A model generated the notes under the pieces. It was not told the DNA's origin. It searched no databases and saw only the letters and a program-made list of their open reading frames with translations. A stretch of 64,000 nt of DNA. Origin: Flaccisagitta enflata. Its lineage: Eukaryota. The position numbers and the translations under genes are program-made. Position 1 is the stretch's first letter, and each line of letters opens with the position of its first letter. Location of the stretch: contig OZ231126.1 of assembly GCA_965153355.1 (NCBI GenBank), positions 47,120,001 to 47,184,000 of the forward strand, read 5' to 3'. Shown in pieces: positions 1 to 64,000 of the stretch.

Positions 1-254
1 CGTTGACAGTAGCATGTAGAATTGTACATCATAGATATAAATCATATAATCCTCATTATTATGCCATCGTTAACATCAACTTTCATGGTTATTTTGTTAT
101 TATCATCGACGTCATCATCGTTATCAAAATCATGACCATCAATTCTGTCATTACCGTCAAAATCATCATCATCGCTATTGTCATCGTTGTCAAAATCACA
201 GCGGTGCATAATTATCGAGTCGCCTTTGATTTTCCATCCTCCCATTATCCACAC

Positions 255-397
255 CTGTTTTACGCACTCGCCGACATTAAACATGCGGCAAACGCTGTCA
301 GGCCATCCTCGTTTCTCAAGTCTCACTTGATTCTTCTTCACCTTCCTCGCCTGCATTTCTTCAAGAGTAACGAGCGCCTTACGAAGATCTTTGGCGC
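255..397 (-). CDS. Exon 5 of multi-CCCH zinc-finger protein; gene continues beyond the left edge
   Basis: Acceptor tctcgcag at 398-405; (G)AKDLRKALVTLEEMQARK...PDSVCRMFNVGECVKQ parallels exon 3 (GAREFRETL...PKDVCRMFNLGIC). Donor CAG|GTGTGG at 254. Confidence 0.82.
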
Positions 398-414
398 CTG
401 CGAGAATTATTCAA

Positions 415-600
415 AACAAGGCCAACACCTTACAGTCGCGTGCGGTTGTTAAGACCAAAAGACCAAAGATGACTTATAATGACTTTAAACAAATCAAAAT
501 AACTTAAAATGATGTAGAACGACAAAAAGAAGCTAAGCCTTACGGACCGACAGACAGACAGACAGAGTGGGTCATAGAGTCGCGTGCACGCGTCTAAAAA
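415..600 (-). mobile_element. HINE/DINE-like (Helentron-associated) non-autonomous element
   Basis: AACAAGGCC end, subterminal AGTCGCGTGC, GACA/GACC microsatellite, and terminal palindrome AGTCGCGTGCACGCG followed by an A-run. Confidence 0.75.
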
Positions 601-707
601 TCTTCATTAAAATATACAGATTAATGAGACAATCAATGTAGAGCGCGTCACCGCGCGTGTAATCATTTTGTGAGTATGCAGTATGTAGAATATGTAGTAA
701 TGATCAC

Positions 708-801
708 CTTGGCAAGCGCAAATTTTGGCGGCGTTTTTTCCAAGACAAATAGCGCAGTGGTGTCCGACGTCACACTTTTTCTCGCAAGTGCCCAGGTTGA
801 A
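708..801 (-). CDS. Exon 4 of multi-CCCH zinc-finger protein (not in the ORF track)
   Basis: Manual translation after acceptor cattttag gives FNLGTCEKKCDVGHHCAICLGKNAAKICACQ+G, then donor GTGATC. Phase 0 in and phase 1 out match both neighbouring exons and complete the finger CIK-FNLGTC...H. Confidence 0.88.
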
Positions 802-896
802 CTAAAATGAATAATTATAAAAGAAAATGAGCACTGTAATCTGACTATAATTATATATATTTAATTGAAACATGTAATCAGTAGAATTCAAAGCCG

Positions 897-1910
897 GGTG
901 GTTTCATGACAAATCACCCAAACTTAAAACCCTAAAAAAATAGAATTTGCTCTTTTTTAATGTAAAGGTAGCCCTTGGGGAGATATTCAAGAATCCCGAA
1001 GATTTTCGCTCTCGGACCCATATTTTGGGTTTTGGGGGGTTCGAAATTTTGGGCCCCCCAGGTACCCCCAGAACTTTAAATAGCTATATCTCAGCCATTT
1101 TTTATAGTAAAAGGACAATCTTGGTGTCAATCTTCTTGTATTAACCCAAAGAATCTAATAGGAAAAAAATTTGAACCAAATAAAATCATTTTGGGGGTTT
1201 TTACCCCTAGGGGTAGTACCCCGGGGTACCCCAGGGTACCTAGTACGTAGAAATTTTGAAAAAAAAGCTTGGAAAAATATTCTTCTATGTTTGTAGTTTC
1301 ATATTCAAGAATAAAAAAAAATGGTACCTCTGCACCTTGATACCCAAAAAGAATAACAAAATTGGGTGGTCAGGCCCATTTTTCAGTATTTTTGCTTAAA
1401 TCGACGGTTTTTAGGAAAATGCTCAAAAATGGGCCTGACCACCCATTTTTGTTATTTTTTTTGGGTATTAAGGTGCTGAGGTACCATTTTTTTAATTCTT
1501 GAATATAAAACTACAAACATAGAAGAATATTTTTCTAACTTTATTTTTCAAAATTTCTACGTACTAGGTACCCTGGGATACCCCGGGGTACTACCCCTAG
1601 GGGCAATAACCCCCAAAATGATTTTATTTGGTTCAAATTTTTTTCCTATTAGATTCTTTGGGTTAATACAAGAAGATTGACACCAAGATTGTCCTTTTAC
1701 TATAAAAAATGGCTGAGATATGGCTATTTAAAGTTCTGGGGGTACCGGGGGGGCCAAAATTTCAAACCCCCCTAAAACCCAAAATATGGGTCCGAGAGCG
1801 AAAATCTTCGGGATTCTTGAATGTCTCCCCAAGGGCTACCTTTACACCAAAAAAGAGCAAATTCTATTTTTTTAGGGTTTTCAGTTTGGGTGATTTGTCA
1901 TGAAACCACC
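897..1910. mobile_element. Fold-back MITE, ~1 kb, almost entirely palindromic, in intron 3 of the zinc-finger gene
   Basis: GGTGGTTTCATGACAAATCACCC at 897 is inverted at 1888-1910; ~500-bp arms centred near 1404; AAGCC at 891-895 and 1911-1915 is a possible 5-bp TSD. Confidence 0.9.
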
Positions 1911-1999
1911 AAGCCATTCATTTTCAATCCATGTCAGTTGCATAATGCGACTGCGTACTGGTTATCAATTAGCACGTACGCTTTCCATACTCAAATCAC

Positions 2000-2594
2000 C
2001 TTGATACATCCGCCGAGCGGTAAATCCGGCTTTTTGGGTTCTTCCTTCTTCACTCCCGAGGAAAGGGTCTCGCGAAACTCGCGCGCTCCGGCGCAATTGC
2101 AATTCGTGAGATTTACGTCGCTTTTTAGGCATTTGGCGCATTTATGCTGCTGCGCGCATTCGCGGTTCTTGCATATGCCCAAATTAAACATGCGACAGAC
2201 GTCCTTGGGAAGAGGGTCATTCGTCGTTGTCGATTCTGAACGTTCCTCTTTGACAAACTTGACCATAACTCCATGGCCGTTGGCCGTGCTCGTTGTATCC
2301 CCACCACCTTCCGCCTCCTCCGCGGGCTTCGATTTGGGATACCCGCGTTCCACGTCAGAATCTTCCGGAAGCGGTTTGGCGTTACACCGACAATCGGTGT
2401 TTTGCTCTAAGAATGTGGCCTTGCAAGTGGGGCAGTGATGGGTCATGTCGCACGTGTAGCCGCGAGGACAAACGCCATCCGGTTGGGCGAATTCCGGACA
2501 GGGTTGGGCGCCACCAGACTTGGGACTCGCGTTACAACGCAAGCATGTCAAGTAAGGATCGGGACCCCAACAGCTCTTGCAGCGATGTAAATGT
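2000..2594 (-). CDS. Exon 3 of multi-CCCH zinc-finger protein
   Basis: Acceptor ctcttcag|A at 2594 completes ...KSKCR-HLH. Contains CPEFAQPDGVCPRGYTCDMTH and CRMFNLGICKNRECAQQH. Donor AAG|GTGAT at 1999, phase 0. Confidence 0.9.
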
Positions 2595-2827
2595 CTGAAG
2601 AGGAGAAAAAGACAAAGGAGAGGAAACGTTGGAGAAGTTTTGAACACAAATGCAAATTGGTGGATGATATCAACATACTAAAATTGCCTACAATTAATAT
2701 ACTAAATCAATGCACTAAATTAATATACTAAAATTGCTTAAAATTTCTAAGAAGCATTTGAATAGACAAATTAAAGAAAGAAAAGCGTTCAATACATTTT
2801 CTTGCACCGAAACTGGGCGACGCTCAC

Positions 2828-4120
2828 CTGCATTTAGACTTCAACGGACAATAGAATAGACCCCTGTCATTCCATTTCACGCAAATATCCGGAGAAGGGC
2901 TGCGGTTGTTGCGCCACAGTCCTCCCTTTTCTCCTCTTCCTTTCGCCACAGCCTCCATTTCTTTCCAATAAAATCTCTTCTTGAGCCTCATGACCATGCT
3001 TCCGCTGAGCTTGTCCGGCAAGCGTTGTTCGTCGCATTCGCATTTAACAGCTGGTTCAGGTCCGCCGCAATTCTTGCATTCGTGCAGGTAAGTGCAACAT
3101 TCGGCGTCGAATCTGCACGCGGCTTGGTTGAATGCGATACACGGTTTGTCGCTCTTCTCGATGCTGTGACTGTAAGGGCATTCTTCTTCGCTCAACTTGC
3201 AAATGCCACGTCGGAAATTGAAACAAGGCTTGTATTTTTGAGCGCCTTCTTCATTGGCACCATCTTGCATAGCCGTAGTTGGTGCCATGGGTGGCGACCC
3301 CAGTGGCGGGCGCAGAGGAGCGCCGCCTCCCGGAGCCGTGGGATTGATGGAGACCGGCTTAAATCCAGGTGGTGGATTCTGCGGCTGAAAATTGGGTGGT
3401 AATCCTTGCGGAACGGGTCCTCGGCCAGGCTGGAACATGGGCGGGGGCCGCATGGGATCAAAAGCCGGAAGCCCGTGTGGTGGAGGAAGAGACATGGCAT
3501 CGGGGCCAAGGGGTGGTTGCGACCCCGTGGGTAATCCCGCTGGCGTTCCTCCAGGTAATGAACTCATTTTTGGACCGTCGATTTCCGGGGCGCCTGGCTT
3601 CGGCAGAGAAGCCGTTGGAGGGGCCCCGTACTGTGGAGGAGCTTGCGGATGTTGACTGGGTGCGCCTGGCGCGGGGGTTGCGGCGGCGGGATCGGCGGGA
3701 GGATTGCCGGGACCGTGGGAGGCCATATACTCTGCGGATTGGGCAACTTGTCTCACTTGCTCCATTTGAGCCTTGATCATTTGACGCATTTCCCGCAATT
3801 TTTCTTGGGTCAACGACTGTGTCTTCATCCAGTCGTTCATTTCCGTCATCCAGGTTTGCATCTGCTGTTGATACTCTTCCATCTGCCGCCTCATGATGGC
3901 CGTGGCGCCGTCGGATTGCCCAGCGCGCCGCTCTTCTTCCGCCCGCTGCTCGTTGACGCGTTTCTGCACCTGCCAACTCCTCGTCTGATCGTCCAGCCAA
4001 CTCTGCCATTCTACGTCCTCCTCGGTCAATTTGGGGCGTTGAGGGGCGTCGCTTGGATGGGCACCGGCCGAAGCGCTTATGTCGTTGTAATAATCAGCTT
4101 CGTCGTTGATGAAGTAATGC
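2828..4120 (-). CDS. Exon 2 of multi-CCCH zinc-finger protein (Q/E/M-rich helical segment, Pro-rich linker, CCCH fingers 3, 4 and start of 5)
   Basis: Acceptor ctctcacag|G at 4120 and donor AG|GTGAGC at 2827, phase 2 at both ends. Contains CFNFRRGICKLSEEECPYSH and CIAFNQAACRFDAECCTYLH. Confidence 0.92.
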
Positions 4121-4391
4121 CTGTGAGAGCGTGAAAGTGGTGATTCGGTAGTGCGTGTGACAACAGGAAGTTTGGAGAAATGCCATGTGGCAATAAGAGA
4201 GAATAAAATGAAACACATGTTACTAACCAAACAAGAGCTTTTGATTTAAATATAGAAACATACGAAAAACGGCTTCTTGTGACCCAAACACAAACACCCG
4301 TAACAAATTCGTGCCTCATCAAAACTTGTCTGACTAGCTCCGTTACATGCAAGATTGGAGCTAGCTTGTAAAAAAAAAAAAATCGTTTAAG

Positions 4392-7300
4392 CAGGGGTAC
4401 CAATGTTAAAAATTTTTTAACATTTTTTAACATTTTTTAACAAATTTTAGATTTTAAAAGTTACAAAATGTTAAAAAAAGTTAAAAAAAGTTAAAAAAAG
4501 TTAAAAAAAGTTAAATAATGTTTAAAAATGTTTAAAAATATTTAAAAATGTTAAAAAATGTTAAAAAATGTTAAAAAATGTTAAAAAATGTTAAAATTTT
4601 TTAAAAATGTTAGGAAGTGTTAAAAGATGTTAAAATATCAGAAAAGGTTAAAAATATCAAAACGTAATAAAAAATGGTAAAAAACATTAAAAAATGTAAG
4701 ATCATTGAATATCGTTCAAGGACATTAAAAAAGTATTGAAAAACATCAAATGAAAACAGTTAATTTGAACGCAAATCCATAAATTTTGCTTGTTTCTTGT
4801 ATTTTATTTTTTCCCGTCTCAAATGATAGTTTCTAGCAATTCTGATGTTCAAGAGTTCTGAGATTTTTATGGGTTTTTTTCCCAGTATTTGCTTTAATTC
4901 AAAATCTTAATTTGCAAGAATTACAATACATTACAATGTATGCAAAAATTCAGTCATGTGCTAGACAACTGGACAATCTGCTTTATCCGTCCATCGGTCC
5001 ATCTGTTGGCTAGTTGGATGGTCTATCACACTTTTTTTATGATTTTATGACCTTGCTGCTCTCGCCCAATCGGTTTAGTGACCTTTAATATGGCCCCTGC
5101 CCACTTACGTGCGACCGGAGTAGCCGTGTATCCCAGACTGGGCCGTAGGACCCTTATGAAGGCAGATCGGCTACCAACAGCAGGGACTGGCTTCATTCAT
5201 CATAACAACAAGATTTGCCAAGTTTCATGACCATATGATCGATTTTACTCATGGCCGCCACCCCCCCTAAAATCCCAGCATGAGGGTTGTTGTGGTAAAA
5301 ATTCCAACTTTGGGTCACTTTGGCCTCAAAATTAGGCCCCTTCGAATTTAAATTTTGACCTAAAATCTATGAGATTATAAAACTAGAGCTCAAGAGCTAA
5401 CTAGTGGTGCAATCCGCATGTTTTTATCTTAATTTGTTGAGATTTGAGAGCATTTCAAAGATGAAAGGGTATGAGGGTCAAATTGCAGCTTATTTTCAGT
5501 GGCAATTTTGACATTTTTCACAGATTTGAACATATTTTGGCTTTGGTTGGACCAATCTGCATGAAATTGGTGATCAAATTGAAGAGTTTTTGCTGCTCTA
5601 GCTGATGGTAAAAAATTTTTGATCAATTTTGCCCTCAATTTTTTTTATTGACTGTAGAAGCAGGTGTAAAAAAGTCGATTTTCTTGAAAATTGAGCAATT
5701 TTGGACAAAAAATTAGACCACTTCCATTTTTAAAAAAGACTTAAAATCCATGAGCAAAAAAAAGAGCTGCTCAAGAGCTAACTAGTGGTGCAATCGGCAT
5801 GTCAATATGTTTTGCATTCAGATTTTACAGAACTACAAAGGTCAAGGGGTATGGCAAAATGACCATTTATTGTCACTTTGGCCGTTTTGGCCTCAATTTG
5901 GGTTAACTTTGCCGCAGAAATTGATAGAAAAATCTGTGAGATTATAAAACTAGAGCTCAAGAGCTAACCAGTGGTGCAATCCGCATGTTGCTATCATTTT
6001 TTGTTTAAGTTTGAGAGCATTTCAAAGATGGAAGGGTATGAGGGTTATTTTACCGGATAAACTTGCGAGTCAAATTTGACAATTTTTACATTTTTCGATA
6101 TATCTTGGCTTTGCCTTTTGATGGACAAATATGGATAAAATTGGTGACCAAATTGAAGATTTTTTGATGCTCTAACTGATTCTGGTAGAATTTTTGATCG
6201 ATATGACCCTCAAAATGTTTTGGAGACTGAGAAGCAGGTGCTAAGAAGAATATCTTTTTGCTCATTTGGTTTTGCCCAAAATGGCCTTACATACTTATTT
6301 GGACAGTCCCTTTAATCTTTTAAATTCTGTTGAATCTAAATGCAAAATCATAAAGACGTGGCGATTGCACCACTAGTCAGATCTCTTTATTTTTGTCAAG
6401 GATTTTAGGTCAATTATTGAATTGGAAGTAGCTGAATTTGTTGTCCAAAATTGCCCAATTTACAAAAAAAAAAAACACTTTTTGCATCTGCTTCCATGGT
6501 CAATAATAAAAATTTGGGGGCATATCGATCAAGAAATCTAATACCATCTGCTAGAGCAGCAAAAACTCTTTAGTTTGGTTACCATTTTCATGCAGATTGG
6601 TTCATCCAAAGCCGAGAAATATTGAAATTAGTGAAAAGTGTCATAATCGCCATTGAAATTTAAGCTGCAATTTGACCTTCCTACCCTTTCATCTTTGAAA
6701 TGCTCTAAAATCTTAACAAATTAACATAAAAGTATGCGGATTGCACCACTGGTTAGCTCTTGAGCTCTAGTTTTATAATCTCACAGATTTTTTTATTGAT
6801 TTCTACAGCAAAGTGACCCCTTATTGAGGCCAAAACAGCCAAAGTGACAATAAATGGTCATTTTGCCATACCCTTTGATCTTTAAAGTTCTGTAAAAACT
6901 AAATGCAAAAACATATTGACATGCCGATTGCATCACTAGTTAGCTCTTGAGCAGCTCTTTATTTTGCTCATGGATTTTAAGTCTTTTTTAAAAATGGAAG
7001 TGGTCTAATTTTTTGTCCAAAATTGTTAAATTTTCAAGAAAATCGACTTTTTTTCACCTGCTTCTACAGTCAATAAAAAAGATTGAGGGCAAAATCGATC
7101 AAAATTTTTTTTACCATCAGCTAGAGCAGCAAAAACTCTGCAATTTGATCACCAATTTCATGCAGATTGGTCAATCCAAAGCCAAAATATGTTCAAATTT
7201 GTGAAAAATGTCAAAATTGCCACTGAAAATAAGCTGCAATTTGACCCTCATACCCTTTCATCTTAGAAATGCTCTCAAACCTCAACAAATCATGATAAAA

Positions 7301-7939
7301 ACATGCGGATTGCACCACTAGTTAGCTCTTGAGCACTAGTTTTATAATCTCATGGATTTTAGGTCAAAATCTAAATTCGAAGGGGCCTAATTTTGAGGCC
7401 AAAGTTACCTAAAGCTGGAATTTTTACCACAACAACCCTCATGCTGGAATTTTAGGAGGGGTGGCGGCCATGAGTAAAATCGATCATATGGTCATGAAAC
7501 TTGGCAAATCTTGTTAGTATGATGAATGAAGCCAGTCCCTGCTGTTGGTAGCCGATCTGTCTTCACAAGGGTCCTACGGCCCAGTCTGTATCCTGCCTTG
7601 TTCTTTTATATTTTTTGCATTTTCATTTTACATTTTCATTTGTGCCATATCATTTTATACAATCTTTTAAGATTTTCAACAATTTTTAACATTTTTTAAC
7701 AATTTCTTGTTTCAAGTTATTTCAATATATTAGTTTTCAACATTTATTAACTTTTTTGACAATGTGTTATTTTCTAAATTATTTCATGATATTCTTATAA
7801 CATTTTTTAACATATTCAAAACATTTTGATAACCTTTTGAGCGTTTTTTCATTACCATTTTTTAACATTTTTTAACAAAAACTTTAAAAGTTACAAAATG
7901 TTAAAAAATGTTAAAAAATTTTTAGCATAGATACCCCTG
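4392..7939. mobile_element. CAGGGGTA-terminated non-autonomous DNA transposon with (TTAAAAAATG)n subterminal repeats
   Basis: TIRs CAGGGGTA...TACCCCTG. TTTAAG is duplicated (4386-4391 and 7940-7945); the uninterrupted site is visible in the host's right arm near 11190-11205. Confidence 0.85.
5134..7588. mobile_element. 2.45-kb fold-back non-autonomous DNA transposon with 5-bp TSD (possibly Transib-related)
   Basis: TIR CAGACTGGGCCGTAGGACCC is inverted at 7569-7588; TSD TATCC at 5129-5133 and 7589-7593; ~900-bp arms with internal CTAGTGGTGCAATC repeats. Confidence 0.88.
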
Positions 7940-9393
7940 TTTAAGGTGTCCAAAAAAAAGTGAATCCTGTACAAAATTGCATAAGGAATTCATTTTTTGG
8001 GGTTTCAGGGCCCTATGAGGGGGCTTTTAGAAACGCACCCAAAAAAACTGCTAAAAATGGTCATTTTTGGGTATTTTTGGTAAAAATATTTACCACTATG
8101 AGAGCCCAGCACCCAAAACTTGTACGTGGGAACTCATTTTAATGTAAGAGACTAAAACAGAAAGAATCATGATGGTAGGTGTAGCTTGGGGTCCCCAAAA
8201 AGGCCCAAAAGGGGCCCGTAAATCAAGAAAATATAAGTTTTTTATTCATTACGCTCCCAAAAATGCTTGGATTCTCACAAAATTTGAAATGGAACTTCCT
8301 ATGTTATGCAACTACCTTCATGCAAATTTTTGTGGCCTTTGATGAACAGCTTCATAGGCTAAAATGACTCAAAAAACTAAAAATCGCCCTTAAAAAATCG
8401 CGTTTTTTAGTTTTTTCTCATGGAAACACTATTTTAAGGTTATGAAACCCAAATATTTTCTAATCAATGATATTTGCTACATCTGTAGAGATTCCAGAAA
8501 AAATTTCATCCCTTATTTCCCAAAAGTCGCTGAGATATGACAGTCCGAAATGATATGGTAAACACGAAAAAGTAAAAAAATCATCATTTTTTTTATTTCT
8601 TATAAAAATCATTACCTTAATGAGATCTCAGCATCTAAAATAAGTATGTGGGAACTCTTCTTGATAAAAGTGACTGAATCAGAAAGAATCATGATGGTGG
8701 CTGTTGCTTGGGGCCCCCCAAAAAGGTTAAAAAAGGGCCCGTAAATCAAAAATATATAAGTTTTTTATTTATGACGATCCAAAAAATTCTTGGATGCTCA
8801 AAAAAATTTGTAAACTAACTTCCTATGTAATGTAACTACCTTCATGCAAAATTTTGTGGCCTTCAATGGACAGCTTCATGGGCTAAAACGGCTAAAAAAA
8901 CTAAAAATTGCACCCAAAATGTCTTTTTTTTAGTTTTCTCTCAGTAAAATATTATTTCTAGGTCATTTTAATCGACTTCTTTTTTAATCAGTAATGAACA
9001 GCTTCATAGGTTAAAAAAAAAAAACCCTTCGAATGACTTAGAATGACTTAAAATGACAAAAAAAACAAAAAAACCCTTTTAATGACCCTAATGACCAATA
9101 ATGAATTAAAATGACTTAGAATGACTTAGAATGACTTGGAATAACTATCAATGACTTTAAATGACTTGAAATGGCTTAAGAGTTGACATTATAGCATAAC
9201 ATGTGACGGATGGACGGACGGACAGACTAACAGACCAACAGACTGACAAAGCTGGGTGTAGAGTCGCGAGCACGCGACTAAAAACATGCGTTTTTTTTAG
9301 CCGAGTGGTACAGTTGTGTTCTGCGGCTCAAAAAACATTTTTCGGGAAAAAAGGGGAGGGATGGAGGGAAGAAAGTGATATGGGGCAATGAGT

Positions 9394-9395
<2 letters not shown>

Positions 9396-9470
<75 letters not shown>
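9396..9470 (+). repeat. (GA)n microsatellite. Others: 13423-13618, 14335-14500 (GT then GA), 15718-16010, 41197-41305 (CA), 46769-46850 (CT)
   Basis: Direct inspection. Confidence 0.97.
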
Positions 9471-9472
<2 letters not shown>

Positions 9473-11849
9473 AAGAGACAGAGAGACAGAGAGAGCTACA
9501 GCAAGACAGAGACAGAGATACAGCGAGAGATTGACAGTAAGAAGGGGGAGGAAGTTGGGAGGGAGTTGGTGATTTGAAAGAACAAGGCCAGATACACGGC
9601 CAGACGCCCAGATGCCTGCTGTTGGACAGGGGACAAAGAAGGTTATTTCAGAGAGCAAAAAAACATGAAATATACCAGAAAAGTAAAAAGAGGATGTACC
9701 AACCAACCAGCCTACAGACCAATATAGTGAGCTGTAGAGGCGCGTTGCATGCGACCAAAAAGAGTGATTTCTGCTCGAAACAAAACTCTGGCAATAAATC
9801 TCTTTTGTGTTCAAATGTTGGTTGATGAAAAGATGCCTAAAAAGTAAGAAAGTGTTTTTTTAAGTCTTGTGCACCCATCTATATATAAATTGGACTTGCG
9901 GTCCATCAGTCCTTTGCTCCATTTCTCAGTCAGATCTGAAACATTGTTTCCTTAGCTAACACAATTGTTTTTGAGTCATTTTCATCCTATTTATTTTTTT
10001 TGCAGACACGCAACTGTATAAGAGGCTTTGTCCGTCTGTCTGTTGGTGTTTCTGTCTGTCTGTTGGTCCATCAGTCCATTGGTCCGTCTGTCATGATTGA
10101 GTTGAAAAGTGGGAAAACTAATTTTTTTTTAAATTTTAGTGTATGATTAAGTGTTTTGTTAAGGTGGATTGGGGTTGTAGGCCCCTGCCCACCCGTCTGC
10201 AACCATGTTGTGACCCTGCCTTCCTTTTTTTTTTCACTGCCTCTGCCTATTTGCACGCGACTTGTGCCACATGCGCAGCCATGAATCTGGCCTTTTTTTA
10301 ACAATAACTGTTATGTAATTGGTCGGCAGAACCCATTCATCCAAAACAAGGCTGGATACACGGCTACTGTAGTTGCATGCAGATGGGCAGGGGCAGTGAT
10401 AAACAGGTTGCAATAAGTGGTCAGCGATACCCAATGCCCTGTTTTGCATGGTCTTTCTTAATAAGTAAATTACATCAAGAAAAGTTCACACCTAAATATT
10501 TTAGATGTGGAGATCTCATTTAGGTAAAGATTTTTATAAGAAATATAAAAAAATGATGATTTTTTTACTTTTTTGCGTTTACCATATCATTTCGGACAGT
10601 CATATCTCAGCGACATTTGGGAAATAAGGGATGAAATTTTTTCTGGAATCTCTACAAATGTAGCAAATATCATTGATTAGAAAATATTTGGGTTACATGA
10701 CCTTAAAATAGTATTTCCATGAGAAAAAACTAAAAAACGCGATTTTCGAAGGGCGATTTTTAGTTTTTTGAGTCATTTTAGCCTATGAAGCTGTTCATCA
10801 AAGGCCACAAAAATTTGCATGAAGGTAGTTGCATAACATAGGAAGTTCCATTTCAAATTTTGTGAGAATCCAAGCATTTTTGGGAGCGTAATGAATAAAA
10901 AACTTATATTTTCTTGATTTACGGGCCCCTTTTGGGCCTTTTTGGGGACCCCAAGCTACACCCACCATCATAATTCTTTCTGTTTTAGTCTCTTACATTA
11001 AGATGAGTTCCCACTTACAAGTTTTGGGTGCTGGGCTCTGATAGATACAGATTTTTTTACCAAAAATACCCAAAAATGGCCATTTTTAGCAGTTTTTTTG
11101 GGTGCGTTTCTAAAAGCCCCCTCATAGGGCCCTGAAACCCCAAAAAATGAATTCCTGATGAAATTTTGTATGGGATTCACTTTTTTTTGGACACCTTAAA
11201 CGATTTTTTTTTTTCGACTAGAAATAATGCAGCTAGCTCCAATCTTGCATGTAACGGAGCTTTCCAACACGCGCAGCATAGGATATATATAGATCGTTCA
11301 AACAGATGGTTTTCAACGGTTCCCCACAATCTGGAATCGAAAGATGGAGCTTTGTTTTCTCTTACATATCATCCGCGCTCCGACCGTTCATGTGAGAAAG
11401 TCCGATTATAATTCACATTTCACGAAATGCACGTGGAACGGGTTCTAGTCTTACAGATAACGGATGAATGACGCATATTATCAAGTTCAAGAAGGAGATA
11501 AAAACAATCGCTTCAGCCGATCTGAGCACACATTTCTGTTTGAGGGCGGACGCGCTGACATCACAGACGCGAGGTAGATAAAGGGGAGCGACCGCAATAC
11601 AAAATTTAAACTTACAACCGCGGGGCAGGCCGCATCGCAATATTTACCGCCAGAGAGATGGCAGGAAGGAAGGAAGGCAGACAAGACGGACAGACAGTCC
11701 GAAGGGGACAGAGTGGGATGCAATAACATACACAGGCAATGTTCAGACAACCGGATTTTCATCACCAACGGTGAGTCGTTGCAAGGACATCTCAAATCGG
11801 TTCAGGAGAACACAAATCGTGAGGCCTCATACGTACTGACGCAAAAACT

Positions 11850-13019
11850 TCTGAGAAAAAATCTGAACAGTATCTGGGTCCGCGATGGAAGGGGGTTAAA
11901 GATCACCAATTCTGTAAGATCACTATGACCAAAAGATCGCTAACCCTGTAAGTTCGCCAAAACCATAAGTCTTTACATTTAGAGCCGCCATACAAAGTTT
12001 CATGCAAATCCGTTGAAAAATGACAAAGTTATGCAAGTTTTTCACTTTTAGGCTAGTAGGGCGGTTGGGTGGTAGGCTGGTTTAGATAAATAGTGTGCGT
12101 ATGTTGAGTTCTTCCATTTAGAGACTCCATACCATGTTTCAACCAATTTGGTTGAAAATTGTCAAATTTATATAAGTTTTTACTTTTAGGCCGGTAAGCT
12201 GGTTGGGTGGTAGGTTGGTTTGGCCGGTTAGCATGCTCAAACATTAATAAATCACATACATGTGTTGAGTCCTTCCATTTAGAGACTCCATACTAAATTT
12301 CAACCAAATTGGTTGAAAAACGCCAAAGATATGCACATTTATCACTTTTTGGTTGGTAGGCTGGTTGGGTGGTAAGCTGGTTTGACAGGATAAATAGTGC
12401 GCATATGTTGAGTTCTTCCATTTAGAGACCCCATACCAAGTTTCAACCAAATTAGTTGAAAAATGACAAAGTTAAGCAAGTTTTTCACTTTTAGGCCGGT
12501 TGGCTGGTTGGGTGGTAGGTCGGTTTGGCCAGTTAGCATGCTCAGATGCATATGGAGTTGGACAACATTACTTTATAACAAAAATCTAGAATAAGGACAA
12601 GAGCCTTGGGAGCTCTAACTGGTGTTTCATCCGGACCCCTCACAGCTATCCTTAGAAATATCAAAATCCACTTCATATAAATGCATATAAATCACATACA
12701 CATGTTGAGTCCTTCCATTTAGAGACTCCATACCAAATTTCAACCAAATCGGTTGAAAAATGCCAAAGTTATGCACGTTTTTCACTTTTAGGCTGGTAGG
12801 CTGGTTGGGCCGGTTGGGTTGGTCGGATCGCAAAAATTGGATAGGATGTAAAGCGCCCTACCCTAGTACAACTTCCCACCAAATATCAACCAAATCGATC
12901 AAAGCATTAAAAAGTTATCCATTTTTTAAAATCCCTAATGACAATGACGACGACGACGACACCCACCCGCCTTGACTTATAGTCCGCGTCGGAATGATAT
13001 TCCGTCGCGGACAAAAAAA
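11850..13019 (-). mobile_element. Second HINE-like family with internal ~150-bp tandem units (copy 1)
   Basis: Terminal hairpin GTCCGCGTCGGAAT-gat-ATTCCGTCGCGGAC plus A-run at 12982-13019; subterminal GTCCGCGATGGAA near 11878; repeated CCATTTAGAGACTCCATACC units. Confidence 0.78.
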
Positions 13020-13419
13020 TTGAATATAGAGTCCGTAGGATAACTTTTTGCTTGATCAAACAATCCATCGAGCCTAGTCAGTGATTTTCACATTTAAGTA
13101 TCCGCAATATGACCGGAGAGCTTTCTTTTCTTCTAAAATACCGGTAAAGTCGTATATCAACAAGGAATATCAGCAATTAGCTTTTACCAACGATTAAATC
13201 GCACAAGACTAAATGCAAATCATTCAAATGATTCTAAGACTTTTTGCTTATATTTTCAATTTAATTTGATTACAAAAAAAGGAATAAACTTAACGGACTT
13301 GAACATTGCTAAAACAATGTAAGACAATATTTTTTCCAACAGGTTCTTTTTTTTATAGTTTGAAAGAAGCAAACAAGATGACAGAGGAAATTAAGAAAAG
13401 CAAGACAATCTTGACCAGG

Positions 13420-13506
<87 letters not shown>

Positions 13507-13527
13507 GAGACAGGTACACAGGTAGAC

Positions 13528-13621
<94 letters not shown>

Positions 13622-14332
13622 CAAATTGAAAGACGAACGGATGTGTGATCGGTTGAACAAACAACGGACGGGCCGACAAAGCAGGGCAAATCATCTTAAG
13701 CACGCGACTGAAAGGGAATACAATATGAAACAACAATATGAAAGAACCTAGAAGCTATCTCTACTATCTTCGCCAAAAGAAAGGCGACACCCTGGGAATG
13801 ATATGATTTATTGACCATACTCTGAAAAAAAAATTGCTTATTGAGAGAGTTTATAAATCAAGTATGCTTTTTTTTTTTGCAATTTTTTATCAATTCTAAA
13901 AATTATCATTTCTCTTCCTCTACTCTGATTGGACTCATTTTGTAGATCTTTTGGAGTAGATTAATGTGTTTTTTATACAAAATCTCAAGCTTCTTTAAAA
14001 GCCAAGATATTCTACATAGGTGTCGCGTTTCTTTTGGCAAAGATAGTATCTCTTTTAAAAGCTTCGGCGGAAAAAAGACGTTCTTATAAAGGAATGAAGT
14101 GGTTGTTACCATATCAATGTTAAAGGAAACAAACCCGAACGGGCAATGACGCGTCCAGACTGTCACTTAACTGAATTCCATACTAAACATAAATTTGTGA
14201 CACATATGTGGACAGATGACGGAAACACCCACGGATGGGCCGACGGACTTTCAGACCCTCATAGAGATACAATGACACAACTAAAAACAATGCCGATATT
14301 GGATGTTAGATGCGTCTGTGCTATACACCGAA

Positions 14333-14503
<171 letters not shown>

Positions 14504-14532
14504 TTCTTTTTACAGGGATAATGGGACGCTTA

Positions 14533-15275
14533 CACTTATTTCATTTTGTAAGCACCAAGTTTATAAGCACGCCCAGCCTCAAATATTTGAAAAATCTAAG
14601 CACAATGCTAAACATGCTCTAGGCTGAGAATTTCCATTGAGAAAAAATTGGTGAAAAGAGTTAAAAATTCAAAAATAATATTGATATAAAGATTTTTTAA
14701 TTCTTTGTTAGAATTATTCAAAAATTTATAATAATTGCAATGAGTAGAATTTACGCTTTAAAATGATTTCAGTAGGTTTTTATTCTAATACTTAAGTTTG
14801 TAAAAATACCTATGATCAGGCCCACCCTTCAATATATTCAGGATTTTTATATAGATAAAATAATTTCATTTCATGAAATTTTTTGAAAACATTTCTTATA
14901 AAATCTTATTATATAGATCTGATGCTTTGGTATGATTGTTAATTATAATTCATGTCTGTAACAAATTTTAAGTAAGCACTACAAAAAAATGATTTCTTAT
15001 AATATTGAATATTATTTTAAAAAAGTTTATATTCAATCAAGATACTTATATATCAATGAAAGATACTGTTATTATTCTATATTGAATATATTCTTTACTT
15101 TATTTTATTCTAAACTATATTCTACACTATACTACATTTTATACTAAATAGGAGAATTGTACACCAAAATGTGATAAGCACGCACTTAAGCACATTTAAG
15201 CCTTAAAAGTAAGATTTCGCTAGGCACGCTCAGCCTCAGCCGAAGAAGGTGCGTGCTTATAAAATGAAAAAAGTG
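14533..15275. mobile_element. MITE with TA TSD (Tc1/mariner-type)
   Basis: TA|CACTTATTTCATTTTGTAAGCAC ... GTGCTTATAAAATGAAAAAAGTG|TA. Confidence 0.75.
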
Positions 15276-15714
15276 TATACGAAAAGACAGGGTAAAGCCA
15301 AAATATGGCCTCGCCGTTAAAGAATGAAGGATTGAATGATTACAATGAATGAACGTTTGAAAGGAATGCTGTACGTTTGAAATGAATGAAAGAACGAATG
15401 AATGCATGAAGTGATGAACGACAATGAGAACGCAACTGGGAAAGCATCAAAGGTTACAGGAACGCGTCCTTTTGCGCAATTTCAACGTTTACGTGACGAA
15501 CAGACTAACAAACCAACGGACCGACAAGACCTCTTATAGATTAAAGGACGCATGTACAAATTTCTCGAGGAAGACACAAGTTAAAGGTAACCGGTTAAGA
15601 GTTACCCAGCAAGTAAACGGACGAAAACACTTCACACAGTCGCGCACAAACCCCAACAAGTGAGGAAAAACGAAGCAAGAGCAGTTATGAGAAAGATAGG
15701 AAACTAATGCAAGG

Positions 15715-15813
<99 letters not shown>

Positions 15814-16680
15814 AGAGTGAGAGAGAAAGTAAGAGAAAAAGAGAGTGAGAGAGAAAGTAAGAGAAAAAGAGAGTGAGAGAGAAAGTAAGAGAAAAAGAGA
15901 GTGAGAGAAAAAGAGAGAGAAAAAGAGAGAGAGAGAAAGTGAGTGAGAGATAAAGAGAGTGAGAGATAAAGAGAGAGAGAGATAAAGAGAGAGATAAAGA
16001 GAGAGAGAGAGAGATACACGGCCATTACCAGTTGCGGAAAGGTGGGCAGGGGCGGAAATGCGCGTTTTCACACCTTCCAACTCGATCACCATGACCGACG
16101 GACGGACAAAGCCCCTTTTGGAGTTGCGTGTCCGCAACTAAAAATGATTTGCAAAGATAACGCAGGCTATAGATGGATCCTGCCAGCATGCTTCTCGGTG
16201 ATTGGACAGACGCCAAACTATAAAACACGAACAGGTCGGGCAGAGATAAAGAACGGATAATAACAGATCAGGCAAGTGCCAACTTCCGAGTGCGGTTGGA
16301 CAACCTAAGCATTTACACGCTCTTGCGTTGCCCCATAAATAAGAACGCCGTAAGCACGTAAGAATAAAATTTGCTTAAAAATAAAGAAATTAAGTCGGGT
16401 CAAGGCAGCTAAATGACGACTCCATAGCTTCAACCAACATACCTGTAGAGAGAAGGGAATGGGATTCAGACGACATTCCTAAATACCAGGTTACCTATAC
16501 CTTTTATAAACCAATCGAACTGTTTCAAAGTTAGCCCCCTTTAACCTACAATCCTATGCTTTTTCCATTTTGTTAAAGGGTTTCGCGTTCCAACCAAACA
16601 ATTAGTAATAGTAGCAGGCTAACAACTAATTTGTCAAACAGAAATCAAGTTTTTTGTTGGGCCAGGATAAATACACTCAC

Positions 16681-18659
16681 CTTCGGCGGCATTTTTTGTT
16701 GACATTATCACACGCTCCCACTGCCCATTCACGGCAAAGCTTTTTAGATTCTTTTCTCTCCTCCTCCGCCTGTCTTTCCCGTCTGTACGGGGCATCTGGA
16801 TCAGATTGTTGTTGATGAGGGGAATCAGCGTAAGGGTCGTCGTCGCCGACACGAGGAGGGTGCGCGTGAGAGGAGGACAATCTTTTCTCCGCCTTTCTCG
16901 CGGCACGTTGCTCCGGATCTTCCGCGTGATGGCGTTCTCTTGATCCACGGCGCTGATGACCAGTGGCGGGATCTTTTTCGCGATCCGCGTATTTTTTACG
17001 CCTATGTTTCGATTGAGGACTTTCGGGCAAACTGTGAGCGAGAAGACACCCACCAATTGGCTTTCGACATATCCCCGTATCGAACCACTCCTTACAGATG
17101 CCCTCCGGATAATCCGGGTCATCGTAAGGAGCGGGTTTTTCCATGGACGGTGACCGAGGTCTTTTGACAGCCGGCGGCCCAGGAGGATAATCGGCAGGAC
17201 CTTGAAGATGCGGATGAGGATGATGATGCTTGGAGGAACTACCAGAGGGCTTCTGCTGCGGATGCTGCCTCGAGGGACTCCCACTAGGACTGCGTGGCAT
17301 TCTCCTAGGCGGCTGCTGTTGGACTTGATAGTGCGGCGGGGGACTTCGTCCAGTACCTCGGTCATACTCGGGTCTCATATGATCGGTTGGAGGCATTCTC
17401 TCTCTTGAATCTCGATTGATATTTTCTCTAAACTGCTCCGGTTTTTCTCTAAACTGCTCCGGTAATCGCTGCTCTCTTGGGGAAGGCGATCTTTCTCTCC
17501 TCAAATTATCCAAGTTATGCCCAAACGCTTCGCGTTTGGGAGGTGACGGCGTTCTGTAGGGAGAAGGCGTCAAACGCCTCTGAGGTCGGGCGGCCTGCTG
17601 TGGTGGAGGGGGTGAATAAGGACCCGGGTCACGGTAGGCTTGGGGAGGGGGTGACGACCTCCGAATTGGAGGAGCCTCAAAAGGCGTTGGACTTGGTTGG
17701 CGATGATACGGATCGCCACGATACTGCGGTGGTTCACGGCTCGTCTTCCCACGCTGGGGGGATGTTTCTCTGCCAGGTCTAGGAGGCCATTGCTCTCTCG
17801 GATCAGGAGAGAGACGTCTTGAAGGAGGCGCGTGAGAGGCATGCGGTGGCAGAGGTGAACGATCGCGTTCAAAGCGCGGAGGCGGTGCGCCCCGTGAAGG
17901 AGGATGAGCGTGATCTCGCGCATGGGGATCGGGATAATACGCATCTTTTCCTTGTACAGGCATTGGTTCCCCACCTCTCATCCTTCTTGGGGATGGTGGG
18001 CTTCGTCTTCTTGGATGCATCGGGGGCGAAGGTGAACGACCTCGTCTCCCAGGGTCATAACGATCGTCACGCCTAGGTGCCTGCTGCTGCTGCTGCTGCG
18101 TTCCATAACGCTGTTGATACGGCGCATCAGTCGCCGGGGGCCCGTACAACTCAGTGGGCGAAGGAATGCGCCTTCTCGGTGGAGGCGGGGATGGAGCTCC
18201 TCCAGCTGGACGCGGCCTGGTCCTTGATTCATGCTGAGGAGGAACTCCTTGCCTTTCATGAGATGGAGGATGATATTCATCGTGAGGGCGACGTGGCGCG
18301 GCAGCTGGAGTCGGATAATGGGGATTATCGGGTGACCTTGGACGTCTTGACTTGTGGTCGTAACCCGGCGGCCTTCCGCCTCTTCTTCCATCATCGACCG
18401 CGCCCGTGTGGCGATCGAGATTGGGTTTGACATCTGGGTATTCGCCGTATGGACCACCATTTGGGCTTGGTGGACGCCCGGGAGGACCTCGACCACGGCG
18501 ATTATCGCCCCCACCGTGACTGTAATCGTAGACCACGGGACCTCCAGCTTGATCTCTTTGCGCTGGTCCTGGTGAAGGGGCACGAGGCTCTAAAGGAGGG
18601 GGAGAATATCTCGAAGAATAACCCGGAGGTAACTCCGAGTCTCCTTGGAAGTAAGACAT
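16681..18659 (-). CDS. Exon 1 of multi-CCCH zinc-finger protein (Pro/Arg/Ser-rich low-complexity N-terminus, CCCH finger 1 and most of finger 2)
   Basis: 660-aa ORF starting at ATG 18659; motifs CKEWFDTGICRKPIGGCLLAH and CREWAVGACDNVNKKCRR. Ends at donor AG|GTGAGT (16680), phase 2; splicing to 4120 completes C-x7-C-x6-C-x3-H. Confidence 0.9.
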
Positions 18660-19143
18660 GACTCAAGTATCAGATACCCCCCTTAACGAGATTTTTTTTT
18701 CTCAGCCGAATAGAGATTTAGGGCAGACTTTCAATGGCGGTAAGAATAGACGCAGAAGAAAGATAAATCAATTCGCGCAGTGTAAACTATGATCTTTTTT
18801 TCTTAAATGCGAATTGACGCGTAGAAGCGAGAATAGTACGTATCATTTTTTTAATAGCGATCGATGGTGGTGATATAAAAAGCAAGATGGTGTACGCATG
18901 TAACAGAGACGAGATGGATCGATAGAAAAAGTGAAGATACGAATTAAAAACGTAGATGTAGCGAAAGGTTGTGGATGTATCAATTGATGATTTTTTCCAA
19001 GATTCCTTTTAATTTTTTAACATTTTGATTTTTTTTTATGATAGAATGTTTGGACGAGAAGACAGTCTAATTTGTTTTCCAATATATAATTCTTTTCCTC
19101 CTTCAGTTCAGCGTGAAGAAGGAAATTTTCACAATTCAAATGT

Positions 19144-19185
19144 TCACATGATCATGGCGAGGTTTATGATCAAGACTGTTTCAAC
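19144..19185 (-). CDS. VARS2: Probable terminal exon of the VARS2-like gene (VETVLIINLAMIM*)
   Basis: Strong acceptor ttttgttgcag at 19186-19196; in frame if the 19243 donor is used (58-nt intron); TGA at 19146-19144. Confidence 0.5.
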   Translation of the reverse strand, partial: VETVLIINLAMIM

Positions 19186-19243
19186 CTGCAACAAAAACAA
19201 AAATAGGGACCGATTAAATTAGCTCACTTTCATCCTTGCACAC

Positions 19244-19843
19244 CTCACTCATTTCCTCCACTGCCGGATCACTCGTTTTCTTGTAAGGAGGATAACTAGC
19301 TAAGCATATTGTATCACATTGTTCTCTGTCCGTCTTGAAGAGTTTTAATCTCTGCCACAACTCTTCCGTCAAAAAGGGCATGAAAGGATGCAGGGCTCTC
19401 ATGGCTCCTTCGAGACAGCAAAGTAACACCGACATCTTTACGTCTCTTTCTTCGCAGTCTAAATCGTTGAGAAAGGGTTTTGTGTGTTCCAAATAAACGT
19501 CGCAAAGCTGAAACCAGATGAATCTATGAATGGCGATCGTGCCCCAAGTTAGTTGGAAATTGTCAAATCCTTCGTTGCAACCGTTGACCATTTTTTGGTA
19601 ACAGTTGAGGATATCGACGTCTTCCTCGGAGAGCCGATCGTTAGCATTTTCGGCCTCGACGTCGATGTACGTAAAGCCACGAGCGTCTGCGTGCCGGAAA
19701 AAGAAACGAGTTGCTTGCCAGATTTTGTTGCAAAAGTGGCGGTGGTGTCGAATGTTGAGAATGTCCATGCTCACATCGACTGATTGAACGTCACAGGACA
19801 AGAGAGCGAAACGTAGAGCGTCAGTTCCACACTCGGGGATCCC
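19244..19843 (-). CDS. VARS2: Valyl-tRNA synthetase exon, anticodon-binding helical domain
   Basis: GIPECGTDALRFALL...RHFCNKIWQATRF...LCDVYLE...LHPFMPFLTEELWQRL. The VQxxD and NKIW residues fit the mitochondrial paralogue better than the cytosolic one (from memory of the family). Exact donor uncertain (19243 or 19227). Confidence 0.9.
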
Positions 19844-19980
19844 CTGAAGAGTCGGAAGGGAAGAGAGAAGGAGGCGTCATGAAGCGGGTAGAGTGGGGTA
19901 AATTGGGTCGTCCAGCTTTTTCGTAGAATCTGAGGAAACTATTGGCAATTTTGATGATTAAGGAAGATTTAGTGTCTATA

Positions 19981-21282
19981 ACAAAGTGTCCAATAAATTT
20001 GGCAAAATTTCATAAAGGACATCAAAAAACTGTCTCTTATTGATCTTTTCCATCCATTTGATGAAGTTGTGTCCGGTGGTTTCCATGGCATTCTACTCCT
20101 TGATTTCTTTTGTAAACAAAGTTCCCCCATAAGTTATTAAGAAAACTATGAATAGAAAAGTCCGCTGAAAAAAAGGAAGAAAAAGACCGCGAAAAAAGCT
20201 TACCGTAAGAACCGTCATAAATGATTTTCCATCTATTCTTCCGTCTGAAAATTAAAAAAACGCTTGACCGAAACATTTCTGGAAGTTTAGGGTAATACCC
20301 CAAAACTAAGCTCTTGCAGTGAAGTGATTTCCTGCTCATGAAAATAATAGTCAAATGTAAAGGTGGGTTAGTAGTGAATATCTATTATCCAACAGGCAGC
20401 AAATTAAAAGATCAATACAAGGAAGAAGAGGTTCACTTAAAGTAGTCTGGGAAAAAACTGGCTGTGATGGACAAAATAAAATTGATGGTTGATCTTAAAT
20501 CATTCTAGCAGACTTGCTTCAATGCCCTGAGCTAATTTTGAGTAAGATTTTGAGTATTTGTCGTGCTTTATATTTAATGATGTATACCTACCTATTTATT
20601 GTCCTATTTTAGATACCAAATTTGATATCAAACATATCTAAAAAGTTATTACAGAGAAGTGCTAAATACAAATGAACCCCCTTAAAACTGTAGCACCCCC
20701 ACCTACAGCTCTAACCAATTATATTACAGAAACTTTTTAGATAAAAAATGAATGTTTATATCAATAAAAGTGGCGCCACCAGAGCGATTTTTAAATTTTG
20801 ACCTTTAACTCAAAATACAACTAATAAACATATTAATATAAGCTTTTTTTAAATATTCATAAAATCATATATTTTATACTATAATTTCGAACTGGAGTGG
20901 AAATTTCAAAATTGCCCTGGTGGTGCCACTTGTATACGTTGTATAGTCCTAAGATATGATTTAAAACCCAGTACAAATTTATTATTGCTTTAGTTTGATC
21001 TGTAAGGGGGGTGCTACAGTTTTAGGGGGTTCACATTTTATATTTCTCCTTCCTCTGTATTCTTTGCCATGTTTTATTGGGAAAAATCTCACAAAATTAA
21101 AAAGTTTGCCCCAGGCATAATTCCTTTCTTTTTAAACTAGGGAAACCCATATGAAAAACTGCGCATTCTAACATCTAAAAGAACAAATTGAGATGATACA
21201 TACCAAATTTCAGCTTACTGGGTCACTTAGAAGTATGGTTTATGAAAAATTATGTTTTTGCCAAATTTATTGGACACCCTGT
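19981..21282. mobile_element. Tc1/mariner-type non-autonomous element in a VARS2 intron
   Basis: TIR ACA(AA/GG)GTGTCCAATAAATTTGGCAAAA with TA flanks; internal inverted pairs at 20672-20700/21005-21033 and 20768-20792/20908-20931. Confidence 0.8.
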
Positions 21283-21443
21283 TAGTTAAAGATGAAAACA
21301 GAAATTTCGCTGAAACTTATACTAGGGCTGACCAAAGTGGGCGACTCATTTTACCCCACCCTCCACTAGTGAAAGAGGTAAAAGGAAAACTGATATATGA
21401 TAACCGCGTATTTCCGGTTCATCCAAAAGTACTTCTGCCTCAC

Positions 21444-21617
21444 CTCAGGAAAAGATTTTCGTTGACCGTCTCTCGCTATTTCTAGCTCAGCCTGACTCAA
21501 TCCTGAATCCTCCAACTGTTTAGCCAACGCCTCGAGGTCTTTGCCAGTCATCACGTCAATTGGATCGACCACATTTCCCAGAGATTTGCTCATTTTACGA
21601 CCGTGTGCGTCTCGGAT
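21444..21617 (-). CDS. VARS2: Valyl-tRNA synthetase exon containing the class I KMSKS motif (mitochondrial type)
   Basis: IRDAHGRKMSKSLGNVVDPIDV...GQRKSFPE; acceptor tgtaag, donor GAG|GTGAGG, phase 0. Confidence 0.93.
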
Positions 21618-22029
21618 CTTACAAAAAGAAAAACATTCAGTCTAGTTAGGAAGATTGATTGACTGATGCCTGCTTATTTTCGAGGCAGGACTGATTGCGG
21701 AGTGCCACTGTCATGTACTTGACGAATATAATATCATTCAAAAAAAAAGTTCAAAATTTTTTTTTTCATCTCTCTAAAAACTAAGTAAGAGGAACAATGT
21801 CTACAACTTCAACTTTTACATTTATGACCACAACTTCTTTATCGGTATGTCATTTCTTAAAAATTAGAGACTGAACAACCAGCATGGTCTCATTTTGAAG
21901 ATCTTTCGCAGACAGGCTTTCAAACGGTCATAGATTTCGCTATGTTTTTCTCATTGGATGAATGTGAAACATTGAAACACATTTTGTTTCGTTTTCATTT
22001 TTGCTATGGTTTTTTTTTTATGTTACACC

Positions 22030-22052
22030 CGTTGTCATAACGGTTGTTACAG

Positions 22053-22111
<59 letters not shown>

Positions 22112-22542
22112 GACTATTTTTGTTTATTGTTATTGTTGTCGTTGAACTTATTGTTGTTGTTATCGTTGTTATTTTGGTGGTTATTGTAGTTGTTGTTATT
22201 GTTATTGCTGTTATTGTTGTTGCTGTTATTATTGATGCTAGACCTGTTGTAATAACGGCTATATTTTTCTCATTGGATGAATGTGAAACATTGAAACACA
22301 TTATGTTCCGTGTTTATTTTTGCTACGGTTATTTTTGATGTTACACCTGTTGTCATAACGGTTGTTACAGTTGTTGTTGTTGTTGACTTTTTGTTTATTG
22401 TTGTCATTGACCTTATTGTTGTTGTTATCGTGATTTTGGTAGTTATTGTAGTTGTTGTATTGTTATTGCTGTTATTGTTATTGCTGTTATTGTTGTTGCT
22501 GTTATTGTTGATGCTACACCTGTTGTAATAACGGCTGTTACA

Positions 22543-22635
<93 letters not shown>

Positions 22636-22850
22636 GATTATTATTGTTGTTGTTATTGTTGTTGTTATTGTTGTTATTATTGTTGTTGTTGTTTTTATTG
22701 TTGTTGTTATTGTTGACTGTTGTTGTTATTGTTGACTGTTGCTGTTATTGTTGTTGTTGTTGTTGTTGTTATTGTTGTTGTTATTGTTGTTGTTATTGTT
22801 GTTGTTATTGTTGCTGTTATTGTTATTGTTGTTGTTTGATATTGTCGTTG
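22030..22850 (+). repeat. (GTT)n/(ATT)n microsatellite with a ~320-bp local duplication
   Basis: TCATTGGATGAATGTGAAACATTGAAACAC occurs at ~21951 and ~22270. Confidence 0.9.
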
Positions 22851-23416
22851 GTGCTTAAATCTTTGATGTTATGATGCATATACATTATACAATCATACAT
22901 ACATGTACATGTTTGTGGATTATTGAAGTAATGTTATTGAAGTAAATGTGGTTGTTTTTGACTTGTTGGAAATCGTTGTTGTTTTTGTAGTGGTTGTCAT
23001 TTTGACTGTTCTTTTTGTACCACATGTTGTTATTGTTATTGCTTGCTATTGTTGTTGTTGGGGCTGCTGGCTGTTGTCGTTTACATTTTTAGTTGCGGAC
23101 ACGCAACTCTATAAGAGGCTTTGTCCTTCCGTCTGTCTGTCTCGGTCCGTTGGTCTGTTGGTCCGTGGTGATCGAGTTGGAAAGTGTGTATCCGGCCTTG
23201 TTTGTTGGTGCGTGTGTATGGTGGTGGTTAAGTAGTAGTTTTTATCGTAGTTGTTGTTATTGTTGTTGCTAATTCTGTTGCTGCATTGCATTGTCGTAAA
23301 GCATCGTTGTTTCGTTGTGGTTCTTGTTGTTGGTCGTTTTTGTTGTATTTGTCATGAATGTTGTAACGATTGTTTTTTTTTGTCAGTGTAACTAACCGTA
23401 TGTGAAACAATCTTAC

Positions 23417-24373
23417 CTGGTTATCCTGATCTGCTTCAACTTCCGCCTCTTCTTCCGTCGACGAATCGAGCGTCAAGTCAATGAAAACGATGTCGTCCAA
23501 CTTAGTCGGCTTCTTTGCGGCAGCCACCTCCTCCTCTTGCTCCTGCAGTAACTTCCTTCCTTCTTCATCATCCCGCTTCAAAAGTCCCAAAGACTGTAGA
23601 AAGGAACTTTGGTCGGTTGACGTGGGCGAGGCGTTGTCGGAGCATTCCAAGGGCGAGGAGGATGAAGATGATGCGAGAATAATCGTACCAGAAGATCCGG
23701 GGCTTTGGTTTGGCCGTTGATGTCGCTGGTTCGTGTTGGTTGAGTCGGTGATGGATTGTTGTTTGGTAAGGGCGTTGTTTCGTTGGCGCTTCGGCATAGC
23801 TTTGTTAAAGGAGAATCTGTTAAGCGACCTGACTACGGGATGTTTGTTGGATAAAGAGATTTTGTTGTCGGGGACGATGAAGTTGTTGGTGGGTAAATCA
23901 TGATATTTGCTGTGGCTGCTGTTGCCGCTGTTGTGAGAGTTTTTGCTACCGCCGTTGACGTTGAAGGAGGTTGTGGAGCAGTAGGAAATGGTGGTACCGT
24001 CAGAATCATCCGAGTCCAGTAACACGAAGTCGTTTATGTTGAAAGACTTCTCCAAAACAATACAATTTTCTTCGACAAGCGATTCTCTTTGATTGGATGT
24101 TAGAGTGGCCTCGAGTCGTGGAACCTTAATTCTCAAAGCCTTGATGGGAAGGGAATAAAGGAAAAATTTGATGTCAACCTTTGGCTCACCGTGAGATAAC
24201 CGATCCCCTTCTAACTCCATAATACCACTTTTTAGGTTCTCAAGAATGTGTGATAACAAGATTAATTAAAAATTTGATTCAATAGGGTCAGATCCTATTT
24301 TGGCAGCGGAAATGAAGAAATTTCTCAGGACTTCTTTACATAAGAGAGGCAATTTGAAGGAGTAAACAAACAG
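23417..24373 (-). pseudogene. Large exon-like ORF of unknown family (Ser/Asn-rich, with a SUMO-interacting-motif-like IVFIDLT plus acidic tract); in-frame TAA near its 5' end
   Basis: 343-aa ORF in the track; strong donor CAG|GTAAGA at 23416. The frame extends upstream through TAA (24268-24266) to a candidate acceptor at 24374. Confidence 0.5.
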
Positions 24374-24393
24374 CTAGTTCAAAGGTGATTTAA

Positions 24394-26254
24394 ACAAGGC
24401 CAACACCTATAAGTCACGTGTGAGACATAACAAACTGACGTGACCTGACTCCTTGTTGTAGCACTTTATTGACTTAAACCAGACTTAAAACGCAACCCAA
24501 ACCAGACCCAAACCAGACTCAAACCAGACTCAAACCAGACTCAAACCAGACTTAAACCAGACTCAAACCAGACTCAAACCAGAATTAAACCAGACCGAAA
24601 CCAGACATAAACCAGACATAAACCAGACATAAACCAGACATAAACCAGATTTAAGCCAGACTCAAACTAGACTCAAACAGACTCAAACCAGACTCAAACC
24701 AGACTCAAACCCAGGATCAAACAGACTCCGACAAGATAAAACCCAGACTCAGAAGCCAGACTCAAACCAGACCGAAACCGGGCCAAAACCAGGCTCGTAG
24801 GCTCAACAGGCTCAAACTAGAATCAAACCAGACTCAAACCGAACTCAGACAACAAGACTCAAGCCAGAATTAAGGCAGACCAAAACCAGACCAAAACTAG
24901 ACCAAAACCAGACCTAAATCAAACCTAAATCAAACATAAACCAGACAAAAAACAGACCTTCAGACCAGGGCCCTAAACCAGACCAAGCGGGCCTAAACCA
25001 GACATAAATCAGACATGAACCGGTTTAAACCAGACTTAAACCCGGAGCTCAAACCAGACATGTAAACCAGACCAAACAGACTTGACCAGACTTAAACCAG
25101 ACAACCAGACAACCAAACTGACAGACTTAATTACCAGCAGACTTAAACAGCAGACTTAAGCCAGCAGACTTAAACCAGATTTAAACCAGCCATAAATGAA
25201 AAAATAATGACCAAAAATGACCCAAAAATGACAAAAATGACCAAAGACCAAAAAGACCAAAAATGACCAAAAATGACCAAATTGACCAAAAATGACCAAA
25301 AATAACAAAAATGATGAAAATAACAAAAATGACAAAATTGACCAAAAATGACCAAAAATGACCAAAAATGACCAAAAATGACCAAAAATGACCAAAAATG
25401 ACCAAAAATGACAAAAATGAAAAATGACCAAAAATGACCAAAAATGACCAAAAATGACCAAAAATGACCAAAATGACCAAAATGACCCAAAATGACCCAA
25501 AATGACCCAAAATGACCCAAAATGACCCAAAATGACCAAAAATGACCAAAAATGACCAAAAATGACCAAAAATGACCAAAAATGACCAAATAACACCAAA
25601 AATGACCAAAAATGACCAAAAATGACCAAAAATGACCAAAAATGACCAAAAATGACCAAAAATGGCAAAAATGACCCAAATGACCAAAATGACCAAAAAT
25701 GACCACAAATGACCACAAATGACCACAAATGACCACAAATGATCACAAATGACCACAAATGACCAAAAATGACCAAAAATGACCAAAAATGAACAAAAAA
25801 TGATCAAAAATGATCAAAATGATTAAAATGACCAAAATAATCAAAATGATCAAAAATAATGCAATGACTAAATGACCAAAATGACCAAAAATGATCAAAA
25901 AAGAATCCAAAAGATCAAAATGACTAAAAAGACCAAAACCAAAATGATCAAAATAACCAAAATGACCAAAATGACCAAAAATGACCAAATGACCCAAATG
26001 ACCCAAAATGAAGTCAAATGACCAAAAGTGACCAAAATGACCAAAATGAACAAAATAACCAAAATGACCAAAAAAATAAAAATGACCAAAAATGACTAAA
26101 AGCAACAAAAATTCACCAAAAGCAACAAAAAAAATAAAATAACTCAGGCAGTGACCCAAATGAGCGCTAAAAAGCAAGTGTTACGGACCGACGGACCGAC
26201 CGACCGACCGACCGACGGAGCGGGTTGTAGAGTCGCGTGCACGCGACTAAAAAT
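24394..26254 (-). mobile_element. HINE-like element expanded by internal (AAACCAGACT)n and (AAAATGACC)n arrays
   Basis: Starts AACAAGGCCAACACCTATAAGTCACGTG and ends GACCGACGG...AGTCGCGTGCACGCGACTAAAAA, with tandem arrays between. Confidence 0.82.
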
Positions 26255-27230
26255 TTATGTCACTCATGCTAAAAGTGCCGACACACGTGCGTTGGTCTAA
26301 TGACCTTGTTCTTCTTTGTATATGCTATATATTCTGATTCATTTACCAAAATTTATCTTTTTACATTGGTTGCGGACACGCAACTCTATAAGAGCTTTGT
26401 CTGTCCGTCCTGTCGGTCGTTTAATAGTTGATCAGGTGAGCCCGAGTCGAAAAGAGTCAGAGTCAGAAACGAGCGTTGTGTCTATTGGAAAGGGTGTTGA
26501 TTAGGTGGGGTGTTGGTGTGGATGGGGGTTGGCTGCCCCTGCCCACCCATCACCAACGATATTGTGACCCCGCGTCACTTGTTTTGATTGAAAACAGGAA
26601 ATGCAAAAGATATGACCGCGTACCCACGAAGGCAACATTAAGGGTACGTATCAAATTGAGTCAAAATAAAAAACAAACATGAAAAAAGATTAAACAAGGC
26701 CAACACCTATAAGTCGCGTGCGAGACATAAATAACTTAAAATGACTTTTATAGACTCAAGATGACCTAAAATGATTCAAGACAACTTTAAATGACCTAAA
26801 AAGACCTAAAATGACTACTTTGACTTATTTGACTTAAGTGACTCAGAATAACTTAGAATGACTTAGAATGACTTAGAATGACTTGGAGATGACAGATAAC
26901 TTGGAATGACTTAAAATGACTTAAAATGACTTAGAATGACTGAAAATAACAAAGTAAAATAAAAAAAGTAAGTGTAGCGGACGAAGCGGGCGGGCGGGCG
27001 GACCGACAAAGCGGGTTGTAGAGTCGCGTGCACGCGACTAAAAAACAAATGAGTAAAAGTGATTAAGATGAGACACGCATGACATTTGAAAGCAAAATTT
27101 GCATCCATCTAGCAGGAGTCTCGGCTTTAGCTCCTATTTTTGAAGAAGATTCATCGAAATTTCTATTTTGTCCACTGATAAGAAGATGATTTAAATCATA
27201 AATTTGCATAGCAATGCAAAAAAGACAAAA

Positions 27231-27425
27231 TCAAGGCCGGATACACGGCTACCCCAGTCGCGTGTGGGTGGGCAGGGGCCGTATTTGAGGTCACTTGATC
27301 ACTTGAGCAGAAGCATATGAAGACCAAGACATAAAAACAAAAAAAAATGATGTGGCAGACGGACCAAACGGACAGACGGATGGACCGACAAAGCGGGGTG
27401 TAGAGTCGCGTAGCACTCGACTAAA
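27231..27425 (-). mobile_element. HINE-like element, short complete copy
   Basis: CAAGGCCGGATACACGGCTACCCCAGTCGCGTG...GACG microsatellite...GTAGAGTCGCGTAGCAC..GACTAAA. Confidence 0.8.
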
Positions 27426-27668
27426 TGAAAAAAACAAAAAAGGTTGTTCTCCACCCAAATGGTTTTCAGAGAAAACTTTGTTTTTGAAAATGCAGTATTT
27501 TTCTCTGTATCCTTTTTTAAAATTTCGACTTGAGAAAAAAGAAAAGAGTGTCAACAAAATTGCTTATCAAAAGTCGAATTTAAGCATTTGATATGAAACA
27601 AACGCAAATATCAAGTCTAGATGGATAATTTGTCCATTATTGATTTAAAAGTGAGGTTAGGCACTACG

Positions 27669-27850
27669 TTTTTAGTCGCGTGCACGCGACTCAACGACCC
27701 GCTTTGTCCGTCGGTTGGTCGGTCACATTTTACTTTATTTCATGATTCTATTTTTTGACCCCACTGCTCCTGCCCAAATGGTCTAGTGACCTCAAATATG
27801 GCCCCTGCCCACCAGCACTTGACTTCGGTAGCCTTGTATCCAGCCTTGTT
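27669..27850 (+). mobile_element. HINE-like element, representative copy. More than 20 related copies or fragments lie near 4960, 9200, 9580, 10000, 16020, 23087, 26360, 26694, 28546, 42340, 45180, 49570, 49865, 51318, 52277, 54674, 56844
   Basis: T-run plus AGTCGCGTGCACGCGACT hairpin, GTCC/GGTC microsatellite, 3' subterminal inverted copy, GCC...GGC stem-loop (degenerate in this copy) and TTGTT end; no TSD. This is the established HINE/DINE-1/Pearl architecture. Confidence 0.82.
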
Positions 27851-28111
27851 CCCTGGCAGATTTGATGTCGTATTATTAGTATCATATTATTAGTACTTAT
27901 TGCTTTTGAAATTCCGATCATGCTTTGAAAATAATAAACAAAAAGGAAAAAAAAATTTAAGAAAAAATTAAAAAAGAATGCAAGAATGGCAAACATAGAT
28001 ACAGACTGAGACTGCGGACATAAAAAAAGTAAGAAAATAACCATTATGATTTTCATTTCTGTTCTTTTTGTCTTAGTTTACGTACTTTCAAATATTCTAA
28101 ATGATCACAAT

Positions 28112-28335
28112 CAGGGGCGTATTTGGGCCCAAATTCTTGGGGCAGCAAGCCAAAATCTGTGTCCCAACAAAGCTTGTGTCCCAATGATTTTTCTATAACC
28201 TATGTAATTAATTATGCAATTATTATCACTAGTAGCATTGCTTTTTAATATAGCTATTGTGTTATCAAATAAAAGGAAGTCTTGCTTTACTACAGTGTAC
28301 TATTTACAGCATAAACAAGTCCAAGGAAAGATATT

Positions 28336-28426
<91 letters not shown>

Positions 28427-28508
28427 CATCTTTCCTCCCAATGGGATTTGTGCCCCAACAAAAAAGGCAGCAGCTGCTGCCCCTGATGTCAAATCAAATA
28501 CGCCCCTG
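28112..28508. mobile_element. hAT-type MITE containing a (CT)n microsatellite
   Basis: TIR CAGGGGCGTATTTG; perfect 8-bp TSD ATCACAAT at 28104-28111 and 28509-28516. Confidence 0.9.
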
Positions 28509-29019
28509 ATCACAATTAATCTGTTATGACTCAGTTTCATCAAGAAACAAGGCCGGATACACGGCTACCCCCAGTCACGTCTTGGGTAGGCAGGGAAGGC
28601 AGTATCACAAGTCCCGCCAGTGAGCTGGGCAGGTGGTGAGGCCAAAGACTGCAAAAACCCAAAAAAAGTAAAGTGTGACGGACGGACCAACGGACGGACG
28701 GAAGGACGGACCGACGGACCAACAAAGCAGGGTGTAGAGTCGCGTAGCACACAACTAAAAAGTAAAAACAGTAATTGACAAAAACCATACTGAAAATCGA
28801 TTTTAGTAGCAATTGAACCAAACCTACATTCGCAAATATTCATTTGATAATCAAACCTAATTGAACAATTTTAGGATAGCCAGATCGCCAAAACCTGGTT
28901 GGACAGAAGGATGGATGAATAATCAGATTCCCCCTGTGTTCTACAGGACTGTATCCCATTCAGAGCTATCACCCTGCTTCCCCTTAATTTAGATTGTAAA
29001 CCATTTTATTGTAAACCAT

Positions 29020-30180
29020 TTTAGGTTGGCAGCCCACCCAGGTGGGCTGCCAACTTGAGGTGAGCTGCTGGCTTGAAGTGGGCTGCCAAATTGAGGTGGG
29101 CTGGCAACTCAAGGTGGGCTGCCAACTTGAGGTGGGCTGCCAACTTGAGGTGGGCTGCCAACTCGAGGTGGGCTGCCAACTTGAGGTGGGCTGCCAACTT
29201 GTGGTGAGCTGCCTACTCAAGGTGGGCTGTTGACTCAAGGTGGGCTGCGGACTCGAGGTAGGCAGGTAATATGAGGTGGGCTGCCAACACAAGATAAGCT
29301 GCCAACACGAGGTGGGCTGCCGACTTGAGGTGGGTTGCCGACTTGAGATGGGCTGCCAACTTGAGATGGGCTGCCAATTCAAGGTGGGCTGCTGACTAGA
29401 GGTGGGTTGCCAATTTGAGGTGGGCTGCCAACTCGAGATGGGCTGCCAACTTGAGGTGGGCTGCCAACTCAAGATGGGCTGCCAACATAAGGCGGACTGC
29501 CAACAAGAAGTGGGCTGCCGACTTGAGGTGGGCTAGTAAATTGAGATAGGCTGCCAACTCAAGGTAGACTGCCGACTCAAGATGAGCTGCCAACATGAGG
29601 TGGGCTCCCAACTGAAGATGGGCTGTCAACTTGAAGTGGGCTGCCGACTCAAAGTGGGCTGCCAACTTGAAATGAGCTGCCGACTCAAGGTGGGCTACCA
29701 ACCTGAGGCGGGTTGCCAACTCAAGGTGGGTGCCAATTTAAGGTTGGCTACTGACTTGAGGTGGGCTGCCAATTCAAGGTAGACTGCCAACTTGAAGTCT
29801 GCCAACTTGAAGTGGGCTGCCAACTTGAAGTGGGCTGCCAACTTGAGATGGGCTGCCAATTTGAGATAGGCTGCCAAATCGAGCTGGGCTGCTGACTCGA
29901 GATGGGCTGCCGACTCAAGGTAGGCTGCCGACTCAAGGTGGGCTGCCAACTCAAGGTGGGCTGCCAACTTGAGGTGGGCGGCCGACTTGAGGTGGGCTGC
30001 TGTCTCAAGGTGGGCTGCCAACTCAAGGTGGGCTGCCAACTCAAGGTGGACTGCCAACTCAAGGTGGGCTGCCGACTCAAGGTGGGCTGCTGACTCAAGG
30101 TGGGCTGCTGACTCAAGGTGAGCTGCCATCTCAAAGTGGGCCCCCGTCTTGAGGTGGTCCTTCATAAATTGAAGTGGGCC
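29020..30180 (+). repeat. 18-bp minisatellite (GAGGTGGGCTGCCAACTT)n
   Basis: Direct tandem units visible; generates spurious SSWQPT and LELAAH ORFs. Confidence 0.95.
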
Positions 30181-30289
30181 GATACCGATACTGAAATTTT
30201 GCACTGTTTGAATTGATCATACGCGTATTTATTAACCCTCAAACAGTGCCTTTTCATCCTAGTTCGCCTAAATATGGAAGGGGTGTTAA

Positions 30290-32412
30290 GTCATTTCCAG
30301 TCATTTTCTGTTGATTTTAGTCAATCAAGTCATTTTGTCATTTTTTTGTCATTTTTGTCATTTTTTGTCATTTTATGTTATTATAAGTCATTTTAAGTCA
30401 TTCTTAGTCATTCTAAGTTATCTTAAGTCATTATAAGTCATTACAAGTCATTCTAAGTCATTATAAGTCATTACAAGTCATTCTAAGTTACTTTTTGGCT
30501 TTTGTGGTTTTAAGTGACACTTTGCTTTTTTGCGTCGTTTTTGGTCTATTTGGGTCATCTGGAGTTATTTTGAGTTATTTTTTTGTTGTTTTTGGTCATT
30601 TTTGATTGCTTTTGGTCATTTTTGGTTGCTTTTAGTCATTTTTTGTCATTTTTGATCGTTTATGTCACTTTGTTCATTTAATTTTAAGTCATTTGTGTCG
30701 TTTTTGGGCATTTAAAATAGTTTTAAGTATTTTTAAGTCATTTTGAAACATTTCAGGTCATTTTTGGTCATTCAAACATGGTTTTTGGTATGTTTGGTCT
30801 TTTTTATGTTTTTTTGGTTTTGTTTGTCTTTTGTTTTTGTTTTTTTAGTTTTTAGTTTTTTGCAGTTTTTTTTTTGGTTTCCGGTTTTGGTTTTGGTTTT
30901 TTTTTTGGTTTGGGGTTTTTGGTTTTTTGGTTTTTTTGGTTTTTTTTTTTTTTTTTTTTGTTTTTGTTTTTTGTTTTGTTTTTTAGTCATTTAAGTTTTT
31001 TGGTATGTTTTGGTCATTTATGTAATTTCAAGTCTGCTGGTCTCAGTCTGCTGGTTTAAGTCCCCTGGTTTAAGTCTGCTGATTTAAGTCCTCTGGTTTA
31101 AGTCCGCTGGTTTAAGTTGGCTGGTTTAAGGCGGCTGGTTTAAGTTGGTTTAAGTTGGGTGATTTAGGTTGGCTGGTTTTAGTCGGCTGATTTAGGTCTG
31201 CTGGTTTAGTTCTGCTGGTTTAGTCAGCTGGTTTTAGTCAGCTGGTTTTAGTCGGCTGGTTTTAGTTGGCTGGTTTTAGTTGGCTGGTTTTAGTTGGCTG
31301 GTTTTAGTTGGCTGGTTTTAGTTGGCTGGTTTTAGTTGGCTGGTTTTAGTTGGCTGGTTTTAGTTGGCTGGTTTTAGTTGGCTGGTTTTAGTCGGCTGGT
31401 TTTAGTCGGCTGGTTTAAGTCGGCTGGTTTAAGTCGCCTGGTTTTAAAATCGGCTGGTTTAAGTAGAAACTGGTTTAAGTCGGCTAGTTTAAGTCAAATA
31501 GTTTAATCGGCTGGTTTAGTCATTCAGTTTTAAATCGGCTGGTTCAAAGTCGGCTGGTTTAAGTCGGCTGGTTTAAGTCGTGGTTTAAGTCGGCTGGTTT
31601 AAGTCGGCTGGTTTAAGTCGGCTGGTTTCAGTCGGCCTGGTTTAAGTCGGCTGGTTAAGTCGGCCTTTCTAGTTTTAAATCGGCTGGTTTAAGTCGGCTG
31701 GTTTAAGTCGGCTGGTTTAAGTTGGCTGGTTTAAGTCGGCTGGTTTAAGTCGGCTGGTTTAAGTCGGCTGGTTTAAGTCGGCTGGTTTAAGTCGGCTGGT
31801 TTAAGTCGGCTGGTTTAAAGATCGGAAGAGCACACGTCTTAAAGTCGGCTGGTTTAAGTCATTGGTTTAAATCGGCTGGTTTAAGTCGGCTGGTTTAAAT
31901 CGGCTGGTTTAAGTCGGCTGGTTTTAAGTCCGGCTGGTTTCAGTCTGCTGGTTTTAAGTCTGCTAGTTTAATTGTCTGCTGGTTTTAAGACTGCTGGTTT
32001 AAGTCTGCTGGTTTAAGTCTGCTGGTTTCATACCTGCTGGTTTCTGAGAATCTGCTGGTTTTAGTCTGCTGGTTTAAGTCTGCTGGTTTAAGTCTGCTGG
32101 TTTAAGTCTGCTGGTTTAAGTCTGCTGTTTTAAGTCTGCTGGTTTAAGTCTGGTTCAAGTCTGGTTTATGTCTGGTTCAAGTCTGGTTTATGTCTGGTTT
32201 ATGTCTGGTTTAGGTCTGGTTTAAGTCTGGTTTAAGTCTGGTTTGAGTCTGGTTTGAGTCTGGTTTGAGTCTGGTTTGAGTCTGGTTTGGGTCTGGTTTG
32301 AGTCTGGTTTAAGTCTGGTTTAAGTCTGATTTTCGATAAAAAGATACATTAAGGTGTCAGGTCATTTCAGTTATTTTTGTCCTGCACGCGACTTATAGGT
32401 GTTGGCCTTGTT
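30290..32412 (+). mobile_element. 5'-truncated HINE-like element with (AAGTCATT)n, 14-bp (CTGGTTTAAGTCGG)n and 10-bp (TCTGGTTTRAG)-type arrays
   Basis: Ends GCACGCGACTTATAGGTGTTGGCCTTGTT, the reverse complement of the 24394 end; arrays occur in mirror order. Confidence 0.75.
31819..31839 (+). other. Illumina TruSeq adapter sequence (assembly artefact)
   Basis: Exact AGATCGGAAGAGCACACGTCT inside a 14-bp tandem array. Confidence 0.95.
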
Positions 32413-32573
32413 CCTTCTAAGATTTGTCTTTTATTTTCCCATGTCGCTTTCTCATCGTTCCTCTGTCCTTCTTTACATCTATTGTGATTCTTAAAGCCCA
32501 TCGCATCGCTCTTTAATTGATTATTGGACGGACACTACCTCTAGTCTTGTTCATGCCAATTCAACAAATGATA

Positions 32574-33078
32574 CAGTAGATGTCGTCTAGACTTGGAAAT
32601 ACGGGGGCCCTCATATCCTAACAACTATTTGAGCCAATGAAATGAAACTGTGTATGTATAATGCTTATGTCCTATAGGGTTGACGATGGGGTATGGCAGC
32701 TCTGTGGATAGAAAATTCTTTTGAATATACTAAAACACATTTGCTCTGTTTAAACAGTTGCCAGAATTGGTCTAGTGGTTAACTCACTTGAATTCAAATC
32801 TATCCTGATCAGTTTATTTCTTTAAAAGTTCCAGGTTCGAATCCCAGGCTGGTTTTGCAATTAAAGCAAATAGATAAAGCTGGAATTCTGCCATAAAAGT
32901 GATTGATCTTAACATTTTATACTAAAAGTTTTTTTAGGTAAGCTGCATGAGGATGCCATACCCCATCGTCAACCCCCTAGGGTCTATACATTAGACTAAC
33001 AAAATATCAGTCCCCTCACTGTACTGATGCTGAGGTTATAGGCTCCCCCGTATCTCCAAGTCTAGACGACATCTACTG
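32574..33078. mobile_element. Tc1/mariner-type MITE with TA TSD and a tRNA-like core
   Basis: TA|CAGTAGATGTCGTCTAGACTTGGA ... TCCAAGTCTAGACGACATCTACTG|TA; internal inverted GGGTTGACGATGGGGTATGGCA. Confidence 0.9.
32760..32856 (+). pseudogene. tRNA-like sequence / Pol III type-2 promoter
   Basis: A box TGGTCTAGTGG (32768-32778), B box GGTTCGAATCC (32834-32844), GCCAG/CTGGT end pairing, then TTTT. Confidence 0.6.
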
Positions 33079-33224
33079 TAAGTGCCCTGAAAACCGGAAA
33101 AAAGTAATTGAAAACAGCGGTTTCAGCGCCAACTGGAAACGGAAGTCGCATGGTGATTGGGAAGCGCGTCTAAATTGCGTTGAAATCGTGGCGAAAATGC
33201 TCTGTCGCAAGGCTCTAGCCACCG

Positions 33225-33790
33225 GTTCAAGGTGGGCCGCCAACTTGAGGTGGGCCGCCGACTCAAGGCGGGTTGCCGACTCAAGGTGGGCCGGCGACTA
33301 GTGGTGGGCCGGCGACTCAAGGCAAGCTGCCGACTCGAGGCAAGCCGGCGACTCGAGGCAAGCTGCCGACTCGAGGCAAGCTGCCGACTCGAGGCAAGCT
33401 GCCGACTCGAGGCAAGCTGCCGACTCGAGGCAAGCTGCCGACTCGAGGCAAGCTGCCGACTCGAGGCAAGCTGCCGACTCGAGGCAAGCTGCCGACTCGA
33501 GGCAAGCTGCCGACTCGAGGCAAGCTGCCGACTCGAGGCAAGCTGCCGACTCGAGGCAAGCTGCCGACTCGAGGCAAGCTGCCGACTCGAGGCAAGCTGC
33601 CCGCTCGAGGCAAGCTGCCGACTCGAGGCAAGCTGCCTACTTGAGGCCAGCTGCCAACTTGAGGCCAGCTGCCTACTTGAGGCAAGCTGCCAACTCAAGA
33701 GGGGCTACCAATTTGGGCTGTGGATTTGAGGCAAGCTGCCAACTCAAGAGGGGCTACCAATTTGGGCTGTGGATTTGAGGCGGGCTTTTG
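33225..33790 (+). repeat. 18-bp minisatellite (GAGGCAAGCTGCCGACTC)n, same family
   Basis: Highly homogeneous tandem units. Confidence 0.95.
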
Positions 33791-34704
33791 ACTTAAGGTT
33801 TGCTTATTTGAGTACTAATGTCAGGCCAAGCAGCAATCTCAAAAATGGGATGAACGTAGCACTAAGGTTGGAAACAATTTGACTGTTGGGCTCACATATA
33901 TGGACACACAGAGGATCATAGGGTTTCAGGCAGATGACACTGAAGGATGTGCGCTAGGTTGAGACCTGCGTAGCCTGGGTCCTGGAGTTGGAACCAGGCA
34001 CAGGGGTGAGCGGACCCCCTCAAGCAGCTAACAGCTGTCCTCACATGTCCCAAAAGAAGGTGCACCAGGAGAGGATCGACCCTGGGGCCATGTGGTCATG
34101 GGGCCAAAGGTAGTCAAAAGTGGTGTCAAAGTTCTTCTTAATTTCTTTGAGAAATCATTAAACACAGCCCATATCCCAGCCTTTGGGGGATTTGAGCCTT
34201 AAGACTGGGATTTTGGCCTCAAGGCTGAGATATTGGCCTAGAGACTGGGATATGGGCCTAGAGGGGGGTGCGGAGAAGGAAAAGGAAAAGGAGAAGGAAA
34301 AAATCCCCATATTTGTGAAAGCATAGGTCATCTAGCCCTTTGGGGCCACTGCCCTGCACCCCAATCTGCACCCAACTACAATCATGACCTACTTTAGCAG
34401 TACACAGGTACCTCTGACCATCTAACGCTTTTGCGACTATTTCATCATTGGCATGGATTTTGATGATGATCCCTAAAGGATTCTGAAATTAGTCATCCAA
34501 GGATCGCACATGGTCAGTGGTACCCAAAGACCTGCTTGGAGTGATCAGCTGAAGAAGTGAGGTGAGAGCAGGGCAGCGGCGGCAAAGGGCCAATGTACTG
34601 TAGAACACAAGGAAGAATTTCCAGATGTCCTGAGAAGTCACATTTGAGGGCCGCTGCCCAAAAAAGAAGGATAATTCTCAGCAGGCAATTATTCATGCAG
34701 ATCT

Positions 34705-35540
34705 ACAGTTGGCCCACCTTGAGGCGCCGGCCCATGATGAGGCGCCTGCCAACCTTGAGTAGCTGGCCCACCTTGAGTCGCCGGCCCACCTTGGGTTGCC
34801 TGGCCACCAAGTTGCCAGCCCACCTCAAGTCGCCGGCCCATCTCAAGTCGCCGGCCCACCTAAAGTCGCTGGCCTACCTCAAGTCGCTGGCCCACCTCAA
34901 GTCGCCGGCCCACCTCAAGTCGCCGGCCCACCTCAAGTCGCCGACCCACCTCAAGTCGCCGGCCCACCTCAAGTCGCCGGCCCACCTCAAGTCACCGGCC
35001 CACCTCAAGTCACCAGCCCACCTCAAATCCACCGCACCTTGAGTCGCCGACCCACCTTGAGTCGCCGGCCCACCTCAAGTAGCCGGCCCACCTCAAGTCG
35101 CCAGCCCACCTCAAGTCGCCAGCCCATCTCAAGTCGCCGGCCCATCTCAAGTCGCCGGCCCACCCCAAGTCGCCAGCCCACCTCAAGTCGCCGGCCCACC
35201 TCAAGTCGCCGGCCCACCTCAAGTCGCCGGCCCACCTCAAGTTGCTGGTCCACCTTTAGTCAGCCACCCACCTTGTTTGGGCGGCCCACCTACAGTCAAC
35301 CGCCCACCTCCAGTGGCTGGCCCACCTTGAGTTGGCGGCCTACCTAGGGTCCATAGCCCACCTCAGATCCGTAGCTGCATTAGATCTGCAGTACCCCTTT
35401 GGTCCACAGACTTGTGTCATGTCAGCAGAACACCATGAGTCGGCAGCCCACCATGAGTTGGCAGCCTACCTTAGGTCAGCAGTCCCCCTTTGGTCTGCAG
35501 CTCCACTTGGTTCGCAGCTGCCCTTGGATCCACAGCCCCC
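34705..35540 (-). repeat. 18-bp minisatellite (CCCACCTCAAGTCGCCGG)n, inverted relative to the previous two
   Basis: Reverse complement of the GAGGTGGG family. Confidence 0.95.
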
Positions 35541-35674
35541 TCACACCAGTTTACTTGGAACAAACCCTATTTGGCCACTGCCAAAAAAGGCCAACACTTA
35601 TAAGTCGCGGCCAGACTCTTAATACAATCCTTTTTAATTGACTCAATCAACAGGAATTACTAAATTTATACAAA

Positions 35675-37040
35675 TGTCTGTCGGGACACAATGTTGGGAC
35701 ACAATGTTGGGACACATTGTAGGGACACATTGTAGGGATACATATTTGGGACACAATGTCGGGACACAATGTCGGGACGCAGTGTCTGGACGCAGTGTCG
35801 GGATGCAATGTCGGGATGCAATGTCGGGACCCAATGTCAGGATGCAATGTTGGGATGCAATGTCAAGACGCAATGTCGGGACACAAAGTTGGGATGCAAT
35901 GTTGTGACGCAATGTCGGGACTCAATGTCACAACACAATGTTGGGATACAATGTCAGGACACAATGTTGGGAAACAATGTCGGGTCACAATGTTGTGAAG
36001 CAATGTTGGGACACAAAGTTGGGGCACAATGTCATGACGCAATGTCGGGACACAATGTCGGGACGCAATGTTGTGACCTGGGTTGGCAAAAAAGCCACTT
36101 TTTTGAAAAAAACCAATTTTAGCCGGCTAAAATGGATTAAACCGGCTAAAATACTGTGTTTTTTCAAACGCCGGATTTTTTCAAAAACGCGAAGAAGCAG
36201 CAATCAGTATAAATATGATAAAATAATGTTGATACATAGTTCTAGATGAGGAAAAAAGCTATACTGGACCTTGTTAGCAATGGAATCAATAACAGTTGGA
36301 GCTGCAGTCACCTTTTGATGTTTCTCACCTGATCTATCCTAAGTCACGGTTTCATCCAATGATGAAGAGTAAGAGAAATGATCAGGGATATGATCAGGGA
36401 AATGATCAGAGAAACGATCAGAGAAATGATCAGAGATTGTGATTCAATTCATGATTAAATAAATAAAATATGATAAATTTGATGATATATCAATAAGGCG
36501 CATTTTTGAAAAAAAATTAGGAACTTTCCCCTGCCACTGGCAACACGGATAGTTAAAGAGAGAAAAAAGAGGTGTATGATTTTGAGAGGAAAACAAAAAA
36601 AAAGGTGTATGATTTTGAGAGGAAAACAATTGAATAAACAATTGAGAAAAAAAATTTGTTGAAAAAAAAAATTAGGTTTTTCGGGAAATTTTGGATTTTT
36701 GGTGATTTTACAAAATTTTTTTGAAAAAAGCCAATTTTAGCCGGCTTTTTTCAAAAATCGTTTGAAAAAAACCAATTTAATCCAGCCGGTTTAATCCGGC
36801 TTTTTTCAAGTGGCTAAAATTAGTGTGCCAACCCAGGTTGTGACGCAATGTTGTGACGCAATGTTGTGACGCAATGTTGGGACGCAATGTCGAGATGCAA
36901 TGTTCAAACACAATGTTGGGACGCAATGTAAAGACGCAATGTCAAATGCAATATCTGGACGCAACATTGGGACACAATGTCTGGACACAATGTCGGGACA
37001 CAATGTCAGGACACAATGTTGGGACACAATGTTGGGACAC
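35675..37040 (+). repeat. 12-bp minisatellite (GGGACACAATGT)n with 13-bp variants, split by the hAT MITE
   Basis: Tandem units on both sides of 36078-36836; preceded by a HINE-type end GGCCAACACTTATAAGTCGCG near 35589. Confidence 0.9.
36078..36836. mobile_element. hAT-type MITE inserted into a 12-bp minisatellite
   Basis: TIR CTGGGTTGGCA...TGCCAACCCAG; 8-bp TSD GTTGTGAC at 36070-36077 and 36837-36844; subterminal AGCCGGCT motifs. Confidence 0.88.
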
Positions 37041-37372
37041 CACAAAGAAACTTCCCCCATTGGCGTAATGGACATTTGCGCTAGGGGCCTCCTTCACCAG
37101 CGCTTGTGTGTTTCTGGCCTCATTGCCCTAGTTCCTATCTGGCTTTTGCAAACATGCTATCTTAGGCGCAGTTAGTTTTCTTAGCGCATTAGCGCACCAA
37201 GACATAAGCGCATTAGCGCAAGTTTATTTCCTGGTTGCTCTCTGTCCCAGAACAGTAGACACATTGTTTTAAGGGTTAAGACTTCATGGAATGAGTTGAA
37301 GAAGTTCATAGGAGTGCGCTTGTGTTTGTTTATGCGTGTATGAGTGTGTGTTTGTTCATGCGTTAGAGCCAA

Positions 37373-37404
<32 letters not shown>

Positions 37405-37809
37405 AAAGAAAGAAAGAAAGAAAAAGTTAAAAAAGAAAAGTTAAAAAAAAAAAAAAAAAAGAAAAAAAGAGAGAGAAAAGCAAGCAGACAGACAAACACA
37501 AATATTCCGATTTCAGACAGAGAGGCACAGACATACAGACAGACAAACACAAAAACAGAATTACAACTTTGAGGTCTTACAGAGAGAAAAAAGATAAAAA
37601 CAGACAAAATTGCAAAAAAGACAGAAAAGATTTATAGCAAAAAAAGACAGAAAAAGACTAGCAGTGACAGACATACACATCCATGCTTCTCTCTGCTTAC
37701 TAAAGACTAGATTCATTGCCTTTGAGTCTCAACTTCTCCAAAAAGCTCTTGAAACTGCTGATACTGTTTTCAGAAATTAGGCGCAGTAAATGGCAAGGGG
37801 AATCACATT

Positions 37810-38427
37810 CGGCCAGGAATCTCAATGGAAAAAATCTCAATTTTAAGGGTTATGAAAAAAAAAGAATGGACCCATCCCAGATTTTTGCACAGGGGACCTA
37901 AAAAGGCTGTAGAACAAGATTCTGATGTTCATTTATTCCTTGAGCCAAAAAAAAAAAGAAACGGGTTTTAGTGCAAAAAACAGCTATTTTTCCTAAAAAA
38001 ATGGCATTAAATGAAATATTTTGGCCCTTTTTTTTGCAGAAACATAAAGTACCAATAGTAATTGATATTTGAGTGAATGTAGAACAATTTTTGATAGGTC
38101 TATGAGGTTCAAAAATAGTATTAAAATGCTCAAAAATGAAGAAATGACCTAAGCATTAAAAAATCGTCAAAACTGATGATTTGGAACAGTTTCTTAGGGA
38201 AAAATATGCTGTCAGTATGAATTTCATCGATTTACTGAAAAAAACATGGCCGTGATAAGCGAAAAACGCAAAACCGCAATATGCAAATGAGATCAAAGTG
38301 CGATTTTTGCAAAAAATGGCAAAACATGTTTTTTCTTTTTATAGAAGCTGAACACAATAGAATATTGAGTACTTACCTTTCCAAAGCCATTTATTGCAAA
38401 AACCGCACTTTGACCTCATTTGCATAT
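37810..38427. mobile_element. Truncated, inverted second copy of the 43295-44390 MITE
   Basis: Near-identical reverse complement of ~43755-44390; the same spurious ORF MQMRSKCDFCKKW appears on opposite strands. Confidence 0.85.
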
Positions 38428-39074
38428 GACGCAATGAAAATTACCATAGAATTTGCTACCCGAGCTAGATAAGTCATGAAATTTATAAGATGAAATTTAA
38501 TGACAATTTTTGTTTTTATGTTTTCAATTAAACTGTCAACAGCCATATTTTGCATGAATTGACTCGCATATGCCAGTTCTAAATCCCAATCCTTCATTTT
38601 ACAGCTGAAAAAATATGCGAAATTCAGTAAAAAACTTATCTTGTCAATGGACCATGGCTGATTGAAAATTTTAAATTTGCATAGAAAATCAAAATATCAT
38701 CAAAACAAAAACATAGCGCGATTCCTAAAACATATACTAAGGGCGCTATGTTCTTATTTTAATGATATTTAGATTTTTTATGCAAATTTAAAATTTTCAG
38801 TGAGCAGTTACTAAAATGATTGTCGCCATTTTTTTCTTTTCTTAGTCTCATCAGAATCGAATTTCCTTCAATCTTTTCGCATTTTTGTCATTTGACAGTG
38901 ACAGATCGATTTCCACATGTAAGTTGACACGTTTAGGTACAAAAAAATAAACACAAGCATTGACCTAAGCAAAAATAGTAAAGTGTATGGTAACTTTGTC
39001 CTCGAGGTATGGACAGCCTGTGGCCAGCCCAAATCCAGCCCAAATCCAGCCAAGAACCTTTTATCTGCTTCAGC

Positions 39075-40010
39075 ACTACTCCAGCTCCCGCTAGTTCCTC
39101 TCCCGCGGCTCCTGCTTAGCTTATTCCCGTGCTGCTGCTCCCATTAATTCCTCTCCCGCAGCTTCCGTTTCAGTAGCTCCCGTTTCAGTAGCTCCCGCTC
39201 CATCAACTCCCGCTCCATCAACTCCCGCTCCAGCAACTCCCGCTCCAGCAACTCCCGCCTCCACTCCTGCTCCCGCCCCTCACGCACCCGCAACTCCCGC
39301 AGTCGCAACTCATGTTCCGTAACTCCCGCTCCCGCTCCTCCTGCTCCTCTCGCTCCAGTACCTCCCGCTCCCGCTCCTCCCACTTCTGCTCCTCCCTCTC
39401 CCGCTCCTCCCGCTCCCGCAACTCCTGCTCCTGCTCCTCCCGCACCCGCAACTCCCGCTCCTGTTCCTCCTCTAGCTCCTTTACCTTCTGCTCCTCCCGC
39501 TCCCGCTCCTCCCGCTCCTGCAATTCCCGCTCCTACAACTCCTACTCCTACTCCTCCCTCTCCCGCTCCTCCCTCTCCCGCTGCTCCCGCACCCCCCCCT
39601 CCCACTCCAGCACCTCCCGCTCCAGCAACTCCCGCTCCCGCAACTCCCGCTCCTCCTGCTCCTCTTGCTCTGGTACTTCCCGCTCCTCCTGCTCCCGCTC
39701 CGCCCGCTCCAGCCTGCTCCCGCTCCTCCCGCTCCAGAAACTCCAGCTCCGGTATCTCCCACTCCCGCTCCTCCCGCTCCAGAAACTCCTGCTCCGGTAT
39801 CTCCCACTCCCGCTCATCCCTCTCCCGCACCTCCCGCTCCAAAAACTCCTGCTCCGGTATCTCCCACTCCCGCTCCTCCGCTCCCGCTCCTCCGCTCCAG
39901 CTCTGTCTTGTGTCTCCCTCCACATCCTCCACGCTCCCGCTCCTCCGCTCCGAAAGCCTGTCCGCGATATCCTCCCGCTCCCGCTCCCGCTCCTCCCGCT
40001 TAGAAACCCT
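39075..40010 (+). repeat. C-rich (CTCCCG/CTCCTG)n low-complexity array
   Basis: Direct inspection; followed by a HINE-type terminus AGTCGCGTAGCACGCGACAAAAAA at 40273-40296. Confidence 0.9.
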
Positions 40011-41193
40011 GCTCCGGTGTCTCCCTCCACCTTCTCCAATCCCTGACTCCCGCTTTAGCCACCCCCAACTCCCGCATCCGCAATTCCGCCCCCACTTCCT
40101 CTGCCTCAACTTCCCCCACTCCCGCTTATTCCTCTCCCACCACCGATGAATTCCCCACGAATCCTTCGCCTCGGAATTCAGCGCCTAGATTCCACCGCCT
40201 CGGAATTCAGCGCCGCACCGATCCCACCGCCTCAGGAATCATTCGCCCCCCCCCCGACGAAGCAAGGTTTAGAGTCGCGTAGCACGCGACAAAAAATAGT
40301 ATTCATGACTCAAGTTGTCATTATTATCGTAGTAACATTTAGTTTGAACTAGAATCCTTCGATCCCTCCATCCATCTCAGAACAAAAGGAAGTGATTATT
40401 GACTCGGTAATCGTCACAGCTGATTGCCCAGTCATCATCATCGACATTCACGCTTCATCGTCATCAAGGAGATACTGAATATTCATGCTAAACTAGAAAA
40501 TACAAAAAGAGTAAAAAGGATTGAAAAATACTTATAGTGTTCATCCAAAGGAAGCAACTATCTTTGCCTCCTACGTCAAGCGATTCACTGATGAATAAGT
40601 TTGGTTCCTCTTCCCGTGATATCCATCTCATCCTTGTCTGCTTTTCAGATGTTCTTTGCTCTTCCTTTCCACTTACTCAAGTGTATCGCAACTTACCCGT
40701 TTCTAACGTCAAATCTGACCGCTAATTCAGGTTGGCTGTGTTCTTACTGATGGCGACAACAACTTCAGCGGCGGCGGCGTCGACGGCGGCGACGGCGGCG
40801 ACGACGACGGCGGCTGTGACGGCGGCGACGGCGGCAGTAGCGACGACGACGACAACGACGACGACGACGATGATGAGCAAAATGTATTAGCAACAACAGC
40901 AATAAGCGTAGCTAACAGCAACAAATAACAGTAACAACAGCAACAAAACAGCGGCAGCCTTAACAGCAAAACAGCAATAGCAACCCCAGCAATGCCAGCA
41001 ACAGCATCATGTTAACGACAACCATAACATGCAGCAGCAGCAACCTTAACAGCAGCAACAGCAGCAGCAGCAACAGCAACCGGCAACAGGACTGGAGGAA
41101 GAAGGCGCATGGTTGATAGACGCAAAAAACAAAAAACAAACAAATAACAAAATAAATCAATTATTATTTGTCAATTTCAAAATTCATGCATTT

Positions 41194-41309
<116 letters not shown>

Positions 41310-43294
41310 TACAGAAGAGATTTTCCTTTTTGCTACCCGTCTTTTCATTGGTCAATTCCTTTTTGATACGCGCTCGATGGTGTGGGCGGACGGGCGGGCG
41401 GATGGACGGGCAGGATGGGCAGACGGACAGATGGACGGACGGGCTGATGAGACCAGCCCTCTGCCAAGTTGTCCATATTCACACTTTATATTTTATCATT
41501 TGCTTTGGCTGTTATATCAAAAAGAGCTGGTTTTGTTTTTCAGTTTGTCCGTAAGAGGATAATTTTTTTTTACAAGAGACAATTAAAAAGATTTTTTAAA
41601 AATTTTTCAATCTAGATCAATCCTTGGTCTGTATCTCATACGGTTTAGAAGAGAAAGAGTGCAAAGAGAAGCACTATATTGCCCCTAAAATGTTTAAGTC
41701 TTTAGTTGCCGACACGCATCTCTATAAGTGGCATTGTCTGTACATTGCTCTGTCCGTCTATTAATTGGTCCATAGAGGTGATCGAGTCAAATTACCAGCC
41801 TGCATATAATTGGACCCCTCTGGTGAAGTTTGGAGATGGGGAAGGAAATCAAAGGGGGAAAAAGAGAAAAAAAGAAAATTGGGGGTAATTATAACTATAT
41901 AAATACTGATTAATAATCAGTGATTATTAAACACAATTCACCAATATTCAAACCTTAACTACACTGTTTTATTGCCTTATGAGAGGAAGAAAATTACTCT
42001 AGATTTCAAAACATTAGAATTGCTTCACGGGAAAATCCAAGGGAGGAAGTCCAAAAGTGACTCAATTTTATACACCCCTGAGTCGAAAAAAAAAGAAAAA
42101 AAATGAGTTGGGTTTGGAGTGTGGATGAGGGTTGGATGCCCCTGTCCACCCATCCGCAACAATATTGTGAACCCGCGTGACTTATTACATAGCGATTGCG
42201 AAACTCAAATGGACCATGTCTTCACACCCATAGATCTTAGATCGATAAAGATAGGGGTCAATGTCCACGGGACTGACCATGACAACCCTTCTTAGTACCC
42301 CAGGCCGTGTATCCGGCCTTGTTAATTCATTGGAGTCACGGATGCACGGCTACTCGGTTCGCGTGCGGGTGGGCGGGAGCCATATTTGAAGTCACTAGAC
42401 CATGAGGGCATTAGCAGTGTGGTCATATTACAAGATTCATAAAAAAGTAAAATGTGAACAACAGACTTACAGACTCTGATCGACCAATGGACAAAGCGGG
42501 GTGTAGATTTGCGCAGCACGCGACTAAATAACAAGGCCGGATACACGTCTACCCCAGTCGCATGCAGAAGTTCACTAGGCAGGAGCAGTGAGGTAAAAAA
42601 ATGAAATTCATGAATAAAGTAAAAGTGTTACTGACAGAACAACAAACTGACCAACTGACCGACCGATGGAAGGACGGACAAAGTTTTTTCTAAAATTCAT
42701 AGGCAAAATTAACCTTTCAAAAGAGTTTCTTTTTTGTTTTTGTTTTTTTTTTTTTTTTAGTTGTATGGCAAGTTATCAGAAATTCTAAAATTTCTTGTGG
42801 TGACAGATTGATACCATGAGGGAACTTTAACGCCATGTATCTTCAATTCTCACGAAATGACTAAATTTCTGTGTTTTCCTTTCTCTCTGTGCATACCCTT
42901 CTTACATCCATTGCCTCATCATTTCCTTTGATTTCTTTTGTTTGTTTGTTTGTTTGTTTGTTTGTTTGTTTTTTTCTTTCTTTCTTTCTTTCTTTCTTTC
43001 TTTTTCTTTTCTTTTTCTTTTTCTTTTTTTCTTTTTTCTTTTTTTTTTCTTTTAGTACAGCCCTGCCCCTTGATAACGGCCCCATAGGGACCATTCAATT
43101 TTTGCCTTTATCGCGGGGCACCGTTATCATGAAACGCTATTTTACTAGCTGATTGTTTTTACCGTAGCATTCATTATTTCGTAATTTACTTGATGTTTGA
43201 ATGTTTCTTTTCTTTTTCAATGAATGATTTAGATATTTGATAAAAAGTATACTGCCGTTTTGCCAATAGAGAAAAAACTACAAAATTTCTTATA

Positions 43295-44390
43295 CGGCCA
43301 GAAGTCTCACTTGCAAAATTCTTTAAAAAAAAAAAAAAAAAATGGACCCATCCCAGATTTTTGCACAGGGGACTTAAAAAGGCTGTAGAACAAGATTCTG
43401 ATGTTCATTTTGACCTGACTTGAGCCAAAAAAAAAAGAAACGGTTTTTATTGCAAGAAACGGCTATTTTTCCTAAAAAAATAGTATAAAATGAAATTTTT
43501 TTGACTTTTTTTTTACAGAAACATAGTCCCAATAGTAATTGATATTTGAGTGACTCTAGAACAATTTTGAATCGGTCTATGAGGTTCAAAAATAGCATTA
43601 AAATGCTCAAAAATGAAGAAATGACCTAAAAATTAAAAAATTGTCAAAACTGATGTTTTGGAACAGTTTCTTAGGGTAAAATATGCTGTCAGTATGAATT
43701 TCATCGATTTACTTAAAAAAACATGGCCGTGATAAGCGAAAAACGCACAACCGCAATATGCAAATGAGGTCAAAGTGCGGTTTTTTTTTTTTTTTTTTGC
43801 AAAAAATGGCTTTGGAAAGGTAAGTACTCAATATTTTATTGTGTTTAGCTTCTATAAAAAGAAAAAACATGTTTTGCCATTTTTTGCAAAAATCGCACTT
43901 TGATCTCATTTGCATATTGCGGTTTTGCGTTTTTCGCTTATCACGGCCATGTTATTTTAAGTAAATCGATGAAATTCATACTGACAGCATATTTTTTCCC
44001 TAAGAAACTGTTCCAAATCATCAGTTTTGACGATTTTTTAATTCTTAGGTCATTTCTTCATTTTTGAGCATTCAAATGCTATTTTTGAACCTCATAGACC
44101 TATTAAAAATTGTTCTACATTCACTCAAATATCAATTACTATTGGTACTTTATGTTTCTGCAAACAAAAGGGCCAAAATATTTCATTTAATGCCATTTTT
44201 TTAGGAAAAATAGCTGTTTTTTGCACTAAAACCCGTTTCTTTTTTTTTTTGGCTCAAGTTAGGTCAAAATGAACATCAGAAACTTGTTCTACAGCCTTTT
44301 TAGGTCCCCTGTGCAAAAATCTGGGATGGGTCCATTTTTTTTTTTCATAACCCTTAAAATTGAGATTTTCTCCATCGAGATTCCTGGCCG
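43295..44390. mobile_element. Fold-back MITE (~1.1 kb) flanked by TATA
   Basis: TATA|CGGCCAG ... CTGGCCG|TATA; arms ~43340-43790 and ~43880-44340 are inverted copies. Confidence 0.85.
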
Positions 44391-45344
44391 TATAAGATTG
44401 AAAATATCATGCTTTATAGAAGGCTGTGCCTTATTAGCGGGTGCGCTATAGCGATGTTCGACTGTACTTATCACATTTGTACACGAGGTAAAAATTGCAT
44501 GATAGTGGGTTGATGAAAAAAGATGTGCTTCGTGGGAAGAGAGGTGGGAAAAAGAATCGCCCGTGACATTTTTAAGACGCGAAAAATAAGACTGAAGCTC
44601 ATGAATTTTTTTGCAATGTCTCTGACATTGAGATTGGACTGTGAGAAGCGATGGAAGGGTGTGGGTAACAAGTCTCGATTCTGAAAGGTTAACAGGTGAA
44701 TCGATTGATCGAAAATTCTTCATGAGAGCTACCAAAAAAAAAAAAAAAAAAAAAAAGAGAGAAAGAAAGAGAGTGAGAAAAAGAGAGCGAGAAACAGACT
44801 GATGTGACAAAGAGACACTGACAGAACGGCGGCCTGACAAAAAAAAAACTGACAAAACGGAAAAACTGACAGAAAGACACTGACGGAAAGTCAAACCGAC
44901 AGAAAGACACTGACACACATACAAACCGACACACATACAGACTGACAAACATAGAAACTGACACTGACAGAGAGACAGACTGACAGAAAGACCCAAAGAT
45001 GGAGTTAGGAATAACAAGACCTAAGTCGCGTGCATTGGAACTTTAAAAAAAAGTCAGGCAGATAGACAGACAAACGATTTTTTTTTTCAAAAAGACTTTT
45101 GAAACAGTCATTTTTTTCCAGTATTCACAGACATGAAAAACGCGATTAAAAAATCTCTAAAACGACTTTGTGACGAACAGACCGACGGACTGACGGACCG
45201 ACGGACCGACGGACCAACTGACCAACCGACCAACCGACCAAAAAGTGGCTTATACAGTCGCATAGCACGCGACTAAAAATATGAATGCGCCATTACTTCT
45301 GATGAGTGGGAGATCTATTACCGTAGCGCATTGTTTGAAATAAG

Positions 45345-46677
45345 CAAGAGAAAAAATCTGAACAGTATCTGGGTCCGCGACGGAAGGGGGTTACAGATCA
45401 CCAATTCCATAAGATCGCTATGACCAAAAGATCGCTAACTCTGTAAGTTCGCTGAAACCAAAAAATCTTTACATTTAGAGCCTCCCTACAAAGTTTCATG
45501 CAAATCCGTTTAAAAATAGCAAAGTTATGCACGTTTTTCACTTTTAAGCTAGGAGGGTGGTTAAGTGGTAGGCTGGTTTGGATAAATAGTGTGCAAATGT
45601 TGAGTTCTTCCATTTAGAGACTCCATACCAAGTTTCAACCAAATTGGTTGAAAAATGTCCAATTTATGCAAGTTTTTCACTTTTAGACCGGTAAGCTGGT
45701 TGGGTGGTAGGTCGGTTTGGCCAGTTGGCATGCTCAAACATAAATATATCACATACATGTGTTGAGTCTTTCCATTTAGAGACTCCATACCAAATTTCAA
45801 CCAAATTGGTTGAAAAACGCCAAAGTTATGCACATTTTTCACTTTTAGGCTGGTAGGCTGGTTGGGTGGTAGGCTGGTTTGACAGGATAAATAGTGTGCA
45901 TATGTTGAGTTCTTCCATTTAGAGACTCCATACCAAGTTTCAACCAAATCAGTTGAAAAATGACAAAGTTACAAAGTTTTTCAGGCGGTTGGCTGGTTGG
46001 GTGGTAGGTCGGTTTGGCGGTTAGCATGCTCAAATGCATATAAATCATATACATATGTTGAGGCCTTCCATTTAGAGACTCCATACCAAATTTCAGCCAA
46101 ATCGGTTGAAAAATGCCAAAGTTATGCACGTTTTTCACTTTTAGGCCAGTAGGCTGGTTGGGTGGTAGGCTGGTTTAACAGGATAAATAGTTTGCATATG
46201 CTGAGTCCTTCCATTTAGAGACTCCATAAGTTTCCAAATCAGTTGAAAAATGACAAAGTTAAGTTTTTCACTTTAGGCCGGTTGGCTGGTTGGGTGGTAG
46301 GTCGGTTTGGCCGGTTAGCATGCTCAAATGCATATAAATCATATACATGTTTGGGCCTTCCATTTAGAGACTCCATACCAAATTTCAGCAAATCGGTTGA
46401 AAAATACCAAAGTTATGCACATTTTTCACTTTTAGGCCGGTAGGCTGGTTGGGCCGGTTGGGTTGGTCGGATCATGAAAATCGGATAGGATGTAAAGCGC
46501 CTTACCCTAGTACAACTTCCCCCCAAATATCAACCAAATCGGTCAAAGCATAAAAAAGTTATCCATTTTTTAAAATCCGTAACAACGACGACAACGACAA
46601 CAACGACGACGACGACACCCACCCGCCTTGAATTATAGTCCGCGTCGGAATGATATTCCGTCGCGGACAAAAAAAAA
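45345..46677 (-). mobile_element. Second HINE-like family (copy 2, more internal units)
   Basis: Same ends and internal units as 11850-13019. Confidence 0.8.
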
Positions 46678-46765
46678 GACGGCTTATTGTGTTATGCTTT
46701 GCCATTTCCACGCTATGGTAACAGGAAATGATTGAATTGCTGAAAAGTGCCCCAATTGTGAGTTG

Positions 46766-46833
<68 letters not shown>

Positions 46834-47032
46834 CCTCTCTCTCTCTTTCTCTCGACGCCACTCGTGTTTCGCCGAAACTGTTTCGGGTTTCTCCGGTCAA
46901 AACAAAGTGGGGATTAGTGGTTGCCCTCGGTGGGCTACAGTCAGTTCACCGCTAACAAGGAGTTTAAAATCATTATGGTCCAAAAATTTTGACAGATATT
47001 GCCGATTCACCGTTAAAGGCGTGCCCGTTATC

Positions 47033-47514
47033 TAGGGGCAATTTAGCATTACAAAAGGCTAAAAAAATTTTAACTTTTTTAACTAACTTTTAACCTTTAA
47101 CCTTTGTAAAAGTTAAAAAAGTTAAAAAAGTTAAAAAAGGTTAAAAAGGTTAAAAATTAAAAAAATGTTAAAAAAAGTTAAAAATACTAAAAAGTTAAAA
47201 AAAAAGTTAAAAAGTTAAAAATGTTAAAAGTTAAAAATGTTAAAAAAGTTAAAAATATTAAAAAACTGCAGTCGGCAATAAAAAAGCACTGACTAAAAAC
47301 CATGGGCTATTAAAGTTTTTTAACTTTTTAATCTTTAACTTTTTAACTTTTTGCTTTTAACTTTTTTTTAACTAACCTTTTAACTTTTAACCTTTAACAT
47401 TTTTAAACTTTTTTTTTTTTAACTTTTTAACATTTTTTTTAACTTTACTAAAAGTTGTAAAAAGTTAAAAAAAGTTAAAAAAGGTTAAAAAATTTTTAGC
47501 TTTCGTACCCCCTG
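47033..47514. mobile_element. Degenerate relative of the CAGGGGTA / (TTAAAAA)n element
   Basis: Ends TTTTTAGCTTTCGTACCCCCTG; internal GTTAAAAA and TTTTAAC arrays in both orientations; left TIR degraded. Confidence 0.55.
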
Positions 47515-47859
47515 ACAACTTTCTTTTAACAATCTCGTGCAAAGGCTGGAAATCTCATTGGTTCACGTGGTAACTCATCTCCAATCAGTAAATCTAGCTG
47601 ATCTCCATGGAGATGAGCATTCCATATGATATGTGAAAGGGGATAGAACAGCAGCAGCGGCAGCAGAGATGATAATTTGCATACAAGCAAATACACATGG
47701 AGTTTAAAGTAATGCAATGGTTGAACTCTACCCGGGTGGCTGTACTCAGCCATGATGACAGTACCCTGGTACCCTGTCTCTATGGTACCCTGGCCTGATA
47801 GTAATTCTTAATGACAGTATTATTTCATGGTAGTGGTCTCACAATAACTGTAATACACT

Positions 47860-48390
47860 GATGTCAGCATCATTGTCATTCATATCATCATTTGGCATCA
47901 TTGTCATTCAGCATCATCGTCATTCAGCGTCGTCATTATTCAGCGTCGTGGTCATTCAGTGTCGTGGTCATTCAGCGTCGTGGTCATTCAGCATCATCGT
48001 CTTTATTCAGCATCGTCGTCTTTATTCTGCATCATCTTTATTCAGCATTGTCGTCTTTATTCAGCATCGTCGTCTTTATTCAGCATCGCCGTCTTTATTC
48101 AGCATCATCGTCTTTATTCAGCATCGCCGTCTTTATTCAGCATTGTCGTCAATCAGCATCGTCGTCTTTATTCAGCATTGTTGTCATTCAGCATCGTCAT
48201 CATTCAGCATAGTCATCATTCAGCGTCGTTGTCATTCATCATCGTCGTCATTCAGCTTCGTCGTCATTCGGCATCGTCGTCATTCAGCATCGTCGTCATT
48301 CAGCATCGTTGTCATTCAGTATCGTTGTCATTCAGCATTGTCATCATTCAGCATTGTCATCATCATCATCATCATTCAGCATCATCATCA
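47860..48390 (+). repeat. 16-19-bp minisatellite (CAGCATCGTCGTC[TTT]ATT)n
   Basis: Direct inspection. Confidence 0.9.
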
Positions 48391-50969
48391 GTCAAAGAGG
48401 AAGTACCTATAATAAAGCTGTATTTAGTCAATGAAAACCTAGTCTTATCTGACGAGTGCGACAGTGAGATGTACTATGTTCTGCCTATAATAAATGATGA
48501 TATTCCAACTTAGCCCCATGGTGCGGAGAAGGGGGGAGGACATCCATACTCCAGGGAGAAGTTCCATGACTGCATCAATGCTTCAAATGCTGTTGGTCTT
48601 AGAGTACATCAGCAGTAGCCATAACGTGGAGGATTGCATCACATGAAAGAGAAAACAGAAACAGGGAAATCAAGCATTATGAAAAGACACCGGCAAAATG
48701 ATAGACAAGATCATCAGGGCCAAAGGCCCCAGCCATGGTTAGATGCAGGGGCTGATGGCGGATAGAAGAAATACAAATTCAGAAAGAAATTATTTCCTCT
48801 CTGTCCTTGATATTCTCTTATGTACATGGGAAATCCCACATGGCCCTAATGGCATCTTGATGTAGCCACAGAAGGGCATTTTGAGTTCTAGAATTATTCA
48901 AAATAACTCAAAAGAACAATACGGAAAGTATACCTGATGTTGAGATGACGATGAATAGCCGCCAGGAGAGGCAACCTGAAGCTGGTATTATTGCTGCTGC
49001 TGAAGCAAGGATGAGATTGTTGACTAGTTGATGTGAAGCAAATCGATTTTAGCCTCTTTGTTCAGTTTAAACTCTGAAGTCCAAGATGTTTGGAAGTTTG
49101 TCGAAGATGAGCTGCATGAGCGGTTGAACAAGGAAAGGAGTGCGGCTACGCGTATCAAGTCGTAGAAGATGTAATGATGTACATTTGTGCGAAGTTTCAA
49201 CACCGTAGTCCCAGCCGTTTTTAAGGTAGAGTCCAGATCGTGGGCGAAGATGTCCAACAGCTCGACGGCAATTTGGCGGTGCCAGTTGATGAAGTTGGAT
49301 GCCTTGCACCCTTTTACCGAAGCTGACAACAATTGGATGAAAGGCTGTTGATTGAAAAGCTGTTGAAGTTAAAAGCGCGGGAAGCGTTGTTGACGTGCTT
49401 TAAAACCACCGATGTCCATGAATTTTGGTATGCTAATGCACCTCCATGGAATGTCATGTCAATTTAGAAGAGAATCGTTAAAGTTGTTTGTGTTCTGGAC
49501 GTTGTTTAAGTTGCGGTACCGCGACCGTCGTCGATGCCTCAAAAGCGATTCATCTGAAACTCCTAACCAAGCATTTGGGCAGGAGCGGTAATGCAGAAAA
49601 ACGCCCGAAAACGCCAAAAAAACTAAGTGTGATGGACCGACTGACCTAGCAGGTTAGAGAGTCGTGTGTACACGACTAAAAATATCTCCAGATATTACTA
49701 TTTAGAAGTAGTACGTAAAAATGTATTTTGCTTGAATAAGTAATTCTAATCATAAATTTTTTTGAAGTTTATATAGTATTAAAAATTAAAAACGCTAAAA
49801 ATGTTGGAAAATCCATTTAGCCTTAAAGTACAAGAAGCCATCAAGAAAATGACGTTTTTATATAACGAGGCCAATACTTTGCAGTCGCACGCGGTTCTTA
49901 AGACCAGAAGACAAAAAGACAAAAAGACCAAGACCAAGACCCCGGCCCCAAATGTAAATTGACTTAAATTAACTTTAAATAAACAAAATAAATAAAATAG
50001 CGTAAAACAACGAAGAAAGTGTAGCGTGACTGACATACAGACCGACCGGCGGACAGAGTGTGTTGTAGAGTCGCGTGCACGCGAACAAAAAGTGTAGCCA
50101 ATCGATTGCGATAACGCGACTTCGATAACGCGACTTCGGTAATTAATCGGGATGAAGGATGGGGGGGGGGGGAGGGTCTGTAGGTAACAACAGGATGAAG
50201 TCGGACAAAATACCGTTAGTAATGTGAGGTAGTTAATAACACAGTATAACACGGTAATGATGATGACAAGGTGTAGGAGGTGACAACGCAGAAAATGATG
50301 CAATGTAGGTAATGACGTAGATTAAATTATGACAGAAAATGTAGATATTACCAATGATGTAGAGATGCCTTAAACAATTTTACCATCCTCCATCACTACG
50401 AGGGTTTGAAAGAACCTCGCTTGTCCGCATGAATGATCGTATGCGCGTCGCCGTCGTCGTCGTTGATCGCGGGAGTCGGGGGAAGAGAGAATCGATGTCG
50501 AATGCCGGCGGTGTTGTCGAGGGGATGAAGACTGTTGTCAAGAGGAGTCATCTGCGATCATCAGTGTTGGTCAAAGGTCGAAAGAAAGTGTCTCAGTTCT
50601 GGGGCGGACACCAGGTTCCCTGGCCGTGACTTGGCTGCCAATAGGCGCAGATGGGAAGGCGCGTGGTTCTCATATCCCTACTGATACTAATACCTTGGAA
50701 GGTAGAAACATGATTCTTAGCATGCATGCATGTAGGAGAACGCCAGCTGTATACCAATGCAATATCTCGATCCCTAAAATACAAAGAAACAATGTCAATG
50801 CCAAACAATTCAAGGATATGAAAATGATAACAAGAGCCCCCCTTTTATGAATGAGAATGAATGAATCAGAAATATATATAACGCATGAGTTTCTTCATTT
50901 TATCATCTTAATTCGTCGTCTTCTGCCTTTCCATCGTCATCGTCCTTTTTCATCCATTATCTTCCGCTT

Positions 50970-51250
50970 TCATGACGAGTTTTCTCCGTCATGACAAGCT
51001 TTCTCCGTCATGACGTGGGTGCTCCGTCATGACGAGGGTGCTGCATCATGACGAGGGTGCTACGTCATGACGAGGGTCCTCCGTCATGACGAGGGATCTC
51101 CGTCATGACGAGGGTTCTCCATCATGACGAGGGTTCTCCATCATGACGAGGGTTCTCCATCATGACGAGTTTTCTCCGTCATGATAAGCTTTCTCCGTCA
51201 TGACGAGGGTGCTCCGTCATGACGAGGGTTCTACGTCATGACGAGGGTTA
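50970..51250 (+). repeat. 19-bp minisatellite (CCGTCATGACGAGGGTTCT)n with palindromic core CGTCATGACG
   Basis: About 14 tandem units. Confidence 0.9.
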
Positions 51251-52549
51251 GCACCACTAGTCAATACCCTCAATCATATTCACCAGTGATGATGTACTGT
51301 TGACGCTGATAAGCTAATTTTTAGTCGCGCTCACGCGACTCTACAACCCGCTTCGTCAGTTGGTCGGACGGTTGGTTGGTTAGTCACACTTATACTTTTT
51401 TTTTTTATTTTATATTTTTGACCTCACTGCTCCAGCCCAAATAGTATGATGACCTCAAATATGGCCCCTGCCCACCTGCACGCGACTCATTATGACGAGG
51501 GTGCTAACAACCGTTCGTAACTCTGAATATACAAAGGCTTCAAATCTTGTGAAAAAAAAATAAATTTTAGCTTCATTTTCAATTTTAGCTTAATTATAAT
51601 AAAATGTTAGTGTTTTGTTAATATTCTTTAAATGTTACTTTAAGCGAAATGTTCTTATTTTCAAGGCCAAATGAAGCCTTTAACGTTCTAGAGCCTATGC
51701 AATGTAGACAAATTTTCACTAAATAATTGAAGCTACTATTGCTACTAAGCATCAGTTGTGGTCGCTTCTTGTAGTTTAATCTCTCTTAAAAGTGTTGCCT
51801 CACCCTAGCTGTGAGGGAACACAAGAATTAACGGAGAACCAATCACGAGACAGGTCACATTGAAAGAGAGACTATTGCTACCGAAGTGTTAGTAATTTGT
51901 TGACAAAATCTCCGTCCTTACAAGGGTGCTCCGCCATAACGTGGGTGCTCCAGCTTATAGGGGCTTTTCCGTTGTGATTGGGGTTCTTTATTCTAGGAAG
52001 GCTAAAATTTTTTTAATTTCTAATATAAGGAATAGCCTTCGAAAGAAAATGACGTTCTTAAAAAAAAAGTGTAGTAGGCAATTTTACCCTGTTATGTCGG
52101 TGCGTCTTTTCCCTTTACTTTTTTGTGTCTTTGCGGTCTTTGGCTTCACATCATGCTTCAGTACAATTTCAAAACTGCATCTGTCCACCTGCATGCAACT
52201 CTGATCGCCGTGCATCTGGCCTTCTATAGTTTGCGTTTTTCGTTTCACTGCCCTTACCCAAACCGAGTTCAATAATTTTTAGTCGCGGACTAGCGACTCT
52301 ATAAGAGGCTTTATCGGTCCGTCTGTCCGTTGGTAATGATCGAGTTTGAAAGTGCAAAAACGCCCATTTTCGCCCCTGCCCACCCATCTGCGACTGGTAT
52401 TGGACGTGTATCCGGCCTTGTTATTTCCATACTCACCATTGTCCACTTGTCCGCCTCCGCGCGACTCAGGTGGTCATACACCCGTCCTCAAACAAGCAGC
52501 AAATTGGTCGATGATGGCTTCAAATCTATGATGACATACCTTGAAAAAA

Positions 52550-53987
52550 AATTTTCAAAAAACTGAAAATAAAAATTGAAAAAAAAAAAATGAAAAAATA
52601 ATTTAAAAAAAAAATCACAAAAAAAACATTCACAAAAAAAAATTCAAAACAAAAATTGCTGTAGTCCTAGTAACATAATACTACATAAGCTAATATCTCA
52701 TAAATCAGACTTCAGATTTATTTCGAATTTTGCAGGGGCTTGTCAATTGATATCCTTTACTTGCATACCAAATTTTAAAAAAAAATTCACAAACCTTTAC
52801 TACCCTTTGCCTATGTAAATTGCTTAAGTTCTAGTAACATATTACTAGATAAATAAGCTAATATCTCATAAACCAGACTACAAATGTTTTTAGCAGTTTT
52901 TAGCAGTTTTTAGCAAGAAATTTTTAAAAAGAGGACCCCTTTTTATAAGGGTCATACTGCTAAAAAGTTGCTAAATATTTGCTAAAAACATGCTAAAAAC
53001 ATGCTAAAATGTTTATATACCCTTCAAATTTTAGCGACTGCTAAAGTGTTGCTAAAATATTGCTAAAATGGGTCGCTCTACTTAAGCTTCTTTTTAGCAA
53101 CGTTTTAGCAACATTTCAGTAACATTTTAGCAACATTTTAGTAACACTTTAGCATAATTTTAGCATAATATTAGCATCATTTCAGCATAATATCAGCAAC
53201 ATTTCAGCATAATTTTAGCAACATTTTAGCATCATTTAAGCATAGTTTTAGCAACATTTTAGCAAATTTTCTTTACTATCATAGCATCATTTCATAATCC
53301 TTGAGTAAGTTTTTACCAACTTTTTAGCAAACAATGTCACAAACCTTTTAGCAAGTTTTTAGTAACTAATATCACAATTTCAAAATCCTTTTAGCAAGTT
53401 CTTAGTAACTTTTTAGCAGAGTTTTGATAGCCTTTTAGCAAGAAAAATTTTTTTTTTACAAAGTCATGGCTTTTTAGCGGGATTTTCAGCAACTAAAAAG
53501 TTTTTTAGCAGCCATTTTCTTCAAAAGAGGACCCCGTTGCTAAAAACTGCTAAAAACTGCTAAAAACATTTTTAGCTTTCCCCACCCTGTAGTAACATGT
53601 TACTAGATATATAAGCTAATATCTCATAAACCAGATTTCAGATTTAATTCGAATTTTGCAGGGGTTGTTTATTTAGTACCCTCTACTTGTATGCCAAATT
53701 AAAAAAAAATTCACATACTTTTACTACCCTCTACCTATGTAAATCGCCTAAGTCCAGTAAAATATTACTACAAAAATAATAGGCAAAGGGTAGTAAAGGT
53801 ATATAAATTTTGCTGAAAATTGGTACACAAGCTCCCATTGGCATAAAAGTAACACTGGTAAAGTTTCATGAACTTCTGAAGTCTGGTTCAAAAGATATGA
53901 GGTTTTCAACGACGACAACGACGACTGACTGACTACACGATCAGGTCCATCACATAGTCCCACGGATCTGATTGCCGTGGGACAAAA
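52550..53987 (-). mobile_element. Third HINE-like element with ~170-bp internal units, interrupted by a TTTTAGCA-rich element ending CCCACCCTG (~52885-53589)
   Basis: Terminal hairpin GTCCCACGG...CCGTGGGAC plus A-run at 53957-53987; GACGAC microsatellite; repeated TAGTAACAT...AAGCTAATATCTCATAAA units. Confidence 0.6.
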
Positions 53988-54221
53988 ATATAATCTTAAA
54001 ATATAATCTTAAAACATACAAATGAAGGAATGGTTTGCGTATTAACTAGGATGGACAAAAAAGTACGAAGCTCTAGGGCGGCTTACCAGCTAGCACGAGA
54101 GTATCTTGACCTTTGAGAGAAGACCACCTAATGAATGAATCTGCCTGATGAACAATTTCGTCTGATGAACAATCCTGTCTGATGTACAATGCCGTCTGTT
54201 ATACGTTTCCGTGATGCATAG

Positions 54222-54832
54222 ACATTTTTTTTATAAGAAACAAGTTAATAAGAACGTTCAAATCGTCAAAAATTTAAGAACATGCTAAAACATTGGAAGG
54301 CTTTATTTTTTCAAGAATGAAAGAACAAGTTCAAAATCTGAAAAAATTTAGAACATTTTTTTCTGGGCGTTTTCTTAATCGATTATTGGTAAATAGACGC
54401 TGTATCTTTTCTGTTCAGCAAATCATGTCTCACTTTATATAGTGTTTATCTTTCTACTTTTATTGATTTTAACATTTTTTAAAACGCTTGAATCTGCTGC
54501 TTTTCTGTTTCATTGACATTTTCTTTTTTTCTTCTCCTGAATGACAAACTCAACTAATTTGTTGAAGTTTAAAAACTTTGTTTAAATTAAAAACAATTTA
54601 AAAACAGTTTAACCTTGAAACCGCTAGATATTTAGGAACATTGAAGGCTTGCCAAAAAATGATGTTCTTATGAAAACAAGGCCGGATACACGGCAATCCA
54701 GTCGCGGACGGTTGGGCAGGAGCAGTAATGCGAAAACCGCTTGGAATTCAAAAATGTGACGGACCGACGGACCGACGTATCTACCGACGGACACGGCAAG
54801 GTGTAGAGTCGCGTGTCCGCGACTAAAAAGTG
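54222..54832. mobile_element. TA-flanked MITE related to 14533-15275, with a HINE (54674-54829) inserted in the A-run of its right TIR
   Basis: TA|GACATTTTTTTTATAAGAA ... TTCTTATGAAAA[HINE]AAGTG|TA. Confidence 0.6.
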
Positions 54833-55574
54833 TATGACGAGTGCTAAGGTGACGTAGGCGCGAATTGAAGAAATCGTGTGCTTGTATATAGTTACATATC
54901 CCCCCCCCTCACTTTGCAAGGGGGAATCAAATAGAATTAAAGGATCCGTAATTGGGAAGGCCATCAAAGGGCAGAAAATTCTAAAGAAGGTACATAAGAT
55001 TCCACTTACCTAACCACTTTTTTGTAAAAGAACAACATTACAACACAAAGGTTTTATGGGGGAGTAAATTAAATGTACTAAGAACCCGCGCGGAAGAAAA
55101 TCAAAGGACCGTGGGGGGGGGGGGGAATGAGACCAATAGACATGCAGCTTAATCCACTCCTGAGAAACCAACAACCGTAGATGAAAAAACCAAGTTCTGT
55201 AAATGGAAAGGTAGAAGCAACAAGTAGTATAAATAGACAAATAATTCAATCCATTCGCAGTTGCCAAAAAAAACAAGTTCTAAATAGATACAGAAGATAT
55301 TGTCTAGAATTGAGATACCGCAATGGGGGCAAGCATTGGGGACAATCGTGCGAAGCGTAGGCTGCACTTGCTGACGCCAATAGTGAGAATGATCTACACA
55401 GCCTCCAGAAGATTTTTAAGTTGCCCCCGAGGGTGAGGAATATCGGCTGCTTGGCGGCATTGACGGAGTGGTTGCAGAATGGGGATGTTGAGAGTTGATT
55501 GAGGTCGGTCTGACGATGCTGTGAGTTGGTTTTGGCGACGATTGGATGAACTCTGTTGTTGTTGTCGGCGTTTT

Positions 55575-56200
55575 TTCGGCGGCTCGAGGGCGTCGACAAA
55601 AGAGGCTGTTAAAGCTGTTGTAGTTAGCCCACGATAATAAAATTAATACAGCACAGAGTGTTAGCCGTACACTAGCTGGTATTAAAATTTGATGGAGCTG
55701 CTGCAAAGGGTTCGGCGGTAATCAATGTTCAAAGTTGGCGTCGTGGCGGCGGCTCGAGGACGTCGACGAAAACGGCTGCTAGCACGGCTGTGGTTGACCG
55801 ACGATGTTAAATTTGATAAAGCACGTAGTGTTAGGTGTAGACTAGCTGCTGTTAGGATTTGACGGAGCTGCTGTAAGAGGTTTGGCGTCAGTTTGCCCGC
55901 AAAGTCGTAGGCGGCGGCGGCGGAGGTTCGAGGACGCCGAGAAAAACGTTCACTGCGGCCGTGGTTGTGACCCGATCACAATAAAATTTAGTATGCACGT
56001 AGTTCAGGTCATAGACTAGCTTGTCTAAAATTTTTACAAAGCTGATGTGAAGGGTTCGGCTTTAGCATGCTCGCGAAGTTGGCGGCACGACGACGGTTTG
56101 ACGACGTCGACGAAAACGGCTGTCCACGCGCATGAGAACGTCCGAGGAAGCTGAGATTTGAACTGCAGATGCTCCTTGATGTCGACTATCACTGTACCAA
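55575..56200. repeat. Diverged ~170-174-bp tandem repeat (3-4 copies)
   Basis: CGTCGAC-like anchors at 55591, 55761, 55935 and 56105; AAGGGTTCGGC-like anchors near 55706, 55875 and 56050. Confidence 0.75.
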
Positions 56201-57599
56201 GTTTTGTGACGATCCGAGTCACGGTTCGGTGTTGGCGCGTCATCAAAGTTGGCGTCTCGGCGTCCGGCGGCTGTGGATGCGAAGGACGAGTCGACAAGCT
56301 GCTGCAGGCTGCTGGGGATGACGTCGACGGTCGTGATGGCGAGGGGAACGTTGGATGTAGTAACATGCTCGGATTGAAGTCTCTCGGATATACATATACA
56401 ATGATATACATATGTCATTGCGTGATTGTTTATCAAAGATGGCCTTGTGAACCCTATTTTAGTAGTTGATACGCGCACCATTCCTAGTTTTGTATTTAAA
56501 TTAAAACAACCCCCTCTAACTCCCAAACACACGTATGGCATCTCAAATACACGTTTACTTCCTGACTTGATCATTGTAGAGCATTGGACAGACAACACCA
56601 CTTCATAAGTCGCTAGTCCGCGATTGAAAATAGAGAAGCAAAAAACTGTTGCCCATGATGTTGAAATAAATCGATTCACCCGAGGGCAGCATCTCTTTAG
56701 GAGTCTAACCCATAATAATTCCGTTGCATGCATGCTTATACGCGCACCGCTTATGTAGCTTTATACACGATATTGATAAGCAAAAAACTAGTGCTGTAAA
56801 CATTTTTTACAGCAGCTAACCGACATGCATCATTTACATTTAAAACAAGGCTGAACACACGGCAATCCAGTCGCCAAAACCACTCTCAATTCGAAAATAT
56901 TGGACGGACCGATCGACGGACACGGTAAGGTGCAGAGTCGCTTGTCCGCGACTAAAAATATTCCAAACTTCGTTTTTCTGGAAAAAAAAAGATGAGGAAC
57001 ACGGTATGGCATACAGAATTGCATGAAAAAAGAGTATGGCAGGTATTGCAACTATAGGAGGTAAATGAGCGTGATTAAATCACAAAGACATGGCATCATA
57101 TACTTTTACATTAACCATGACTATTGGATAGTGACTGGCAGGCGGGTCCACGATGCAGCGTTGGAACTGTTCCCGCAAGCTCATGCCAAAAATAATTCAA
57201 AATTTAAAAATAAATATAATATTTCAAAGAGCCCAAACCTCGGGAAATGATAAGCAGGACAAATAAAGATGGGAAGAGCCAACAAAATGGAAGAGCACCG
57301 AGGAGGAAGAGAACTAACGAGGAAGAGAGCTGGCATTTAATATCAGCATCATTACGATCCATTAGTTGTCATTAAGGCTCTACCCAACGAGATAGGGCTG
57401 AAATGAATTTTGTCTTGAGTAATCAATGTACATAAGTTTCCCACAATCAAACTCAATAAACTTATGAATTGTAATAAATCATAATGGTTAATGATGCTGA
57501 TTTTTCATTACAACTCATTTGGGCCCATTTTAACCCTGAACTGTAATGATTTAATGGGTTATAATAACTAGTGATGCTGACTTGTCATAACAACCGATT

Positions 57600-60500
57600 A
57601 TGTCGGAAATTTTAATTGGATTGGAATGAGTTGGAACAAACTGGAATGAGTTAGAATAAATTGAAATGGTTTGCAATGACACAAACACTGATTTCAGTAC
57701 AATTGGAATGGGTTGGAATGCATTGGAATGGGTTGCAATGAGATAAAGGTTGATTTTGATAGAAATTTCAGCAGGATTGGAATGGGTTTGGAATGAGTTG
57801 GAATGAAATAACCATTGAAAGCCATTACAACTCATTCCAACCCATTCCAATCCATTCAGGTTGTTAAAATTCAGTCTAAATCCCCTGTTAAACCCCTACC
57901 TCTTAGCCCCTCCCAATCAAGAAACTGAACCATAATTATAACTAAAGAAAATTTTCATTCAGGCTCTACACCTTAGGGTAGAGCCCGAATGACAACCTGA
58001 ATGGACTTGAATGAAATCTTCAAATTGAAGAATTATTGGTCCTTTTGAGTTGAGTTCCTAGAATGGGAGGGGCTAAAAGGTAGGGGTTTATAGGGGGATT
58101 TAGACTCAATTGGAATGAATTGGAATGGATTGGAATGGGTTGGAATGGGTTGAAATAACATAGGGTGATTTTGAAAGAAACATCAACAGGATTTGAATGG
58201 GTTGGAATGAGTTGGAATGAATTGGAATGAATTGGAATGGGTTGGAATGAATTGGAATGGATTGGAATGGGTTGGAATGAATTGGAATAACATAAAGGGT
58301 GATTTTGATAGAAACATCAACAGGATTTGAATGGGTTGGAATGAGTTGGAATGAATTGGAATGAATTGGAGTGGGTTGGAATGAATTGGAATGGGTTGGA
58401 ATGAATTGGAATGGGTTGGAATGAATTGGAATGAGTTTCAATGACATAAGGGGTGATTTTGATGGAAATTTCAGCAGGATTGGAATGGGTTGGAATGAGT
58501 TGGAATGAAATAACCGTTGAAAGCCATTACAACTCATTCCAACCCATTCAGGTTGTTAAAATTGAGTCTAAATCCCCCGTTAAACCCCTACCTCTTAGCC
58601 CCTCCCAATCAAGAAACTGAACCATAATGATAACTAAAGAAAATTTTCATTCAGGCTCTACACCTTAGGGTAGAGCCCGAATGACAACCTGAATGGACTT
58701 GAATGAAATCTTCAAATTGAAGAATTATTGGTCCTTTTGAGTTGAGTTCCTAGAATGGGAGGGGCTAAAAGGTAGGGGTTTATAGGGGGATTTAGACTCA
58801 ATTGGAATGAATTGGAATGGATTGGAATGAATTGGAATGGATTGGAATGAGTTGGAATGAGTTGGAATAACATAGGGTGATTTTGAAAGAAATATCAACA
58901 GGATTTGAATGGGTTGGAATGAGTTGGAATGAATTGGAATGGGTTGGAATGAATTGGAATGGATTGGAATGGGTTGGAATGAATTGGAATGAGTTTCAAT
59001 GACATAAGGGGTGATTTTGATGGAAATTTCAGCAGGATTGGAATGAGTTGGAATGAAAAACCGTTGAAAGCCATTACAACTCATTCCAACCCATTCCAAT
59101 CCATTCAGGTTGTTAAAATTGAGTCTAAATCCCCCGTTAAACCCCTACCTCTTAGCCCCTCCCAATCAAGAAACTGAACCACCAATAATATACTAAAAAA
59201 TTTTCATTCAGGCTCTACACTTAGGGTAGAGCCCGAATGACAACCTGAATGGACTTGAATGAAATCTTCAAATTGAAGAATTGTTGTCCTTTTGAGTTGA
59301 GTTCTTAGAATGGGAGGGGCTAAGGTAGGGTTTAGGATTTAGACTCAATTGGAATGAATTGGAATGAATTGGAATGGATTGGAATGGGTTGGAATGGGAT
59401 GGAATGAATTGGAATAACATAAAGGGTGATTTTGATAGAAACATCAATAGGATTTGAATGGGTTGGAATGAGTTGGAATGAATTGGAATGAATTGGAGTG
59501 GGTTGGAATGAATTGGAATGGGTTGGAATGAATTGGAATGGGTTGGAATGAATTGGAATGAGTTTCAATGACATGAGGGGTGATTTTGATGGAAATTTCA
59601 GCAGGATTGGAATGGGTTGGAATGAGTTGGAATGGAATAACCGTTGAAAGCCATTACAACTCATTCCAACCCATTCCAATCCATTCAGGTTGTTAAAATT
59701 GAGTCTAAATCCCCCGTTAAACCCCTACCTCTTAGCCCCTCCCAATCAAGAAACTGAACCATAATGATAACTAAAGAAAATTTTCATTCAGGCTCTACAC
59801 CTTAGGGTAGAGCCCGAATGACAACCTGAATGGACTTGAATGAAATCTTCAAATTGAAGAATTATTGGTCCTTTTGAGTTGAGTTCCTAGAATGGGAGGG
59901 GCTAAAAGGTAGGGGTTTATAGGGGGATTTAGACTCAATTGGAATGAATTGGAATGAATTGGAATGGATTGGAATGGATTGGAATGGGTTGGAATGGGTT
60001 GTAATGGGTTGGAATGGGTTGGAATGAATTGGAATAACATAAAGGGTGATTTTGATAGAAACATCAACAGGATTTGAATGGGTTGGAATGAATTGGAATG
60101 GGTTGGAATGAATTGGAATGGGTTGGAATGAATTGGAATGGGTTGGAATGAATTGGAATGGGTTGGAATGAATTGGAATGATTTCCAATGACATAAGGGT
60201 GATTTTGATGTCATTTGAAATTCATTACAACTCATTCCAACCCATTCCAATCCATTCAGATTATTAACAGTGAGTCTAAATCCCCCTATAAACCCCTACC
60301 TTTAGCCCCTCCCATTCTAGGAACTCAACTCAAAAGGACCAATAATTCTTCAATTTGAAGATTTCATTCAAGTCCATTCAGGTTGTCATTCGGGCTCTAC
60401 CCTAAGGTGTAGAGCCTGAATGAAAATTTTCTTTAGTTATCACTATGGTTCAGTTTCTTGATTGGGAGGGGCTAAGAGGTAGGGGTTTAACGGGGGATTT

Positions 60501-63500
60501 AGACTCAATTTTACCAACCTGAATGGATTGGAATGGGTTGGAATGAGTTGTAATGGCTTTCAACGGTTATTTCATTCCAACTCATTCCAACCCATTTCAA
60601 TCCTGCTGAAATTTTCATCAAAATCACCCCTTATGTCATTGAAACTCATTCCAATTCATTCCAACCCATTCCAATTCATTCCAGCCCATTCCAATTCATT
60701 CCAACCCATTCCAATTCATTCCAACCCATTCCAATTCATTCCAACTCATTCCAACCCATTCAAATCCTGTTGATGTTTCTATAAAAATCACCCTTTATGT
60801 TATTCCAATTCATTCCAACCCATTCCAATCCATTCAAATTCATTCCAATTCATTCCAATTGAGTCTAAATCCCCCTATAAACCCCTACCTTTTAGCCCCT
60901 CCCATTCTAGGAACTCAACTCAAAAGGACCAATAATTCTTCAATTTGAAGATTTCATTCAAGTCCATTCAGGTTGTCATTCGGGCTCTACCCTAAGGTGT
61001 AGAGCCTGAATGAAAATTTTCTTTAGTTATCATTATGGTTCAGTTTCTTGATTGGGAGGGGCTAAGAGGTAGGGGTTTAACGGGGGATTTAGACTCAATT
61101 TTCACAACCTGAATGGATTGGAATGGGTTGGAATGAGTTGTAATGGCTTTCAACGTTTATTTCATTTCAACTCATTCAACCATTCAGTATCCTACAGAAT
61201 GATTTGGAATCAATTAGAATGGATTGGAATGGGTTGGAATGTGTTGTAAAGTCTTTCAACGTTCATTTCATGCCCACTCATTCCAACCCATTCAAATCAT
61301 GTCCTTATTTCTAACAAACTCACCCTTAATGTCATTTCAACCCATTCCAATCCATTCTAATTCATTCCAACCCATTCAGATTCATTCCAACCCATTCCAA
61401 TTCATTCCAACTCATTCCAACCCATTCAAATCCTGTTGAGATTCTATAAGAAATCACCCTTTATGTTATTCAATTCATTCCAACCCATTTCCAACCCATT
61501 GTGGCTTAGTCCAATCATTCAGTTAGGTCATCCCTATAAACCCCTGCCTTTAGCCTCCCATTCTAGGAACTCCCAACTCAAAAGGACCAATAATTCTTCA
61601 ATTTGAAGATTTAATTCAAGTCCATTCAGGTTGTCATTCGGGCTCTACCCTAAGGTGTAGAGCCTGAATGAAAATTCTCTTTAGTTATCACTATGGTTCA
61701 GTTTCTTGATTGGGAGGGGCTAAGCAGAGGTAGGGGTTTGCGAGGGGATTTAGACTCAATTTCCAACCTGAATGGATTGGAATGGGTTGGAATGAGTTGT
61801 AATGGCTTTCAACGATTATTTCTGTTTAACTCATTTCAGCCATTCAAATATCTGTGAGTACTATCAAATCTACATATGTCAATGAAACTCATTCCAGAAT
61901 TTGAAATTAGCCTTTCAGTTCATTTTCAGCCCAAAACAATTCATTAAGGCTGTTCCAATTTCATTCCAACCCATTCCAATTCATTTCAACCCATTCCAAT
62001 TCATTCCAACCCATTCAAATCCTGTTGATGTTTCTATAAAAATCACCCTTTGTTATTCCAATTCATTCCATCCCATTCCAATCCATTCAAATTCATTCCA
62101 ATTCATTCCAATTGAGTCTAAATCCCCCTATAAACCCCTACCTTTTAGCCCCTCCCATTCTAGGAACTCAACTCAAAAGGACCAATAATTCTTCAATTTG
62201 AAGATTTCATTCAAGTCCATTCAGGTTGTCATTCGGGCTCTACCCTAAGGTGTAGAGCCTGAATGAAAATTTTCTTTAGTTATCACTATGGTTCAGTTTC
62301 TTGATTAGGAGGGGCTAAGAGGTAGAGGTTGCACGAAGGATTGGGACTCAATTTTAACTTCCTGAATGGATTGGAATGGGTTGGAATGAGTTGTAATAAC
62401 TTCAGCGTTATTTCATTCCACTCATTAGCCCATTTCCAAATCATAACAGAAATTTCATCAAAATCACATATGTCATTAAACTCATTCCAATTCATTCCAA
62501 CCCATTTCAATACACTCCAACCCATTCCAATTCATTCCAACCCATTCTAATTCATTTAACCATTCTAAATCCTGTTGATGTTTTATAAATCTACATATCT
62601 TATTCAATTCATTTCAACCCATTCCAATTCATTCCAATTCATTCCAACCCATTCTAATTCATTCCAACCCATTCCAATCCGTTCCAATTCATTCCAACCC
62701 ATTCAGATTCATTCCAACCCATTCCAATTCATTCCAACTCATTCCAACCCATTCTAATTCATTCCAACCCATTCCAATCCGTTCCAATTCATTCCAACCC
62801 ATTCAGATTCATTCCAACCCATTCCAATTCATTCCAACTCATTCCAACCCATTCAAATCCTGTTGAAGTTTCTATCAAAATCACCCTTTATGTTATTCCA
62901 ATTCATTCCAACCCATTCCAACCCATTCCAATCCATTCCAATTCATTCCAATTGAGTCTAAATCCCCCTATAAACCCCTACCTTTTAGCCCCTCCCATTC
63001 TAGGAACTCAACTCAAAAGGACCAATAATTCTTCAATTTGAAGATTTCATTCAAGTCCATTCAGGTTGTCATTCGGGCTCTACCCTAAGGTGTAGAGCCT
63101 GAATGAAAATTTTCTTTAGTTATCACTATGGTTCAGTTTCAGCAGTTGGAGGCTAAGAGGTCAGGTTTGCTGAGGATTTAAACTCAATTTTAACAACCCT
63201 GAATGGTTGAATGGAGACAGAATATTAAATATTTCAACGGTTGGCTGTTTCAGCTTATTTCCAACCCATTTCAATCCTGCTGAAATTTTCCTCGAAATCA
63301 CCCCTTATGTCATTGAAACTCATTCCAATTCATTCCAATTCATTCCAACCCCTTTCAATTCATTCCAACCCATTCCAATTCATTCAGCCCATTCAATTCA
63401 TTCCACTTGTTTGATTCATTTCCAACCCATTCCAATTCATTCCAACTCATTTCAAGCATTTCCAAATCCTGTTGATGTTCCTATCAAAATCACCCTTTAT

Positions 63501-64000
63501 GTATTCCAATTCATATTCCAACCCATTCCAATCCATTCAAATTCAATCTCAATTCATTCAGTGAGTCTAAATCCCCCTATAAACCCCTACCTTTTAGCCT
63601 CTCCCATTCTAGGAACTCAACTCAAAAGGACCAATAATTCTTCAGTTTGAAGATTTCATTCAAGTCCATTCAGGTTGTCATTCGGGCTCTACCCTACGGT
63701 GTAGAGCCTGAATGAAAAGTATAATTAGTTATCACTATGGTTCAGTTTCTTGATTGGGAGGGGCTAATAAGTAGGGGTTTATGAGAGGATTTAGAACCAA
63801 TTTTGATAACCTGAATGGACTTGAATGGGTTTGAATAGGTTTGAATGACTCGTGATGGGATCCAACAAGAATTTCATTACAACCAATTCCAACTCATTCC
63901 AACCCATTCCAATCCCGTTGAAATTTCCATGAAAATCACACTAGATGTCATTCAAACTCGTTTCAATTCATTCAAGCCCATTTTCCAATTCAGTAATTCA
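57600..64000. repeat. Higher-order satellite with ~560-840-bp units built on (GGAAT)n and a hairpin core; orientation switches near 60210-60270
   Basis: Core GGCTCTACACCTTAGGGTAGAGCC near 57961, 58652, 59210, 59790; reverse-complement cores near 60392, 60982, 61640, 62235, 63075, 63684. Confidence 0.95.

Follow-up and report, generated by a model that had tools for sequence, protein, structure and literature searches.

A spliced Flaccisagitta enflata gene with nine tandem CCCH and four-cysteine zinc modules, probably related to the ORF1 zinc region of Ngaro-type retrotransposons

Gene model, transcripts and orthologues

The window, i.e. the whole 64,000-nucleotide stretch of Flaccisagitta enflata DNA that was analysed, carries on its minus strand the first exons of a gene whose nine-exon model (5,814 nt; 1,937 amino acids; a single terminal stop) extends beyond the window edge (Table 1). 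Its product contains nine modules in which a CCCH finger is joined to a four-cysteine unit (CCCH+C4), in addition to three lone CCCH fingers. Exons 2 to 5 have AG/GT ends and share one stop-free frame; exon 1 starts with an ATG and ends in phase 2, with a CCCH finger completed across the join to position 4120. The exon 1-2 join, located outside the ~6.1-kb stretch compared with RNA, is a prediction resting on this phase and on the split finger. An earlier note on this DNA had described five CCCH and four-cysteine modules after manual splicing, with a further finger at the window edge; the exons between 4120 and 255 do join as proposed, the five modules were recovered exactly as quoted and the edge finger is module 6, though the resulting count of five to six rises to nine in the full model. 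Shuffling the same region 5,000 times yielded a mean of 0.0002 modules, compared to the nine observed, and the module pattern was absent from window positions 4200-64000 in all six reading frames.

Table 1. Features of the gene, in window coordinates except for the exons past the window edge
Feature	Position	Strand	Remarks
Exon 1	16681-18659	-	ATG; Pro/Arg-rich disordered region, 16 RxxSP (aa 1-520)
Lone CCCH in exon 1	17096-17034	-	
Second lone CCCH	begins 16736	-	begins in exon 1, completed in exon 2
Exon 2	2828-4120	-	probable coiled coil, Pro-rich linker, lone CCCH, module 1, half of module 2
Probable coiled coil	about 4020-3725	-	Gln/Met/Glu-rich; exon 2; called by eye
Lone CCCH finger (aa 959-978)	3166-3225	-	exon 2
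Module 1 (aa 987-1022)	3034-3141	-	CCCH + CxxC-x8-C-x1-C
Module 2 (aa 1073-1111)	2534-2883	-	interrupted by intron 2827-2595
Exon 3	2000-2594	-	end of module 2, modules 3 and 4, start of module 5
Module 3	2500-2384	-	exon 3
Module 4	2197-2093	-	exon 3
Exon 4	708-801	-	remainder of module 5 (aa 1287-1319)
Exon 5	255-397	-	linker and first half of module 6
Inverted-repeat element, about 1 kb	897-1910	.	intron 3; arms 94% alike; outside protein
Four exons past window edge	L002 9473-9278, 9163-9123, 8711-8239; L004 9986-8987		modules 6-9, Pro-rich tail

Two extensions of the model were considered and rejected. Within the 12.5-kb first intron, the strongest candidate for an additional exon (16137-16029) seems to come from a repeat, and including it would disrupt the split finger; this search is not decisive, as its codon score performs poorly on small exons. 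Fusion to an upstream valyl-tRNA synthetase exon was dismissed by eye, as that exon's own downstream small exon and stop precede the ATG at 18659.

Spliced marine metatranscriptome contigs from two studies show three of the six model junctions within the ~6.1-kb stretch, namely 2828/2594 in RNA run X2, and 2000/801 and 708/397 in both runs X1 and X2; three of the splice junctions in question are thus confirmed by transcripts. The exon 5-6, 6-7 and 7-8 joints were absent among those listed from the RNA contigs, and the match of one X2 contig ends precisely at the exon-8 donor, leaving 81 letters unmatched. Runs X3 and X4 provided no exon support, the raw-read matches of X4 falling almost entirely on repeats. 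The gene carries eight introns, three of them seen spliced, and searches of its own genome, which give lower bounds, returned only self-matches; going by the copies found, it appears to be a single-copy host gene.

Among the exonic differences listed, 11 of 13 were silent (binomial p about 7e-5, a small sample). Two orthologue fragments were retrieved, P0072 (75% identical), which stops at the exon-8 donor, and P0077 (61% identical), which diverges at the exon-5 donor and reads through both junctions flanking exon 4; both keep all ligands in the C4 form. A metagenome scan with P0077 returned one locus, matching the repeat-derived N-terminal stretch only, and no orthologue DNA. Word-based searches against longer proteins, which constitute weak evidence, were likewise negative for exon 8 (0 of 94 candidates) and for a Lithobates module (0 of 2), and no match was found in the phage records searched, the viral contigs searched with P0161 or the genome contigs searched with P0092. 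Because the 1,937-residue model is open, three junctions are seen in RNA, the differences are mostly silent and the orthologues keep their ligands, this is almost certainly a real functional gene. The expression and purifying selection expected of a domesticated retroelement gene are both found in these spliced contigs, silent differences and orthologues.

The N-terminal region had previously been called SR-rich, a description that does not hold: in aa 1-520 the RS (9) and SR (8) counts show no enrichment over the 6.7 expected, whereas RxxSP occurs 16 times against 1.5 expected, and a label of RS domain or SR protein was hence abandoned. A WDR82/restrictor role also found little support: the DPR motif through which WDR82 is bound occurs about as often as chance predicts (2 versus 1.8 expected), and the architecture differs from the three adjacent CCCH fingers of ZC3H4 and Su(s). 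No ZC3H4-like trio was recognised by eye among 29 CCCH loci of the genome. Three loci elsewhere in the genome (L092, L077 and L098) have patterns that we take to be CPSF4- and MBNL-like.

Anatomy of the module and its likeness to the Ngaro ORF1 zinc region

All 12 CCCH fingers fit the C-x7-10-C-x4/5-C-x3-H class, with a second spacer of 3-6 residues. The nine host modules invariably have a one-residue link from the CCCH finger to the CxxC, and a first aromatic after the first Cys. An Asn four residues after the first Cys (Asn+4), a position outside the search pattern, is present in seven of the nine host modules and in all five element-type loci, compared to 3 of 111 plain CCCH fingers, these controls having been drawn from matches without the H-x-CxxC link and so being silent on the link itself. 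The knuckle His is missing from every host module (9/9) and from the three orthologue modules; a Cys is found at +9 to +11, with a further Cys 2-3 residues on. The earlier reading of a lost His and an extra Cys thus applies to every copy, and in seven of the nine the Cys that comes next stays in the element register (+9).

Other positions vary more. A Pro at +5 occurs in six of nine host modules, 11 of 13 amphibian Gag-linked modules and 3 of 28 other His-type modules; for the five element-type loci this Pro was a requirement of the pattern used to find them, and its presence there provides no evidence. The second base-stacking aromatic is retained by three of nine host modules, being missing from modules 4-6, versus five of five element-type modules. 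Seven host modules carry a net positive charge (mean of +2.1 for the host, +2.6 for element-type modules), and modules 1 and 3 a net negative one.

The searches made revealed no Pfam family or solved structure covering the whole module, which agrees with the earlier failure to recognise a named family. Pfam matches of the fingers were all below curated cut-offs and, as with those from the PDB, were all to plain CCCH families, extending only over the CCCH half, at roughly positions 2-24 of the profile. AlphaFold2 modelled one module with a pLDDT of 88 (a two-sequence run, with a pLDDT of 46, was discarded), and the CCCH half of this model resembles TIS11d and POS-1 with an rmsd of 1.3-2.0 Å, but at E-values of 0.4-0.5. 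As a 44-residue model the module is a weak query, with which Foldseek gave no matches at E<=0.001 (best rows spanning 22-33 residues) and VIA-align a best Z of 2.4 among 48,161 chains; the structural comparison suggested previously thus produced a likeness of the CCCH half, but no whole-module match. A two-module piece searched against the ESM Atlas had a best score of 0.85, providing leads only.

Host and element modules are alike in several respects. Full His-type modules were found in 5 of 93 long loci examined from a DNA-pattern scan, and in none of 13 viral-contig pattern loci. Four of the five (L115, L149, L141 and L173) have a reverse transcriptase (RT) ORF and a recombinase-family ORF downstream; each carries one CCCH-x-CxxC-x3-H-x4-C module just upstream of the RT, and Pfam RVT_1 scored above cut-off in all four of these tyrosine-recombinase retrotransposon loci. 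L115 additionally has a GDSL/SGNH ORF, corresponding to the Ngaro layout (PMC9210276); Ngaro Gag patterns have been published in the supplement of PMC4157794. The Ngaro ORF1 zinc region, like that of the host, comprises C-x7/8-C-x4/5-C-x3-H, one residue, CxxC and a Cys nine later, along with an aromatic-Asn following the first Cys and a G-x-x-P turn. Ngaro elements have a single, His-liganded module ending ORF1, with a Gag body before it and RT and recombinase after it, whereas the host gene, found as one copy with eight introns, carries nine modules that have gained a Cys and lack the His, and shows no Gag body.

Profile-profile comparison of the element and host modules gave an HH probability of 97.6 over 36 columns, the similarity to Ngaro ORF1 that the earlier note had anticipated, and when a Ngaro-type ORF1 was queried against the whole genome, the sole match was module 1 (weak, E 0.34). 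Single host modules scored 8-34 bits on the element profile, plain CCCH controls having a median of 15.5 and a maximum of 29.7; knuckle-half scores exceeded those of shuffled controls (p<0.05) in only four of nine modules. A module tree of 53 rows and 43 columns, in which amphibian Gag-linked modules were included and later-found L loci were left out, had 31 of 50 inner branches open. Given the profile match, the common Asn+4, the element loci and the genome match to module 1 only, sequence comparison indicates that the host module is very probably homologous to the C-terminal CCCH and knuckle module of Ngaro ORF1. Of the DIRS/Ngaro Gag layout proposed earlier, the Ngaro-type part stands, and the DIRS1-type part does not.

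CPSF4/Yth1, TIS11d, MBNL and ZC3H4, the last of which is also Arg-rich (PMC13710762), have CCCH fingers in common with the host, the match being limited to the CCCH half. It is highly improbable that a protein of the CPSF4, MBNL or ZC3H4 kind gained its Cys-rich extension independently, even though short Cys-rich motifs raise profile scores, database matches are all to plain CCCH families and the lack of a recognisable ZC3H4-like trio leaves a replaced ZC3H4 possible; the rarity of Asn+4 in controls, the agreement of the one-residue link and third-ligand register with the element module, the chance-level DPR count and the CPSF4- and MBNL-like loci elsewhere all oppose such convergence.

As the second aromatic is found in so few modules, several may depart from the usual mode of RNA binding. 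The array could be mainly a protein-binding or structural scaffold, a nucleic-acid-binding Gag module having become an interaction domain through the His-to-Cys change and the loss of that aromatic, with RNA still bound only by some of the modules or by the lone CCCH fingers, and the negative charge of modules 1 and 3 accords with this. Makorins resemble the host in that a CCCH is directly followed by another zinc finger, although theirs (the CH finger) is C-x2-C-x15-H-x3-C followed by a RING, which the host lacks; a preprint proposes that this CH finger binds protein (bioRxiv 10.64898/2025.12.01.691648). Nonetheless, a protein scaffold is decidedly unlikely in light of the first aromatic in all copies, a positive charge close to that of element-type modules, and the sequence and fold look-alikes of the CCCH half, all of which are RNA-binding proteins. 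An RNA-binding scaffold is the more probable function of the array, as judged from these residues.

Donor search and tandem arrays in other organisms

No Gag-like block was detected in the gene model or window (best E 1.6) with a profile that recovers element-type ORFs in five cases (E 9e-14 to 2e-3). Within the genome itself, none of 18 recombinase-element loci carries the module; a PF00589 search gave seven matches (six examined) and a Ngaro recombinase query twelve (all examined), none with a module. The P0161 query and a first DNA pattern had no matches, a second DNA pattern had 190 (98 in the control) with no module in 18 loci hand-picked from 100 of them, and the other CCCH loci were also devoid of it (0/29). 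The possibility that the gene is itself a Ngaro/DIRS element was rejected, as there is no RT/RNase H or tyrosine recombinase ORF in the model or alongside, and as eight introns and self-matches only contrast with an intronless repeated element; the RT ORFs that lie in its final intron come from a Bel/Pao element and a LINE.

Multiplication of the module is not unique to this gene, given that the best 150 of 1,694 profile matches include eight further tandem arrays, all of which retain the His. Named animal arrays among these 150 were exclusively amphibian and Gag- or SGNH-linked. Those of Pleurodeles (XP_069100344), Lithobates (XP_077318310 and isoforms) and Lissotriton (P0159) resemble the host in being annotated gene models with tandem copies, but have three to four His-type modules and retain either a block resembling Gag or an SGNH-like tail; this tail was not called by Pfam, and the amphibian models may be host genes or element copies. 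Arrays without Gag parts were found in the aphelid Amoeboaphelidium, the chytrid Quaeritorhiza and the green alga Cymbomonas, and six such proteins (P0128, P0140, P0038, P0064, P0094 and P0114) have 3-6 modules behind a low-complexity region, as in the host, yet these modules keep the His and are mostly x4-H-x4-C without the Pro.

The Gag-free arrays raise the prospect that the module is an old host module, i.e. an ancient, vertically inherited cellular RNA-binding unit which Ngaro captured or with which it shares an ancestor, the present gene being a diverged member of such a host family. In several of these proteins, judged by eye, the modules follow a probable coiled coil and an N-terminus of low complexity, as in the host; Asn+4 is common to 25 of their 28 modules, and the host's own genome yielded no donor element. 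We consider this history somewhat unlikely, since outside the modules nothing is alike between the host and the aphelid, chytrid or algal arrays (best E 1.2), since Pro+5, rare in the arrays, is frequent in host and Gag-linked modules, and since the named animal arrays among the best 150 matches are Gag- or SGNH-linked. Transfer from element to host is the favoured direction, although the lack of a Gag body, of a donor found here, and the His-type arrays elsewhere render domestication likely rather than proven.

Proposed origin and role of the array

Our preferred reading, with a probability of roughly 0.55, is that of a spliced, expressed host gene in which a Ngaro-type module was domesticated, converted from CCHC to CCCC, and multiplied into an RNA-binding scaffold. 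The module would have been taken long ago from a Ngaro-type element and freed from its Gag body, its second zinc site would have switched ligands, and multiplication within the host gene would have followed. Each module may form one compact two-zinc fold unit, with the CCCH half holding single-stranded RNA via the conserved aromatic and the nine-module array providing high-avidity binding, whilst the coiled coil and Pro-rich tail could recruit partners and the RxxSP-rich N-terminus could act as a phosphorylation-tuned disordered region, as in nuclear RNA-processing factors.

More speculatively, and with little likelihood at present, this nine-fold all-Cys RNA reader, made from the RNA-packaging module of Ngaro Gag, could be a nuclear surveillance factor that sends retroelement-like or unspliced-leader RNA towards termination or decay. 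Amphibians, early fungi and algae would each have taken up and amplified this module on their own. If so, Ngaro Gag would have given rise repeatedly, and so far unnoticed, to RNA-binding proteins of eukaryotes whose two-zinc fold is undescribed.

To our knowledge, few co-options of tyrosine-recombinase retrotransposons have been reported, and a literature search, chiefly of open-access papers, found no description of this tandem module or gene. The gene represents a selected and expressed host example in which the His is out and a new Cys is in across all nine copies and relatives, a ligand swap that amounts to a natural experiment on a Gag zinc knuckle changing both ligands and job. The module is a predicted soluble structure target of 40 residues, and the His-type arrays of amphibians, early fungi and an alga suggest an unnamed module family worth defining.

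The amphibian genes, in which 3-4 His-type modules remain attached to either the Gag-like block or the SGNH-like tail, offer a precedent for multiplication. Capture of an ORF1 domain also has a precedent in LAP2alpha, from DIRS1 ORF1: the LAP2alpha isoforms of TMPO, and ZNF451, are host proteins with a domain from DIRS1-type ORF1 (PMC4495291), differing from the present gene in their single large exon and in having neither a zinc module nor multiplication.

Gene model, transcripts and orthologues

The host gene was modelled on the minus strand as nine exons (5,814 nt, 1,937 aa), all with AG/GT ends and a single terminal stop. The five exons named by an earlier note proved to be real and in phase, and four were added past the window edge; the join between exons 1 and 2 is a predicted one, based on matching phase and on a CCCH finger that the two exons make up together. 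Nine modules, each a CCCH finger followed one residue later by an all-Cys C4 unit, were observed in the Cys-rich region, against a mean of 0.0002 after shuffling (5,000 shuffles). The SR region proposed in that note was not borne out, nor was the label of SR protein retained, as RS is not enriched in the N-terminus; enriched instead are RxxSP motifs (16 versus 1.5 expected), which may be proline-directed kinase sites of a nuclear RNA-processing factor.

Features of the host protein and of its genomic neighbourhood (L002 to L007, genomic pieces beyond the window edge)
Feature	Location	Details
Pro/Arg-rich N-terminus	aa 1-520	24% P, 15% R, zero Cys
Lone CCCH fingers	start aa 522, 642, 959	
Probable coiled coil, then Pro-rich linker	between lone CCCH 642 and 959	by eye; Pfam coiled-coil matches weak only
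Nine CCCH+C4 modules	start aa 987, 1073, 1123, 1224, 1287, 1357, 1436, 1540, 1586	
C-terminal tail		32% Pro
Valyl-tRNA synthetase gene	window 19876-19140 (-)	Pfam Anticodon_1, E 3e-23
Tim17-family ORF	L004 5941-4790	~3 kb past host gene stop, same strand
Bel/Pao LTR retrotransposon	L002 1-7200, L003 6540-10000	antisense in last (~18-kb) intron
Bel/Pao extra frame	L002 4250-6334 (+)	695 aa, between pol and LTR; no Pfam match
LINE	L003 5856-2596 (-)	same last intron
Near-perfect 1-kb palindrome	window 897-1910	intron 3; arms 94% alike
Inverted coding-like segment	L004 1-2570, L005 9292-9999, L007 4538-7963	multi-kb, downstream of host gene
EFG_IV match	window 58109-58555 (-)	weak, E 0.005

In Logan contigs drawn from two studies of marine metatranscriptomes, three of the six model junctions within the examined stretch were seen spliced, whilst the other three lacked support among the contigs listed. 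Given this source of its RNA, the host is probably a marine animal. One RNA contig departs from the genomic stretch exactly at the exon-8 donor. Depth was low (~2-6 on the exon pieces listed), and no exon support was found in RNA runs X3 and X4. Among 40 differences listed (38 further ones exist), 13 were exonic, comprising 11 silent and two replacing (p ~7e-5 if 0.3 of neutral changes are silent). Judged by sequence, two orthologues are present among metagenome protein fragments. P0072 is 75% identical over aa 1485-1605 and stops where the exon-8 donor lies; P0077, 61% identical over aa 1201-1368, spans two junctions and departs at the exon-5 donor. Both keep the all-Cys form of the module. 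The host gene is a working gene.

Relationship of the module to Ngaro-type elements

Pfam recognized only the CCCH half of the host module, under cut-off, and PDB sequence matches were confined to profile positions ~2-24. The host-module profile was searched against 1.84 billion representatives, giving 1,694 matches at E<=0.001; ten of the best 150 carried CCCH-x-CxxC. Two of these are the orthologue fragments, and the other eight are tandem arrays whose knuckle contains His; they come from Pleurodeles, Lithobates, Amoeboaphelidium, Quaeritorhiza, Cymbomonas and three unnamed sources. An unnamed tandem CCCH-CCHC protein family (P0128, P0140, P0038, P0064, P0094, P0114) was noted in aphelids, one chytrid and a green alga. 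No published description of the module array was found in the literature searched, the original Ngaro papers lying outside that scope, and the excerpts of PMC6681497 and PMC3783388 contain nothing on it.

To test the retroelement link proposed in the earlier note, the His-type motif was scanned as a DNA pattern through DNA collections. Among the matches listed, the full His-type module was present in five of 93 long and four of 40 short loci. In four of the five long loci (L115, L149, L141 and L173) it is followed by a reverse transcriptase ORF (RVT_1 above cut-off in all four) and by a recombinase-family ORF, with the catalytic domain above cut-off only in L115 and weaker or SAM-domain matches in the others. 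The module terminates an ORF1 with a Gag-like block in L115, L149 and L141, and L115 additionally encodes a GDSL/SGNH ORF, an arrangement given as the Ngaro layout in an excerpt of PMC9210276. Ngaro Gag patterns listed in part of the PMC4157794 supplement are C-x7/8-C-x5-C-x3-H and C-x2-C-x3-H-x4-C. On their sequences, these four loci are classed as tyrosine-recombinase retrotransposons; they sit in bacterial bins, their source evidently being host animals. More widely, eukaryotic Ngaro-type sequence occurs in the bacterial-bin contigs L114, L115, L141, L149, L154, L173, L195, L201, L205 and L219, probably as host contamination, and L141 and L173 contain large inverted duplications.

Host and element-type profiles aligned over 36 columns with a probability of 97.6, and the host profile matched all His-type modules at 98.2. 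In element modules the CxxC is followed by His at +4 and by Cys at +9, whereas in the host His at +4 is found in none of nine, Cys falls at +9 in seven and at +10 and +11 in the other two, and a new Cys lies 2-3 residues further on, as anticipated in the proposal that the knuckle His was lost and a Cys gained. Asn four after the first Cys, a position outside the demands of the DNA search pattern, is present in 7/9 host modules, 5/5 element-type loci, 7/13 amphibian and 25/28 other His-type modules, and in 3/111 plain CCCH fingers. A Ngaro-type ORF1 query against the entire genome (794 Mb, nine contigs) gave a single match, to module 1 (E 0.34, 37%). Two results count against the match: host modules taken singly score within the range of plain CCCH controls, and the knuckle half exceeds shuffled controls in just four of nine modules. 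Taken together, homology of the host and element modules is likely, at roughly 90%. With its Ngaro-type module, the host gene is itself neither an element nor a Ngaro ORF1.

Origin of the array and its proposed working

Six of eight introns lie within zinc fingers. Intron 5 interrupts module 6 at the site and phase at which intron 7 interrupts module 7, and likeness is also seen among the linkers of modules 4-7, indicating that at least part of the array arose by duplication in a gene that already had introns. The module tree was unresolved, no Gag body remnant was found in the host gene, and none of 18 recombinase-element loci from the host genome bears the module. Pro at +5 occurs in 6/9 host and 11/13 Gag-linked amphibian modules and in 3/28 fungal/algal ones; this distribution, together with amphibian arrays still joined to element parts, favours domestication over an old host origin of the module. 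The case is weakened by the His-type arrays of early fungi and one alga, which lack Gag parts and allow an old host origin; transfer from element to host is somewhat favoured. LAP2alpha is a known example of a tyrosine-recombinase retrotransposon ORF1 that was co-opted (PMC4495291). Amphibian proteins from outside the window (P0090, P0159, P0160, P0161, P0162, P0092/P0154) were also recorded; a Gag-like block with 1-4 His-type modules is common to salamander proteins (Pleurodeles, Lissotriton and Ambystoma), and in one frog protein three modules are fused to an SGNH-like tail; these are candidate independent Ngaro domestications.

AlphaFold2 returned a compact, confident model of a single module (22-row alignment, pLDDT 88), in which the CCCH half resembles fingers of TIS11d, POS-1, CPSF30 and U2AF1 at non-significant E-values; fold searches yielded no match across both halves. 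CCCH fingers grip single-stranded RNA via stacking aromatics. The first aromatic is retained in nine of nine modules and the second in three, and seven carry net positive charge. The CCCH halves would bind single-stranded RNA through the kept first aromatic, and the host protein is best read as a putative multivalent RNA-binding scaffold, similar in mode of working to multi-CCCH proteins.

Neighbouring features

The valyl-tRNA synthetase gene ends only ~480 bases upstream of the host gene ATG on the same strand, a possible operon-like arrangement with the Tim17 ORF. The Bel/Pao insertion, whose gag and pol frames are long and open and whose LTRs match at 98.1% across 692 bases, is recent, and the LINE has a single 1,087-aa frame with PHD finger, endonuclease and reverse transcriptase. 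The palindrome, with similar copies among RNA contigs, is probably a foldback or MITE-like element. The coding-like segment occurs twice in inverted orientation, and the EFG_IV match may mark an exon from a gene for an elongation-factor-like GTPase.
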